Source: Trueperaceae bacterium | GTDB taxonomy: Bacteria > Deinococcota > Deinococci > Deinococcales > Trueperaceae | Direction: 5' to 3' | Assembly (NCBI GenBank): GCA_965213925.1 | Contig: OZ243927.1 | Span: 3,904,001 to 3,968,000 of the forward strand | Length of the DNA: 64,000 bases | Shown: piece after piece, positions 1 to 64,000 of the stretch | Layout: every line of letters begins with the position of its first letter | Numbering within the stretch: position 1 is the stretch's first letter | The notes under the pieces: model-generated | Seen by the model: only the letters and a program-made list of their open reading frames with translations | Database searches by the model: none | What the model was told of the DNA's origin: nothing | Program-made: the position numbers and the translations under genes

Positions 1-952
1 GCCTTGCGCCGCCTTCAACCTGCTGCAAAGAACTAATGACTTCGGCGCTGCCCAACGTTCCGTCAGCGTTGATAGGGAAGCGCTTGATGCGCCCATCTAT
101 AGTTGCGGCGTAGAGTTTGCGATCAGGTCCGATGGCGAGCGAGGTATAGGAATCGTTGTCACTACTTGGGGTCACGGTCTCGCGGTCGAATCTGACATTG
201 CCAGGCGTATCTGGGTCTTTATCACCAGTTGTAAAGGTGCTCGAGAAAGGAATAAAGGCGTTGCCCCCCTGATCTTCAAGCCCGTCCGTCGTCTCGACGC
301 GGTACTCGGTGTTTTCCTTGAGAGGTTCGGTAGGGTTGAGCGTGATGATATCGAAGCCGCCCGATGTACCCCGAACAACGTTGACGGACGCACCTGTCGC
401 CACCTCGGTGAGTTTTACGTTCGAGGCAGTATTGGTTGAGTTCTCAAGTCCGCCGTCCGTATTCGCAGGATAGAGCGACACCGAAGCCTCGGGGTTGACG
501 CCCGTATCGCGGTTGCGAGGTTCTGAGCGGGCGATGCGGGGGCGGTCGCTTGTCTCGAAAGTCATTCTATAAGGCTCGACCGACATGCCGCTCTCATCTT
601 TGACACCGTCAGTAATTTCGAAGGCGTAGCGCACGTTGACGTCTAAAGTGTTATTGGGAAGGAAGATAATCTCATCACCTGAAAAAGAGATGTCGCCGGC
701 CAAAAGCGGCGCTTCATCTGCCCTGGTTAGCTTGACCGTACCGTTGCCGAGCGTGTCTTCATCAATAGGTCCGTTGGGAAGCTTTAGCTCCGCTACAACC
801 TCAGTATTTGGCGACACGACGTTTGCGCCGTTTCCGGGATTGGTATCGACTACAGAGGGCCGTTCTTTCGACCCGCCGCCGATAATCGGATCGAGGATAC
901 CGCACGATACAAGACTCAAAAGCAAGAAGGTGAAGGGGACAATTCTTTTCAT
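1..952 (-). CDS. Lipoprotein with tandem Ig-like (SbsA/Big_5-type) domains, running off the window start
   Basis: Not in ORF track. ATG at 952 with AAGGAG SD; reads MKRIVPFTFLLLSLVSCGILDPIIGGG (lipobox LVSC) and stays open to base 1. Two Ig-like repeats ending FET/FTT resemble the N-terminus of the neighbouring 801-aa protein. Confidence 0.8.
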   Translation of the reverse strand, partial: MKRIVPFTFLLLSLVSCGILDPIIGGGSKERPSVVDTNPGNGANVVSPNTEVVAELKLPNGPIDEDTLGNGTVKLTRADEAPLLAGDISFSGDEIIFLPNNTLDVNVRYAFEITDGVKDESGMSVEPYRMTFETSDRPRIARSEPRNRDTGVNPEASVSLYPANTDGGLENSTNTASNVKLTEVATGASVNVVRGTSGGFDIITLNPTEPLKENTEYRVETTDGLEDQGGNAFIPFSSTFTTGDKDPDTPGNVRFDRETVTPSSDNDSYTSLAIGPDRKLYAATIDGRIKRFPINADGTLGSAEVISSLQQVEGGAR

Positions 953-963
953 CTATACTCCTT

Positions 964-986
964 GGCGGCGGACTGAGTCCGCCGCC
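964..986. other. GC-rich intergenic stem-loop
   Basis: GGCGGCGGACT-G-AGTCCGCCGCC inverted repeat between the two lipoprotein genes, next to the SD of the downstream gene. Confidence 0.6.
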
Positions 987-1029
987 GTTTTAGGTTCTGG
1001 CTCTGCGCCAAACATTCTACTTTAACGTA

Positions 1030-3435
1030 TTATTCGGCTTCGGCAGGTTCGACGTTGGTGATGAGGTACATGTTGTCGTTGAAGTCACAGTTGGCGGTGT
1101 CCGAGGTGCCGCAACCGTTCTCTACGAAGTCCTGCGCGACGATGTAGGTGTTAGGGATCACAGTGTCGTTGCGCTCTGCCGGCCAGAAGCGGACGCCTAA
1201 GTTACCGTTGTTTCTCGAGCCAGTCACCCAGTTGGTGCTGTAGCTGTTGCGGACGACGAGTTCAAAGGGTCCGCCCGGCGAAACGGTCATCTCGGCGGCT
1301 GCCGTATCCGAGCCCTGTACGGGAGGCAACACGGATTGCCCGTAGACTTCGGCGTGCTCGAACCTCTCGAGGATAGTGCCGTCAACGATTACTCTAAGGT
1401 CGTCGTTGGAGGAGGAGGAGCAGCAGCTATGGAAGGCGGCAAGTTGGCGGATATGAATGGGTGCACTGCCGTTAGCGCGTTGCCAGAATTTCGAGATGAC
1501 CTCGTCGCCTGCAGGTCCGGTGAAGTCGTCGTCGTCCGGGGAGGCTGCGCTGGTAATTGCGCCTCTGGAATTTGTACCCATATCCGTGCTGTAGCCGAAC
1601 GCTTCAACGACTCTGCCTAAGTACTCTTCGCGACCGCCTTCGGGAGCCGTCTGGAAGATGCCCGCAAGCTCAACTTCGACGGTTTCACCGCCTACTTGCA
1701 TCTGTAAGGTCGCCTCGCGTATGCCTCTGTCGCCTTCGGTTTCAACGAATTCGACGGTGAGGTCTTCGCTTTGACTTACGCCAATGCTGAAGCCTGAGCC
1801 ACCGTTGCGAAGGACGAAGGCGTCGCTCGACTCGCCCGTGATCGTCAAATTGCTGACCGTGACCGTGCTGCTTCCGGTGTTGCTGAGGCGTAGAACGTTC
1901 AAGGTGTGGCATTTGAGTTCGGTGAAGGGCTCTATTCTGTCGCCGAAGTTGCCGCTGATGTTATTGATGCGGCTGAAGACCAAGCGGTCTCCGAAGGGCG
2001 CGCCCGTGAGGTTCTGTAGCTCGAGCGAGCCTCTCGTCACGCTAGCCGGTCTGTTCGAAATAATAGGCTCTACCTGGTTGCACGACGTCGCTTCGCTCGA
2101 GGGCATGACGTTGCGCACGATAACGACGATATCGTTGTAGTCGTAGCCCTGCGTGAATTCTTCGGTGGCGAGTACATATGCGTTGCTCTCTCCGGGTAGC
2201 GGGTAGGCGCGTACGTGATGCGGTATCGCGTCAGAGAAAGTGTTGAGGATATCTTGCGTATAAACGTAACGTTGACCAAAAAAGTCATTCTTAGGCCAGA
2301 AAGAGTAGAAACCGAAGCTCGCGCTGCCGGGGTCGAAACTTAGAGGTCCATCTGTATCGGGATTGAGCGTCTGAGCATTTTCTACGCCGTTCGTAACGTC
2401 GAAGAGTTTGTTGCGCGCGTCTGCGTCGCCCGCTTCGTACCAACCGAACTCGGCTACAGGCGTGTTGTTTACGCCGTAAGCGGCGAGCACTTCAACGGTC
2501 ACGTCGCCTAAGCCCGCTTTTTGAAAACGCTGAATGATGCGCTCGTCACCGAGAGCGTTGTTGAGGCCGCTACGCGCCTCCTCGTCGCCGTCTGGTACGT
2601 TCGTGATGGGCGTGGTCGAGTCGTCGTCGTCCCCGGTATCAACAGCGAGCCCGAAGGTATCGAAAATCCACTGTAGGGAGGGCTCGTTATCGCCGCCGTT
2701 CCCTACAACGCTGAGGCCGCGCAGACCGATCTCGGACGCTAAGCCGTTGATGTTGAGCGTCGTAATCTGCGGACCTAACTCGGTCGGCTCGAACGTGACC
2801 GTCACCTCGACGGAGTCACCCGGTGCGATGTCTGTGGGCAGGCTTGGTTCATTCGCAAGCGTGAACTGGCCGCTCCCAGGCGCTAGGCTCGTCAACGTAA
2901 ACGCTTCTGAGTCCGCATTAGTTAGCGTCAGGGTTTGTGGCTCGCTCGTCCCGTTATTCTGCGTCTCGAAGATGAGGGGCGCGGCGCTAGGCTCGAGCGG
3001 TCCAGAGACCGGCGTTTCGTCTTCGGCGGCGGTCGTAAAGGTGCTCGTAAATGCTTCGAACGAAGCGCCGCTCGTGTCTTTGACCGCGGAGCTGACTGAG
3101 AAAGTGTAGCGCGTCGAGAAGGCTAAGGAACCCTCAGGCGTGAGCGTAAGCGTGTTGTCCGATACGCTCGGCGTCGCGAGCACCGGAATATCTGCGCCAT
3201 CCGCGCGTAGCGTCACGGTCTGGTCGCTAACAGTCGTCTCGTTGAGGTCGCCGTTGGGCAACGTGAGCGTCGCGCTTATGTTCCTATCAACAGAAACTTT
3301 GTCCGCGCCGTCCGCGGGCGAGACGCTGCTGACTAAGGGCTCGTCTACCTCAGGGCCGGGCCCTGAACCTCCGAGTAGATCGCAGGACACCAAGCTCAAC
3401 ACAAGGAGGGGCAGGAGCGCAACGTTTCTCTTCAT
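1030..3435 (-). CDS. Large acidic lipoprotein with Ig-like and choice-of-anchor D/ASH-like domains
   Basis: 801 aa; lipobox LVSC; SbsA-like Ig domain; duplicated module ending YDYNDIVVIVRNVMP / CDFNDNMYLITNVEP. Confidence 0.8.
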   Translation of the reverse strand: MKRNVALLPLLVLSLVSCDLLGGSGPGPEVDEPLVSSVSPADGADKVSVDRNISATLTLPNGDLNETTVSDQTVTLRADGADIPVLATPSVSDNTLTLTPEGSLAFSTRYTFSVSSAVKDTSGASFEAFTSTFTTAAEDETPVSGPLEPSAAPLIFETQNNGTSEPQTLTLTNADSEAFTLTSLAPGSGQFTLANEPSLPTDIAPGDSVEVTVTFEPTELGPQITTLNINGLASEIGLRGLSVVGNGGDNEPSLQWIFDTFGLAVDTGDDDDSTTPITNVPDGDEEARSGLNNALGDERIIQRFQKAGLGDVTVEVLAAYGVNNTPVAEFGWYEAGDADARNKLFDVTNGVENAQTLNPDTDGPLSFDPGSASFGFYSFWPKNDFFGQRYVYTQDILNTFSDAIPHHVRAYPLPGESNAYVLATEEFTQGYDYNDIVVIVRNVMPSSEATSCNQVEPIISNRPASVTRGSLELQNLTGAPFGDRLVFSRINNISGNFGDRIEPFTELKCHTLNVLRLSNTGSSTVTVSNLTITGESSDAFVLRNGGSGFSIGVSQSEDLTVEFVETEGDRGIREATLQMQVGGETVEVELAGIFQTAPEGGREEYLGRVVEAFGYSTDMGTNSRGAITSAASPDDDDFTGPAGDEVISKFWQRANGSAPIHIRQLAAFHSCCSSSSNDDLRVIVDGTILERFEHAEVYGQSVLPPVQGSDTAAAEMTVSPGGPFELVVRNSYSTNWVTGSRNNGNLGVRFWPAERNDTVIPNTYIVAQDFVENGCGTSDTANCDFNDNMYLITNVEPAEAE

Positions 3436-4018
3436 AATTGTACTTCTTTCGGTCTGCGCGCAGCTAAGGCGGCGTGCGCCTCGGACCGTAAGAACGGAGC
3501 TTGCACTCCACAGCGTTCTGCTCGATGTTGTTCTTTCATTACGTTCTAGCCTCCTAATTGAGCTATCCTAGGGGTGTTTAACTATCTCTATCTCGTTAGG
3601 TCTCTTTTGCTGCTCTTTGATATGCACCTATGTGAGCTTAATTTCGCGTCTTCACTCTCGCTACACCATAGGCAGCCCCGATGAGCAACCTCTTAGCATT
3701 CTAAGGTGTGCGCGTGGCATTTTAGCGTACGAGTATTACAAGAATTTCACACCGGGAGCGGTTTTTTGAACCGTGAAGACATGTTAATAGTTGGCAAAGC
3801 TGCGCAGCGATTTTCTCGAGCCCTTTAGCGAGGTCGGGGCGTCACCTCTAAAGGTCGGTTGAGTAAGCTATCCCGCTGAGCGAGGACAGAATGCCTAACT
3901 TCTTCCTGTATTCTTGAGTCCATCCAACCGACTCGCATACCCCCAGACCGCACCAACCCTCAGCACTCAGTATGGCAGCGCGGTACACTCTAGCTTATGT
4001 CGCACTTTGCACCGGACC

Positions 4019-4447
4019 ATGTCAGCCGTTAGGGACACACTCTGGGGCGAGCAGCGCGAAGCGATCGAACGCAACCTCGAGCACCTCGACCCCGACCTCG
4101 CCAAGCTCGTCTTCGAGGTTGCCTACAATAGCGTTTTAGCGCAACCCGGCTTGGCGCTCAAGACGAGAGAGCTTCTAGCGGTCACGGCGCTCCTGAGCGT
4201 CGGCAGCGAGAGCGAGTTAAAGACGCACATGCGCGGCGCGCTGCGCTGCGGGGCGACCTTCGGCGAACTCAAGGAGACCGTGCTGCAAGCCGCGATGTTT
4301 CTGGGCTTTCCAAGGGCGCTCATGGGGATGCGCGTGCTGCAAAGCGTGCGCCCTGACGCTCCGGCACATAACGAAGCCTCACGCGCTAGTGCGTCAGAAA
4401 GCGCGCCGCATGTCGAGCCCGAGCAACTGGGCGACGACGACGCCTAG
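4019..4447 (+). CDS. Carboxymuconolactone decarboxylase (CMD/AhpD) family protein
   Basis: PGLALKTRELLAVTAL...ELKTHMRGALRCGAT...MFLGFPRA motif; start uncertain. Confidence 0.8.
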   Translation: MSAVRDTLWGEQREAIERNLEHLDPDLAKLVFEVAYNSVLAQPGLALKTRELLAVTALLSVGSESELKTHMRGALRCGATFGELKETVLQAAMFLGFPRALMGMRVLQSVRPDAPAHNEASRASASESAPHVEPEQLGDDDA

Positions 4448-4702
4448 TACCACGCCCACGGCGAGGAGCAGCGGCAAGAGTCGCGCCCAGTCCACGCTGC
4501 TTTTATCCTCTTTGGTGGATGCGCCGCTACTCAGCTCGAGCAGCAGCAGCAACCCGTACATCTCGCGTAGGTCCCCCTCCGCTTCGGACCCCTCAGAGAG
4601 GGACTCGAGCTTGTCTAACATACGCCTGAGCAGGGCTAGCTCGAGGTCTCGCCGAGCTGGTTTAGAGGCGTATTTTAGGTACCCACATAACGGCTTACGC
4701 AT
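4394..4702 (-). CDS. Small hypothetical protein with a C-terminal TM helix
   Basis: 102 aa; GAGGGGAG SD upstream; divergent from the LexA-like gene; overlaps the CMD tail. Confidence 0.5.
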   Translation of the reverse strand: MRKPLCGYLKYASKPARRDLELALLRRMLDKLESLSEGSEAEGDLREMYGLLLLLELSSGASTKEDKSSVDWARLLPLLLAVGVVLGVVVAQLLGLDMRRAF

Positions 4703-4953
4703 GACTTCTCCCCTCGTCTCGCATAACGGCGTCGCACGGGCTACGTGCTTACCGGGAACGTATCGTGTTGATTGGGACAGCGTAGTTTATAACGGCAGCT
4801 TACGGTGACAAGCTAAATAGTGCTGACAGTGACCTATGACAGTAAATAACTTTTGCAGTAAGTGAACGCACCACGCAGTTTGCGGTAAGTCGGTGCGGCG
4901 CTATAGGCACACCCCCCTTTACTCCCATATGCGAGTAGTTTATTATTACATAT

Positions 4954-5709
4954 GTGAGTGAGTCAAGCGCCCAAGTTACACCTTCGCCGCGAACGTCGAA
5001 AGGGTCAGCTAAAGGTCCTTTCCAGTCGCGAATTGCCGCGCGCATGACCGAATTCGGCATGAAGCGCCTAGAGGAGTTTGCCGACCATTTCGGCCTCGGA
5101 CGAACGACGGTGTACGGTCTCTACCACGGGCGCGTCTCGCCTAAAGGCAGCGTCGTTAAACCGAGCGTCGACACGCTCGTCAAACTCGCCGACGCCCTAG
5201 AAGTGCCGCTGCACGTGCTGGTGTACGAACTCGAGCCCGATGCTCGCGGCGCAGACCTCTTGACTGACCTCAAACCCATGCCCCCCCTCCAACGCATCGA
5301 GGTGCGCATGGCGGGTTGGGTCGGCGCGGGTCCAGATCAAACCGAGGAGATTTTAGACGAGCAACTCTGGGTCGAGGAGGAGTTCGCGAGAGGTCGCGAG
5401 CTTTTGGGTTTTAAGATTCGCGGCGACTCGATGGCGGCGGGTAGACACCCGATTTACGACAGCGATACCGTCCTGGTGGACAGGAACGCTAAAGGGCACA
5501 ACAACAGCCCTGTCGTCGCCCGTTTAATCGACAACGGTTACGTCTGTAAGCTGCTCAAAGAGGACCGCTTCAGCCACATCGTTAAGTTAGCCAGCGCCAA
5601 CCCCGAACACCAGAACGGCACGCCCACCGCCATCGCACCTGAGCAGATTGAAGAAATTGTAGGGCGCGTCGTGCGCATCGTGCATGACCAGGTATTCTCG
5701 AGCGTCTAG
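4954..5709 (+). CDS. HTH plus S24 autopeptidase repressor (LexA/CI-like; resembles deinococcal LexA2-type proteins)
   Basis: N-terminal XRE-like HTH (PSVDTLVKLADAL); Ala-Gly cleavage site VGAG; catalytic GDSM serine and VCK lysine. Confidence 0.85.
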   Translation: MSESSAQVTPSPRTSKGSAKGPFQSRIAARMTEFGMKRLEEFADHFGLGRTTVYGLYHGRVSPKGSVVKPSVDTLVKLADALEVPLHVLVYELEPDARGADLLTDLKPMPPLQRIEVRMAGWVGAGPDQTEEILDEQLWVEEEFARGRELLGFKIRGDSMAAGRHPIYDSDTVLVDRNAKGHNNSPVVARLIDNGYVCKLLKEDRFSHIVKLASANPEHQNGTPTAIAPEQIEEIVGRVVRIVHDQVFSSV

Positions 5710-5761
5710 CTTTCAGCTATTTCTTCGCAGCTTCAGTACACCTTCTGGCAGATGATGAACC

Positions 5762-5962
5762 ATGTCATTCGGAATGTGGCGCGGCGGAGCGAAGAATCTC
5801 TGATAATGGGTCAAGGTCGAATGACGCGCCTCGTGAGCGGAATCCAACTCCCGCTAACCAACAAGGGGTTGCAACCCCTTGTTCATATTTCATATTCAGT
5901 GAGCATTCCAGAGAAAGCCACTACCCGTAAGACTTCGTCCTACTGCGCGAATAGGGTGACAA
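5762..5962. repeat. Degenerate GTCATT..AGAATCT / GGGTGACA repeat with an embedded 24-bp palindrome
   Basis: Ends resemble the internal arms of the MITE family at 16372, 19223, 33339 and 55667; perfect palindrome AACAAGGGGTTGCAACCCCTTGTT at 5860-5883. Confidence 0.55.
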
Positions 5963-6075
5963 GTACGCTATAGAACTCAGTTGACGGTGTAGTCAGTCGC
6001 AGGTACTACAAATCTGGGGTGTTTTCTACGGAGCAGCTCGCTCCCATCTCTTATACTTTCCCTCGAGGTGACGTC

Positions 6076-7137
6076 ATGCATAAGTTAGTCCGCCGCTCGG
6101 CGCGCAAAGTCGGGCAGGCTCCGGGGACGATGGTCTATACCGGCGACGCGCAAGATGAGGCGGTGCGCGTCGCCCTATTCACATATGGCGCTTCTGGAGC
6201 GCAGCACCGCGAAGCGCTAGAAGCGCGTGAGGCGCTCGATTTATTGGACGCAGAGCGGGTCAACTGGCTCAATGTAAGTGGCTTACACCGCCCTGAGGTC
6301 ATCCGCACGGTAGGCGAGCACATCGGTCTTCACCCGCTGACGCTAGAGGACATCGTCAGCACCGGGCAGCGCCCCAAAGTCGAGTTTTTCGACGCCTACG
6401 TCTTTATCGTGTTACGGATGCTCAACCTTCAAGGAGCGGGCACCATCCGCGACGAACAGGTCAGCATCATTGTCACGAAAGACGCTGTGTTTTCCTTTCA
6501 AGAGCGGCAAGGCGACGTGTTCGACCCTGTGCGCGCGCGCATCAGAGGCAATAAGGGAAGAATTTGCAAGTCCGGCTCCGACTACCTCGCGTATACGCTC
6601 TTAGACGCGGTGGTGGACTCCTACTTCACCGTGTTAGAAGGGGTGAGTGAGCGGCTCGAGGCGTTAGAGGAGACCCTTATCACCGAAGCCACCCCCGACA
6701 CCTTAAAAGAGATCAACACTTATAAACGCGAGATGCTCTTCTTGCGTAAAGCCGTCTGGCCGCTCCGCGAGGTGCTGAGCCTCTTGATGCGCGAGGACAG
6801 CCCCCTTATCAGCGCGCATACGCTCACGTACCTAAGAGACGTTTACGAACACACCGTGCAGGTCATCGACACGGTGGAGACCTTCCGCGACATCCTCACG
6901 GGGATGCTCGACGTGTACCTGTCCAGCGTCTCGAACCGCATGAACGAGGTGATGAAGGTCTTGACCATCATCGCCACGATTTTCATCCCGCTGACCTTCA
7001 TTGCGGGCGTATACGGTATGAACTTCATCTACATGCCCGAGCTGTCGTGGCGCTGGGGCTATCCGGCGGTGTGGCTCCTTATGCTCGCAGTCGCGCTCAG
7101 TCTTATCGTCTACTTTAGGCGGAAGCGTTGGCTATAG
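6076..7137 (+). CDS. corA: Magnesium/cobalt transporter CorA
   Basis: YGMNF signature, MPEL loop, two C-terminal TMs; ATG 6076 with GAGGTG SD. Confidence 0.95.
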   Translation: MHKLVRRSARKVGQAPGTMVYTGDAQDEAVRVALFTYGASGAQHREALEAREALDLLDAERVNWLNVSGLHRPEVIRTVGEHIGLHPLTLEDIVSTGQRPKVEFFDAYVFIVLRMLNLQGAGTIRDEQVSIIVTKDAVFSFQERQGDVFDPVRARIRGNKGRICKSGSDYLAYTLLDAVVDSYFTVLEGVSERLEALEETLITEATPDTLKEINTYKREMLFLRKAVWPLREVLSLLMREDSPLISAHTLTYLRDVYEHTVQVIDTVETFRDILTGMLDVYLSSVSNRMNEVMKVLTIIATIFIPLTFIAGVYGMNFIYMPELSWRWGYPAVWLLMLAVALSLIVYFRRKRWL

Positions 7138-7309
7138 CATTTCTCCTTAAGATCTCTTAACTTCTGTACTCTCGGTTCTCGAAAAGCAGTAGAAATTAGC
7201 GCATGGTTGTCCTACTAAAACATGCTATAACACAAAGTCAACCCTGCAGCTTACGCCTACCACGCTATCCGCGCTGTGGGATAGGTTATACTGTTCTTTA
7301 GGAGGATTC

Positions 7310-8239
7310 ATGAAAAAACTGCTTACGTTTCTATTAACATCGTCTTTGCTGTTGGTTAGCGGTCTCGCCCTCGCGCAAGACCCTGTTCGTGTTGGCTCCA
7401 AACAGTTTACCGAAAATGTCGTGTTGGCGAAAATCATCATCACGGCGTTGGAGAACGCGGACATCCCTACGACCGACCAGACGCCCTTAGGCGCGACGGA
7501 CGTGAACCGCTCGGCGCTCGTCAACGGCGAAATCGACGTTTACCCGGAGTACACGGGCACAGCAATCAGTAACTTCTTAATCAATGAAGGCGCGGACGTA
7601 CCTGAAGGTGCCTCGAGCGACGGCGAGCAGTCGTACGGAATCGTCAGCGAGTACGACCAGGAAAACAACAACTTGTGCTGGCTCGAGCCCGCCCCCGCGA
7701 ATAACACCTACGCCATCGCCGTCACCGAGTCGTTTGCCGAAGAGAACGGTTTAGAGACGCTCGCCGACTACGCCGAATACGTCAACAGTGGTGGCGAAGT
7801 CATGATGCCTGTCGGCGACGAGTTCGCGCAGCGCCCGGACGGTCTGCAAGCTTTCGAGGAGACGTACGGCTTCGACCTTACCCAAGACCAGCTCCTCGTT
7901 ATCGCTGGCGGTCAGCCCGCGCAAACCGAGCAGGCTCTAGCCGAAGGCGCGAACGGCGCGAACGCGGCGATGGCGTACGGCACGGACGGCGCACTCATGG
8001 CGTATAACTTCCGCGTGTTAGAAGACCCCGAGGGGGCACAGCCCGTCTTTCAGCCGACGCCCGTGTTCCGCTGCGGCGTGCTCGAGACCTATTCCAGCAT
8101 CCCCGAGGTCTTAAATCCCATCTTCGAAACGCTCGACAACGAAACGCTGCAAGAACTCAACGCTCGCGTAGACGTGGACGGCGAAAACCCCGAAGCGGTC
8201 GCGCAGAGCTTCCTAGAGGAAAACGGCTTTTTAGAGTAA
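7310..8239 (+). CDS. Osmoprotectant (glycine betaine/choline type) ABC substrate-binding protein, OsmF/YehZ-like, cluster 1
   Basis: Signal peptide; VGSKQFTE, DVYPEYTGT, PANNTYAIAV and MAYGTDG motifs. Confidence 0.9.
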   Translation: MKKLLTFLLTSSLLLVSGLALAQDPVRVGSKQFTENVVLAKIIITALENADIPTTDQTPLGATDVNRSALVNGEIDVYPEYTGTAISNFLINEGADVPEGASSDGEQSYGIVSEYDQENNNLCWLEPAPANNTYAIAVTESFAEENGLETLADYAEYVNSGGEVMMPVGDEFAQRPDGLQAFEETYGFDLTQDQLLVIAGGQPAQTEQALAEGANGANAAMAYGTDGALMAYNFRVLEDPEGAQPVFQPTPVFRCGVLETYSSIPEVLNPIFETLDNETLQELNARVDVDGENPEAVAQSFLEENGFLE

Positions 8240-8277
8240 GCGTTAAGACCCTCACTGCGTTTTCACTACTTCAACCT

Positions 8278-8303
8278 TGGGTCGAGTTTGCTCAACTCGA
8301 CCC
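8278..8303. other. Stem-loop after the substrate-binding gene (likely mRNA stabiliser or attenuator)
   Basis: GGGTCGAGTT-TGCTC-AACTCGACCC; an equivalent hairpin follows the second SBP gene. Confidence 0.55.
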
Positions 8304-8393
8304 TTCGTCTTGGGAAATAATCTTGAGTTTCGACGTTCAACTACGAAGTCAGCTCGGTAAAACGTACGGCGCGTATCCTTTGGAGGTGAAACT

Positions 8394-10016
8394 ATCGTCA
8401 ACAGAATTGCGATTCTCGGTGGACTCACGGCAGTTTTCGGCTTTTTCTTTTTGCCCCTCATTGAACTCAAGCCGAACCGCCTCGCTTCGGGGCTCAGCTT
8501 TCAGCTCTTGGAGCTAGAGGGCGACCTGCGCTACCCCTTTCTCTTCATCTTGGCACTCATCGCCATCGGCGCGGCGCTCTCGGCACGCTCCGCCACGCGC
8601 GGCTGGACGCTCGCCGGACTCGGCAACGCGCTCCTCTACTTGACGCTCTTTTTGCCTGCCGTCGCCGGGCAAAACCTCATCGACAACGCGAGCGACCTCT
8701 TGGGCGAAACCGTGCGCGTCAGCAACCCGCGCCTCTTGCCCTCGGGCGCGCTCGTCGTGGGGCTCATCGGCAGCTACGTCGTGCTCTACGGCGGGCTGCG
8801 CGACCTCATCGCGGCGGAGGCGTCGCGCTCGGCACGCTTCATCGCCGCGTGGGGCGGTGTGGCGCTCGTCGTGATCGGCTTTGTCACCGGACAGTTCGAC
8901 GTGTACTCGGTCATGGTCGAGCTTGAAGCGCGAGGCGAGCAGCTCGGGCAGCGCACGATCGAGCACATCATGTTCGTGGGTGTATCGCTCGTGATCGGCT
9001 TTGTCGTCGGCGTAGGGCTGGGGCTGTGGGCGCACCGCGACGAGCGCAGTTCGCCTATCGTCCTCTACGCGGTGGGGATTATCCAGACCATCCCGAGCCT
9101 GGCGCTTTTCGGCGTGCTGTTAGAGCCGTTGGCGCGGCTCGGCGGTCAGCGGGCGCTCAGCGTGGGGCTCTTCTTTATCGTCTCGTTGGCGGTAGCCGCG
9201 GCGCTCATCTTCGCCTACCGCCGCTTCGCGACTAGCCTCTCTGAGAATGTACGTCAAGTGTTTCTCATCCTAAGCGCGATCATCGCTGCTGTGCCACTCG
9301 CCCTCTTTACCGTCGTCTTAGCGAGCTTTCTCTTCCGTGCAAGCTTGGTGACGTTCACGTCCAATGCGGGTCTATTGCCGACGCTCCGCACGGTCATGCT
9401 CGTCTCGCTCATCGTCGGCTTCGCCCTCTGGATAGGCTTGCGTTACTTCAAGGGAACTGTGAAGCGCGTCGTTCGCTACGGCGCGTGGCTCGGTTACGGG
9501 GTGTTCGCGGTCGCGCTCCTCGTCGCGCTCGCCCAGGGCTCGAATCAGTTCTTAGGCGACGTCGGCGCAGGGCTCACCATGCGCAACCTCGGCGTGTCGG
9601 GCATCGGCACCGCGCCCGCCGTGATCGCGCTAACGCTCTACTCGCTCTTGCCGCTCGTCAGGAACACCTACGCGGGACTTAACAACGTGGACGCGGCGAT
9701 CGTCGATTCGGGGCGCGGCATGGGGATGAACGCGGGACAACGCTTTTTCCAGATCGAGTTGCCCATCGCCTTGCCCGTCATCATGGCAGGCGTGCGTAAC
9801 GCGGCCATCGCCTTAGTCGGCATCGGCACGGTGGCGACGATCATCGGCGCGGGCGGTTTGGGGGACTTTATCATCGGCGGGGTGGTGAACACGTCCATTG
9901 ACCAGATTCTTTTAGGTGCGGTGCCAGCGGTACTTTTAGCTGTGGCGTTGGATGCGGCGTTGCGGGGTTTGGAGAGGCTGATGGTGTCGCCGGGGATTCA
10001 GCAGATGCAGGATTGA
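8394..10016 (+). CDS. Osmoprotectant ABC permease, YehY-like, cluster 1; probable ATC start
   Basis: QTIPSLALFG, EAA-like DSGRGMGM and GAGGLG motifs. SD GGAGGTGA at 8382-8389 precedes in-frame ATC 8394; the ORF track starts at TTG 8451. Confidence 0.85.
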   Translation: MVNRIAILGGLTAVFGFFFLPLIELKPNRLASGLSFQLLELEGDLRYPFLFILALIAIGAALSARSATRGWTLAGLGNALLYLTLFLPAVAGQNLIDNASDLLGETVRVSNPRLLPSGALVVGLIGSYVVLYGGLRDLIAAEASRSARFIAAWGGVALVVIGFVTGQFDVYSVMVELEARGEQLGQRTIEHIMFVGVSLVIGFVVGVGLGLWAHRDERSSPIVLYAVGIIQTIPSLALFGVLLEPLARLGGQRALSVGLFFIVSLAVAAALIFAYRRFATSLSENVRQVFLILSAIIAAVPLALFTVVLASFLFRASLVTFTSNAGLLPTLRTVMLVSLIVGFALWIGLRYFKGTVKRVVRYGAWLGYGVFAVALLVALAQGSNQFLGDVGAGLTMRNLGVSGIGTAPAVIALTLYSLLPLVRNTYAGLNNVDAAIVDSGRGMGMNAGQRFFQIELPIALPVIMAGVRNAAIALVGIGTVATIIGAGGLGDFIIGGVVNTSIDQILLGAVPAVLLAVALDAALRGLERLMVSPGIQQMQD

Positions 10017-10226
10017 TAGCAGGTATCATCTGATGGATAGCAGGTATCATCTGGTCACAGACGCTCTTAGTGGATAAGAAAAGTGCCTAGCCCTTCAAAG
10101 ATGATATCTGCGGCTCCAAGCTCTCAGCAAAGGATCAAACAAGGTCTTGCAGCATGTTGCGAAGAAAACGTACCTTTTCAGTCCTTTGTCAGTCCCCCAC
10201 TTCTCACCCACAGAAAGTGAGACCCT

Positions 10227-11405
10227 ATGATTGAATTCGATAACGTCGTCAAGCAGTACCCGAACGGCTTCAAAGCGGTCGACGGTCTGAGCGTCACCGT
10301 GCCCGAAGGCGAAATCTGCGTTTTCATCGGTCCTTCGGGCTGCGGCAAGACCACGACCATGCGCATGGTCAACCGCCTCATCCCCATTACGGGCGGGCGC
10401 ATCAACATAGAAGGGCGCGATAACCGCGACATCCCGGCGGAAGAGCTGCGGCGCAAGATCGGCTACGCCATCCAGCAGATCGGGCTCTTCCCACACATGA
10501 CGATCTTCGACAACGTCGCGGTGGTGCCGCGCCTGCTGAACTGGGAGGAGGACCGCATCGCGAAGCGCGTGGACAGGCTTCTGGGACTCGTCGGCTTGGA
10601 CCCCGACGTGAACCGCGACAAGTTTCCGCGTCAGCTTTCGGGCGGTCAGCAGCAGCGCGTCGGCGTGGCGCGGGCGCTCGGAGCCGACCCGCCTATCATG
10701 CTCATGGACGAGCCTTTTGGCGCGGTGGACCCCATTACCAGGGAGGTTTTGCAAGAAGAGTTTTTGCAGATTCAAAAGGAGATCAGCAAAACCATCATCT
10801 TCGTCACGCACGATATCGACGAGGCGATCAAGATGGGCGACCGCATCGCGATTTTGCGCGAGGGTAAGCTCGTCCAGTTTGACACGCCCGATACCCTCTT
10901 AGCGCACCCCAAAAACCACTTCGTGCGCGATTTCGTCGGGGCGGACCGGCAGCTCAAGCGGCTCGGCTTGGTGCGCGTCCACGAGATTATGGACACCGAC
11001 CCGCCCGTGGTCCAGTTCGAGGGCAAGGCAGAGGACGCCCTCCGCGCAATCGAGCAGCGCGAGGTGCGCAACGCCTTCGTCATCGACCGTGACGGCAAGC
11101 TCAAAGGGTGGGTAGACAGAAAAGCCATCGAGCGGAGCGACTCTCTGTTAGAGGCGATGTACGAGGCGGACTACTGGGATATCTCTGTAAAGGAGACCGC
11201 GACCGTGCGTGACGCGCTCTCGGCAATGGTCACGCGCGGCTTCAAGGTGACGCCCGTGGTGGATAGCGACGGACTTTTGACTGGCTCGATCACGCTCAAA
11301 GCGCTGCAAGAACTCGTCGAGCGCAGCGACCCTGAGCAGCAAGCTGAGCGTTCGTCCAGGGACCGCTCGGCTAAAGAACAGACAGAACAAGAGGTCAGCG
11401 CGTGA
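10227..11405 (+). CDS. Osmoprotectant ABC ATP-binding protein with CBS pair, cluster 1
   Basis: Walker A GPSGCGKT, LSGGQQQR, MDEPFGAVDP; C-terminal CBS domains. Confidence 0.92.
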   Translation: MIEFDNVVKQYPNGFKAVDGLSVTVPEGEICVFIGPSGCGKTTTMRMVNRLIPITGGRINIEGRDNRDIPAEELRRKIGYAIQQIGLFPHMTIFDNVAVVPRLLNWEEDRIAKRVDRLLGLVGLDPDVNRDKFPRQLSGGQQQRVGVARALGADPPIMLMDEPFGAVDPITREVLQEEFLQIQKEISKTIIFVTHDIDEAIKMGDRIAILREGKLVQFDTPDTLLAHPKNHFVRDFVGADRQLKRLGLVRVHEIMDTDPPVVQFEGKAEDALRAIEQREVRNAFVIDRDGKLKGWVDRKAIERSDSLLEAMYEADYWDISVKETATVRDALSAMVTRGFKVTPVVDSDGLLTGSITLKALQELVERSDPEQQAERSSRDRSAKEQTEQEVSA

Positions 11406-12442
11406 CGGCGCGTTTAGAACGCAACGTTCCCTTCTTGGTGTCGGGCGCAGCTTTAGCCTGGTTGGGGTTTGCGCTCTTCTTATTCATCCTGAGCTTCATC
11501 TCGTTCGACCTTAAAAATTTGCCGGAAGAGACGGGCACGCTCGTGCCGACCTTGTGGCTGCCGACGCTAGGCGTCAGCGCCACGACGATCATCCGCGTGG
11601 ACGCTTTCGACACGGGCATCAACCTGATCCCCTTTCTCGTGCTCTTCGCGCTCGTCGAATGGGGGCTCGCGTACCTCTACCGTGACCGCGACGAGAAGCT
11701 GGTGCGCCCACTTTTTAGAACGGCGGCGATCTTTCTTACTATTTGGTCGTTCTTCGGACACTTGCCGCTCTGGGACGTTTTTCTCAGTTGGCTCTTTCCA
11801 AATAGCCCGCGCGTCCTCTACCCGCAAGGGAGCGTGATCGGGCTGACTGCCGATCACCTGGAACTCGTCATTCTCTCCTCGGTCATTACGGTGAGCGTCG
11901 GGCTGGCGCTGGGCATTCTGGTGACGAGGGATCAGTTCCGCGAGTTTTTGCCGCTCGTGAGCGACTTCGTGAACGCCGGGCAGACGCTGCCAACGCTGGC
12001 GATTGTCGCAATTATGGTGCCGGTTATCGGTTTGGGTTTTTGGCCCGCCATCGTCGCGCTTATCCTCTACGGCCTCCTGCCCGTCGTGCGCAACACGATT
12101 GCAGGCTTAGAGGCGGTCAACGACTTCATGATCGACTCGGCGCGAGGGATGGGCATGACTGCCAGCCAAATCCTCTGGCAGATCGAGCTGCCCAACGCAA
12201 GTAGCATCATCCTGGCAGGCATTCGCACGAGCGTCGTGATCAATATCGGCACGGCGGCGCTGGGTGCGTACGCGGGCGCGAGCGGGTTGGGTCGCCCGAT
12301 TGCCGGGGGGCTTTCGCAAAACATCGTCCCTTACGTGATTTACGGCGCACTGCCCGCCGCGATGCTCGCCATTTTAGTCGATTACGTCTTGGAACGGGTA
12401 GAGTTTGTTTTGACGCCTAAAGGGTTGCAGGTGGAGAGTTAG
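11402..12442 (+). CDS. Osmoprotectant ABC permease, YehW-like, cluster 1
   Basis: GQTLPTLA and DSARGMGM motifs; GTGA overlap with the ATPase gene. Confidence 0.9.
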   Translation: MTARLERNVPFLVSGAALAWLGFALFLFILSFISFDLKNLPEETGTLVPTLWLPTLGVSATTIIRVDAFDTGINLIPFLVLFALVEWGLAYLYRDRDEKLVRPLFRTAAIFLTIWSFFGHLPLWDVFLSWLFPNSPRVLYPQGSVIGLTADHLELVILSSVITVSVGLALGILVTRDQFREFLPLVSDFVNAGQTLPTLAIVAIMVPVIGLGFWPAIVALILYGLLPVVRNTIAGLEAVNDFMIDSARGMGMTASQILWQIELPNASSIILAGIRTSVVINIGTAALGAYAGASGLGRPIAGGLSQNIVPYVIYGALPAAMLAILVDYVLERVEFVLTPKGLQVES

Positions 12443-12605
12443 ACCTTCCGTGCGGGCTTGCGTAGCGAGAAGAATTTGAGGAAACTCGCTCGAGCTGTTG
12501 CTGAGTTGCCTCGAGGCTTGTCGCGCGGCTGTGAAGTGAAAAAATACGAATTTCGATAACGGTGAAATTCGCATCACTCGAGAAAGCATCAATCCAAAGA
12601 CAACG

Positions 12606-12637
12606 AAAAAAGCCGCCACATATGTGGCGGCTTTTTT
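12606..12637. terminator. Bidirectional intrinsic terminator
   Basis: AAAAAAGCCGCCAC-ATAT-GTGGCGGCTTTTTT between the convergent ABC operon and small peptide gene. Confidence 0.85.
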
Positions 12638-12650
12638 ACGGATAAGAAAA

Positions 12651-12776
12651 TTACCGGTTCACTCTAAAAATCTTCGTTGTAGGTACGTCGTTCTTGACGC
12701 TTTTGCCAGCCGACGCTGCACCGAAAAGGCTGAAGGAAAGGGCAACGACCAAGACTTTGATAGCAACTTTTTTCAT
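12651..12776 (-). CDS. 41-aa secreted peptide (Sec signal plus ~18-aa cationic mature peptide)
   Basis: Not in ORF track. SD GGGAGGAG; MKKVAIKVLVVALSFSLFGAASA|GKSVKNDVPTTKIFRVNR; ASA signal peptidase site; terminator directly after the stop. Confidence 0.8.
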   Translation of the reverse strand: MKKVAIKVLVVALSFSLFGAASAGKSVKNDVPTTKIFRVNR

Positions 12777-12834
12777 AGCATCTCCTCCCAGAGACTTCGC
12801 TTAAAGCGAAAGTGAGTTGTTCCGGGAAGAGTTC

Positions 12835-12905
12835 CCGGCCGGTTGCGCTACTAGCTCCGTCTACCCTAAGCGCCCAATTACAGGATAGAGATCATCGCTT
12901 CCGTG
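12835..12905 (-). ncRNA. Cyclic di-GMP-II riboswitch
   Basis: Minus strand reads GGAAGCGATGAT-CTCTATCCTG-TAATTGGGCGCTT-AGGGTAGA-CGGAGCTAGTAGCGCAACCGGCC, matching the class II pattern GGAA..ATGA..TGGGCRCTT..GAGYTAGTAGYGCAACCGRCC including the pseudoknot pairing (GCGC/GCGC). Confidence 0.88.
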
Positions 12906-12994
12906 GAGGCTTTTGCGCCTCGAGATACAATGTAGCATTCATATAGTTAAACTTGCGAGAAGGTTTTTACAAGGGGTTTAGGTAGTGGCGCAGC

Positions 12995-13960
12995 TTACGC
13001 GGCGTTAGGTTGCTCACTGAGCCTACTCAGCGCTGAGATAAAGGCGGACACGACCTCTTTAGGATAATGAAGCCCAGCGTACTGCTTTAACTCACCGAAC
13101 GCTTGCTCGGGGCTTAGGGCCCGGCGGTAAGGTCGATCTGTGGTCATCGCGTCATACGTATCCGCCACAGCCACAACCGAGGACTCGATCAAGATGTCGT
13201 CGCCCGACAGTCCATAGGGGTAGCCCGACCCGTCACGGCGCTCATGGTGCTGCTCGACAATTGCGCCCGCCTCTTTAAGGTAGGTCGTTTCTAACAGCTC
13301 GCGCCCGAAGGTCGGGTGCTGTTTGACAATATGCCACTCCGGAGCGCTCAGCGCGGAGGGTTTTTGTAGGATGTCGAGTGGCACCTTGACCTTGCCCACG
13401 TCGTGCAAGTACGCGCCGTAGTCGAGGAGGTAAAGTCTATCGGGGGGCAAACCCAGCTCTTGCCCGGTCGCGTAGGAGAGCGTCTGCAAGCGGCGGCAGT
13501 GCCCGGCGGTGTAGCCGTCGCGCAGTTCGACCTCGACCGCTAGGCGCATCAACTCGTCGAGTTCTTGGCTGAGGGTATGAAAGATGGGCTTCGTGGTGAA
13601 GTATAAAAAGCGCACTTCGGAGAGCGCTGAGAGCGTGCACGCCTCGTCGAGTCCAGAGGTGACGATATAGTCACCCGTGCCCAGGGTCGACGCGCCGTAG
13701 CGCAAGGTACCCGCTAAGATATAGTACGTTTCGGTCGCGTCCCCTGAAGAGATGAGCGTCATGCGCTCGCCTTGCCTGAGAGTTCCCTCGAGTACCTCGG
13801 TGCCTTGTCCGGCGACAAGTAGCCGCACGTCAACCGCTTTCGAGGCGACCCTCTCTAAACTTTCACCCCGCTTATGAAAGCGTAAACCTAGGGGCGCAGC
13901 GTCTTTCACCGCATTGTCCAACTCTGAGCGTTCATCACACATATTCGCTAAGTATGGCAC
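12995..13960 (-). CDS. HD-GYP cyclic-dinucleotide phosphodiesterase with an N-terminal cupin-like domain
   Basis: RDGYTAGH, LHDVGK, HHERRDGSGYP and VADTYDAMT..RPYR motifs; start uncertain. Confidence 0.9.
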   Translation of the reverse strand: MPYLANMCDERSELDNAVKDAAPLGLRFHKRGESLERVASKAVDVRLLVAGQGTEVLEGTLRQGERMTLISSGDATETYYILAGTLRYGASTLGTGDYIVTSGLDEACTLSALSEVRFLYFTTKPIFHTLSQELDELMRLAVEVELRDGYTAGHCRRLQTLSYATGQELGLPPDRLYLLDYGAYLHDVGKVKVPLDILQKPSALSAPEWHIVKQHPTFGRELLETTYLKEAGAIVEQHHERRDGSGYPYGLSGDDILIESSVVAVADTYDAMTTDRPYRRALSPEQAFGELKQYAGLHYPKEVVSAFISALSRLSEQPNAA

Positions 13961-14087
13961 TCACCGCCGTACATAGACGTTGAATATTTCGTGCAGCGCG
14001 AGGTTATTTACATTATTTCAGCAGAGGAAGCGAGAGGCTGCAACCCCTCGCTCACATCGGTTAGCGCTGGGCAGGGACGTCGCTACC

Positions 14088-14807
14088 TTACATATGATGT
14101 CCACCGTTGATGCTCAGCACCGTGCCCGTCACGTAGCTCGCCCGTGGCGAGAGCAAGTAAGCCACGCCCCACGCGATTTCGTCCGGCTGACCGAAGCGCT
14201 TAAAGGGAATTTCGGAAGTGATTCGGTCCTTAACCTTGTCGGGCACGCCCTCTAACATGTTCGTCTCGATAAAGCCCGGCGCGACGACGTTCGTGCGAAC
14301 CTTGTTCTTCGCGCCCTCGCGCGCGAGCGATTTACCGAAGCCCATCAAGGCGGCTTTGGCGGCGGCGTAGTTAGCTTGCCCCATGTTGCCGCGCTCGCCC
14401 ACGATGGACGAAATGAGCACGATCGAGCCCTCGCCGTGCTCGTTCATCTTGGACATCACCGGACGCACCGTGTTGTAGACGCCTGTCAGGTTCGTCTCGA
14501 TAACGGTGTTCCACTGCTCCAAATCCGACTTGACGAACAGTCCGTCCTTGGTAATGCCCGCGTTCGCCACCACGCCGTAGATCGGTCCGAGTTCTTGTTC
14601 GGTGCGCTCGGCGGCCTCTTTCATCGCCGCTTCGTCGCGCACGTCCGCCTGGATCGCTAAGGAGCCGTGCTCGCCCTCGCTCGTGCGGTAGGTATACGCC
14701 ACCTTCGCGCCCGAGTCTTCCAAGAGGTCGACGATCGCTGAGCCGATGCCCTTGTTGCCGCCCGTGACCAAAATGACCTTGTCCTCTAAACCGAGTGTCG
14801 CCGCCAC
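14088..14807 (-). CDS. SDR: acetoacetyl-CoA / 3-oxoacyl-ACP reductase, PhaB-like
   Basis: TGGNKGIG, NAGITKD, YAAAK; LGLEDKVILVTGG...GPIYGVVANAG...INGGHH resembles cyanobacterial PhaB. Confidence 0.85.
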   Translation of the reverse strand: MAATLGLEDKVILVTGGNKGIGSAIVDLLEDSGAKVAYTYRTSEGEHGSLAIQADVRDEAAMKEAAERTEQELGPIYGVVANAGITKDGLFVKSDLEQWNTVIETNLTGVYNTVRPVMSKMNEHGEGSIVLISSIVGERGNMGQANYAAAKAALMGFGKSLAREGAKNKVRTNVVAPGFIETNMLEGVPDKVKDRITSEIPFKRFGQPDEIAWGVAYLLSPRASYVTGTVLSINGGHHM

Positions 14808-15103
14808 AAAACCACCCACCTATCTTGTTGATTTGCCACACTATACAGGTCAGGTGAGAGGAGCACAAGGGTAGGAAGAGGTCGTACTAAAAATCGGTTG
14901 AGCAGAAGTTATCTTCGCTCGACTGTCATCCTGTTCGTTTCGTGGAGCCTTGCAAATGCGAAGCCTCGCTGCGTTCGCCTTCTCCTCTAGCCGAGCCTGG
15001 AAGGGTAACGAGGAAGTATCGGGCAAACCTCAGCTCACCGTGTCGGGAAGCTCGAGCAGGATAGAACTGAGCAGCGCGTAGCATATGCGCGCTTTTCGCT
15101 AGG

Positions 15104-15775
15104 TCAGACGATGACCTTCACCACTTCTACCCCATTTCGCGCCAACTGGTGTAAAAAGAGCGCGTGGTAGAGGTCGCCGGGGTGATCGGGGGCGTCCCAG
15201 GTCTGCACGCAGCTTTCTGGCACGATCACGCGCTGCCCCAGTCCGCCCGCGAGGTTGCGCACCTGCAGGTGCAGCGCTAGCGTATACAAACAGAGGTCGG
15301 TCACGTCGCCTACGGCGATGAGGTTCTTAACCTGCAAAGATTCCAACCACCTGTTAAACCCCTCGCTCGTATGGCTAGCGATGCTGTTCTTCTCGAAGTG
15401 CTGATAGTTGCTCCAGTGCGGAAGCTCTTTAAGCTCAGCCACCGCTTCGGCTTCGTCGGTGCCTTTCACGCAGTGCTCGGGGTAGGCGTTAAACTCCTGC
15501 GCGTTTTGTGGGTGGGCGTCCTGGACGAAGGCAACGTTGCTAGGCGGGACGCCGTGGTTAGTCACGCGTCGCACCAGCTCCACCACACTCGGGATAATCG
15601 CTTCGACCCTCGGGCTGGCGAGCGCGCCCTTGCGGTGAAAGCCTTCGATGACGTCCACGCTGACGAGAGCGGTATCACCTGGTTCTAATTCCGCCAACGC
15701 AAGCTCAGGCAAGTCCGCGAGCCAGTTGTCTAAGAGGTCAGCGTAGTCTGTCGCTTGGGTTTTTAAGTCGTTCAT
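15104..15775 (-). CDS. Cysteine hydrolase (isochorismatase/nicotinamidase family)
   Basis: VDVIEGF, DAH, HCVKGT and GDVTDLC motifs; leaderless TAGACT-N6-ATG. Confidence 0.88.
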
Positions 15776-16013
15776 AGCTCTAGTCTAACGAAACATCTAC
15801 GACGCGACTGTTTGCAGTACCGTAGTACACCCTCACCCTACTATCATTTCTCTGATCTTATGTTAGACTAGATGTAGCGGAAGAACGTTTACGTTCGACG
15901 TTCCACTTAGACCACAACATTTTGCACTTTCTTACGCGACTTATTCTTTCTGTCAAGTTTTGACGACGCGAGGGTAAAACTAAGACTCACGGGGCAGCTT
16001 TTGGAGGCGTGGC

Positions 16014-16289
16014 ATGGCAAAAGCAACCAAAGTCGACATCTATGGCACGAACTGGTGCGGTCTGACCCAAAGTTTCCGCGATGACCTCGCCTCTGCGGAT
16101 GTCCCTTTCGAGTATCACGACATCGAGTCGGACAGCGACGCGGAGGAGACGGTCATCGAACTGAACGGCGGCAAGCGCAAGTTCCCGATGGTCGTCGTCG
16201 GCGACAAGGCGCTCAAGAATCCCGCTTTAGAGGAACTCGACGCCGCGCTCACTGAATTAGGGCTGCTCGAGCCGCAAAAGACGCTCTAA
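16014..16289 (+). CDS. Glutaredoxin/mycoredoxin-like protein, single-Cys WCGLT
   Basis: YGTNWCGLT...NGGKRKFPMV; GGAGG SD. Confidence 0.8.
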   Translation: MAKATKVDIYGTNWCGLTQSFRDDLASADVPFEYHDIESDSDAEETVIELNGGKRKFPMVVVGDKALKNPALEELDAALTELGLLEPQKTL

Positions 16290-16371
16290 GCATTCGTAGA
16301 GGTCGAATTTATTAACCCGACCCGGTGAGGATTTGCATCGCTGCGCACCTCTACGTCTCTTTGCATCATCA

Positions 16372-16611
16372 CTAGTACACTGTCAACTAAGTATTGCTAC
16401 CTCTTGTATGTCACCCTGTTCACGAAGTAGAGCGAAGCTTCGGCGAAGGCGTAAGGGTCTCGTTTGGCTACTGCCAAAACTTTGTAACTCGCAGTCTCGG
16501 CTGGTTGGGAATGAAAGACGAGATTCTTTCACTCCACAGCCTGCCCTGAGCAACGTCGAATGGGTTGCGTTCAGAATGACATCACTCATTTTTTACTTGA
16601 CAGTGTACTAG
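16372..16611. mobile_element. MITE-like element, copy 1
   Basis: Perfect 15-bp terminal inverted repeats CTAGTACACTGTCAA / TTGACAGTGTACTAG; internal TGTCACCCTG..AAGGGTCTCG and CGAGATTCTT..TCAGAATGACA arms; a partial second copy starts at the shared CTAG (16608). Confidence 0.75.
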
Positions 16612-16758
16612 TACACTGTTCATTAAGTTTCGCGGTATCCGCGAATGTCACCCCGAGTCCAGTTGAGGGGCCTCGTCTAGCTGCGCTAAAACTGCGTGAC
16701 TTGCACTCTCTGTCAGAGGAGAAGGTGGTTTAGGTTGTCGAAGCTGAGGTACTTACAA

Positions 16759-18525
<1,767 letters not shown>

Positions 18526-18582
18526 CTCTCAAGCCTAACGCGAGACTCATGAAGAGGTCGTCTCACACGTTATACTTCCGAG

Positions 18583-19248
18583 ATGGAAACGCCCCTCGTA
18601 CCGCGCCCGGTCCGCTTAGCGGGACACTTACCTTACCTCTTTTATGCGCCCGATGCTCAGACTGCAGGACTGCCCCTCGTCCTCTTCCTGCACGGCTCGG
18701 GTGAGCGGGGCGACGATCTCGAGCGCGTGAAAACGTACGGCTTGCCCGACGTGCTTAAAACCCGCAATCCCTTCCCTGAAGACGTCCTCGTCCTCGCGCC
18801 GCAGTGCCCCGAAGAGACGCGCTGGACAGACCACTTGGACGCGCTCGAGGCTCTTCTGGATGACGCAGTAGCGCGCTACGACGCAGATGTGAGCCGCATC
18901 TACCTAACAGGGCTGAGCTTAGGAGGACAAGGAGTTTGGTATCTGGGCGCGGCGCATCCCGACCTCTTTGCCGCGCTCGCGCCCGTCTGCGGCAGGAGCG
19001 ATCCGGAAAGGGCGTGCGCGCTTAGGGAGATGCCCATTTGGGCGTTTCACGGCGCAAAGGACGACCGCGTGCCCCTAATCGAATCTACCCAGATGGTTGA
19101 CGCCGTAAACGCTTGCGGCGGACACGCGAAACTAACCGTTTATCCGAACGTTGGACACATCTCCTGGGACCATGCCTACGGTACGCCTGAACTTTACCAT
19201 TGGCTGCTAAAACAAGCGAAATTTAGTACGCCGTTAAGTAAAAAATGA
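18583..19248 (+). CDS. Alpha/beta hydrolase (phospholipase/carboxylesterase or predicted peptidase)
   Basis: LFLHGSGERG, GLSLGG nucleophile, HGAKD, GHISW; leaderless TATACT-N6-ATG. Confidence 0.88.
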   Translation: METPLVPRPVRLAGHLPYLFYAPDAQTAGLPLVLFLHGSGERGDDLERVKTYGLPDVLKTRNPFPEDVLVLAPQCPEETRWTDHLDALEALLDDAVARYDADVSRIYLTGLSLGGQGVWYLGAAHPDLFAALAPVCGRSDPERACALREMPIWAFHGAKDDRVPLIESTQMVDAVNACGGHAKLTVYPNVGHISWDHAYGTPELYHWLLKQAKFSTPLSKK

Positions 19249-19484
19249 GTGGTGTCATTCCGAACGGAGCGACAGCGGAGCCCTTTACAGGATAGGCTTC
19301 GCCTGATGAAAGAATCTCTGACCTTGCTGACTCCTCTTGCTGAGATTGAAAGTTACAGGGTTTTGGCTATTGCCAAACGAGACCCTTACGCCTTCGCCGA
19401 AGCTTCGCGTCACTGCGTTCCCGCTGGCTACTTCGTGAACAGGGTGACAACAATATCGCATTTCTTACTTAACGCTGTATTTAG
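19223..19484. mobile_element. MITE-like element, copy 2 (inverted relative to copy 1)
   Basis: TTAGTACGCCGTTAAGT...ACTTAACGCTGTATTTAG ends; contains the reverse complement of copy 1 internal sequence; supplies the last codons and stop of the hydrolase gene. Confidence 0.7.
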
Positions 19485-19632
19485 CTAGACTTACCCCTGT
19501 TATGAAGGAAGCCGCGTTTCCCGACCTCTTCGCACAACCTCTGCTCAGCGTCGTAAAATCTTCAAGGTGTGAGTGTTCTTACATCCTAAGGAAAAGATGT
19601 ACACTTGCGTTTGGAGCGAAAGGAGCGTGGTC

Positions 19633-21615
19633 ATGAGAACTCGAGCCCACCAATTCCGTATTGGTACACGTCAGGCCTTAATCACAGTGTTGGCTAGCGT
19701 CCTACTTTTATTCAGCGCGGCTCACGCGCAGACCTCCCAAAACACACCTTCTTTTTCCTTCGAAGCGCCCGAAGTCGCGCTCGCGGGCATCCCGTTCAGT
19801 CAGACCATCGAGGCGTCAGGACCGGTGGGCGAGCCCCTCGAGCTTGAGGTCGGCGGACAACGTTATCCCATCGCCCCCAACGCTTTCAGCGAAGCCGGCT
19901 TGGGCTTTGAGGCGACGGTAGAAGACATCCAGGTGCCGGTAGGCAGCTTCGACATGCGGCTCGTCCAGGGCGGGGAGACGCTCTCGGAGGGGTCCTCGAG
20001 GGCCATCTTCGGCTGGCTCGCGATTCTGCCGCCGCTCATCGCTATCGCGGTGGCGCTCGTCACGCGCCAGGTGATTCCGGCGCTCTTTCTAGGCATTTTA
20101 GTCGGCGCAGTGACCAGTCACGGCTTTTCGCTCTCCGGTGTGTGGACGGGGCTTTTAGAGACGCTCAACCGTTATGTACTACAAGCTCTCGTCCCACCCG
20201 ACGGCAGCACGGGGCACGCGGCGATCATCGTCTTTACGCTCATGATCGGCGGGATGGTCGGCATTATCTCGCGTAATGGCGGCATGAAAGGGGTCGTGAA
20301 CCGCATCACGGGCTTCGCCTCGACGCCTAGGCGTGGTCAAGTAGCGACGAGTTTTTTAGGCGTCGCCATCTTCTTCGACGACTACGCGAACACGCTCGTC
20401 GTCGGCAACACCATGCGCCCCGTGACCGACAGGCTCAAGATTTCGCGGGAGAAGCTCGCCTACATCGTGGACTCGACGGCGGCTCCGGTGGCAACCATTG
20501 GGCTGATCACGACCTGGATAGGCTTCGAGGTGGGGCTCATCGGCGACGCGGTCAGCAACATCGAGGGCTTCGATATGGCAGCTTACACCATCTTCCTCAA
20601 CTCGATTCCTTACAGCTTCTATCCCATCCTCGCGGTGCTGTTCGTCTTCATGGTGGCGCTCTCCGGGCGGGACTACGGAGCGATGCTCCAGGCGGAGCGG
20701 CGCGCTCGGCGCACTGGGTCGGTGATGCGGGAGGACTCGAGGGTCGACGACATCGGCGACGAGATGGAGCCCAAAGAGGACGTCCCCGAGCGCGCGCTCA
20801 ACGCGATCATCCCTATCGTGGTGCTTGTCGCCGTGGCGATCGTCGGGCTTTTCGCGACGGGCGAAGGCGACAATGTGCAAGACATCATCGGCAGCGCGGA
20901 CTCCTTCACCTCGCTCGTGTGGGCGTCGCTCTTGGGCGTGCTCGCGGCGGCGCTACTCAGCGTGGGTCAGCGAATTTTGTCGTTAGATGAGACGGTAAGC
21001 GCGTGGTACAGCGGGCTTAAAAACATGCTCTTCGTCATCATCATCTTGATCTTGGCGTGGGCGCTCTCCGGCGTGACGGACGTGCTGCATACAGGCGACT
21101 ATCTGGTCTCCATTTTAGGCGAGAGCCTAGCGCCCGCCGTTTTGCCCGCGCTCATCTTCGTTGTGTCGGCGGCGACGGCGTTCGCGACGGGCACGAGCTG
21201 GGGGACGATGGGCATCTTGGTGCCGCTCACGGTGCCGCTGACCTGGGCCATTTTGCAGGCGAACGGGATGGCGTCGCCCGAGCATTACGCGATTCTTTAC
21301 GCCTCGATCGCGTCGGTGCTTTCAGGCGCGGTTTGGGGCGACCACTGCTCGCCGATTTCAGACACCACGATTATCTCGTCGATGGCGTCGGGGTGTGACC
21401 ACATCGACCACGTGCGCACGCAGCTACCCTACGCGCTCACGGTCGGCGTTGTCGGGCTGCTCATCGGCTTGTTGCCAGTTGGTTTGGGCGCGCCCTGGTG
21501 GGTGATGATGCTCGCGGGCGCTCTCGTGCTGGCAGGGGTGCTCTTCACGTTCGGGAAAAACGTTGAGGCGACGGAGGAGAAACAAGCTGGAGCAACAGCC
21601 GCAGAGACAGCTTGA
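19633..21615 (+). CDS. Na+/H+ antiporter NhaC family protein with an N-terminal extracytoplasmic domain
   Basis: FFDDYAN, ISREKLAYIVDSTAAP, GTSWGT and GDHCSPISDTT motifs; AGGAG SD before ATG 19633. Confidence 0.9.
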   Translation: MRTRAHQFRIGTRQALITVLASVLLLFSAAHAQTSQNTPSFSFEAPEVALAGIPFSQTIEASGPVGEPLELEVGGQRYPIAPNAFSEAGLGFEATVEDIQVPVGSFDMRLVQGGETLSEGSSRAIFGWLAILPPLIAIAVALVTRQVIPALFLGILVGAVTSHGFSLSGVWTGLLETLNRYVLQALVPPDGSTGHAAIIVFTLMIGGMVGIISRNGGMKGVVNRITGFASTPRRGQVATSFLGVAIFFDDYANTLVVGNTMRPVTDRLKISREKLAYIVDSTAAPVATIGLITTWIGFEVGLIGDAVSNIEGFDMAAYTIFLNSIPYSFYPILAVLFVFMVALSGRDYGAMLQAERRARRTGSVMREDSRVDDIGDEMEPKEDVPERALNAIIPIVVLVAVAIVGLFATGEGDNVQDIIGSADSFTSLVWASLLGVLAAALLSVGQRILSLDETVSAWYSGLKNMLFVIIILILAWALSGVTDVLHTGDYLVSILGESLAPAVLPALIFVVSAATAFATGTSWGTMGILVPLTVPLTWAILQANGMASPEHYAILYASIASVLSGAVWGDHCSPISDTTIISSMASGCDHIDHVRTQLPYALTVGVVGLLIGLLPVGLGAPWWVMMLAGALVLAGVLFTFGKNVEATEEKQAGATAAETA

Positions 21616-21677
21616 ATGTTGACTGCCGAAGCTTAGCGTTACGTGCGCTTTCACCTAGCTAATCGCTGACCGAATAG

Positions 21678-21714
21678 AGAAGGAAGCCCGCTGTGCCCGA
21701 GCTTCCTTCTTTTT
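21678..21714 (+). terminator. Intrinsic terminator after the NhaC gene
   Basis: AGAAGGAAGC...GCTTCCTTCT followed by TTTT. Confidence 0.7.
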
Positions 21715-22064
21715 CATCTCGGGCGCAGCGAGCGTTCCTGGCGCTGCAACGGTGCACGTGAACCGTTCACGATGAGGTCGACGCGGGTGACGCAGCGTCA
21801 TTCCAGCGAGCGCCAGGCTGCATAGTAGGAAAATTTACAAGACTGCTAAACGCAGTGTGCAACGCTTACTTCTTGTGGGAGTGGGGCTCGAGCTTTTCCT
21901 CGTCCACCCGCGCACTCTTACATCGCTCTGACGCGGTAAAAAATCACACAGGTCGCCTACATGATCTCTTCATACTTTGTTCATGCAGTGCATTAGAGCT
22001 TGATTAGAAGCGTAGTAGGGTCTACCATGTGAATAATTCCATAGGAGGGATTACGGAGGCAACT

Positions 22065-22304
22065 ATGTTCTTTTCATCTTCTTTAGACCGAGCCGCCGAC
22101 CGGCACGTAAGAGCGCAGCTCAAGGCGCGCGAGGCGAAGCGCCAGCAGCGCGGCGTCGCCGAGGCGCTCACCGAACTGCGGCGAGCCGAGGCGCACTGGA
22201 ACGCTGTCTGTAGCGGCGCACCGCACGAAGCTCAGTCTAGCCTCATCGGACGGATTTTCTCCTTAGAAGCGTTCCGGGCGGCGCTCTGGATGATCAAATC
22301 GTAG
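22065..22304 (+). CDS. Small hypothetical protein (79 aa)
   Basis: GGAGG SD before ATG 22065; no recognisable family. Confidence 0.5.
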   Translation: MFFSSSLDRAADRHVRAQLKAREAKRQQRGVAEALTELRRAEAHWNAVCSGAPHEAQSSLIGRIFSLEAFRAALWMIKS

Positions 22305-22906
22305 CACCCGGTGTTGGAGCTGCGAGTTCGTGTCTACGCCGGCGGTCCGAAAACGCTCGACCTTATGGATGGTCGGGACACGCAACTGCTAACCTAGCGA
22401 GCTGTACCCCTTACAATTTCACGGATTATTTTATAAACCTCTACCTGGTTTTCATCGTGGCTCTCCAAAGCTGCGTTTATAGCAGTTCATATAAGCGTTG
22501 AGCTTGATTCATGTAAGCCTTATCTCCGTAAGTACGTGCTAATCGATTAAAGGTGAGACTAGCTCAAACCACACCTGCTACCGACGTCTGCCGAGGTCAC
22601 GGAGTGACGTCTTCCAGCGCTCGCCGTCGCAAACTTCTGCGCACGCGACGTTCTACACGCCTTACGCTATTTGAGAAACATCTTTGGTAGGGCGCTTAAC
22701 AGAGCCCTAGAGGTTTATGTGCTCTACTTTGACGTGTAGTTCTTCACATTTGTAGCGCATACTATCGGGGCTGTAAGACTGTTTTATAGAGGCGGGGAAG
22801 GGCGCTTATGTCGAATAATCCTCGATGAAACTAGGACGGACCAAACGAGGACCGTGTTGCGGCGCTGCTTAGTAGATGTGAACTGCTACAGACGTTAGGA
22901 GGCAAC

Positions 22907-23821
22907 ATGCGCAGATTGACTTTAGTCCTACTCTCCGTTCTCCTCGTGAGCTTCGGCTCCGCGCAAAAGGGAACGCTCACGATCGGCTCGAAGGTTGACA
23001 CCGAGGGAACGGTATTGGCGCAGATTATCCGGCTGATGTTGGAGCAAAACGACTTTGCTGTGAACGACCGCTCAGGCTTCGGGACGACCTCGGTCGTGCG
23101 CGAGGCGCTCTTGGCGGGCGAGATCGACCTCTACCCCGAATACACCGGCTCCGCTTTGACCTTCTTCCCCGACGCGGCGTTGCCCGAAGGCGTCTCCACG
23201 GACGCCCAAGCGCTGTACCAGACCGTGAAAGACCTCGACGCGGAGCGCAACAACGTGACGTGGTTAGAGCAAGCGCCCGCAAACAACACGTGGGCGATCG
23301 CCGTCCCGGAGAGCCTAGCGCAGGAGAACAACCTGGAGACGATGGGCGACCTCGCGACTTACATCAGCGAGGGCGGCGAGTTCAAGCTCGCGGCGAGCCA
23401 GGAGTTCGTGGACCGCCCCGACGCGCTTAAAGCGTTCGAGAGCACCTACGGATTCGAAGTCTCTTCAGATCAGCTCGTCATCTTAGCGGGCGGCAACACC
23501 ACCCAGACCGAAACAGCCGCGGCGCAGGGCACCGACGGCGTCAACGCGGCGATGGCGTACGGCACCGACGGCACCATTTCGGCGCTCGGTCTCACCACGC
23601 TCTCGGACCCGCAAAACGCCGTAGCCATCTACCAGCCTGCGCCTACCGTTCGCGGCGAAATCGCGAGCCAGTACCCCGAACTCGCCGAGATTCTCAACCC
23701 CGTGTTCGAATCGCTCGACGAGGAGACGCTGCAAAACCTCAACGGGCAAGTCGCCGTAGACGGTCTCGACCCGGCGCAGGTAGCCGAGGAATACCTCACC
23801 ACCGAGGGCTTCTTGCAGTAG
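22907..23821 (+). CDS. Osmoprotectant ABC substrate-binding protein, OsmF/YehZ-like, cluster 2
   Basis: IGSKVDTEG, DLYPEYTG, PANNTWAIAV and MAYGTDG motifs. Confidence 0.92.
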   Translation: MRRLTLVLLSVLLVSFGSAQKGTLTIGSKVDTEGTVLAQIIRLMLEQNDFAVNDRSGFGTTSVVREALLAGEIDLYPEYTGSALTFFPDAALPEGVSTDAQALYQTVKDLDAERNNVTWLEQAPANNTWAIAVPESLAQENNLETMGDLATYISEGGEFKLAASQEFVDRPDALKAFESTYGFEVSSDQLVILAGGNTTQTETAAAQGTDGVNAAMAYGTDGTISALGLTTLSDPQNAVAIYQPAPTVRGEIASQYPELAEILNPVFESLDEETLQNLNGQVAVDGLDPAQVAEEYLTTEGFLQ

Positions 23822-23938
23822 TTGTAGCAAGACTTTGAGAGTACATGATGACAAGTCTATGGCGAGAACGAAGGGCTGGAACACTCCAGCCCTTTCGCGT
23901 TTCGCTCGCGGAGAACTCGAGCCGATAACGAGGTGGCT

Positions 23939-25351
23939 ATGCGCGAATCCGTCAACCCTGTAACGCTCTTAGCGAGCGCGGTCGGCATTCTGGGCGTGCT
24001 CGGCACGAACTGGCTGCTCCTCAAGGAGAACCGCATCGTCGAGGGCGAGGCGTACAGCGCCTTCGCGCTGCCACTGGTGTGGGTCTCCCTCTTGCTCGGC
24101 GCTTGGCTCGCGCTTGCGGTGGTGAGCGCCGTCAAATTTAAGGGGCGTCCCTGGGTACTCGGGGGGCTTGCGTCGGCGGGACTTCTTTTAGGCATCGCGC
24201 TGATTAGCCAAGGCACCGAAACGCTGCTCGGTGAGGTGGCGAACGCTGAGCGGGCTAGAGTTTCGCCGCGTGGCGGCGTCTGGCTGACGCTGCTGGCGTA
24301 CTACATCGGCATCTTCGGCACGCTCGGCGAACTGCGCGGCCCTAAGTGGAGGTCCGCGGCGGTCGTCGCGCCGGGGCTCCTCGGCGCGGCGCTCCTCCTC
24401 GCGTTCGGGGCGCTCAGCGACTTGGGGCTCGCCCGCGAGTTCGCGGTGCGCGGCGAAGACTTCGTCTCAGAAGTGGTGCGCCATTTAGCGCTCTCAGGGA
24501 CGAGTGTGCTGCTCGCGGCTGCCATCGGCGTGCCCGCCGCCATCCAAGCGGCGCGGAGCGACCAGGTGGCGGCGTTCGTGCTGCCGAGCGCCAGCTTGCT
24601 GCAGACGCTGCCGTCGTTGGCGCTTTTCGGCCTGATGCTGGGACCGCTGGCGCAACTCGGTAACGGGGTGAGCGTAGGGGCAGCGCTGCTCTTTATCCTG
24701 GTTGGGCTCATCGTCACGGCGGCGCTCATTTGGGGCTTTCGGAGGATGCGGCAGATGCTTTCGGACGCTTTGGAGAGCGTCTACTTGGGCATCACGGTTC
24801 TCGTCGCCCTCGTCCCGCTCGCGCTGCTCACAGTGATTTTGGCGGTTTTTCTCAACGACCTCATCGTAGCAGTGTTCAGCTTCGACTTTAGCGGGCTCGG
24901 CCTTCCTAGCCTCACCGCGTCCCTCTCGGCGCTCGGCGTGCGCGGCATCGGTACGGCTCCGGCGCTCATTGCCCTGACGCTCTACGCGCTCTTGCCGATC
25001 GTGCGCAACTGTTACACGGGCGTCAAAGAGGTGCCTAGAGCCGCGATTGAAGCGGGGCGCGGTATGGGGATGAACCAGCGGCAGATTCTACGCCGCGTCG
25101 AGCTGCCTTTGGCGCTTCCGCTCATCGTGGAGGGGCTGCGGGCGTCGGCGGTGCTGACGATCGGCATCGCGACGGTCGCATTTTTGATCGGGGCGGGCGG
25201 TTTGGGCACCTTTATCGAGAGCGGCATCAGCCAGCAAGTCCCCGACCTCATCCTACTCGGGGCGATCCCAATCATTCTGCTCGCGCTCCTCGTCGACGCG
25301 CTTTTGCGCGGCGTGGGGGCACTCTTGACCTCGCCTGGAATTCGCACGTGA
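23939..25351 (+). CDS. Osmoprotectant ABC permease, YehY-like, cluster 2
   Basis: QTLPSLALFG, EAGRGMGM, GAGGLG; paralog of 8394-10016. Confidence 0.9.
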   Translation: MRESVNPVTLLASAVGILGVLGTNWLLLKENRIVEGEAYSAFALPLVWVSLLLGAWLALAVVSAVKFKGRPWVLGGLASAGLLLGIALISQGTETLLGEVANAERARVSPRGGVWLTLLAYYIGIFGTLGELRGPKWRSAAVVAPGLLGAALLLAFGALSDLGLAREFAVRGEDFVSEVVRHLALSGTSVLLAAAIGVPAAIQAARSDQVAAFVLPSASLLQTLPSLALFGLMLGPLAQLGNGVSVGAALLFILVGLIVTAALIWGFRRMRQMLSDALESVYLGITVLVALVPLALLTVILAVFLNDLIVAVFSFDFSGLGLPSLTASLSALGVRGIGTAPALIALTLYALLPIVRNCYTGVKEVPRAAIEAGRGMGMNQRQILRRVELPLALPLIVEGLRASAVLTIGIATVAFLIGAGGLGTFIESGISQQVPDLILLGAIPIILLALLVDALLRGVGALLTSPGIRT

Positions 25352-25427
25352 ACGTCGTCTGTTTTGGCAAACCGAGCAACATACCTACTGAGAGACGTTA
25401 CGAAAGGCTTCGTGAGAGGGGAACGCG

Positions 25428-26534
25428 GTGATTCGACTCGAGAACGTAACCAAGCGCTACGGCGACGAAACGGCGGTCAAATCGCTGTCCTTCGAGATCG
25501 ACGAGGGCGACCTCGTCGTCCTCATCGGCCCGTCGGGCTGCGGCAAAACCACCACACTCAAGATGATCAACCGCCTGATCGAGCCGACCTCGGGCAAGAT
25601 TTACGTGGACGCTCAAGACACGGAGGACGCCGACCCGCAAGCCCTGCGGCGCGGCATCGGCTACGTGATCCAGAGCATCGGCTTATTTCCCCACATGACG
25701 GTCAAGCAGAACGTCCAGGTCGTCCCCGACTTGCTCGGTTGGGATAAGAAGCGGAGCGCGGAGCGCGCGGACGAACTCCTGCACCTCACCGGCTTGGACC
25801 CTAAGCGCTACCGCGACTCGTATCCCAAGGAACTCTCCGGGGGTCAAGCGCAGCGCGTGGGCGTGGCGCGGGCGCTGGCGGTGGACCCGCCCGTGCTGCT
25901 CATGGACGAGCCCTTCGGCGCGGTGGACCCCTTGACCCGCGAGCGGCTCCAGGAGGAGTTTTTGAAGCTCCAGGGTCAGCTCAAAAAAACCATCGTGATG
26001 GTCACACACGATATCGATGAGGCCATCAAGATGGGTGACAAGGTCTGCGTGATGAACGCGGGCGAGTTGGAGCAGTACGACGCCCCGGAGACGCTCCTGT
26101 CCCACCCTAAGAGCCGCTTCGTGCGGCAGTTCGTGGGGAGCGACCGCGCTTTGAAGCGCCTCAGCCGCGTGAAAGTCAGCGAGTTGTCTCGAGAGGTCGC
26201 GTCGCTAGAACTAGACGCCGCGCCGAAAGAAGCCGAAGCCGCGCTCGCCCAGCGCAGCACGGTTTACGTGACGAAAGAGGGAAGGCTCGTGGGCTGGCTC
26301 GACCGCCGCGCCTTCGCTGACACCAAGGTCGTCGCGGACGCCTACACCGAAGCGGACGCCGAGGTCTACGGCGTCTTGAGCGGCGACGACGCCAAGGACG
26401 CCCTCTCGAGGATGCTCAGCCAGGGCGTCACCGAGATGCCCGTCACCGACGAGCGCGGGCAACTTGTCGGTGTTATCGATATGCAAGTGATTTTAGAGCT
26501 GACTAGCGAACGCGAACAGGAGGCTGCCGCGTGA
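25428..26534 (+). CDS. Osmoprotectant ABC ATP-binding protein with CBS, cluster 2
   Basis: GPSGCGKT, LSGGQAQR, MDEPFGAVDP. Confidence 0.92.
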   Translation: MIRLENVTKRYGDETAVKSLSFEIDEGDLVVLIGPSGCGKTTTLKMINRLIEPTSGKIYVDAQDTEDADPQALRRGIGYVIQSIGLFPHMTVKQNVQVVPDLLGWDKKRSAERADELLHLTGLDPKRYRDSYPKELSGGQAQRVGVARALAVDPPVLLMDEPFGAVDPLTRERLQEEFLKLQGQLKKTIVMVTHDIDEAIKMGDKVCVMNAGELEQYDAPETLLSHPKSRFVRQFVGSDRALKRLSRVKVSELSREVASLELDAAPKEAEAALAQRSTVYVTKEGRLVGWLDRRAFADTKVVADAYTEADAEVYGVLSGDDAKDALSRMLSQGVTEMPVTDERGQLVGVIDMQVILELTSEREQEAAA

Positions 26535-27313
26535 GTGCGCTGACCGGACAGCTCCCCGGCACATCGGAGAAGGCGAAAGCGTGGCTGCAGGTCGCCTTCG
26601 CGGGCGTCGCCTTCGCCGCGCTTTTCTGGCTCTTTGCGCAGCAAGCGTGGTGGGGTGCGCTGCTTGGCTGGCTTTTTCCCGCGCAGCCCACCGTACTTTT
26701 TGAACGTAACACGCTTCTGGAGCTTGCCGTGCAGCACCTCATCATCGTGGGCTCGGCGCTGGCGCTGATCCTCGCCATCGGCATTCCGCTCGGAGTGTGG
26801 CTCACGCGCCCGTCGGGGCGGGCTTTTCTGCCTCTAGCCTCGAGCCTCCTCTCGGTCGGTCAAACCTTCCCGCCCATCGCCGTGCTCGCGCTCGCGCTGC
26901 CCTTTTTCGGCTTCGGTCTGCGCCCGACGCTCATCGCGCTCGTCGCGTACGGGCTCTTGCCCGTAACGAGGAACACCATCGCGGGCTTAGAGGCGGTCCC
27001 GACCACGCTGCAAGAAGCCGCCAAGGGGATGGGGATGGGACCGTGGGAGCGGCTCTTTCGCCTCGAGCTGCCGCTCGCGCTCCGCGTCATGCTCGCAGGC
27101 GTGCGCGTGAGCGCGATCTACACGATCGGCACAGCGACGGTCGCGCCCATCATCGGGGCGGGCGGCCTGGGCGTACCGATCATCGCTGGGCTGACGAACC
27201 GCAACTTGGCGTACGTTTTAGAGGGCGCGGTTCCGGTGGCGCTCTTAGCGCTCGTCGTGGACTTCGCGATTGGACGGCTCGAGGTCGCGCTCACGCCGAC
27301 GGGGTTGGATTAG
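26531..27313 (+). CDS. Osmoprotectant ABC permease, YehW-like, cluster 2
   Basis: GQTFPPIAVLALA and EAAKGMGM motifs. Confidence 0.9.
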   Translation: MSALTGQLPGTSEKAKAWLQVAFAGVAFAALFWLFAQQAWWGALLGWLFPAQPTVLFERNTLLELAVQHLIIVGSALALILAIGIPLGVWLTRPSGRAFLPLASSLLSVGQTFPPIAVLALALPFFGFGLRPTLIALVAYGLLPVTRNTIAGLEAVPTTLQEAAKGMGMGPWERLFRLELPLALRVMLAGVRVSAIYTIGTATVAPIIGAGGLGVPIIAGLTNRNLAYVLEGAVPVALLALVVDFAIGRLEVALTPTGLD

Positions 27314-27318
27314 TGTGG

Positions 27319-28037
27319 CTACTCCTCTTTCGGTTTATGCTTCGCCGCCCACGTCACCTGCCGCCACAGCCCCCTCAGCGCCAAGACCTCACGCTCGCTC
27401 AGCTCGGCGCGGTCAAAGATGCCGCGGAAGAGTTCGCGGGCACTCGCCTCGCGCTGGGCGTCGGTGTAGCCAATCAGGTGGAGCGTCCTGAATAAGTTGG
27501 GCGTACATGGGCTCGAGCACCTCCCTAGGCGCGAGGTCTGAGAGGTCTTTCACCTTTTTTCTTTCTGCGACCTCTTGACGCGCCACGAACCACTCGTACG
27601 CCACGAGCTGCACCGCCTGGGCGAGATTCAACGAGGCGTAGTCGGAGGTGGGAATCTGGATGTAACCCTGGCAGTGGTCCAGGTCCTCGTTGCTGAGCCC
27701 GAAGTCTTCAGGTCCGAACGCCACCGCGACCTCTTCGGCGGGGAGCGTCTGCGCGGCTTCCCTAGCGCTATAGACGCGCTGGTTGTTCGTCCTCGGTCGC
27801 GCCGTCGTGCCGAGGACGAGCTTGCAGCCCGCAACAGCCTTCAGCCAGAGAATTACACTGAACAGCGTTCTCTAAAACGTCACCCGCGTGAGAGGCGAGC
27901 GCGAAGGCACGTTTGCTAAGCGGTCTTTGCGGCGAGACGAGGTAGAGCGCCTCGAGCCCGAAGTTCTTCATCGCGCGGGCGGCTGCGCCGACGTTCGCGG
28001 GTTCTTTAGGGCGGACGAGGATGATTCTTAGGGGCAC
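27319..28037 (-). CDS. trmJ: SPOUT tRNA methyltransferase, TrmJ/LasT family, split by two apparent +1 frameshifts
   Basis: LVRPKEPANVGAAARAMKNFG, FGPEDFGLSNE, ASLNLAQAV and ELSEREVLALRG fall in three frames, with shifts near 27840 and 27487. Confidence 0.8.
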
Positions 28038-28126
28038 ATGGGAGTATAGCAATTCGGCAAAACACCAGTTGAAACACCGCAATCTGATACAAGAACGGCG
28101 GCGCGAACCCGTGCTACCTTGTGAAC

Positions 28127-28711
28127 ATGTTAGGTAAAATCTTCCGAAAAGAGCCGGATAACCCCAAAGTCCCCGCCGGACAGAGCGTCACCGAGCGTTT
28201 TCCCGTCTTGACGTACGGACCGACGCCGCGCGTGAGCGAAGAGGAGTTCGAGCTGCGCGTGTTCGGGCTCGCCGAAGCGCAGACGTTCAACTGGCAAGAC
28301 CTCATGGCGCTGCCGCAGACGACGCTGACCAGAGACTTTCACTGCGTGACGCACTGGTCGAAGCTGGACGTCGGCTGGACGGGCGTCCTCATGACTGATT
28401 TGATGAAGGTGCTCAAGCCTCAAAGCGACGCTACCCACGTGATGTTTCACTGCTACGGCGGCTACACCACGAACCTCGAGATGGACGACTTTTTGGCAGA
28501 CGGGTGCATGGTGGCACATAAGTTAGAGGGCGAGCCCATCCCCACAGAACACGGCGGACCGGTCCGCACGATTATTCCTCACCTCTACGCCTGGAAGAGC
28601 GCCAAGTGGCTCTCGGGCATCGAGTTCATGGACGGCGACAGACCGGGGTTCTGGGAGCGCAACGGCTACCACATGCGCGGCGACCCGTTTAAGGAGGAGC
28701 GCTACAGCTAA
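28127..28711 (+). CDS. Sulfite oxidase-like molybdopterin oxidoreductase (YuiH-like)
   Basis: DFHCVTHWS, EHGGPVR, YAWKSAKW, GFWERNGYH. Confidence 0.9.
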   Translation: MLGKIFRKEPDNPKVPAGQSVTERFPVLTYGPTPRVSEEEFELRVFGLAEAQTFNWQDLMALPQTTLTRDFHCVTHWSKLDVGWTGVLMTDLMKVLKPQSDATHVMFHCYGGYTTNLEMDDFLADGCMVAHKLEGEPIPTEHGGPVRTIIPHLYAWKSAKWLSGIEFMDGDRPGFWERNGYHMRGDPFKEERYS

Positions 28712-28778
28712 AGGCTGGCGAATGAGGGTAAAAAGTGAGGTGGACGTGCAGCTCGAGACGCGTTGAGAGGGGCAAGAG

Positions 28779-29120
28779 ATGGCCAAAGACCAAGAGCAGA
28801 TCAAAAACGAATTTGACGATCTCGTTAATATGACATCCAAGCAGCTAAACGAGTGGTTGGAGACTGAGAAGTCTCAGAGTGTCGGTCAGGACGCGGGCGA
28901 CGGCGAGGCCAAAGGGCACAAGTCGGGTCGGCACATCGTGGACATCTTGCAAAAGAACAAAGCCGACCTCACAGGTGACGACCTGGACCACATGAACAAA
29001 GTCGTGAGCTACATCAAGCGCCACAGAGCGCAAGGGCCTTCAGGCGACGCCGAGGAGAGCGACTGGCGCTACTCGCTGATGAACTGGGGACACGACCCGT
29101 GCAAGGAAGGCAACTGCTAG
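28779..29120 (+). CDS. DUF3140 family protein
   Basis: VNMT..L..WL..GHKSGRHIV..WRYSLMNWGHDP pattern. Confidence 0.85.
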   Translation: MAKDQEQIKNEFDDLVNMTSKQLNEWLETEKSQSVGQDAGDGEAKGHKSGRHIVDILQKNKADLTGDDLDHMNKVVSYIKRHRAQGPSGDAEESDWRYSLMNWGHDPCKEGNC

Positions 29121-29161
29121 TTGACGCCGCTCACGCGCTGAAGAAACGTGCACCAAAGAAC

Positions 29162-29200
29162 AAGACCGGACGAGCAGCTAAGCTGCTCGTCCGGTCTTTT
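29162..29200. terminator. Long hairpin terminator between convergent DUF3140 and rpsT
   Basis: AAGACCGGACGAGCAGCT-A-AGCTGCTCGTCCGGTCTT plus T run. Confidence 0.8.
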
Positions 29201-29213
29201 CCTAATAACGCTT

Positions 29214-29480
29214 TTAAGCTCGTATCTCTTGCAAGCGTTTCGCCAAACGCGACTTCTTGCGCGCGGCGGTGTTCTTGTGGAGCGTCGAGCCTTTCGCGGC
29301 TTTGTCGATGAGGCTCACCGCGACTTTACGGTACTTCTCGGCGTTGGCGCTGTCGCCCGCTTCGGCGGCGGCGACCGCTTTTTTGCTAAAGGTGCGAATT
29401 GTGCTCTTCATCGCGCGGTTTTTCGCGCGCGCCTCTTGCGACTGGCGGTGGTACTTCATTGCGGATGGATTTCTTGCCAT
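29214..29480 (-). CDS. rpsT: 30S ribosomal protein S20
   Basis: [41 protein letters not shown]. Confidence 0.97.
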
Positions 29481-29780
29481 GCTCTTCCTCTTTCTTAGCC
29501 CCTATGTCGGGTATTCAAGGTGTGCCCATTTTTTAACCTAAAGATAGCGCCCAGCGCTGTAACCTTGAAAGTGTAGCATAGCGAGGTGCGTAGAGGCAAC
29601 GCCGTGAGACAGAAGAAATTGCCTAAAGGTTACACAATTTCTCGGCTCTGAACGACGGACCTCTTTTGTGTATCGCTTGAAAAAATCTGACTGGGGCGGA
29701 ATCTCGAGACTCTCGCAGAACTTAACCAACGCCGTATTTAGATTGCTCGAGCAAACCGACGCCGATTCTTACAAACTCAC

Positions 29781-30470
29781 TCAACGTTCCTCGGACAACC
29801 CCACGTGCTCCATCAGCCGGGCGACTTGCGCTCTAAGCGCCGCGACCTCTTGACGCAGCGAGGCGACCTCACTTTGCGGCGAAGCGTAGCTCGGAGGTGC
29901 GGCAATGCCTGAACTCGAGCCCGAGACGACTCTCGGAGGCTCCCCCTCGGTCCCGCGCACCCTCGGCTTGAGCTTTTCCGGGTCGACGCCTAGCGTGTGG
30001 TTCCAGCGGTCCTGGCTCTGCCCGGGCCCGCGTCCATAGTTTTTGACCAGGGGCGGGCGGTGCTCTTGCAGCCGCGCCAAGCTCTCCTGGGCGGCGGCCA
30101 CGTCTGGAAAGTGCGTGTAGCGCTCCGTGCGCGTGCGCAGCTCGCCGGGCGTCTGAGGACCGCGCAGCATCAGCACGGCGAGCACGGCGAGGTCGCGACC
30201 TCGCACGTCGAGCGCTTCGACCAGTCTATGGTGATGCTTGACGGCACGTTCGCTCACGCCTCTTGAAGATTGCGTCAGACCTTTGTCGCTCAAGAGCCGC
30301 AAGGTAGCCTCGACCTCGAGCGAGTCGTAGGCAGTCACCGGGTCGCGATTAGTCTTCTGGTTGCACGCCAGCACGAGCGCGTTGGTCGACAGGGGGTACG
30401 CTTCGGGGGTGGTGCGCTCCTTCTCGACCAGCGAGCCGAGCACGCGCAGTTCGATGTCGCTTAAACTCAC
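29781..30470 (-). CDS. DUF480 / YceH family protein
   Basis: ELRVLGSLVEKERTTPEAYPLS.NAL..ACNQKTNRDPV; LMLRGPQTPGELRTRTER. Confidence 0.9.
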   Translation of the reverse strand: MSLSDIELRVLGSLVEKERTTPEAYPLSTNALVLACNQKTNRDPVTAYDSLEVEATLRLLSDKGLTQSSRGVSERAVKHHHRLVEALDVRGRDLAVLAVLMLRGPQTPGELRTRTERYTHFPDVAAAQESLARLQEHRPPLVKNYGRGPGQSQDRWNHTLGVDPEKLKPRVRGTEGEPPRVVSGSSSGIAAPPSYASPQSEVASLRQEVAALRAQVARLMEHVGLSEER

Positions 30471-30561
30471 GTCAAGAGTGTAGCAAATTGGGGCTTTTCG
30501 TGCCTACTTCTGAGAGAAGAATATGAAACCTCTCACAAGGCACATGGTCGCGGAACAAGAC

Positions 30562-31071
30562 TCAGAAAGAGACGCTGATGCTGCCGTTCTCGAGGATGAT
30601 GCGCTGATTCGCCTCGAGAAACGAACTCCCCGCCAAAGACGCGCCCAGGTAATAGTTTGGTCTGGCGATGAGGTCAGCCAGTGCGCCGCTGTATTCGCCG
30701 CCGCCGACCTCGATGGGTTTTGTCTCACCGGGCTCGAGTCGGGTAACATCTGACAGCACGATATCGGCGTCTGAAGCGTCGGCACAGAACGCTTGGTCCC
30801 CTTCTCGCCCGGCGGGGGCGGCTTCGCGTCCGTAGACCCGGAGGGTCACAGCCTCGGGCTCACCGATCAAACTGCTCGATTCGTAGGTCGCGTCCGCCCG
30901 GTAGGTCGCCCTGCGAAAGTTCGCCGGTGCGCTCTCCGTGCTCAGCGCGTAGCAAACGCGGCCGTTGCTGCTTCCGGCGGGCAATTCGACGTCGGGCACG
31001 GAGATACGAACGGGGGCAAACGAGCACCCCGCTAAGAATACAAGAATGATTGCGCAAAAAATTCTGGTCAT
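30562..31071 (-). CDS. Hypothetical lipoprotein
   Basis: Lipobox LAGC; GAGAGG SD. Confidence 0.7.
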   Translation of the reverse strand: MTRIFCAIILVFLAGCSFAPVRISVPDVELPAGSSNGRVCYALSTESAPANFRRATYRADATYESSSLIGEPEAVTLRVYGREAAPAGREGDQAFCADASDADIVLSDVTRLEPGETKPIEVGGGEYSGALADLIARPNYYLGASLAGSSFLEANQRIILENGSISVSF

Positions 31072-31501
31072 AAAGAACCTCTCAGCTCGGTATACCTAGA
31101 GATTGTGCAAAGGGATGTGAAAAGGCTTAAATCCATCCGGTAGACAATTGATGCATCGCACTTTAGCGTATCACCTATCCTATATCTATGAGTTTACCAT
31201 TTGTAATTCGTTAAGAAACCTTAATTTTCTCCACATGAACTTGGGGTGTGAAATGTTTCATAGTTGACTCTAGTTAATGAATTTCATGAACGGAGGCTAC
31301 CAAATACCGTTGCGCTACCGAGCCCTACGGGTTGTTCTTAGCACGCTAAGAGACACCTAGAGAGTGTCGCTATAGCAAGTCGCGGTCTTTGTTGATGGCG
31401 TCACACATTGCAATCCACGCCTTAGATTGCCCTATCTTGATTGCCCGGTGACGAAACATTCCGCTTTTATTACGACTTTCCACAGAATAGGACTTGTTTT
31501 T

Positions 31502-33190
31502 ATGACCTTACGGTATCTTATGGGGCGCTCACGCCTTCGCTCATCTGTATTTTTTGCGGTCACGCTCGCGCTTTTGCTCACGGCTTGTACGAGCGGTCTA
31601 GAAGACGCCCCCGAATTAGAGACTGCAGCGACCAAGACCACCACCTCGCGCATCAGCTCCGACCGCGACGACGCCGAAGAGCGCGCCTCGGGCAAGGTCG
31701 TGACCAGCAGCACCGACATTGAGCTGACCGACGACATCAAGCGCGGGCAGCAGCGCGTCGGACTGCGCTTCAACAACGTCAAGGTGCCACACGGCACGGA
31801 TATCAAAGAGGCGTACATTCAGTTCAAAGCCGACGAGACCGACTCGGGCGCGATCAAGGTGCGCATCCACGCGCATGATACGAACGACGCGCCTGGCTTC
31901 TCGTCGGGCAAAAAGAGGGACATCTCCAAGCGGAAGAAGACCTCAGCGTCGAAGAGCTGGAGCATCGCGAGTTGGAAGAAGCGGGGCGAAAGAGGACGCA
32001 AGCAGCGCACACCCGACCTGGACAAAGTGGTCGAAGAGGTCACAGACCGCGAGGGCTGGCGTTCGGGCAACGCGATGGTCTTTGTTATCTCGAGCAGCGA
32101 CAAGAACGACCGGCGCGTGGCGGAGTCGTACCGCGGTGACAAGAAGGGTGCGCCCACGCTCGTTATCAAGTATAGCGGCGGCAGCAAGAGCGAGCCTAAG
32201 CCGTCCAACCCTCCCCAAGCTAAGGGTGGCAAAGCCCGCATCATCTTGGACACCGATATAGGCGTAGACGTCGACGACGCGGGCGCACTCGCCGTGCTGC
32301 ACACCCTGGCAGACCGGGGCGAAGCTAGAATTTTGGCGACGGTCTCGAATACCTACGACCCCTACGCCGCCGCCGCCATCGACGCCATCAATACCTACTA
32401 CGGCCGCCCCAACATCCCCGTAGGTCGCAACGCGAACCGCAAGCAGCTCCCTAAAGCGACCCCCTGGTGGCGCAAGAACGACGCCCACTTCGTCCGGAGC
32501 GTCGCCAAGCGCTTCCCGAACAACACGGGCTCCAAGGTGCCTTCAGCCGTCTCGGTCTACCGCAAAGCGCTCGCCTCGCAGCCGGACAGGAGCGTCACTG
32601 TGGTCTCGGTTGGGTTCATGAGCAACTTAGCGGACTTGCTCAAGTCGAAGCCGGACAAGTACAGCAAGCTGAGCGGCAAAGCGCTCGTCAAGCGCAAGGT
32701 CAAAGACTTGGTCATTATGGGCGGCACCTATCCGCGCAGCAGCCGCGACCTCTACCTCAAAGGGACCAGAAAGGGCAACATCTCGCCCCAAATCGCGGGC
32801 TACGTGCTCAAGAGCTGGCCGACGAGGATGACGTTCGCAGCGGGCAACGTCTGCGGCGGCATCAAGAACGGGCACACGCTCGCCAAGAAGACGCCTAAGA
32901 GCAACCCCGTCCGCGAGTCTTACCGCCTCTTCTTCGGCAAGTCGGGCGTCGGACGTGTCAGTTGGGACCTCTGCGCCGTGCTCTACGCCGTGCGCGGCTC
33001 CTCCGGACCCGGCGGCGAGACCTATTTCGCCAGACGCGACGTCGACAAGCACCTCACCATCAACAAGAGCGGCAGCACCCAGTGGGTTTCGCCCAGCAAC
33101 GGTCGCCACACGCGGCTCGTGAGGAAGATGTCGAGCAAGAAGATCACCGCGCGACTCGAGGCCCTCTTGGTCACCCCCCCACGGCGCTAG
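31502..33190 (+). CDS. Lipoprotein: N-terminal beta-rich module fused to a nucleoside hydrolase (IU-NH) like domain
   Basis: Lipobox LTAC; ILDTDIGVDVDDAGAL (DxDxxxDD), VIMGG and SWD motifs; start uncertain. Confidence 0.8.
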   Translation: MTLRYLMGRSRLRSSVFFAVTLALLLTACTSGLEDAPELETAATKTTTSRISSDRDDAEERASGKVVTSSTDIELTDDIKRGQQRVGLRFNNVKVPHGTDIKEAYIQFKADETDSGAIKVRIHAHDTNDAPGFSSGKKRDISKRKKTSASKSWSIASWKKRGERGRKQRTPDLDKVVEEVTDREGWRSGNAMVFVISSSDKNDRRVAESYRGDKKGAPTLVIKYSGGSKSEPKPSNPPQAKGGKARIILDTDIGVDVDDAGALAVLHTLADRGEARILATVSNTYDPYAAAAIDAINTYYGRPNIPVGRNANRKQLPKATPWWRKNDAHFVRSVAKRFPNNTGSKVPSAVSVYRKALASQPDRSVTVVSVGFMSNLADLLKSKPDKYSKLSGKALVKRKVKDLVIMGGTYPRSSRDLYLKGTRKGNISPQIAGYVLKSWPTRMTFAAGNVCGGIKNGHTLAKKTPKSNPVRESYRLFFGKSGVGRVSWDLCAVLYAVRGSSGPGGETYFARRDVDKHLTINKSGSTQWVSPSNGRHTRLVRKMSSKKITARLEALLVTPPRR

Positions 33191-33211
33191 TCGTCCCACG
33201 AAAAACCTTCG

Positions 33212-33245
33212 CGAGACCTCTTAGCCTTCTAAGAGGTCTCGTTTT
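33212..33245 (+). terminator. Intrinsic terminator
   Basis: CGAGACCTCTTAG-CCTT-CTAAGAGGTCTCG-TTTT. Confidence 0.8.
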
Positions 33246-33338
33246 ATGCGGAAGCTTCGTTCTGCGTGTCGGATGTGCTCGCCTTTGTCGCACCTTTTGA
33301 CGAAGAGAACCGCGTGCGGCTTTTCGACCTCTTGAGAC

Positions 33339-33515
33339 TTAGTACACTGTCAACTAAGTATTGATACCTTCTTACTGATGTCACCCTGAGCCGAAGGCGT
33401 GAGGGTCTCGTTTTTCATTCTCTGTCAGAGGAGTCAGCAAGGGCAGAGATTCTTACGCTCCACTGCGTTCCGCTCAGAATGACATGCCTTATTTTTAACT
33501 TAACGCTGTACTTAG
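33339..33515. mobile_element. MITE-like element, copy 3 (short form)
   Basis: TTAGTACACTGTCAACTAAGTATTG start as in copy 1; ACTTAACGCTGTACTTAG end as in copy 2. Confidence 0.72.
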
Positions 33516-33588
33516 TTATGCGCTTCTCTTACCAAGCGTTAGAAGGCTCAGGCTTGAATCTGCCGTTGGAACGAGAGAGGTGCTTCGT

Positions 33589-34443
33589 TTAACCCGACCT
33601 CAACCTCTTTAACACCTCTCGCCCCTGCTGCTCGAACGCCTCGTCGCTATGTTCTCTCGCCCACATAACTGTCGTCAGTGCTGTATGCGCTGACAGCTTC
33701 GTCAATACGTCCCTCTCTTCAACGGTTAAGCTGCGTCCATAGCCTCTCCAAAAAGCAGCCGCTAAATCTGGACGGCGTTGCCATATGCCACTCCAAAGTC
33801 TCTCTACGTCCAGAAACCAGAGGTCGGGTCTGGCGTGTTCGAAGTCGATGACGTAGACGTCTTCACCATCTAAAAGCCAGTTGCGCGCGGTGTAGTCACG
33901 GTGGCAGGGAACGCGCGTCCAACCTCGCGCGCGGATGACTGTAACGGCGTCCTCGAGCTGTCCCCGCACCCAATCGACGGTTTGCGACTCTATCAGCCCC
34001 TCGCCCCTCTTGATCCAAGCCTCGGACCTCTTGAGTAGCGCGTCAGCGAGGGGAAGCGCGTCCGTATCTGCAAAGGGCAAGTCGTGAAGCCGCCGCAAAA
34101 ACGCACCGGCGCGGCGGTAAACCTCTCTTTCCTGAGCTTCTGTTGGCTTGACCTCTTGTGCGAGCACGCCGGGGACGGCAGAGAGAAGTAGTGCGTTAGG
34201 ATTTTTACGAGTGGCGACAAGGTCGGGCACCAGCGTCAGATGAGGGGTCCAATTTTGATAAGCGTAGACCTCTTGCTGAAACTTGCGCGGCTGCTTGTGT
34301 TGCTTGAGGTAGTAGCGTCTCCCCTTCGCGGAGACTTCCCACACGTTCGACTCGGCGTGGTCCCAGCCGCAAAAGCGCGTGACCTCGAACGGTCCTAGCG
34401 CCGCGCGGAGAAACTTCTCTAAGGCAGCCTCGGGGCGACGCAC
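33589..34443 (-). CDS. Aminoglycoside phosphotransferase / kinase-like family protein
   Basis: YYLKQH, CHRDYTARNWL and VIDFE motifs. Confidence 0.85.
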   Translation of the reverse strand: MRRPEAALEKFLRAALGPFEVTRFCGWDHAESNVWEVSAKGRRYYLKQHKQPRKFQQEVYAYQNWTPHLTLVPDLVATRKNPNALLLSAVPGVLAQEVKPTEAQEREVYRRAGAFLRRLHDLPFADTDALPLADALLKRSEAWIKRGEGLIESQTVDWVRGQLEDAVTVIRARGWTRVPCHRDYTARNWLLDGEDVYVIDFEHARPDLWFLDVERLWSGIWQRRPDLAAAFWRGYGRSLTVEERDVLTKLSAHTALTTVMWAREHSDEAFEQQGREVLKRLRSG

Positions 34444-34450
34444 GCGCGGC

Positions 34451-35539
34451 TCAAGGTGCGTCGCCGCGCACGACTTCGACGCGGTTGCGCCCGCCGCGCT
34501 TCGCCGCGTAGAGCGCTCTGTCGGCGCGTTGGACGAGCCTTTCTAGCGTGTCCCCTAGCGCGTACACCGTCACGCCGCAACTCACCGTGACGCGGTGATC
34601 CCCAACTAAAGGTCTCGCTTCGACCGCTTCGCGCAGCCGCTCGGCGCGGCGCAGCGCGCCCGGTTCGTCCACGTGCCGCACCAAAACGATGAACTCCTCG
34701 CCACCCCAACGCCCGAGCGCGTCCCCCGTGCGGAGGTGCTCGGCGAGCCGCTGCACGGCGGCTGAAAGCACCATGTCGCCGACGTTATGACCGAAGATGT
34801 CATTGATCTTTTTGAAGTGGTCGAAGTCGATCATCATGACAGCGAACGAACTACCCTTGCGCCCCTCGATCAGCGCGTCTTGCAGCAAGAGGTTCATCTG
34901 CCGCCGGTTCGGAACGCCCGTAAGTGCGTCGTGATAGGCGAGCTTCTGAAGCTGCGTGACGTCTTCGCTGACGCCGGATAGGGGCAGGTGAGCGCGCGTC
35001 AGTGCGTGGAGCGCAGCGAGGCACGCGCCGTGCCCGATAAGGAGCGCGGCGGGCAGCAGAAATCCGCTGGACAGCCGCACGTCACCCGCGGTCGCGAGCG
35101 CGTGCGGCACGCTCGCTGCGACAAACGCGCCCAGCGCCACCACCGAGACGCTCAGCGCCGTCTTGGACGGGTAAACCGAGAAGAAGGCGGCGTAGATAGC
35201 GGGCAGCCACAAGACGACCTTGAACACCGCGAATTGCTCGACGCTCGAGCCGTAGGAGTAGTAAAAGGCGTCGAGCCAGGCGACCAAGAGGACCGTGAGG
35301 TAGACGAACGTTCCTAACTCCACCGCCCGCTCGCGGTGACGCGGCGGCGCGAGGAACGCAGCTAGGCTCGAGAGAATAAGCAGCCCGTAGAGGCTGCGGT
35401 TGAGCGGAAACGCGATGCCCATGCGCTCGTAAAAAGCGAGCCATAAAACGCTCATCAGCAGGCTGAGGAGCGCCAGAGCGCGCTGCAACGCGCCACGCGG
35501 CGACGACGAGTAGTAGGGCCAAAATAGAGGCGTCAACAT
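34451..35539 (-). CDS. Membrane-bound diguanylate cyclase (GGDEF)
   Basis: Several TMs; DALTGVPNRR, DFDHFKKIND..GH, I-site RTGD and active site GGEEF. Confidence 0.9.
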   Translation of the reverse strand: MLTPLFWPYYSSSPRGALQRALALLSLLMSVLWLAFYERMGIAFPLNRSLYGLLILSSLAAFLAPPRHRERAVELGTFVYLTVLLVAWLDAFYYSYGSSVEQFAVFKVVLWLPAIYAAFFSVYPSKTALSVSVVALGAFVAASVPHALATAGDVRLSSGFLLPAALLIGHGACLAALHALTRAHLPLSGVSEDVTQLQKLAYHDALTGVPNRRQMNLLLQDALIEGRKGSSFAVMMIDFDHFKKINDIFGHNVGDMVLSAAVQRLAEHLRTGDALGRWGGEEFIVLVRHVDEPGALRRAERLREAVEARPLVGDHRVTVSCGVTVYALGDTLERLVQRADRALYAAKRGGRNRVEVVRGDAP

Positions 35540-35736
35540 GAGTTTTCTCGGTAACGTGGCATAACTTTCCCCCAAGCGAGTATACCAAAAGCGTCGTGAT
35601 GTACTTCCGCCAAGTCGTAGGGGTGAAGGACCGCGCTGACGAAGCGCACAGCGCTCCGTAAGGCACATTTACAGAGCAAGGCGAATTTGCAAGGCAAGGC
35701 GGTTTCCTCCGCCCCGAAAGCGGGTATAACCGGGGG

Positions 35737-36594
35737 GTGGATAGCGGCGTCCGAGTCCGTAAGGTAGCGCAGACGAAAACGAAACTTTGGGAGTGGCCCA
35801 CCGTACTCTCCCTGGACGCGCCGCTCATCGCGGTGCTCTGGCAGGCGCTCTTCGCGCAAGTTTTCGGCGTATCTCTGGCGTGGTACTACGTCTTCCTCTT
35901 AGCTGCTCCCGTGTGGCTCGTCTACAGCGCGGACCGCCTTTTCGACGGCTGGCAGCGCCACCCCGAGGGTGCGCAAACCCGTCGCCACCGCTTCTACATC
36001 GTGTACCGCAAAGAGGTTGTAGGGGTGTGGCTCGCGGTCCTCGTGGTCAGCCTGCTCGCCGCGCTCCTCACCTTGCGCCCAATCGAACTTTTAGGCGGAC
36101 TCTTGGTCCTCAGCGCGACGCTGGGGTATCTCGCGCGGCTTCACCTCTCTCCGGGAACGAAGCTCATCGTTCCCAAAGAGGTTCAAGTCGCGCTCCTCTT
36201 CGGCGCGGGCGTGGCGCTCTTTCTGGTGCCGAGCCTCGAGTTTCCTTGGCGCATCCTTTCACCCCTCGTACTTTTCACGCTGCTCTGCGCCCTCAACTGC
36301 GCGTTCATCAGCCACTGGGAAGCGGCGACGGACACGCAGCAACACCTGTCCCTCTTGCGCTATTCCCGTTTGGAAGGGCGGCTCTTACACGTTGCCCTCG
36401 CGCTCACGTGCGTAGGGGTGCTCTTCACCTCTGCCTTTTCCGGTGCCGCGCCCCTCTACGGTGCCGTCGCCGGGAGCGCCTTGGCTTTATTTGAATTGGA
36501 ACGCACCCACCTCGGTCCCGCCGCCCTGCGCGTGCTAGGCGACGCCGCCCTGCTTACGCCCGCGCCGCTCCTTATAGCGTTCTGGCTCATCTAA
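35737..36594 (+). CDS. Multi-TM hypothetical protein (UbiA prenyltransferase-like)
   Basis: LSLDAP, WLVYSADRLFD, PKE motifs; about eight TMs. Confidence 0.65.
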   Translation: MDSGVRVRKVAQTKTKLWEWPTVLSLDAPLIAVLWQALFAQVFGVSLAWYYVFLLAAPVWLVYSADRLFDGWQRHPEGAQTRRHRFYIVYRKEVVGVWLAVLVVSLLAALLTLRPIELLGGLLVLSATLGYLARLHLSPGTKLIVPKEVQVALLFGAGVALFLVPSLEFPWRILSPLVLFTLLCALNCAFISHWEAATDTQQHLSLLRYSRLEGRLLHVALALTCVGVLFTSAFSGAAPLYGAVAGSALALFELERTHLGPAALRVLGDAALLTPAPLLIAFWLI

Positions 36595-36602
36595 GCGAAG
36601 AC

Positions 36603-37247
36603 GTGAAGAGTTTCGACCGCTTGGCGCGATCTTATCGGCTGCTCGAGCACCTAACCTTCGGTTTTGACCTCACGCGCACCCGCACCGCCTTTCTGAACGA
36701 ACTTACGGGCGCGGAACGTGTGCTCATCTTGGGCGAAGGGGACGGGCGCTTTTTAGCGCGGTTTTTGCAGATTAATTCTTGCGCTCAGGTTGACTGCGTG
36801 GATAAGAGCTTAGAGATGTTGAAGCTGGCGGAAAAGCGGGTCTCGAGCCTACGCGCCGAGCCCCGCGTCACTTTCCACCACGCCGACGCCCTCACGTTCA
36901 GTTACCCCGCACGTCACTATGACCTCATTATCACGCTCTTTTTTCTGGATGTTTTTACGGAAACGCAGCTAGAGCACCTCATCCCTAAACTCGCACAGAG
37001 TTTGGAACCCGAGGGTCTCTGGTATACCGCCGACTTTTGCGTTCCGCAAGGACCTCTTCAACGCCTCCATAGTCTGCTCTGGCTCCGCTTGCTCTACGGC
37101 TTTTTCAACTGGCAGACCGATATGCAAGCGCGTGCGCTCGCTGACCCGGCACCTCACTTTGAAAAACAGGGGTTAGGCCCGCGCCAGACTCGCCATAGAC
37201 GCCTGGGAATGCTCTACAGTCAGGTCTTACAGAAAGAATCGGCATAA
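36603..37247 (+). CDS. Class I SAM-dependent methyltransferase
   Basis: VLILGEGDGRF, VDKS..ML, FFLD motifs. Confidence 0.88.
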   Translation: MKSFDRLARSYRLLEHLTFGFDLTRTRTAFLNELTGAERVLILGEGDGRFLARFLQINSCAQVDCVDKSLEMLKLAEKRVSSLRAEPRVTFHHADALTFSYPARHYDLIITLFFLDVFTETQLEHLIPKLAQSLEPEGLWYTADFCVPQGPLQRLHSLLWLRLLYGFFNWQTDMQARALADPAPHFEKQGLGPRQTRHRRLGMLYSQVLQKESA

Positions 37248-37365
37248 AGTGGAACCGACGCGCCCAAATATTTTGCTCAATTCGCTCTGTAAGGCCGACG
37301 CCCTTCTCACACCCTCACATCTTTTATACTGAACCTAGCGTTCAGCGGGACAAAAGGGGGAACGT

Positions 37366-37656
37366 ATGCAGGGGGAAAAAGCGACTTTGTCAGGCTCTGC
37401 AGGCTTGGGTTTGCTCGTGGTTCGCGCGGGGCACATCTCGGGCTACTGGCGAGCCGAAGCGGGGTGTCCGCACCTCTACACTCGGCTTCATAGCTTCTAC
37501 CAGAGTCAAGCGAGCGTACTGTATTGCGGCTGCGTTTACAACGAAGAAACGCGCAGCGCGTCGTGGAAGAGGTTGGAGGTAGTGATCTCGAGCTGGGCAC
37601 ACCACGACCACCCAAGTAGTTTAGAGCTTCGCGCTCTACAACCCAGTTTCAACTAA
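37366..37656 (+). CDS. Hypothetical protein (96 aa)
   Basis: AAGGGGG SD-like sequence and upstream TATACT; no family recognised. Confidence 0.35.
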   Translation: MQGEKATLSGSAGLGLLVVRAGHISGYWRAEAGCPHLYTRLHSFYQSQASVLYCGCVYNEETRSASWKRLEVVISSWAHHDHPSSLELRALQPSFN

Positions 37657-37809
37657 AAAACTTCAAACCACTCCGCGCTACCGGACAATCTTTCGGTAGC
37701 GTATTTGGTATGTATATTTCTGTAAGGGGTTGACGCGCAACCTGTGGGCAGCATTCTGCAGCGTCAACTCAACGTTTATGAACCAATAAAAAATTGAGTA
37801 AGGAGTCTT

Positions 37810-39618
37810 ATGACCCAATCATCTACGCAAACAAATATGCAAACGGAGACCGAAAGCAGCGTCAAATACCCCTATCTCGGCGCGACGGTAGAAGAAGGGG
37901 GCGTGCGCTTCCGCGTCGTGTCGCCACCTTCCGAAAAAGTCGAGGTGGTTTTGGAGGGGGGCGAGAGCTACGCGATGACCCAAGAGGGCGACCTCTTTGA
38001 AGCGTTCGTAGAGGGTGTCAAAGCGGGCACGCGCTACCGCTACCGCTTTGACGGGGACAACGAGTTCCCCGACCCCGCCTCACGCTTTCAACCCGAAGGC
38101 GTTCACGGTCCCTCCGAAGTCGTTGACCCGAGCACATTTGAATGGAGCGACGGCGGCTGGCAGGGCGTCCCGCACAAAAATTTGGTCTTTTACGAACTTC
38201 ACGTCGGCACGTTCACGCAAGAAGGCACCTACAATGCCGCCAAAGAAAAACTCCCCTACCTCAAGGACTTAGGTATTACAGCGGTGGAACTCCTGCCCGT
38301 CTCCGACTTTCCCGGCGAGCGCAATTGGGGCTACGACCCCGCCGCGCAGTACGCGCCCACGCACGCCTACGGCACACCGGACGAGCTGCGCGAGTTCGTC
38401 AACGAGGCGCATAAACTCGGCTTAGCCGTTTACTTAGACGTCGTCTACAACCACTTCGGACCGGACGGCGCGTACGTCGTGGGCATCAACCCGCAGATGT
38501 TTACAGACAAACACGAGACGCCTTGGGGTCAAGCTATCAACATGGACGATGAAGGCGCGGAGCACGTGCGGCAGTTTTTCTTGGAGAACGCGGTGCACTG
38601 GCTCACCGAGTACCACTTCGACGGCTTCCGCTTGGACGCGGTTTTCGCGATTATCGACGACTCGCCTAAGCATTTCTTAGCCGAACTGACCGAAGCGTGC
38701 GAAGATGTACCGGGCTGGCGGCGCTTTTTGATCGCGGAGGACCCGCGCAACTACCGTAAACTCGTCGAGCCACGCAGCGAAGGCGGCTATGGCTTGGACG
38801 GCATCTGGGCGGACGACTTTCACCACATCGTCCGGGTGAATTTGGCGGGAGACCGCTACGGGTACTTCAAAGATTTTGAAGGTACAACCGAGGAGATGGC
38901 GGCGACCTTGGAACAAGGCTGGTACTACACTGGGCAACATTCCGAGAACGAAGGGGAAGAGAGGGGCACGACCACCGAAGGTTTGCGCCCCGAACACTTC
39001 ACCCTCACGATCCAGAACCACGACCAGGTCGGCAACCGTCCGCGGGGCAACCGTCTGAGCGACGAAACCTCACCGGGCGGCTTCCGGGCGGCGAGCGCCC
39101 TCTTGCTCTTCGCGCCGCAACTTCCGCTCATGTTCATGGGACAAGAGTGGGCGACAAAGACACCCTTTCAGTACTTCACCGACCACAACGAGGAGTTGGG
39201 CAAACTCGTGAGCGAGGGGCGCAAGGAGGAGTTCAAGGACTTCCCCGACTTCCAGGGCGACGTGCCCGACCCGCAGGACCCGGAGACCTTTACGCGGAGC
39301 AAGCTGGATTGGAACGAGTTGGAGAAACCTGAGCACGCCAACGTTCACAAGATGTACCAGGAACTTCTGACGGTGCGCCCCGACTTTACAGGTGAGGTTA
39401 GGCGTGAGCATGTGAGCGAGGGTGGGCTTGTCATAAGGCGGGACGACCACGTATTAGCAGTCGCTTTACGCGAAAACGTTCAGTTACCTCTTCCCGAAAA
39501 TGCGCAACCCCTCTGGCAAAGTGAGGACTACGCCGTAGAGCCCGGTCCACCCGAAATCACGGGTCAAGAGGTCCGCTTCACGACGCCCGGTGCAGTGCTC
39601 TTCAAGGTAAGCGCGTGA
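37810..39618 (+). CDS. treZ: Malto-oligosyltrehalose trehalohydrolase
   Basis: PDPASRFQPEGVHGPS, YELHVGTFT, NWGYD, DVVYNHFGPDG, GFRLDA, QNHDQVGNR. Confidence 0.95.
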   Translation: MTQSSTQTNMQTETESSVKYPYLGATVEEGGVRFRVVSPPSEKVEVVLEGGESYAMTQEGDLFEAFVEGVKAGTRYRYRFDGDNEFPDPASRFQPEGVHGPSEVVDPSTFEWSDGGWQGVPHKNLVFYELHVGTFTQEGTYNAAKEKLPYLKDLGITAVELLPVSDFPGERNWGYDPAAQYAPTHAYGTPDELREFVNEAHKLGLAVYLDVVYNHFGPDGAYVVGINPQMFTDKHETPWGQAINMDDEGAEHVRQFFLENAVHWLTEYHFDGFRLDAVFAIIDDSPKHFLAELTEACEDVPGWRRFLIAEDPRNYRKLVEPRSEGGYGLDGIWADDFHHIVRVNLAGDRYGYFKDFEGTTEEMAATLEQGWYYTGQHSENEGEERGTTTEGLRPEHFTLTIQNHDQVGNRPRGNRLSDETSPGGFRAASALLLFAPQLPLMFMGQEWATKTPFQYFTDHNEELGKLVSEGRKEEFKDFPDFQGDVPDPQDPETFTRSKLDWNELEKPEHANVHKMYQELLTVRPDFTGEVRREHVSEGGLVIRRDDHVLAVALRENVQLPLPENAQPLWQSEDYAVEPGPPEITGQEVRFTTPGAVLFKVSA

Positions 39619-42278
39619 ACGCTTCTTACCGCTTGCAACTCACGCCGGATTTCACGTTTGAGGATGTCCGCGCCCTCTTGCCCTACTTCCAAAAACTCGG
39701 CGTCTCGCACCTCTACCTCTCCCCTATCACCGAAGCGCGGCAGGGCAGCACGCACGGCTACGACGTCATCAACCACAACCAGATTCGTGAGGCGTTCGGC
39801 GGGGCGGAAGGCTTTGAGCGCTTGCGCGAAGAGGCGCGGGCGCACGGGCTCTCCTTCATCCTCGACTACGTCCCGAACCACGCAGGCGTCGGACCGCGCA
39901 ACGTCTACTGGCAAGACGTCTTGGCGTACGGTCCCAACTCCGCGCACGCGGACTTTTTCGACATCGACTGGACGCCTGTCAAACCGGAGCTACAAAATAA
40001 GGTCCTGCTACCCTTCTTAGGGAGCCCTTACGGGGATGTGCTGGACGGCGGCGAACTTGGGTTAGCCTATGACGGCGGACGCTTCTACGCGACCTACTAC
40101 GACAACCGCTTCGCGCTCTACCCCGGCTCGTACGCCCAGATTTTAGAGCGGATGCTGCCCTCGTTCGAGCGCACCGAGCGCTATTTCGACCTCAAGGATT
40201 TGACGGACGACTACGCCTCCTTGGAGCCGAGCCAGCGCGACCGGGCGGAAGGCTTGCGCGTCCGCCTCTCAGCGTTGGCGGAGCAGATCGACTTCGGGGC
40301 GAACTTGCCGACGTTGGAGACGGGCGAGATGCATGACCTCCTAGAAGGGCAGTTCTTCCGGCTTTCCTACTGGCAGACCGCCGGGAGCGAGATCAACTAC
40401 CGCCGCTTCTTCGACATCAACGAGCTTGTGGGTCTCCGCATGGAGTCGCCCGAAGTCTTCTGGGACGCGCACCGCACTTTGGGCGAACTCCTGGTGAAAG
40501 AGGGCATGGACGGCGTCAGGATTGACCATATCGACGGGCTTTTCGACCCGCATGGTTATTTGGAGAGGTTAAAGGCGCTGGGCTCGAGAAACGTCTGGGT
40601 AGAGAAAATCCTGGCGCACGGCGAGGTCTTGCCCGAAGCGTGGCCCGCCCAAGGCACCTCGGGCTACGAATTTATGAACGACGCGATGGGCGTCTTGCTC
40701 TATCAGGAGGGAGAATTGTCCGTTATGCGGGCGTACCGCCGCTTTTTAGGCGACTTCACGCCCTTCGAAGAAGAGGTCCACGGCGCTAAGCGTTTAGTTA
40801 TGGAAACGAGCTTGGCGGGCGAACTCTCGCGCTTGGCGGGCGAACTCAACGAGCTTTCGGAGGCGGATTATCACACCAGGGATTTCACCTTAGACTCGCT
40901 GCAAGAGGCGCTAGCCGAAGTCATCGCCGCCTTCCCGCGCTACCGGACGTACTTACCGTTCGACAAAGATGAAGCGAAAGAGATCGTGCGCGAAGCCGTG
41001 CAGAGCGCCAAACGCCGCAACCTAGCCGCCGAGCTGTCCGTCTACGACTTCATCGAGCGCAGCTTGATCGGGGACGTCAAAGAGGATTTGCGCGGCGCGC
41101 AAGACGCCTTTATCGGACGCTTTCAGCAGTACACCGCGCCCGTGACCGCCAAAGGCATCGAAGACACGACCTTCTACCGCTACATCCCGCTGGTTGCCTT
41201 AAACGAAGTCGGCGGCGAGCCCGAGCACTTCGGGACGGACGCGCACGGCTTTCACTCGAGGGCAAGATTTCGCGCCTACCGCTACCCCGACAACCTCTTG
41301 GCGACGGCGACCCACGACCACAAGCGCGGCGAGGATACGCGGATGCGCCTCATTGCGTTGGCGGAGCACACGGACGCCTGGGAAGAGGTCTTGAGCGCGC
41401 TCAACAACAGGGCACAAGAACTCAGGCAAGGGCGAACGGAGACGATTCCCTTTCAACAGTCGGTCACGAAAAACGACGCCTACTTGTTCTATCAACTGCT
41501 GCTTGCGCTCTGGGTGGACGAAGAGCCGAATTCTTTGGCGGAACGCCTAGAAGCGTACATGGAGAAAGCCGTGCGCGAAGCGAAGGTCAACTCGTCGTGG
41601 CTCAATCCAAACGGCGGGTACGAGGAAGAACTGAAGACCTTCGTGCGCGAAATGACCACCGACGAAGAGGTGGCGCAAATCATCGAACCTCTCGCCCAGG
41701 ACCTCGCCAAAGACGGCTTTTTGAACGGCGTGTCGCAGCTCATCCTCAAGCTCACTACCCCCGGCGTCCCCGACTTCTACCAGGGGACCGAACTCCTAGA
41801 CCTCTCGCTCGTGGACCCCGACAACCGCCGCCCGGTGGATTATGAGGAGAGGAACGCCCTGTTAGATGAGATGGCTCCGCTCTTCGAGAACCCGGACGCG
41901 GACACGCTGCACGGTTGGCTTAGGGAGCAGAAGCCCAGGGCTAAACTCTACGTCATGGCGCAACTTCTCGAGCTGCGCGGTGAGCAGGCGTCTCTCTTCA
42001 GAGGGGATTACCGAGACTTGGACGTAACGGGCGAAGGCTGCGAATTCTTCCTAGCGTTCATGCGCGAAGCTGAGGACAACGCGCTTTTAGTCGTCGTGCC
42101 GCGTTTTCCAGCAATGAGGGCGGAGCAGGATTTGAGCGGCGTCAAGGTCGTCATACCCGAGGACATGCGCGGCAGAGGGTGGCGGGGCGTGCTCTCTGGC
42201 GCAGACATGCAGATAGGAGAAACCCTCAATCCCAACGACTTACCTCTTCCTTTCTCTGTACTGGTTAGTTTGACTTAG
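39615..42278 (+). CDS. treY: Malto-oligosyltrehalose synthase
   Basis: YRLQL, GSTHGYDV, INYRRFFDINEL, RIDHIDGL, THDHKRGED, PGVPDFYQG. Confidence 0.95.
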   Translation: MNASYRLQLTPDFTFEDVRALLPYFQKLGVSHLYLSPITEARQGSTHGYDVINHNQIREAFGGAEGFERLREEARAHGLSFILDYVPNHAGVGPRNVYWQDVLAYGPNSAHADFFDIDWTPVKPELQNKVLLPFLGSPYGDVLDGGELGLAYDGGRFYATYYDNRFALYPGSYAQILERMLPSFERTERYFDLKDLTDDYASLEPSQRDRAEGLRVRLSALAEQIDFGANLPTLETGEMHDLLEGQFFRLSYWQTAGSEINYRRFFDINELVGLRMESPEVFWDAHRTLGELLVKEGMDGVRIDHIDGLFDPHGYLERLKALGSRNVWVEKILAHGEVLPEAWPAQGTSGYEFMNDAMGVLLYQEGELSVMRAYRRFLGDFTPFEEEVHGAKRLVMETSLAGELSRLAGELNELSEADYHTRDFTLDSLQEALAEVIAAFPRYRTYLPFDKDEAKEIVREAVQSAKRRNLAAELSVYDFIERSLIGDVKEDLRGAQDAFIGRFQQYTAPVTAKGIEDTTFYRYIPLVALNEVGGEPEHFGTDAHGFHSRARFRAYRYPDNLLATATHDHKRGEDTRMRLIALAEHTDAWEEVLSALNNRAQELRQGRTETIPFQQSVTKNDAYLFYQLLLALWVDEEPNSLAERLEAYMEKAVREAKVNSSWLNPNGGYEEELKTFVREMTTDEEVAQIIEPLAQDLAKDGFLNGVSQLILKLTTPGVPDFYQGTELLDLSLVDPDNRRPVDYEERNALLDEMAPLFENPDADTLHGWLREQKPRAKLYVMAQLLELRGEQASLFRGDYRDLDVTGEGCEFFLAFMREAEDNALLVVVPRFPAMRAEQDLSGVKVVIPEDMRGRGWRGVLSGADMQIGETLNPNDLPLPFSVLVSLT

Positions 42279-42530
42279 CCGTTTGGAGCGCCTCGAGCGG
42301 TTGAGCGGCAAGAAACTGGTGTCAAAGCAAGGGTTTCAACCCCTTGTTCACTACGTTGAGACAGCAGAGGGAGTACACAACAGCACTCGACTTAGAACCA
42401 CTACGGGAGGTTGCAAGGTGAGCTTGCAACCTCTTATTTCGTAGAGGCGCACCAACTTAACGACTCGAGCAGTGTTCCCCTTCAACCTATAGCGAGGTAT
42501 CTGCAAGAGTTCACACGAGTACCATAAGGC

Positions 42531-44612
42531 ATGGCTCAACTCAGCGGACATCCTTTAGATTCAGCGCTCACAGGTAAACTCCCGAGTTTCATCACAGGTG
42601 AGTGGCAAGAGGGCGCGGGCGACGGCGTGGAGGTAGTAGACGCGGTCTACGGCGAGAGCGTTACCCACCTCACGACAGACGGTTTGGACGTTGCAGGCGC
42701 ACTCCACTACGCCAGAGACGTCGGCGGTCCCAACTTGCGCCGCCAGACCTTCCACGAACGCGCCCTTATTCTCAAAGAACTCGCCAAACACCTCATGAGC
42801 GTCAAAGAGCGCTTTTACGAAGTCTCATTCAAAACGGGGACGACGCGGCGTGACGGCTGGATCGACATCGAGGGGGGCATCGGAACGCTCTTCGCGTACT
42901 CGAGCCTCGTCCGCCGCGAATTCCCCAACGAAACCCTTTTAACCGAAGGTCCAGCGCTACCTCTATCCAAAGACGGCACCTTCACGGCGCGTCACCTCTT
43001 GACGCCGAAAGAGGGCGCGGCGGTGCACATCAACGCTTTCAACTTTCCCTGTTGGGGAATGTTGGAGAAGCTCGCGCCGACCTTCCTCGCTGGCGTCCCG
43101 GCGGTCATTAAACCCGCGCCGCAGACCTCTTATCTTGCAGTGGCGATGTTTCAGGAGATGCTGGCGGCGAACCTCTTGCCGGAGGGGTCTGTACAACTTC
43201 TCGCGGGTGACATCGTGGACTTCTTGCCGCATCTCAACGAGCAAGACGCCGTGACCTTTACAGGCTCCGCCGAAACGGGCAAGAAACTGAAAGCACATCC
43301 GAACGTGATTGACAAAGCGGTGCCGTTTACACTCGAGGCGGATTCCTTAAACGCCTGCATCTTGGGCGAAAGCGTCCAGCCCGGCGACGAGGAATTTGGA
43401 CTGTTTATCAAAGAGGTCTCGAGGGAGATAACGGTCAAGGCGGGACAGAAGTGCACCGCGATTCGCCGCGTCATCGTACCGAGGGATAAGGTGGAGGCGG
43501 TGACGAAAGCGCTCGGTCAGCGTCTTAGCAGTGTGACGATGGGCAACCCTGAGCGCGACGAGGTGCGCATGGGTCCGCTGGTGAGTGCGGAACAGCGCGA
43601 AGAGGTGGGGCGGAGTGTGGAGCGGCTGCGCACCTCTTGTGAGGTAGTGTTCGAGGGAGGGCTCGAGCTGCACGGCGGCGACCCTGAGAAAGGCGGCTTT
43701 TACCCGCCGACGCTACTCTACTGTGAGGACCCATTGAACGCTCGAGAGCCTCACGAAGTCGAAGCCTTCGGACCCGTCGCTACGCTCATGTCGTACGAAA
43801 CGCTGGAGGAAGCGGGCGCACTCGCCAAACGCGGGCGCGGCTCGCTCGTCGCCTCCGTCATCACACATGACCGCGAAGAGGCGCGGCGGCTCGTGCTGGG
43901 CGTAGCGTCGCATCACGGACGAATCTTGGTCCTCAACCGCGAGAACGCCGCCTCGTCCACTGGACACGGCTCACCGCTCCCTTACCTCGTCCACGGCGGA
44001 CCCGGACGCGCGGGCGGCGGCGAAGAACTCGGCGGCGCCCGCTCCATCAAACACTTCATGCAGCGCACCGCCGTTCAAGCCGACCCGACGACGCTCATGA
44101 GTGTGACGAAGGAGTATGTAGCGGGCGCACAGACGGTGCATGACGAGGTACACCCCTTCCGCAAGCGGTTCGAAGATCTCTCCATCGGCGAAACCTACCT
44201 CACGCACCGCCGCACTGTGACAGAAGCGGACATCGTCAACTTCGCCAACGTGAGCGGCGACTACTTCTATGCCCACGTAGACGAGCTTGCCGCGAAGGAC
44301 TCCTTGTTCGAAAAGCGCGTGGCGCACGGCTACTTCTTAGTGTCGATGGCGGCGGGTTTATTCGTCGACCCGAGACCAGGTCCCGTTTTGGCGAATTACG
44401 GTTTAGATCACCTACGTTTTATTGAACCTGTCGGTATCGGCGACACCATCCAAGCGCAACTCACTGTGAAGCAGAAGATTAAAAAGGACAAACGCGACGA
44501 CGATAAATATGCGGCGGGCGTGGTGGCGTGGGACGTGCGGCTCACCAATCAGCACGGCGAGGCGGTGGCGCTTTACACGATTCTAACGCTGGTGCAGCGT
44601 GAAGAGGACTGA
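42531..44612 (+). CDS. paaZ: Phenylacetate degradation bifunctional aldehyde dehydrogenase / MaoC hydratase
   Basis: HINAFNFPCWGMLEK, EADSLN, KAGQKCTAIRR, HGGPGRAGGGEE; C-terminal MaoC domain. Confidence 0.95.
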   Translation: MAQLSGHPLDSALTGKLPSFITGEWQEGAGDGVEVVDAVYGESVTHLTTDGLDVAGALHYARDVGGPNLRRQTFHERALILKELAKHLMSVKERFYEVSFKTGTTRRDGWIDIEGGIGTLFAYSSLVRREFPNETLLTEGPALPLSKDGTFTARHLLTPKEGAAVHINAFNFPCWGMLEKLAPTFLAGVPAVIKPAPQTSYLAVAMFQEMLAANLLPEGSVQLLAGDIVDFLPHLNEQDAVTFTGSAETGKKLKAHPNVIDKAVPFTLEADSLNACILGESVQPGDEEFGLFIKEVSREITVKAGQKCTAIRRVIVPRDKVEAVTKALGQRLSSVTMGNPERDEVRMGPLVSAEQREEVGRSVERLRTSCEVVFEGGLELHGGDPEKGGFYPPTLLYCEDPLNAREPHEVEAFGPVATLMSYETLEEAGALAKRGRGSLVASVITHDREEARRLVLGVASHHGRILVLNRENAASSTGHGSPLPYLVHGGPGRAGGGEELGGARSIKHFMQRTAVQADPTTLMSVTKEYVAGAQTVHDEVHPFRKRFEDLSIGETYLTHRRTVTEADIVNFANVSGDYFYAHVDELAAKDSLFEKRVAHGYFLVSMAAGLFVDPRPGPVLANYGLDHLRFIEPVGIGDTIQAQLTVKQKIKKDKRDDDKYAAGVVAWDVRLTNQHGEAVALYTILTLVQREED

Positions 44613-44914
44613 GCGCGGGGTTAATGGACTCGAGCCAAACCGACGAGCCAGACCCGCAACGCTGGCACGTACACATGGGTTTTCACACAAGCGGCATCAC
44701 CAAGAACATCGCCGACGACAACGTGGGAGAGGTTGTTTACAGGAAGATGCTTTGAGGGACCGAAAGCCCAAAACACTTCTTTCTTTCAGAAGGCAGAAAA
44801 GCGCTTCTGTCACACTAAACGTGGACCATAAATACACGAAGTGGCTTCACATCGCAATGAAATGTTCCTCATCCTCTGGTATTGTGATACACCAACCTGG
44901 TACAGTGATACTCC

Positions 44915-45511
44915 ATGAGCCTAGACCGAGGATTAGTCGGACCGAAACTCAATACACGTGGGGCTCGAGGTGACGCGGGCATCGAGGCGGTGGTCTCGCT
45001 GCTCGACCTCAAACACGACGAGAAGGTGAGGGGAATATGGGCGGCGCTAGAACGCGAGTTCGGGCTGCGCAGCATCTACAGCGCGCCCTTTCCGCACTTC
45101 TCGTATCACGGCGCGAACGACTTCGACGACGAGCGTGTCCGCTCGCTCCTAGAGCGCGTCGCTGAGGAGGGGCGTCCCTTCCACATCCGCACTGCCGGGC
45201 TCGGTATCTTCCCCGGTCCTAAACCGATCGTCTATATTCCTGTGGTGCGCAGCCCCAAGCTCGTTCACTATCACTGCAAACTTTATGGCGACCTCTCCGG
45301 CCTCGCCAAGAGGCCTAACCCGCTCTATCACCCCGAACGGTGGCTTCCGCACATCACGCTCGCCCACGGCGACCTCACGCCCGAATTACTTCCCGACGTA
45401 GTGCGCTTTTTGAACGAGGACACCTTCGCGTGGACCGCGACGATTGACAATTTTTCGCTTGTTTATACCGAAGGGGTGGACCAGGGGCTGAGCTTTCGGG
45501 TCGAGCTTTAA
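44915..45511 (+). CDS. 2H phosphoesterase (2'-5' RNA ligase family)
   Basis: Two HxS/T motifs, PHFSY and PHITL; start uncertain. Confidence 0.8.
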   Translation: MSLDRGLVGPKLNTRGARGDAGIEAVVSLLDLKHDEKVRGIWAALEREFGLRSIYSAPFPHFSYHGANDFDDERVRSLLERVAEEGRPFHIRTAGLGIFPGPKPIVYIPVVRSPKLVHYHCKLYGDLSGLAKRPNPLYHPERWLPHITLAHGDLTPELLPDVVRFLNEDTFAWTATIDNFSLVYTEGVDQGLSFRVEL

Positions 45512-45549
45512 GGGGCTCGAGAAGATGGATGCCCATAACCTCTTTAGCG

Positions 45550-46071
45550 TCACGACTTGTTTGGGGGCGAATCAGAAATTTTGGACCAGCCATACGCGAC
45601 TTCGGTCAAGGTTGCGCCCATCATCGTGATTGTTTTGCGCTCGTGGAGTTCGCCGCCTAGATGCTCGTAGAAACCCCTCGTCGGGTTATCCTCCAAAACC
45701 CATAACCGCATGGCGTCATGACCCGCCGCTTTTAACGAGCGCATGGCTGCCCGGAAAAGCGCCCTACCGTAGCCACGCCCGTGAAACTCTCTCAAGAGAT
45801 AGATCGCGTAGAGTTCGCCCGTGTAGTGCGCGTGGTTCTCCCGCTCCGGTCCGACCGCTGTGAAACCGACGACGTCGCCCTCGTGTTCATAAACGAGTAG
45901 AGAGGGTGCGCTCCCCTCGCCGAGCGCCCTGCGCCACATCGCCGCTCGTTCGTCCTCCGAGAGGTTATCCAGCACTTCCTGTGGAATGAGCCTGGCGTAA
46001 GTTTCTCGCCAGGCGTCCACGTGAACGCGGGCGACGCTGAGAACATCCGCTTGCGTCGCAGGTCTTGTCAT
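45550..46071 (-). CDS. GNAT N-acetyltransferase
   Basis: ELYAIYL..FHGRGYG..LWVLEDN..FYEHLG. Confidence 0.9.
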   Translation of the reverse strand: MTRPATQADVLSVARVHVDAWRETYARLIPQEVLDNLSEDERAAMWRRALGEGSAPSLLVYEHEGDVVGFTAVGPERENHAHYTGELYAIYLLREFHGRGYGRALFRAAMRSLKAAGHDAMRLWVLEDNPTRGFYEHLGGELHERKTITMMGATLTEVAYGWSKISDSPPNKS

Positions 46072-46094
46072 AGAGGTAGTGTAGCGCTATTTTA

Positions 46095-46152
46095 AGCAAT
46101 GAGTACCGAGCAACGAGTAAAAATCTTTAGACTCATTGCTCACCGTTCGTTC
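46095..46152. repeat. Heptamer (AGCAATG-like) inverted repeat cluster
   Basis: AGCAATGAGTACCGAGCAACGAGT ... ACTCATTGCTC; nearly the reverse complement of 49964-49986. Confidence 0.65.
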
Positions 46153-46319
46153 CCTTCGGGCTAGCGGGAGCGTATGCGACTGTACTGCGTAACCAGCCCT
46201 GTGCCCTGCACAAGCGGGTATGACTGGGTTGCTTTCAACTCGTTACTCTCTAGCTGTCATCCCCCGTTGACGCTAGAGCCGCGTCTTAATGGTAGTCTTA
46301 CACATAGGAGGACGCACCT

Positions 46320-46820
46320 GTGACATTTAGAGTTGGCGACCGCGTGGTCTACCCTTCGCAGGGTGCCGGCACCGTCGAAGAGAAAACTGCCCGCGAAGTA
46401 TTGGGTGAAACCCACGAATATTTGCGTATCAGCTTTATCCGGGGCGAGATGGAGGTTTTAGTCCCCTTAAAGAAAGGGCAAGAGGTAGGTTTGCGGCACA
46501 CGGTTGGCGAGGACGAAGTCGAGCGGCTGCACGGCGAGATCGCCTCGTCTGACCTGTCTTTGCCCACACAGTGGCCCCCGCGCTACCGCGCCGAGCAAGA
46601 TATCCTGTCGAACGGCGACGCTTACGAGCTGGCGCGTCTGATTGGTGTCTTAGCCGAGCGTGACTTGGAGAAGGGTCTAGCCGCCACCGAGCGCGAAGTC
46701 ATGGAAAACGCCAAGACGATGCTCGCCAGCGAATTTGCGGTGGTGCAAGAAACGACGCTCACCCAGGCGAGCCGCAGCATCGAAGAAACCATCGCGACCC
46801 ACATCGAAGCGAACGCCTAA
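46320..46820 (+). CDS. carD: CarD family transcriptional regulator
   Basis: FRVGDRVVYPSQGAG..VGLR..QWPPRYR; AGGAGG SD. Confidence 0.88.
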   Translation: MTFRVGDRVVYPSQGAGTVEEKTAREVLGETHEYLRISFIRGEMEVLVPLKKGQEVGLRHTVGEDEVERLHGEIASSDLSLPTQWPPRYRAEQDILSNGDAYELARLIGVLAERDLEKGLAATEREVMENAKTMLASEFAVVQETTLTQASRSIEETIATHIEANA

Positions 46821-46915
46821 GCGTGCCCTTTGGTGCGCATGAGCCAACGGCGTAGCTTTGCGTCGCCTAGACCCAGCCGCCTCGTGGCGCGCGCAAAGCG
46901 TATAGCCGGCCGAGC

Positions 46916-47749
46916 GTGAGCAGTCCGCCAACCCTCTCCACCCCGAGCGCCGTGAAAGGGCTGCTCACGCGCTACGGTCTTAGGGCAGATAAAAGTTTCG
47001 GTCAAAACTTCTTGGTGGACGGCAACGCGCTCGGCGCGATTGTCGAGGCGGCGAGACTCGAGCCGACCGATACCGTTTTAGAGGTCGGTCCCGGACTCGG
47101 CGTCTTGACCCGCGAACTTGCGCTTAGAGCCAAAGAGGTCGTGAGCGTCGAACTCGACGCGCGCCTGCTGCCTGCGCTAGAAGAGACCCTCGCGCCCGCA
47201 GGCAACGTCACCCTTATTCACGGCGACGGGCTCACCTTCGACTTGCAGACACTTCCTGGAGGGAGCCTGCTCGTCGCCAACTTGCCCTACAACGTCGCGA
47301 CGCCTATTCTCGTTCGCGCCTTGAAGTCGGGGCGCTTTAAGCGGCTCGTTTTTTTAGTGCAAAAAGAGGTGGCGCAGCGGCTCCGCGCGGGACCGGGCGA
47401 GGGCGCGTACGGAGCGCTCAGCCTCATCGTCGCGCACTTCGCGGAAGCCGAAATCGTCCGCGACGTCAAGCCCAGCGCCTTTTTTCCGCCGCCCGAGGTC
47501 ACCAGTAGCGTGGTGCGCTTAGACGTGAGGAACACCCAAAGCGACCCCAAGACGTTCGCGCTCATCCACCACGCCTTTCGCCACCGCCGCAAGACGCTGA
47601 AAAAAAACCTGCTTATGGCGGGCTTTGAGAAAGTGCGTGTGGAGAATGCGGTCGCGGCGCTAGGACTAGACCCGCGCACTCGCGCAGAGATGTTAGATAT
47701 CTCACAGTTCGCTGCGCTAGGGCGCGCCCTTCACGGGGGCGCACCTTAG
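46916..47749 (+). CDS. rsmA: 16S rRNA adenine dimethyltransferase
   Basis: KSFGQNFL, EVGPGLG, ANLPYNV, FRHRRKTL. Confidence 0.95.
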   Translation: MSSPPTLSTPSAVKGLLTRYGLRADKSFGQNFLVDGNALGAIVEAARLEPTDTVLEVGPGLGVLTRELALRAKEVVSVELDARLLPALEETLAPAGNVTLIHGDGLTFDLQTLPGGSLLVANLPYNVATPILVRALKSGRFKRLVFLVQKEVAQRLRAGPGEGAYGALSLIVAHFAEAEIVRDVKPSAFFPPPEVTSSVVRLDVRNTQSDPKTFALIHHAFRHRRKTLKKNLLMAGFEKVRVENAVAALGLDPRTRAEMLDISQFAALGRALHGGAP

Positions 47750-47970
47750 CGCAGTGGGCAAACGCAGCTATTTAGGCTATACTGCGTATAAGCAACGCTT
47801 ATACGAACAGCTGGGGGGAGGGACCTTAAAGCGTGCTATGCGTTAAACTGCGCTTTAGAAATCGCATAATCATGTACAGCGGGTGTCGTAGAGCGCGTAA
47901 GAGAGGTCAGACCGGTCTCGAACATTTTGAGAGCTGTTAAGATAAACGTAAAGAGACGTGGGAGAGGTGA

Positions 47971-48948
47971 ATGGCTAAGTTTTTCGTCATCGGCGACGTG
48001 AGCGTTGACCAGATGTACTTCGTTGAGGGCTTACCCGAACTCGGGGGCGAGGTCTCGGCTGAGCGCGCCCAGATGGAGCCAGGCGGCGCGGGTGGCACCG
48101 TCGCGGCGGTGCTCGCGCGGCTCGGCAACGAGGTATCGTTGGCAGCTAGGGTAGGCGAAGGACCCTTCTCGGACTTAGCCCTCAAATACGTCAAAAAAGC
48201 AGGCGTGGACACGCACCTCGTCCAGCTCGACGCGGCGCTACAAACGAGCAGCGTAACCCTGCTCGTCACCCCCGACACGCAGCGCACCATGATCAGCGCG
48301 GGCGGCGCGAGCCGCGACTTAGACGTTGCGGCCTTTAGCGAGGACCAAATCGCAGCGTGCGACGCGCTCGTCGTCAGCGCCTACAGCCTCATCAGCGGTC
48401 CGCAGCGCGAGTACGCGGTGCGGGCGCTCGGAGCCGCTAAAAAGGCGCGGCTCACCACCTTCATCGATATGGGCTCGGGCGCGGTCAATGCGCTTAAAGA
48501 GCGTCTTATCCCCACCGTACAGGGCGTGGACTACCTCATCATGAATCAGCAAGAACTCTACACGCTGACCGACGAAAGCTCGATCTCCGAAGCGGTGGCG
48601 GGGCTCGCCGAGCGCGGGGTCGAGCGCATCTTGGTCAAACTCGGCGAGATGGGCTCGATGGTCATCACGCCCGAGCTGACCGAACTCATCGAGGCGTTAG
48701 AGATCGACGAGGTCGTCGAATCGACGGGCGCGGGCGACTACTACACGGCCGCGTTTGCGCACGGCATCATGGCGGGCTACGACATCTACTACGCCGCTAA
48801 GCTCGGCAACATCGCGGGTGCGCTCAACGTCACCTCGGTGGGCGCGCAAAGCTGCGTCTTTGACGCAAAAACGCTCGAGTCTCACGCCCAGGAAAAAGCG
48901 CCGGGCAGCGCGTCAGAAAACCCTAAAGTCAAGCAGATAGCCGACTAG
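47971..48948 (+). CDS. PfkB/ribokinase family carbohydrate kinase
   Basis: GGAGG..A..LARLG and ESTGAGDYY signatures. Confidence 0.9.
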   Translation: MAKFFVIGDVSVDQMYFVEGLPELGGEVSAERAQMEPGGAGGTVAAVLARLGNEVSLAARVGEGPFSDLALKYVKKAGVDTHLVQLDAALQTSSVTLLVTPDTQRTMISAGGASRDLDVAAFSEDQIAACDALVVSAYSLISGPQREYAVRALGAAKKARLTTFIDMGSGAVNALKERLIPTVQGVDYLIMNQQELYTLTDESSISEAVAGLAERGVERILVKLGEMGSMVITPELTELIEALEIDEVVESTGAGDYYTAAFAHGIMAGYDIYYAAKLGNIAGALNVTSVGAQSCVFDAKTLESHAQEKAPGSASENPKVKQIAD

Positions 48949-48978
48949 TCACTGCCTACTTATGCGTTACATTGAGGT

Positions 48979-49935
48979 GTGATTACCCTAAACACCGTAA
49001 AGCACCTGATTCAGTGCGGGCTCGCGTTGGGCGTCTTTTTAAGCGCCTCCGCGCTCGCGCAAGCAGCGTATGAAACGCGCTTCGATACCGCCTGGCAGCT
49101 CGTCGAGGAGCGCTACTGGGACCGCGACTTCGGCGGTAACGACTGGGATGAGGTTCGCACTGAGTACGAGCCGAGAGCCCTTGCAGCCGACAACGAACGC
49201 GAGTTTTATGGCGTCCTAGCGGACATGTACGAAGAACTCGGCGATAACCATTCCGTTTTCGTGCCGCCTAACCGCGTAGACCAGATTCGCGCTGAATACG
49301 GCGACTTGCCCTGTTTAGGCGTGTTCGGACAGGTCTTGGAGCCGCAAGGCACCGAGCAGCGCGGGCGGGTCAGCTACACACTCCTAGAGGACAACATCGG
49401 CTACATCCGCGTCCCCGACCTGGTCGGTACGGCGAGCGACTTGCGTTCTACCGTGCGGAGTTTACGCGGCGCAGAAAGCCTCATCCTCGACCTGCGCGGC
49501 AACCCTGGTGGCAAACTCGTCGAGATGATGCAGGCGGCAGGCGTTTTTACGAGCGGCTTCTTGTGGCGCACGCTGACCCGCTGGACGCTCCCGCTCCCCT
49601 ATCCTGCGGTGGGCAACACCATTACCGAGCTGCCCCTCGTCGTCCTCATTGACGGAAACGTGAATAGCGCCGCCGAAGGTCTAGCAGGCGCACTCCAAGC
49701 TAAGGGACGCGCCACCGTCATCGGCGAGACAAGCGCGGGCAACGTCGAAGCGGTCTTGCCTTTTTGCCTCCGCGACGGCTCGCAAGCCTGGATCGCGACG
49801 GGCGTCCTAGCGCCCATCGGCGCACCGACCTGGGAAGGGCGCGGCGTGGTGCCAGACATAGAGGTCGCGCCGGATACCGCCTTGGATGAAGCGGTTGCGT
49901 TTTTGAGCGGAGAAGCAATGAGCAATGAGCAATGA
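48979..49935 (+). CDS. S41 family C-terminal processing peptidase
   Basis: Signal peptide; ILDLRGNPGG, SAAE, GRGVVPDI. Confidence 0.88.
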   Translation: MITLNTVKHLIQCGLALGVFLSASALAQAAYETRFDTAWQLVEERYWDRDFGGNDWDEVRTEYEPRALAADNEREFYGVLADMYEELGDNHSVFVPPNRVDQIRAEYGDLPCLGVFGQVLEPQGTEQRGRVSYTLLEDNIGYIRVPDLVGTASDLRSTVRSLRGAESLILDLRGNPGGKLVEMMQAAGVFTSGFLWRTLTRWTLPLPYPAVGNTITELPLVVLIDGNVNSAAEGLAGALQAKGRATVIGETSAGNVEAVLPFCLRDGSQAWIATGVLAPIGAPTWEGRGVVPDIEVAPDTALDEAVAFLSGEAMSNEQ

Positions 49936-49987
49936 GTTGAAAGTAGAAGCCTTTACCTCATTGCTCATTGCTCGGTACTCATTGCTC
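49914..49987. repeat. Tandem heptamer repeats (AGCAATG)n and (CATTGCT)n forming a long hairpin
   Basis: Three direct copies, then inverted copies; the first set encodes the MSNEQ tail and stop of the S41 gene. Confidence 0.75.
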
Positions 49988-49992
49988 TTTTC

Positions 49993-50835
49993 ATGACCTC
50001 TGAAACCCTCGCTGACGGCGTCCACCGCCTCCCCCTCCCCAGCGACACGCTGCCCCCTTTCGACCACACGAACAGCTACCTCATCGAAAGTCGCGGCGTC
50101 GGTGTCTTGGTTGATGCGGGAAGCGAAGAGGGTGAGGCTTTAGAGGGGCTCGAGCGAACACTCCAAGCGAAAGTCAATCTCTTCAAAGCCCTCCTCCTCA
50201 CCCACACGCACCCCGACCACTGCGCAGGGGCGAAGAGGGTACAAGACCATTTCGACGTGCCGATTTACGTGCACCCTTTAGAGCGTCCCCGTTTTGAAGA
50301 AAAGTACGAGCCGACGGGCGAAATTATCTCCTTACAGGACGAGCGCGTCTTGACCGTCGGCGGCAAAGAGGTCCGCGCCTTGCACACGCCCGGTCACAGC
50401 CCCGGTCATCTGAGTTTCTACCTGCCCGACACGCGCACGATTTTGGCGGGGGACGTGGTCGCAAATCGAGGCTCAACCTGGGTTGGACTGCCCGAGGGCG
50501 ATGTGTCGGACTATTTAGCGACATTGGAGCGGTTGCAAGACCTTGGCGCGGACCTCATCGGACCTGGACACGGCGAAGTCATCACGAATCCGCAAGAGAG
50601 GTTGCAGCAGTCCAAAGCGCACCGCTTGGAGCGGGAGCAGCAAGTTTTAGATACGCTCGGAAGCGAACAACTCAGCTTGGATGAACTGCGCACTCGCATC
50701 TACCCGCAAGTGCCGGAGCGCATGACCAAGCTCGTAGAAGGAAGCGTGCTGGCGCACCTCAAAAAGCTGATGGCGGAGATGCGCGTGGTGCATCTCGGGG
50801 AGGATGAGGCGGGACCGTACGCGGCGCGGCGTTAA
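49993..50835 (+). CDS. MBL-fold metallo-hydrolase (LACTB2-like)
   Basis: THTHPDH, HTPGHSPGH, AGD, PGHG. Confidence 0.9.
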   Translation: MTSETLADGVHRLPLPSDTLPPFDHTNSYLIESRGVGVLVDAGSEEGEALEGLERTLQAKVNLFKALLLTHTHPDHCAGAKRVQDHFDVPIYVHPLERPRFEEKYEPTGEIISLQDERVLTVGGKEVRALHTPGHSPGHLSFYLPDTRTILAGDVVANRGSTWVGLPEGDVSDYLATLERLQDLGADLIGPGHGEVITNPQERLQQSKAHRLEREQQVLDTLGSEQLSLDELRTRIYPQVPERMTKLVEGSVLAHLKKLMAEMRVVHLGEDEAGPYAARR

Positions 50836-50963
50836 GCAGGTCTCAGCCTTTAGGCTAGCGGAACTTCATCTGGTCGCAAACGCTATCGCTATATACAAAA
50901 CTGCTCAGTTCGTACATTTTGAGATGATGGCTGCGCAATTTACAGCAATGCTTGTGATAGCTA

Positions 50964-51176
50964 TTATTCATCCTCTTTTACAATGAGGTTCTCCAAGTCT
51001 GCCTGCGCCTCTTCGATGGACCCGTATTTGTAAACGCCTGGTTTATACCGCCGCCCCACAAGTTCATGCGCCCGCTGCCAAAGCGCTTCAACGCGGTCAA
51101 TGTAGGCGTCGTCTACCTCATCAACCCAGAGCGCTTCTCGAGCCTCTTCAAACGAACGAAATTTGTAGACGGGCAT
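50964..51176 (-). CDS. Small hypothetical protein with an internal repeat
   Basis: PVYKFRSFEEA ... PGVYKYGSIEEA; start could be 51176 or 51206. Confidence 0.6.
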   Translation of the reverse strand: MPVYKFRSFEEAREALWVDEVDDAYIDRVEALWQRAHELVGRRYKPGVYKYGSIEEAQADLENLIVKEDE

Positions 51177-51238
51177 TTCTTCGTCCAATTCATCATTGCT
51201 ATACAATGTATTTTCTTTTGCCCGATAACACTTCGTTT

Positions 51239-51592
51239 CTAATCGGTGAAGAAAATCATTTCCTCAATCGCTTCTCTAAACCACTCCCAGAAGTCGCCAT
51301 ATATCTTCACTTGTTCGTATCCTGGTGACGCGAAGTCATGGATAAGTACAACCTTGCTAGCCATATTTTTCTCAAAACAAGCAACATCATCGCTATCCTC
51401 TCGGCGGGCGAATGGTACTAAGTGCCGATAAGGGTAACGTTCTCGCATACCCAAATACCTTATTTTCAACCGTTCACCTTCGAGGATAAACCAAGGGTCT
51501 AAATCACAGAGGTTGAGGTCAACGACACGGCGAAACTCTTTTGGGTAGCTCAACCATTCCGCTTCGATTTCAGTATTGAGCAGTTTTTCCAT
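51239..51592 (-). CDS. SMI1/KNR4-like (immunity-type) protein, low GC
   Basis: LVPFARREDSDDVACF..VVLIHDFASPG..FWEWF; clearly AT-richer than its neighbours. Confidence 0.65.
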   Translation of the reverse strand: MEKLLNTEIEAEWLSYPKEFRRVVDLNLCDLDPWFILEGERLKIRYLGMRERYPYRHLVPFARREDSDDVACFEKNMASKVVLIHDFASPGYEQVKIYGDFWEWFREAIEEMIFFTD

Positions 51593-51599
51593 GATTTCA

Positions 51600-52907
51600 C
51601 TAAGAAAGTAGAACTTGGCTCAGCGCTGCTAGGTCCGGCTCCAACCTCTCCACCCTCGTCTCCTCATCCCACAACTTTTCCAGCCTCTCCTCTTTCGGCG
51701 TGGGAATGCCCAATGCTTCTGAGACCACATCAGGAAACTTCGCAGGGTGCGCCGTCGCTAAAACAATGGTAGGAGAGGTATCGCTCGTCTCCGAACGGTA
51801 GCGGTAGACGGCTTCTAAACCGACAGCCGTATGCGGACACGCCACATAGCCTGTGCGCTCATAGACCTCTTTCATGCGTGTTTGAGTCACTTCGTCCGTC
51901 ACAGATGAGCCCCAAATCATCCCCTGCATCTCATCACTAAGGAGCGCGTAGAGCCGCTCGAAGTTGCTGGGCGCACCCACGTCCATCGCGTTGGAGACGG
52001 TCGCAACCGTCGGGCTAAACGCATACGCCTCGCGGAGTTTGTGCAGGTAGTTCGGGAAGAAGTCGTTGGCGTTATGCGCGGCGATGAATTTGGTGACGCC
52101 GAGACCGGCTCGAGCCGCCAAAACACCGCCCGTGAGGTTGCCTAAATTACCGCTCGGAATACAGAAAACAGGCGCTATTCCGCTTTCGTCTAGCTGGGAC
52201 GCGACTTGTACGCTCGCCCAAAAGTAATACAAGGACTGAGGTAAAAGCCGCCCGATGTTGATAGAATTTGCAGACGAAAGAGGTAGGCGACTCAATTCTG
52301 GTGAGACGAACGCCTCTTTGACCAAACGCTGACAGTCGTCGAAGTCACCCTCAACCGCGAAAGCACGCACGCCTTTGCGCTTCGCGATAAGCTGCCGCTC
52401 TTGCACCTCGCTCACTTTGCCTTTGGGGTAGAGGAGTACTACATCGATATTGTCTTGACCCGCGAACCCGTCCGCGACTGCGCTACCCGTATCACCCGAC
52501 GTCGCCACTAAAATCGTGCGGCGCTCACCTCTTTGGGCGAGAAAGCGGCTCATGAGCCGCGCCATCGTGCGCGCGCCTACGTCCTTAAAGGAGAGGGTGG
52601 GGCCGTGGAACAGCTCGAGCACGAACACCCCGTCCCCTAGTGACACAACGGGCACGGGAAAATTGAGCGCGTCATCCACTAAACTAGCGAGGCTGACTTC
52701 GTCCACTTCGGACCCTAACCAGTCGTTGAGCACCGCGCCGCCGAGGTCACTTAAAGAGGTTGCGCTCCTCCACGCTTCACTAGGAACTTGGGGAATGCAG
52801 TCGGGGACGTAAAGCCCGCCGTCCTTTGCTAGCCCTTTGAGTAAGGCGTCCGCGAAGGAGACCTTGTGCTTCTCTTTGTCTCTCGTGCTGTAGTAGCGAA
52901 TCGCCAT
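51600..52907 (-). CDS. thrC: Threonine synthase
   Basis: GLAKDGGLYVP, LELFHGPTLSFKD, ATSGDTG, SANSINIGRL, PSGNLGN, ATAHPAKF. Confidence 0.96.
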   Translation of the reverse strand: MAIRYYSTRDKEKHKVSFADALLKGLAKDGGLYVPDCIPQVPSEAWRSATSLSDLGGAVLNDWLGSEVDEVSLASLVDDALNFPVPVVSLGDGVFVLELFHGPTLSFKDVGARTMARLMSRFLAQRGERRTILVATSGDTGSAVADGFAGQDNIDVVLLYPKGKVSEVQERQLIAKRKGVRAFAVEGDFDDCQRLVKEAFVSPELSRLPLSSANSINIGRLLPQSLYYFWASVQVASQLDESGIAPVFCIPSGNLGNLTGGVLAARAGLGVTKFIAAHNANDFFPNYLHKLREAYAFSPTVATVSNAMDVGAPSNFERLYALLSDEMQGMIWGSSVTDEVTQTRMKEVYERTGYVACPHTAVGLEAVYRYRSETSDTSPTIVLATAHPAKFPDVVSEALGIPTPKEERLEKLWDEETRVERLEPDLAALSQVLLS

Positions 52908-52908
52908 C

Positions 52909-53184
52909 TTATCCTAAAACCGGGGCGTCTTCTTTGGGGCGTTTGAAGGTTAAGTAATGCTCTGGCATACCCGACGACTGTGAGGTCTGAACGGCGTGCG
53001 TGACGAGTTCCCAGCCATCTTCGCCTGCGAGCGTGAGAAGCTCGGGGAGCGTCGCGGCGTCGTACCCGCGCGCGCTCGTCCAGGTGTCGCCCAGACGCTC
53101 CCCGTTGTGGTCGAGCGAACTCAGCTCCTGGGTGACGCCAAGCCCCTTGAAGCCGAAGCGGATAGCTAGATAGTCCCACTTCAT
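52909..53184 (-). CDS. Small protein, DUF4177-like
   Basis: MKWDY...GEDGWELV...FKRP pattern; tightly packed between hom and thrC. Confidence 0.7.
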   Translation of the reverse strand: MKWDYLAIRFGFKGLGVTQELSSLDHNGERLGDTWTSARGYDAATLPELLTLAGEDGWELVTHAVQTSQSSGMPEHYLTFKRPKEDAPVLG

Positions 53185-53185
53185 A

Positions 53186-54208
53186 TTAGCCTACCGGACC
53201 TAGCTCGAGTACGGCGTAATTCTCGGGTAGGGCTGCCGCCTGAGAGAGCAAACTCGGACCTGGGCGCTCCGCCACCGCGCAGAGTACATCGGCGAGCACG
53301 GCGCTCGCGGTGGGCTTCGCCCCTGCGCCTGCGCCTGTAATAAGCACTTCGCCGATGGCGTCGCCTTTGAAAAGCAGCCCGTTGCGGTTGCTCGCCGAGC
53401 CTGCTAAGGGATGCGACGCCGCGAGGTACGCCGGGCGCACCTCCACGCGCCACGCGCCCTCTTTCGGGTAGACGCTGCCGACTAAACGCACGCGCCCGCC
53501 GTCCTCCATCGCCTCGGTGATGTGCGTATCGGTAAGGTGCGAGATGCCTATCGTGCGCGCCTTGACCTCGTCCCAAGTGAGGTCAGGCAGAACGGTGAGC
53601 CGCGCCAAAAGGGTGAGCTTGTGCGCGGCGTCGAAACCTTCAATATCTAGGGTGGGATCAGCTTCGGCGTAACCGAGCCGCTGCGCTTCGGCTAGGGCAG
53701 TCTGGAAATCCTTGCCCACTTCCATCTCGCTCAAAATATAGTTGCAAGTTCCGTTCAAGAGGGCGTGCATCTCCAAGGGTTTGGAGCCGCGCAGGGCGTT
53801 CGTCAGCGGACCGATGATGGGTGTGCCTGCCATGACCGCCGCCTCGAAATAGAGCATTCCGGCTTCCAAATAGGGCTTGAACTCATCCCACCTCTCGGCG
53901 AGGACCGCTTTGTTCGCGGTGACCACGCGCTTGCCCTCTTTTAGCGCTTGCAGCGTCCAGTCACCCGCGAGGTCCGTGCCGCCGACGAGTTCAACGACGA
54001 TGTCGGCGTCCTGAAGTACCTCTTGCGCGTCGGGGGTGAGTTTGTCAGTGGGGATTGCGCCTCGAGCCCTACTCGTGTCCCTCACAAGCACGTTACCCAA
54101 CTCCGCCTCAACTTCACACGCACGGATGCGCCTTTGCAAAAGTTCCGCCAACGCCGTTCCTACCGTGCCCGCCCCGAGTAGCCCGATACGCTTTACGCCT
54201 CGTGTCAT
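53186..54208 (-). CDS. hom: Homoserine dehydrogenase (no ACT domain)
   Basis: IGLLGAGTVG, VVTANK, FEAAVMAGTP, NGTCNYIL, GYAEADPTLDIEG.DAAHKL, GAGAGAKPTASAV. Confidence 0.95.
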   Translation of the reverse strand: MTRGVKRIGLLGAGTVGTALAELLQRRIRACEVEAELGNVLVRDTSRARGAIPTDKLTPDAQEVLQDADIVVELVGGTDLAGDWTLQALKEGKRVVTANKAVLAERWDEFKPYLEAGMLYFEAAVMAGTPIIGPLTNALRGSKPLEMHALLNGTCNYILSEMEVGKDFQTALAEAQRLGYAEADPTLDIEGFDAAHKLTLLARLTVLPDLTWDEVKARTIGISHLTDTHITEAMEDGGRVRLVGSVYPKEGAWRVEVRPAYLAASHPLAGSASNRNGLLFKGDAIGEVLITGAGAGAKPTASAVLADVLCAVAERPGPSLLSQAAALPENYAVLELGPVG

Positions 54209-54432
54209 GAGGGTGAGGATAACATGGGAGCGCCTTGCAGGTACTATCTGGTTACAAACGCTCTCACTTGAAAAAAGCCTCTCAGCACGCACACTCAGGG
54301 ATGATATCTGCGCTATTCCAATTCGGTACCCCTACGAATTGCTATACTGCTCCTTTGGATAGGACGTACGCTTCCTCTTAATGTTTATATGGGTAGGCCA
54401 CGCTGGAAACGTCACAGAAAGAGGCAAATGTA

Positions 54433-54460
54433 GTAGGGGTGATTCATGAATCACCCCTAC
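54433..54460. repeat. GTAG-type REP palindrome
   Basis: Perfect 28-bp GTAGGGGTGATTCATGAATCACCCCTAC. Confidence 0.8.
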
Positions 54461-54583
54461 GCTCCGCACTCCCTCGCCGAGAAAGATGATTGTACGAAAT
54501 TCAAAGAGATTCTAAGCAGTATCTATGCGAAGGTAGCGGCGCGCAGGAAGAATCAAGGATTTTCGAGTTAGGTTAGGAATCAG

Positions 54584-55670
54584 ATGCTAGGAATAGGAAT
54601 TGTAGGACTGCCGAACGTCGGCAAGAGCACCCTTTTTAACGCCATCACCAAAGCGGGCGTCGAGGCGGCGAATTACCCCTTCGCCACCATCGATAAAAAC
54701 GTCGGCGTCGTTCCCGTGCCCGATGAGCGCTTGGAGGCGCTTAAACAAGTCTACGTCAAGGGTGAGCGCGTGCCGCCCGTCGTGCCGACGACGGTTGAAT
54801 TCGTAGACATCGCGGGTTTAGTCAAGGGCGCGAGCCAAGGCGAAGGTTTAGGCAACCAGTTTTTAGCGAACATCCGCGAGGTCTCCGCCATCGCCCACGT
54901 GGTGCGCTGCTTCGAAGACCCAAACGTGGTGCACGTGGCTGGGAAAGTCGACCCGCTTGGCGACATCGAAATCATCAACACGGAGCTTGCGTTAGCGGAT
55001 ATCACGAGTTTGGAGAAACGACTGGAGAAACTCCGCCGCAGCGCTCGTTCCAATAAAGAGGACGCGCTGATTGTCGAGGCAACTGAGAAGATGATCAGTA
55101 AACTCTCCGAAGGGATTCCGGCGCGGCAAACCGACATCGAACTCCCCAGAGACTTCAACCTCTTGACCGCGAAGCCTGTCATCTACGTCTGCAACGTCTC
55201 CGAAGAGGACGCGGCGATGGGCAACGCCCTAGTCGAAGAGGTGCGCGAGTACGCGGGACAAAGAGGGTGCTGAAGTCGTGGTTATCTCCGCAAAGATCGA
55301 AGGGGAACTCGCCGAGTTGGACGAAGAGGAGGCGATGGAGTTCTTGCGGGACTACGGTTTGGAGGAACCAGGGCTCAACCGCCTCATCCGCAAAGGCTAT
55401 AAGGCTTTAGGGCTCATCACCTTTTTGACGGCAGGCGAGAAAGAGGTCCGCGCTTGGACGGTGCGTGAGGGCAACCGGGCTCCGCAGGCGGCGGGCGAAA
55501 TCCACACGGACTTCGAGCGGGGCTTTATCCGCGCGGAGGTCATCGACTGGGACAAGCTCGTGGAGGCAGGCGGCAACGTCGCCGCGCGCTCTAAAGGCTG
55601 GCTGCGCACGGAGGGGAAAGACTACGTCGTGAAAGACGGCGACGTGATGAACTTTTTGTTTAACGTTTAG
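54584..55670 (+). CDS. ychF: Ribosome-binding ATPase YchF, one apparent +1 frameshift near 55255
   Basis: [20 protein letters not shown] and [10 protein letters not shown] in the first [16 protein letters not shown] and [11 protein letters not shown] in the second; removing one G from GCGGGAC joins them. Confidence 0.92.
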
Positions 55671-55857
55671 TACGCCGTAAATTAAGTATTGCTACTTATT
55701 GGCATGTCACCCTGAGCCGAAGGCGTGAGGGTCTCGTCTCGCAACCTAAGTCAGAAGAGTCAGCAAGGTCAGAGATTCTTACGCTCCACGGAGCCTGCCC
55801 TGGTGAGGGTTCCGCTCAGAATGACAAGTTTCATTTCTTGGCTAACAGTGTATTTAG
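55667..55857. mobile_element. MITE-like element, copy 4
   Basis: Starts at the TTAG containing the ychF stop; TGTCACCCTGAGCCGAAGGCGTGAGGGTCTCG is identical to copy 3. Confidence 0.72.
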
Positions 55858-55899
55858 TTTTTACAGCGCGTCACCGTGTACAGCCGAATGCAACGCTTC

Positions 55900-55983
55900 G
55901 TAGGGGCGGGTTTGAAACCCACCCCTACCACGTTGATGCGTTCTCTGTAATGAAAAGTAGGGAGATTCATGAATCCCCCCTAC
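55900..55983. repeat. Pair of GTAG-type REP palindromes
   Basis: GTAGGGGCGGGTTTGAAACCCACCCCTAC (55900-55928) and GTAGGGAGATTCATGAATCCCCCCTAC (55957-55983). Confidence 0.75.
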
Positions 55984-56003
55984 GCCGCGCATAGGCAGCA
56001 GTA

Positions 56004-57281
56004 TTATTCCAGCGTCGCCTTGCCAAAATATGCCTGAATAGGCTCTGGCAAGCGCACCGTGCCGTCCTCGCTCTGAAAGTTCTCGAGGATCGCCGCGACC
56101 GTGCGCGGAAAGGCTAAGGCGCTGCCGTTAAGGGTGTGCACTAGCTCGGGTTTGCCCTTGCCCTGCGCGCCGCCCGCGCGAAAGCGGGTCAACATGCGCC
56201 GCGCCTGAAAGTCGGTGAGGTTGCTGATCGAGGAGACCTCCAGCCAGCGCTCTTGCCCCGCGCTCCACACCTCCAAGTCGTACTTTTTCGCCTGCGTGAA
56301 GCCCATGTCACCCGTGCACATCGAGAGTCTACGGTAGGACAAGCCTAACGCCTCCAAAATCCCCTCCGAGATTTCGGTCATCTCCTCCAACACGTTGTAG
56401 CTTGTCTCTGGCTCGACAAACTGCACCATCTCGACCTTGTCGAACTGGTGCACGCGGTTCACGCCGCGCACCTCTTTGCCGTACGAGCCCGCCTCGCGCC
56501 GGAAGTTGGGGGTGTAAGCGCTCAGCTTAATAGGTAAGTCCGCCTCGTCTAAGATTTCGCCCCGAAAGAGGTTGGTTACGGGCACCTCCGAAGTCGGGAT
56601 GAGGTAGAAGCCGTCCGTGACTTCGTACATCTGCCCCTCTTTGTCGGGCAGTTGCCCTGTAGCGGTCGCGGACTCCGCGTTGACCATGACGGGCGGCGCG
56701 ACTTCCGTGTAGCCCTTTTCGGTAAGCGTGTCTAAGAAGTAATTTTTAAGGGCTCTCACGAGCCGTGCCCCGTTTCCTCTAAAAATTGGGAAGCCTGCAC
56801 CCGTCGTTTTGACGCCCGCTTCGAAATCGATCCAGCCTCTCGCCGTCGCGAGGTCCCAGTGAGGTTTGGGCGCGAAGTCAAACGTGGGTTTCTCACCGCG
56901 CTCGTGCACTACGACGTTGTCGTGCTCGCTCTCGCCGTAAGGCACGCTCTCGTGGGGAACGTTAGGAACCTCCAACATCAACCCCTCTAACTGATGCTGC
57001 AAGCTCCGCTCTTTCTCCTCTAAGCTCTTGACTTCGCCTGACAGCTCGCCCATCTCGCGGATGAGGTCCTCGGCGCTCTCGCCGCGCCGTTTCAGCTCGC
57101 CGATTTTCTTGCTGCTGGCGTTGCGCTCAGCTTGCTTTTCTTCTAGGTCGCTGCGCAAGAGGCGGTACTCTTCGTCGATGAGGAGGAGTTGCTCCAACTT
57201 AGGCAGCGTGTGGAGCTGCTTGTCGCGAATCGCTTTGCGGACGGTCTCGGGGTTTTCACGGATGAATTTAAGGTCCAGCAT
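56004..57281 (-). CDS. serS: Serine--tRNA ligase
   Basis: MLDLKFIRENP, LIPTSEVP, FRREAGSYG..RVHQFDKVE, HTLNGSALA; own leaderless TAGGCT-N6-ATG. Confidence 0.97.
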   Translation of the reverse strand: MLDLKFIRENPETVRKAIRDKQLHTLPKLEQLLLIDEEYRLLRSDLEEKQAERNASSKKIGELKRRGESAEDLIREMGELSGEVKSLEEKERSLQHQLEGLMLEVPNVPHESVPYGESEHDNVVVHERGEKPTFDFAPKPHWDLATARGWIDFEAGVKTTGAGFPIFRGNGARLVRALKNYFLDTLTEKGYTEVAPPVMVNAESATATGQLPDKEGQMYEVTDGFYLIPTSEVPVTNLFRGEILDEADLPIKLSAYTPNFRREAGSYGKEVRGVNRVHQFDKVEMVQFVEPETSYNVLEEMTEISEGILEALGLSYRRLSMCTGDMGFTQAKKYDLEVWSAGQERWLEVSSISNLTDFQARRMLTRFRAGGAQGKGKPELVHTLNGSALAFPRTVAAILENFQSEDGTVRLPEPIQAYFGKATLE

Positions 57282-57285
57282 GGAA

Positions 57286-59103
57286 CTAGCCTACCTGAAA
57301 AGGGGCGAGGGAAGTATGCGCCTGGGTTTTAGCTCTGCGCGTCTCTTCACGTCGGAGGTCGCGGAGTTTGGCCCTGAGATGCGTCACCAAAGCCCCCAAC
57401 GCCGCCCTTTCCACCTCACCCGTGCGCCGCACGTTGACCTCCGCTATCCCGTCCGCCAAGCCTCTGCGTCCTAGCGTCACCCTGAGGGGAAGCCCGAGCA
57501 GGTCCGCGTCGCCGAACTTGACGCCCGCGCTCTCGTCACGGTCATCGAAAAGGGGCTCTAAACCCGCCGCCGCAAGGTCAGCGTAGAGCTGCTCTGCCAC
57601 CTCCGCCACGTCGGGAAAGCGCGTCCCGCCGAGCGAGACGAGCGCCACTCGGTAGGGCGCGACGCTCACAGGCCAGCAGAGCCCCGCGTCGTCGTAGTAC
57701 AACTGCGCGATGCAAGCAAGCGTGCGCTCGACGCCGATGCCGTAACTTCCCATTAGAATAAGCCGGGACGCGCCGCCACTGTCCAGATACGTCGCCCCTA
57801 GCGCCTCGCTGTACTTGGTTCCTAACTTGAAGATATTGCCCACTTCGACGCCGCGCCGCGTCGCCATCTGTGCGCCGCATAGGGGGCAAGCGTCACCTTC
57901 GGACGCGGCAGCGATGTCTGCGACGAGGTTCGCGCTGTAGTCTCGCCCGTAGTTCGTGTTCATGAGGTGATACCCTGCGCGGTTCGCCCCGGCGACGAGG
58001 TTGGGAGAGGTCGTTACAATGTCGTCCACGACGAGCATAACCTCTTCCGCAACACCGATAGGTGAAGCGTAACCGGGCTCCGCCCCGACGCGGCGAATCT
58101 CCGCTTCGGTCGCGGGGCGCAAGCTATGCGCGCCGATAAGCGTATTGAGCCCGGCACTCAGCTTCGTCTCGCTGAGCGCCATATCGCCGCGCAGCAGGGC
58201 GAAGACGAAGCGTTGTGTCTCTCGAGACTTCAACGCCGCGACGAAAAAGACCGCTTTCGCTGTGCGGGATGGTGGAATCTTCAAGAGGTCAGCGAGCGCG
58301 TCTATCGTTTTGGTGTCGGGCGTCTCCACAAGTGCTATTTCTTTCAGCGCTTCTGCTGGTGCGCTCGCCTTTCGAAACCGCGCCACTTGGCGGTTCGCCT
58401 TGTAGTCACACTGGGTGCAGAGCAGGAGCGTATCCTCGCCGATAGGCGTGAGCACCATGAACTCGTGCGCGCCGCTAGTCCCCTCAGCCGAACCACCCAT
58501 CATGCCCATGTCGCTCTCCACCGCGACGACGGGCAAGCCGAGGCGGGCGAAGATGCGTTCGTACGCGGCGTACATCTGCCGGTACGTCGCCTCCAAACTC
58601 TGCGCGTCCGCGTGAAACGAGTAGGCGTCGTTCATGGTGAATTCCCTCGTGCGGATGAGCCCGCCCCTGGCGCGCGCCTCGTCGCGAAATTTAGGTCCGA
58701 TCTGGTAGAGCGTCACGGGAAGCTGCCGGTAGCTGCGCACCGTGTGACGCGCTATATCAGCCGCCGCCTCTTCGTGCGTCATGCCGAGGCAAAGCGCACG
58801 CCCCGCCCGGTCTCTAAAGCGCACCATCTCACCGCCGACGCTGTGCCAGCGTCCGCTGCGCCGCCACAGGTCGGCAGGCTGGACGAGCGGAAAGCTCACC
58901 TCTTGCGCGCCCAAGGCGTCCAGTTCCTCGCGCAAAACAGCTTCGATCTTCCGCTTTACCCGGAGTCCGAGCGGAGAGAGGTCGAACAGCCCTGCGCCTA
59001 CTTGCTGAATGAATCCGCCACGTAGTAGCAGGCGGTAGTTGGCGGTATCTGCCTCGGCGGGCGCGTCGCGCAGCGTTCGGAAGAAAAGCCGGCTCATTCT
59101 CAT
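57286..59103 (-). CDS. proS: Proline--tRNA ligase, bacterial type with INS editing domain
   Basis: ATG 59103 with AAGGAGG SD (MRMSRLFFRTLRDAP); THEE, FRDE..RGGLIRTREF, EVGNIFKLGTKYS, MGSYGIGVER; INS with TAK and GYASP. Confidence 0.93.
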   Translation of the reverse strand: MRMSRLFFRTLRDAPAEADTANYRLLLRGGFIQQVGAGLFDLSPLGLRVKRKIEAVLREELDALGAQEVSFPLVQPADLWRRSGRWHSVGGEMVRFRDRAGRALCLGMTHEEAAADIARHTVRSYRQLPVTLYQIGPKFRDEARARGGLIRTREFTMNDAYSFHADAQSLEATYRQMYAAYERIFARLGLPVVAVESDMGMMGGSAEGTSGAHEFMVLTPIGEDTLLLCTQCDYKANRQVARFRKASAPAEALKEIALVETPDTKTIDALADLLKIPPSRTAKAVFFVAALKSRETQRFVFALLRGDMALSETKLSAGLNTLIGAHSLRPATEAEIRRVGAEPGYASPIGVAEEVMLVVDDIVTTSPNLVAGANRAGYHLMNTNYGRDYSANLVADIAAASEGDACPLCGAQMATRRGVEVGNIFKLGTKYSEALGATYLDSGGASRLILMGSYGIGVERTLACIAQLYYDDAGLCWPVSVAPYRVALVSLGGTRFPDVAEVAEQLYADLAAAGLEPLFDDRDESAGVKFGDADLLGLPLRVTLGRRGLADGIAEVNVRRTGEVERAALGALVTHLRAKLRDLRREETRRAKTQAHTSLAPFQVG

Positions 59104-59149
59104 GATTTGCCTCCTTGTATTTGACCAGGCTGTCGTTTCCGCCACGCCC

Positions 59150-59187
59150 AAAAGAAAAACCCCGCCAACCGTAAGAGGTGGCGGGGC
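59150..59187 (-). terminator. Attenuator terminator in the proS leader
   Basis: Minus strand CCCCGCCA-CCTCTTACGGT-TGGCGGGG-TTTTTCTTTT, about 45 nt before the proS start. Confidence 0.85.
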
Positions 59188-59209
59188 ACAAAAGCGTAGA
59201 AGCGTCAGC

Positions 59210-59278
59210 CTAGCTGAGCGCACCCCTACAGATAGACGGGACCTGCTTGACGTTCGTCAGGTGAGGGATGCGGTTCAT
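59210..59278 (-). CDS. Leaderless 22-aa leader peptide MNRIPHLTNVKQVPSICRGALS
   Basis: ATG lies 7 nt after a TATACT -10 box; its stop sits in the loop of a hairpin just before the terminator. Confidence 0.7.
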   Translation of the reverse strand: MNRIPHLTNVKQVPSICRGALS

Positions 59279-59285
59279 GCAGTGA

Positions 59286-59315
59286 AGTATACGAAGGGGT
59301 GGGTCGGGGCGTCAA
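59286..59315 (-). promoter_or_regulatory. Sigma70-type promoter for leader peptide and proS
   Basis: TTGACG-N18-TATACT. Confidence 0.75.
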
Positions 59316-59430
59316 GTGGGGCTGGGTCAGCTACCCCGAACCTCATCCGAAAAGGTCGTGCGCGGTCGCACATCTGCCCCCCTCGCAGTCACCTCGATTC
59401 AGTCAGTAAAAATGCGTCATAATACGCTCT

Positions 59431-60402
59431 ATGACGACAGAACGAGGCGCGATCACTAAGGCGAGGCGGCTCTCAGCGTTACCTGAACTCCTCAAGCGCA
59501 AGCCGCGCACAACCGCCGAACTCGCCGAGCACTTCGCTGTCCCTCGGCGCACGATTCAGCGCGACCTAGAGACTTTGCGCGAGGAAGGCTACGGCGTCGA
59601 AAGCCCTGAGCGGGGTCTCTACCTCATTCCCTCTAGCCCCCCCAACCTCAACGCGGTCGAAGCGCTCGCCGTCCACGCCGCCACCAGGCTCCTCTACCAC
59701 CACGCCCCAGCACGCAACCCGCACTACCGCTCCGCTTTAGAAAAGCTTGCCTCTTTACTGCCAGAACCAGCACGGGGCGTCGCACTGAGCAGCGTAGAGG
59801 CGCTGGATGAGCGTCCTCCTGACGACAGGGCGCTCGAGCTTGCCGCCCAAGCGTGGTTCGAAGAGCGCGTGCTCGCGTTCGAGTACCTCTCGCCGAACGG
59901 CTCGGGCAAGTGGCGACCCAAAGAGCTAGAGATTTACGTAATCGAGATTAGCCGAGCCAACCTCGCTCCCTACGCCATCGGCTTCGAGCGCCGCTTTCAC
60001 AACAGAGTTCAAACCTGGAAACTCTCGCGGATGCGCCAAACGCGCTTACTGGGAGACACCTACACCATCCCCCAGGGCTTCGACCCAAGGGATTACTTAG
60101 AGACCGCTTGGGGTGTCATCGGCACCAGTGGCGGGGAGACCGTAACCGTAAAGTTGCGCTTCGCACCCGAAGCCGCTCACCGCCTCCGCGAAGGCGGCTA
60201 CCCGAACATGAAAATCGAGCGAGAGCTACCCGACGACGCTTTAGAGGTCTCTATTCAGGCTGGCACGGATGACGAAGGGTTCCCCTTAGAACTTCTCTCC
60301 TGGGTGCAGAGCTGGGGGCCGCGCGTCGAGGTGCTAGAACCCCTTAACTTGCGCGAACGCTGGTTAGAGGAAGCTCGGCGCGTCGCAGGGTATACTAAGT
60401 AG
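59431..60402 (+). CDS. HTH-WYL-WCX transcriptional regulator, CRISPR-associated
   Basis: ELAEHFAVPRRTIQRDL HTH; YAIG..TWKLSRM WYL core; SWGPRVEVLEP..LR WCX; directly upstream of the array leader. Confidence 0.92.
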   Translation: MTTERGAITKARRLSALPELLKRKPRTTAELAEHFAVPRRTIQRDLETLREEGYGVESPERGLYLIPSSPPNLNAVEALAVHAATRLLYHHAPARNPHYRSALEKLASLLPEPARGVALSSVEALDERPPDDRALELAAQAWFEERVLAFEYLSPNGSGKWRPKELEIYVIEISRANLAPYAIGFERRFHNRVQTWKLSRMRQTRLLGDTYTIPQGFDPRDYLETAWGVIGTSGGETVTVKLRFAPEAAHRLREGGYPNMKIERELPDDALEVSIQAGTDDEGFPLELLSWVQSWGPRVEVLEPLNLRERWLEEARRVAGYTK

Positions 60403-60482
60403 CGCATGTTTGTGAGGACGTTGACAACCTATGCTCGAGACTTAGAAGGGGTAAAACGCTAGTTTTGCCGTCTGGGTCAAGT
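60403..60482 (+). promoter_or_regulatory. CRISPR leader
   Basis: Between the WYL stop and the first perfect repeat; contains TTGACA and ends in AAGT; the degenerate repeat is at the far end of the array. Confidence 0.65.
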
Positions 60483-61245
60483 GTATTCCCCACGCATGTG
60501 GGGATGAACCGCGCCGCGGCCGAGCGTGACCAGGGGCGTATTCCCCACGCATGTGGGGATGAACCGGCCTCGGCGAGCGGCGTTTCCCCACGGCAAGCAA
60601 TAGCGAAGTATTCCCCACGCATGTGGGGATGAACCGTTGTCCTCCGAGAGGTTCCCAGCCAGCTCAGGGTATTCCCCACGCATGTGGGGATGAACCGTTG
60701 AACGCCTCAGCGATGACGAAGTTGACCTCGTATTCCCCACGCATGTGGGGATGAACCGTTGACGCGCGGTGAGGTGACGGTGATGGGGATGTATTCCCCA
60801 CGCATGTGGGGATGAACCGGACCGTATGACGCAGCCAGCGCGACGCTCATTGTATTCCCCACGCATGTGGGGATGAACCGGGTACATTGTAGCTTTTCAT
60901 AAGCGCGGTGTAGTATTCCCCACGCATGTGGGGATGAACCGGTCTACAGCGGTCACGAGTACGTGACCGTGACGTATTCCCCACGCATGTGGGGATGAAC
61001 CGTGCCGCTCGCAAAGGTCTTCAAACTCGCGCTTGTATTCCCCACGCATGTGGGGATGAACCGGGATACGTGAAGATGTGGTACCAGGCGTGGCAGTATT
61101 CCCCACGCATGTGGGGATGAACCGGCCAAAGATCAAATTCAAGCGCGTATTAACCGTATTCCCCACGCATGTGGGGATGAACCGACCTCGCGCCGGTACT
61201 CGCCCCAGCGGATGAACTATTCCCCACGTGTGTGGGGATGAACCA
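60483..61245 (+). CRISPR. Type I-E CRISPR array, 13 repeats and 12 spacers
   Basis: 29-bp repeat GTATTCCCCACGCATGTGGGGATGAACCG; spacer lengths 26, 41, 32 (x8), 31, 32; last repeat degenerate (CTATTCCCCACGTGTGTGGGGATGAACCA). Confidence 0.98.
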
Positions 61246-61469
61246 GGGGGCTGTACGCATCTCAGGTGGGCAACGAGCAGAGATAACAGGGTTCGCGGTG
61301 GTCGGGGTTCACTTGCGAATCATAAGCGCATGGAGGGCGTCACTGTGCCCATCGGTGAGCCCTTCGTGACGCCTTTGGGGGCGCGGCTGATGTATCTGAG
61401 AGACCATAGCCTTTCCGCACTAAGTTTTGAAATCTACAACTGCAGGTGCACAATAGTCGGAGTGAACCG

Positions 61470-61772
61470 CTAAAGACCTAAACGCTTCTCCTCCTCGTAG
61501 AGCCTTTCAATCACAAACTCTTTCATCAGCGTTTGGTAGCCCTTACCCTTTTTTCGGGCGAGGGTCTTGAGCCGTTTGGTAAGGTCGTCGTCAAGTCGGA
61601 TAGAGGTGTTACGTGACGCACGACGCGGTCTAGCCGGTGGCAAATCGTCCTCGTCCACCTCGATCTTAGCGAGATATTCGTCCGTGACAGTATGCTCTTG
61701 CCAGAAGGCCCTAGCCTCTTCCTCGCTCATGTTCTCGGGTACTTGCTTGGGGTCGGTCAGTAGGTCGCTCAT
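61470..61772 (-). CDS. CopG/RHH antitoxin (BrnA-like)
   Basis: EEEARAFWQEH..TSIRLD..LKTLARKKGKGYQTLMK; start overlaps the toxin stop. Confidence 0.85.
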   Translation of the reverse strand: MSDLLTDPKQVPENMSEEEARAFWQEHTVTDEYLAKIEVDEDDLPPARPRRASRNTSIRLDDDLTKRLKTLARKKGKGYQTLMKEFVIERLYEEEKRLGL

Positions 61773-62047
61773 TATCGTCCTTTCTTTTTGTTGAGGCGGC
61801 GGTAGGATTTCTTTTCAGGAGGTTTGGCGTCGCGTGCGGTGATGGCTCGCCATAAGCCTTTGCCCTTTCGCTCGAGAATGACCACCAAGAGACGACCCGT
61901 ATCGGTTTTGCCGATGAAGCCGACGTTACCGCTGTGGGCACCGAAAGGGACGCGCTCAGGGTCGGTAACCGCCTCTTCAAACTCGAAATCGTCAACGTCG
62001 TGCCTTGCAATATGGTCAAGGTTGCCGTTGTCCCATTCGAATTCCAT
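61772..62047 (-). CDS. BrnT family (DUF497) toxin
   Basis: MEFEWDNGNLDHIARHDV..EEA..GKTDTGRLLVV..RAITARDA; leaderless TATACT-N6-ATG at 62047. Confidence 0.88.
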   Translation of the reverse strand: MEFEWDNGNLDHIARHDVDDFEFEEAVTDPERVPFGAHSGNVGFIGKTDTGRLLVVILERKGKGLWRAITARDAKPPEKKSYRRLNKKKGR

Positions 62048-62097
62048 AGCTATAGTATACGCGATTGTGGGCACATCCATATACGCAACTGTTGCGA

Positions 62098-62142
62098 GAA
62101 AAGGGGCGCGGTCACCAAAGACCGCGCCCCTTACATGCCTAG
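62098..62142 (-). terminator. Intrinsic terminator following the HU remnant
   Basis: AAGGGGCGCGGTC-TTTGGT-GACCGCGCCCCTT-TTCT on the minus strand. Confidence 0.75.
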
Positions 62143-62151
62143 GTAAAACGC

Positions 62152-62211
62152 TTAGTTCACCGCGTCTTTTAGCGCCTTGCCGGGCTCAAAGACGGAGTAC
62201 TTAAACACGGG
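62152..62211 (-). pseudogene. Decayed 3' end of a DNA-binding protein HU gene
   Basis: Translates as PVFKYSVFEPGKALKDAVN*, against the typical HU C-terminus P..K.PAFKPGKALKDAV. Confidence 0.7.
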
Positions 62212-62215
62212 TGTC

Positions 62216-62301
62216 CTATTCCCCACGCATGTGGGGATGAACCGACGGGGAAGGACTTTGAGGTCTCTCGTCTATTTCCTACGTATGTAGGGATGAAACC
62301 G
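62216..62301 (+). CRISPR. CRISPR mini-array: two repeats and one 27-nt spacer
   Basis: CTATTCCCCACGCATGTGGGGATGAACCG (62216-62244), spacer ACGGGGAAGGACTTTGAGGTCTCTCGT, degenerate CTATTTCCTACGTATGTAGGGATGAAACCG (62272-62301). Confidence 0.9.
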
Positions 62302-62335
62302 CCCTCGAGCTAGACCGAGGAGATAACCCAAATAG

Positions 62336-62485
62336 GACGGTAGTACCGTCGTCATCTTTAATATCGGCGGAAACAAGTACCGTTTGGTCGTCTATATCAG
62401 CTATAAATCTCAGCGCGTTTATATTCGCAAAGTTATGACGCATGAAGAGTACGACTTCTGGAATGACCAAGGGAGACCGACATGA
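62336..62485 (+). pseudogene. higB: 5'-truncated HigB (RelE-like) toxin
   Basis: Not in ORF track. DGSTVVIFNIGGNKYRLVVYISYKSQRVYIRKVMTHEEYDFW; in-frame TAG at 62333 and no upstream start; ATGA overlap with higA. Confidence 0.85.
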
Positions 62486-62895
62486 CCCAAAACCAAGTCA
62501 TCGAAGCCTGGAGCGCGTTCAAAGCAAGCACCCACTTCAAGCGCCCCGAAAGTGAAGCCGAGTACGAGGGGTTGCAAGGGCTCATGTATTACCTCATCGA
62601 CCATGACAACTGCGACGAAGAGCCCTACGCTTCTCTTTTGCATCTGGTAGGAACTTATATGGACGAGTATGAGCGCGAATATGACGCCGACTTGAAAGAT
62701 GTTGACGTGGCACCTCGGCAAATGCTCGAGTTCTACATGGATCAGCAGGGTGTAACGCAGTATCAACTTGGCAAAGAGGGCGTTGCGAGTCAGAGCGTGC
62801 TGAGCCGAGTACTTTCAGGCGAGCGTGAGATCAGCAAAACGTTGGCGAAGAAGTTGGCGGAGAGATTCAGCGCGAACGTGGAAGTCTTCTTATAA
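62482..62895 (+). CDS. higA: HigA-type HTH antitoxin
   Basis: SEAEYE..LVGTYMDEYE..MDQQGVTQ..SQSVLSRVLSGEREIS..KKLAERF. Confidence 0.88.
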   Translation: MTQNQVIEAWSAFKASTHFKRPESEAEYEGLQGLMYYLIDHDNCDEEPYASLLHLVGTYMDEYEREYDADLKDVDVAPRQMLEFYMDQQGVTQYQLGKEGVASQSVLSRVLSGEREISKTLAKKLAERFSANVEVFL

Positions 62896-63096
62896 ATGAA
62901 GGCAGGGCTGTCGCCTGGCTACCTTGATTCTCCGTTAGAGCGCATATCGCTGTCGCTCGAGCAAGACACTCTCAAAAGGCTTAAACGCTTAGCAAAGCGC
63001 AAGGGGATGGGCTACTAAACGTTGCTCAAGTCTTTTGTAGAGGAAAGGCTCTATGAGGAGGAGAAGCGCAAAGGGATGCTCGAGATGAGTGAATGA
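62896..63096 (+). pseudogene. Inactivated CopG/BrnA-like antitoxin copy
   Basis: ISLSLEQDTLKRLKRLAKRKGMGY*TLLKSFVEERLYEEEKR aligns with the protein at 61470-61772; TAA at 63016-63018 replaces the Gln of GYQT. Confidence 0.8.
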
Positions 63097-63155
63097 TACG
63101 GATTCCGCTCATCTCCCATTGCCATTGACCTCTGAAGACGATGCAGAGCAGCTTC

Positions 63156-63746
63156 TTAAATATCCGCCAAAATCTTCTCGGCTAACTGCTTGGCGACCCT
63201 CTCTTTCGCTTCCTCTTCTCGCCGCGCTTTGTCGTACTTCGCCGCTCTGACCTTGAGCTTTTCGCCTACTACGCGGAGGGCGCGTTCAGGTTCCATGAAG
63301 GGATTGAGCACGAAGTTGTACATCTGCTTCTGCTGCTTATCAATGGCTAAAACTTGGTAATGTTTTGGGCCTAGCAGGGCGGCAAGTTCAAAGCGGTCCA
63401 TGCGCTCTGCCGCGATGACCTGCGAGTCTTTGAGCTTTCTTTTTAAGCTCCACTGATCGAGTTCACGGTCATTGTCATAAGTTGGGCGCATTCTGAGACG
63501 GCTCCACAGAAAAGGAATACCGAATACGCACAGGAAGTTGAGCCCTATGAAGCTTACGTAAGCACCAATAATAAGTCCAGTCTCATTACCAGTACTCCAC
63601 GCCATAATTGCTACGCCTAGCAGTATCAACGCTCCCCAGAGGTACATTGTCCAAAGCGATACGTACTCCTCTTTTGCAGCCGCGCTGAACCGCTTGCGCC
63701 ACGGTGGTTTCTCTACCAGTAGGTCTCTAAACAAGGTGTCTGACAT
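63156..63746 (-). CDS. Hypothetical two-TM membrane protein
   Basis: 196 aa; AGGAGG SD; lower GC; divergent from cas3. Confidence 0.75.
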   Translation of the reverse strand: MSDTLFRDLLVEKPPWRKRFSAAAKEEYVSLWTMYLWGALILLGVAIMAWSTGNETGLIIGAYVSFIGLNFLCVFGIPFLWSRLRMRPTYDNDRELDQWSLKRKLKDSQVIAAERMDRFELAALLGPKHYQVLAIDKQQKQMYNFVLNPFMEPERALRVVGEKLKVRAAKYDKARREEEAKERVAKQLAEKILADI

Positions 63747-63877
63747 GCACGTCCTCCTATTGCAGATGATAACGAAGTGCCGGACCCCTATTATCGCACA
63801 TTACGCTTAGAAAGTGAGGGAGCGTCAGTATGTTTTTCGCGTCACCAATTGACGCCAGCGCGTGATATATCTGTTTT

Positions 63878-64000
63878 ATGTCTTTAAGTCAGAGAGCGCA
63901 GAGTTTCTGGGCGAAGAGCAGCGACGATGGGCACGGACATCCTCTTATCGCGCATCTTCTCGATGTCGCGGCTGTATCCGCAGAACTTCTAGGGCGCGAG
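63878..64000 (+). CDS. cas3: CRISPR-associated helicase/nuclease Cas3 (type I-E), N-terminal 41 codons
   Basis: Not in ORF track. MSLSQRAQSFWAKSSDDGHGHPLIAHLLDVAAVSAELL matches the WAK..HPL..HLLDVAAV start of the I-E Cas3 HD domain. Confidence 0.85.
   Translation, partial: MSLSQRAQSFWAKSSDDGHGHPLIAHLLDVAAVSAELLGRE

Follow-up and report, generated by a model that had tools for sequence, protein, structure and literature searches.

A conserved pairing of cupin-HD-GYP proteins with C-terminal-tail peptides in Trueperaceae and Bacillota suggests a peptide signalling module acting on c-di-GMP

The stretch of DNA analysed here, a 64,000-nt window of a Trueperaceae genome, holds a class II c-di-GMP riboswitch in front of a gene for a 41-aa secreted peptide, next to a gene for an HD-GYP protein, a member of the class of enzymes that degrade c-di-GMP. 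What would a peptide under c-di-GMP control be doing beside an enzyme predicted to remove c-di-GMP? The first-pass annotation of this window had proposed a pheromone acting on the adjacent phosphodiesterase or, failing that, a matrix or antimicrobial peptide. The reading we prefer, with a probability of roughly 0.6, is a two-gene module in which the processed tail of the peptide would be re-imported and would regulate the phosphodiesterase, probably via its cupin domain, a logic like that of Rap-Phr with an unrelated receptor.

All features of the cassette lie on the minus strand of the window. The cupin-HD-GYP gene, encoding the candidate peptide receptor, is an intact 321-aa frame (ORF 12995..13960) with a Pfam HD_5 match (E 9.8e-30) and a weak cupin match. 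Judged by the starts of its orthologues, translation probably begins at ATG 13942 or TTG 13921, and a possible extended –10 read from the sequence at 13951..13959, 8 nt 5′ of ATG 13942, would make the transcript near-leaderless. The class II aptamer at 12828..12911 (Rfam RF01786, 69.1 bits against a gathering score of 53.5, E 2.1e-13) is the only Rfam match listed for the window. Its end overlaps a switching element at 12821..12838, where a hairpin (12822-12838) formed with the 3′ strand of P1 of the aptamer overlaps an anti-Shine–Dalgarno (anti-SD) strand (12821-12831). Then come a spacer hairpin at 12796..12810, placed by folding within the anti-SD/SD helix, the strong SD sequence GGGAGGAG at 12782..12789 and the 41-aa propeptide ORF at 12651..12776. 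A terminator scan gave an intrinsic terminator of 14 pairs at 12606..12637, probably bidirectional, with an ABC operon converging on it. The first-pass annotation had named the aptamer, the enzyme gene, the two small hairpins, the SD, the ORF and the strong terminator, and each of them is present, both hairpins at the places given. Outside the module, the window encodes a CorA-like transporter and the converging osmoprotectant-type ABC operon at 6019-12442 (read by eye, the permease by Pfam) and, upstream of the enzyme gene, a short-chain dehydrogenase at 14088-14819.

These parts had been taken as a single minus-strand run with a possible extended –10 near 12930. The parts stand, but one transcript for all of them does not. 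The extended –10 at 12929..12937 was not called by a consensus promoter scanner; yet in an alignment of 10 leaders, two of which begin downstream of this position, a TAnnnT hexamer stands at the –10 place in all eight that reach it, with the TG in six of the eight. A 5′ hairpin at the predicted transcript start (12906..12921) is likewise predicted in 8/8 leaders covering that position. The aligned hexamer implies that riboswitch and peptide gene form a transcript of their own, with the enzyme gene outside riboswitch control, so that the riboswitch is predicted to control the peptide gene only. Further upstream, an element TGTAA-N6-TCTCG (12956..12971, centre near –41.5), which resembles a CRP/FNR-family site, has a similar counterpart in orthologous leaders and, as TGTGA, in genus g24. 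We also considered a single operon with the upstream dehydrogenase gene and rejected it: no copy of that gene turned up in 7-kb regions of two relatives (G001 and G002), where the converging ABC genes are syntenic.

The propeptide consists of a Sec-type signal (residues 1-23, with an Ala-x-Ala end, by eye and hydropathy filter), a spacer and a conserved C-terminal tail ending FRVNR. In three genomes of the same genus the last four residues are identical and two of their codons, as well as the stop codon, differ, which points to protein-level constraint on the ORF and its tail. The signal-plus-tail pattern is matched by only 4 of the 314,056 stop-to-stop frames of the genome, three of which belong to this family. 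The first-pass annotation had taken the predicted mature 18-mer, cationic with a net charge of about +4, as the active unit; conservation is confined to the C-terminal tail, and activity probably resides in the final 5-11 residues. A Pro stands five residues before the Phe of the tail, and, as proline generally blocks aminopeptidases, it may stop trimming one residue before it. A complex prediction for the enzyme dimer with peptide residues 12-41 (score 0.18, mark 0.32) counts neither for nor against binding.

The enzyme has a cupin at about residues 20-125, a linker helix and an HD-GYP domain at about 145-312. Its AlphaFold model (mean pLDDT 87.8) shows a cupin barrel joined by a long helix to an HD-GYP domain, and superposes on PmGH (4MCW) with Z 23.6 and rmsd 2.4 over 187 residues, and on cupins with Z 10-13. 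Within the part of PMC12943098 that supplied our PmGH residue list, H189, H221, D222, K225, H250, H276, H277, D305, the GYP motif, I294 and R314 all have direct equivalents, K317 is replaced by Arg, and Tyr150 aligns with E185. On that list, the Tyr in place of Glu185, the residue diagnostic of the trinuclear type, points to a bimetal type. With the metal His/Asp set, the GYP and the c-di-GMP-recognising Arg-x-x-Arg all kept, the protein is by sequence a member of the phosphodiesterase family. The cupin is different. Metal-dependent cupins hold their metal with a His-x-His...Glu motif and a His from a second motif, whereas the window protein has Arg-Met-Thr at the metal positions, and no His is among the four commonest residues there in 71 diverse representatives; we therefore class the domain as a predicted metal-free cupin. 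Two glutamates, E55 (66/71 representatives) and E77 (69/71), would suit a free amino group or a basic side chain. Pfam gave no TPR match, and cupin and HD domain account for the whole modelled chain. A profile of the cupin collects 258 clusters at 50% identity; it had no usable Atlas match, a blank that is no proof of novelty. The 41 representatives picked for unusual length and scanned comprise 28 proteins with an HD domain, 12 short pieces and a single repeat protein; a GGDEF fusion is present in 12 (one below cut-off). Receptors of about 960 aa are P0014, a TPR-GGDEF-cupin-HD-GYP fusion, and those of L117 and L126, both of which keep a downstream precursor ending FRFNR.

The first-pass proposal depended on a conserved linkage of peptide and HD-GYP genes in relatives, and the linkage that we found reaches far wider than proposed, through Trueperaceae and into Bacillota. 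Related genomes are not independent samples in any of the following counts. Searched with the window protein at E 1e-60, 12 of 36 other genomes of the family carry a member, as against 0/24 genomes of other families of the order. Among 401 Bacilli genomes, drawn evenly and including two already known to be positive, 43 have a receptor (47 matches), and on reading all 47 loci we found that 43 adjoin an exported precursor and four do not. A filter for small signal-bearing ORFs within 700 nt downstream was passed by 31 of 56 receptor loci outside Bacillota and by 14 of 17 within that phylum (six truncated loci left out), against a background of 72 of 2484 long ORFs of this genome. Since partners in Bacilli are mostly longer and encoded upstream, no more than 10 of the first 30 loci of that class passed this strict downstream filter. 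A rule requiring a signal and a [VILT]DP tail is satisfied at 70 of 120 distinct receptor loci (background 30/2484), and a wider tail list, compiled after the data were seen, at 102/120 (background 308/2484, 12.4%). Correction by hand, with one false and one doubtful case removed and six added, gave 106/120 loci with a partner; the 14 without a clear one include one of the four paralogues of this genome and, within its genus, a clade of four loci.

In the reciprocal search, over 128 genomes of the family, 30 of 31 matches to the long-precursor profile adjoin a receptor and the remaining one lies at a contig end; in Bacilli, five of six do so, the sixth being a weak partial match. The profiles were built from receptor-side partners, so the informative part of this result is the absence of orphan copies. 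The short-peptide profile returned 15 full-length matches, all its own members, and 12 to the signal only. On these data the conserved unit is, by its gene arrangement, the enzyme-peptide pair, present in two phyla (Deinococcota and Bacillota).

The partners themselves are diverse. Precursors range from 41 to 243 aa and have only the C-terminal tail in common, usually Asp-Pro followed by 4-7 residues. They fall into three classes: propeptides of 41-65 aa, proteins of about 100 aa with a small folded domain (in one model pLDDT 83.5, with 60 for the last six residues) and proteins of 120-243 aa. Many of the long precursors have a folded domain and some a lipoprotein box. Where long and short partners share a locus (L033, L035 and L128), they carry the same tail. 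The tail is repeated at L028, L030, L033, L058 and L113, and in several propeptides units of 6 or 12 residues recur, as many as seven times. At five loci the only partners are ORFs of 9-14 codons with no signal peptide; if translated, such peptides would remain inside the cell, the strongest indirect sign that the target is probably the cytoplasmic neighbour. In genus g24 both forms occur in the same place behind the same leader, a 41-aa form in G025 and, in G149-G151, an ORF of 14 codons that lacks a hydrophobic core but retains the first residues and the tail. Facing the two-cupin receptors of L137 and L138 are arrays of four and two ORFs, each of 9-10 codons, with a strong SD and a tail led by Pro. 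On a quick, midpoint-rooted tree of 109 receptors (11 of the 120 loci left out), short partners are scattered, with three or more separate places in the Bacillota part and several in Trueperaceae.

Searches with the long precursor gave no Pfam family (11/11) and no NCBIfam family near cut-off; no solved fold exceeded Z 3.0, and no Atlas cluster was convincing, blanks which are no proof of novelty. Its conserved Gln-Glu-x-x-His might, speculatively, serve self-cleavage at Asp-Pro. An enzyme-precursor fusion in G125 was examined as a Rosetta stone and set aside: its HD-GYP domain is cut short and its tail decayed, so that it looks like a deletion. The Bacillaceae members of the long-precursor family (P0158-P0270) are labelled 8-amino-7-oxononanoate synthase or MarR regulator in databases, which looks like propagated mislabelling. 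Reading by eye also showed a peptide-ABC-permease-like ORF directly upstream of the receptor at two Paenibacillaceae loci (L067 and L069), and a binding-protein-like gene divergent from the receptor at L127 and L120.

The riboswitch has a narrower distribution. Seven orthologous loci, from three genera, have the aptamer ahead of the peptide; four relatives score above the cut-off and two below it on account of insertions. The aptamer also precedes one other short partner (L020). A motif search, as distinct from a covariance search, found no aptamer before Bacillota partners. The riboswitch is best read as an add-on of some Trueperaceae lineages, as judged from gene order, with the enzyme-peptide pair as the conserved unit. 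In the window, a 7-bp hairpin on the P1 3′ strand (–22.3 kcal/mol) and an 11-bp anti-SD helix (–24.7 kcal/mol) are competing folds, of which the hairpin is predicted to form as long as the SD is still to be transcribed; the anti-SD helix is predicted in G001 and G002 too. When the P1 strand is withheld in folding, openness of the SD falls in seven of nine leaders and is unchanged in two, which suggests that c-di-GMP turns peptide translation off. At equilibrium the SD of the window is predicted to be paired in both ligand states (unpaired 0.06 vs 0.0), so this OFF reading requires kinetic folding. By eye, G005 and G071 appear to use a terminator instead of SD sequestration. In genus g24, four leaders without the aptamer (L127, L118, L120 and L015) have a conserved hairpin with a conserved loop before the peptide ORF; it has no Rfam match, is related to the 5′ hairpin at the transcript start of the window leader, and is possibly an undescribed RNA element in the place of the riboswitch. 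The Rfam search also missed a class II-like 3′ half with a long insertion at G000:C1:305050-305170, and similar long insertions occur in the aptamers of L144, L025 and L042.

Elsewhere in this genome there are 11 class II matches, 8 of them above cut-off, and by eye most class II riboswitches precede exported proteins. The genome has four cupin-HD-GYP genes and 13 Opp-type (family-5) binding proteins. Besides the receptor of the window, one paralogue comes with a degenerate aptamer and with two peptides whose tail is that of the window peptide, a third has a 106-aa lipoprotein-like partner, and the fourth has no clear partner. The following are recorded as observations in their own right. A direct repeat of 11-nt period, TCTKACA-N4-TCTKACA, which we take to be like an OmpR/PhoB-type box, occurs in 12 places in G000:C1 (e.g. 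3020999, 3669612 and 3986066), three of them just upstream of class II riboswitches. At G000:C1:1136885-1137001 (+) a 38-aa secreted-peptide ORF, conserved in G001 and G002 with a variable tail, converges on an 816-aa gene that is itself divergent from the partner-less paralogue, possibly a separate peptide-receptor pair. At G000:C1:1289861-1289989 (–) there is a 42-aa secreted-peptide ORF, and divergent from it lie a lipoprotein-like gene and the gene of a 680-aa protein matching HD-GYP. Three class II aptamers, two in tandem, lie within 1.5 kb at G000:C1:3694670-3696087 (–), and riboswitch, promoter and downstream gene are identical at G000:C1:3021070 and 3986137, by recent duplication or as an assembly repeat.

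Does the tail vary together with the receptor? Among 72 pairs, covariation is strongest between position 59 of the cupin and the first residue of the tail (z 7.0, the runner-up having 4.9), with Gly-Phe in 15, His-Pro in 20 and Gln-Leu/Ile in 20. Position 59 lies four residues after E55 on the same predicted strand. The top 40 pairs involve 23 cupin columns, where about 14 would be expected, and 17 HD-domain or linker columns. Similarity of tails follows the cupin little better than it follows the HD-GYP domain (partial rho 0.27 vs 0.21), so specificity is not localised by this comparison. Three dominant clades confound the covariation, and we treat position 59 as a lead only.

In the mechanism that we propose, the propeptide would be exported by Sec and then trimmed, leaving FRVNR, or possibly up to an 11-mer starting one residue before the conserved Pro, as the active tail. 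An oligopeptide permease would re-import the tail. Its binding to the cupin-HD-GYP protein in the cytoplasm, for which the metal-free barrel of the cupin is the likeliest site, would then change c-di-GMP hydrolysis. In this lineage, c-di-GMP would stabilise P1, free the anti-SD strand and shut peptide translation, closing a feedback loop. Whether the peptide would activate the enzyme (positive feedback, autoinduction) or inhibit it (a homeostat) we consider about an even choice. The earlier idea of a pheromone acting on the neighbouring phosphodiesterase thus gains from the covariance-model match and the conserved linkage, and loses the 18-mer as its probable active unit and the riboswitch as its conserved part. 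Some observations sit awkwardly with the preferred reading: 14 of the 120 loci have no clear partner, a folded domain or lipoprotein box would be superfluous for a mere pheromone carrier, and at equilibrium the SD of the window is predicted closed with or without ligand.

Other explanations share parts of this evidence. The tail might act on the adjacent enzyme through the HD-GYP domain or the dimer helix, leaving the cupin to sense an amine, an amino acid or some other unrelated small molecule. Nearly half of the top 40 covarying pairs fall in HD-domain and linker columns, and the two conserved glutamates would suit any cationic ligand, but the pairing follows the cupin-bearing subfamily, and the strongest covariation and the larger share of the top pairs are in the cupin, clade structure confounding both; we regard this explanation as unlikely, at about one chance in eight. 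Much the same weight goes to an exported, c-di-GMP-controlled signal or surface factor that is read by another receptor, such as a membrane kinase or cyclase, with the enzyme as a co-inherited member of the pathway. Signal-less partners of 9-14 codons cannot use Sec, and no third conserved gene was noticed in the loci read, although neighbours were read non-systematically; what speaks for such a receptor are the lipoprotein-type and folded long forms, which point to an extracellular job, and the exported proteins behind most other class II riboswitches of this genome.

Two further explanations are considerably less probable. In ribosomal peptide natural-product clusters, precursors typically have a leader and a conserved core, sometimes repeated, and are tightly linked to their enzymes, and the same features here would fit an enzyme and its substrate, with the cupin or HD domain modifying the C-terminal core. 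A cupin lacking metal ligands, an HD domain that keeps GYP and the c-di-GMP Arg-x-x-Arg, the GGDEF fusions and a peptide gene under a c-di-GMP riboswitch all tell against this, and we think it improbable. Slightly more improbable still is the matrix or antimicrobial peptide of the first-pass annotation, under c-di-GMP control and beside the phosphodiesterase for co-regulation only. The cationic 18-mer of the window invites it, but partners elsewhere are neutral or acidic, long or signal-less, with only the 5-7 terminal residues conserved, and the predicted OFF switching by c-di-GMP speaks against a matrix role.

How does the preferred module of re-imported tail and phosphodiesterase relate to known systems? 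In the RRNPP(A) systems, above all Rap-Phr, a propeptide gene with a Sec signal and a 5-10-residue active unit, usually C-terminal, stands beside its cytoplasmic partner, and duplications or repeated pheromone units have been described (PMC11343458). The cassettes reported here share with Rap-Phr the propeptide gene directly beside the gene of a cytoplasmic partner and the Sec signal (by hydropathy filter) and share with RRNPP a short C-terminal unit, sometimes in tandem repeats (here by sequence pattern), and a partner that need not be a transcription factor. They differ in that no TPR domain is present, the candidate sensor is a cupin and the output a c-di-GMP phosphodiesterase, in that they also occur in Deinococcota, and in having long precursors with an unclassified folded domain as well as signal-less minimal versions. 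RRNPP receptors bind their peptides with a TPR-type helical domain, and on its modelled domains the cassette falls outside that family. PmGH has the same fold (Z 23.6) and catalytic residue set as the window enzyme; unlike PmGH, the enzyme has Tyr for E185, an N-terminal cupin where PmGH has a GAF domain, and a dedicated peptide partner gene. RpfG and RpfR place c-di-GMP under quorum sensing by DSF, a fatty acid for which the sensor is a kinase-REC relay or a PAS domain. The proposed mechanism would likewise lead from a cell-cell signal to c-di-GMP breakdown, with a gene-encoded peptide, not a fatty acid, as the signal. The riboswitch is a full-length RF01786 match above the gathering score, but unlike the usual c-di-GMP-II riboswitch it would control a propeptide that is presumed to target a remover of the very ligand the switch senses, and several orthologues with long insertions fall below threshold.

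No description of the pairing was found in searches of open-access full texts, and its gene arrangement suggests a form of peptide signalling that is so far undescribed. A wider proposal, which we hold at slightly under even odds, is a hitherto unrecognised cross-phylum class of peptide signalling in which the cupin is the receptor for a short X-Pro-capped C-terminal peptide and directly gates a c-di-GMP phosphodiesterase; the signal would be shared when exported, tethered when a lipoprotein and private when encoded by signal-less 9-14-codon ORFs, with riboswitch feedback in Trueperaceae. To our knowledge, the cytoplasmic peptide-pheromone receptors of Bacillota are those of RRNPP, acting on transcription or response regulators. 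If the proposal is true, the fusion of a cupin receptor with a c-di-GMP phosphodiesterase would count as an independent invention, linking population sensing to the messenger that decides between motile and biofilm life, and peptide signalling would extend to Deinococcota. The pairing also offers a candidate ligand for an orphan sensor domain (the 258 cupin clusters) and a proposed role for a small exported protein family now mislabelled in databases. With culturable Bacillus and Paenibacillus relatives at hand, one soluble enzyme and a few synthetic peptides would make for a cheap test of whether such peptides gate c-di-GMP breakdown.
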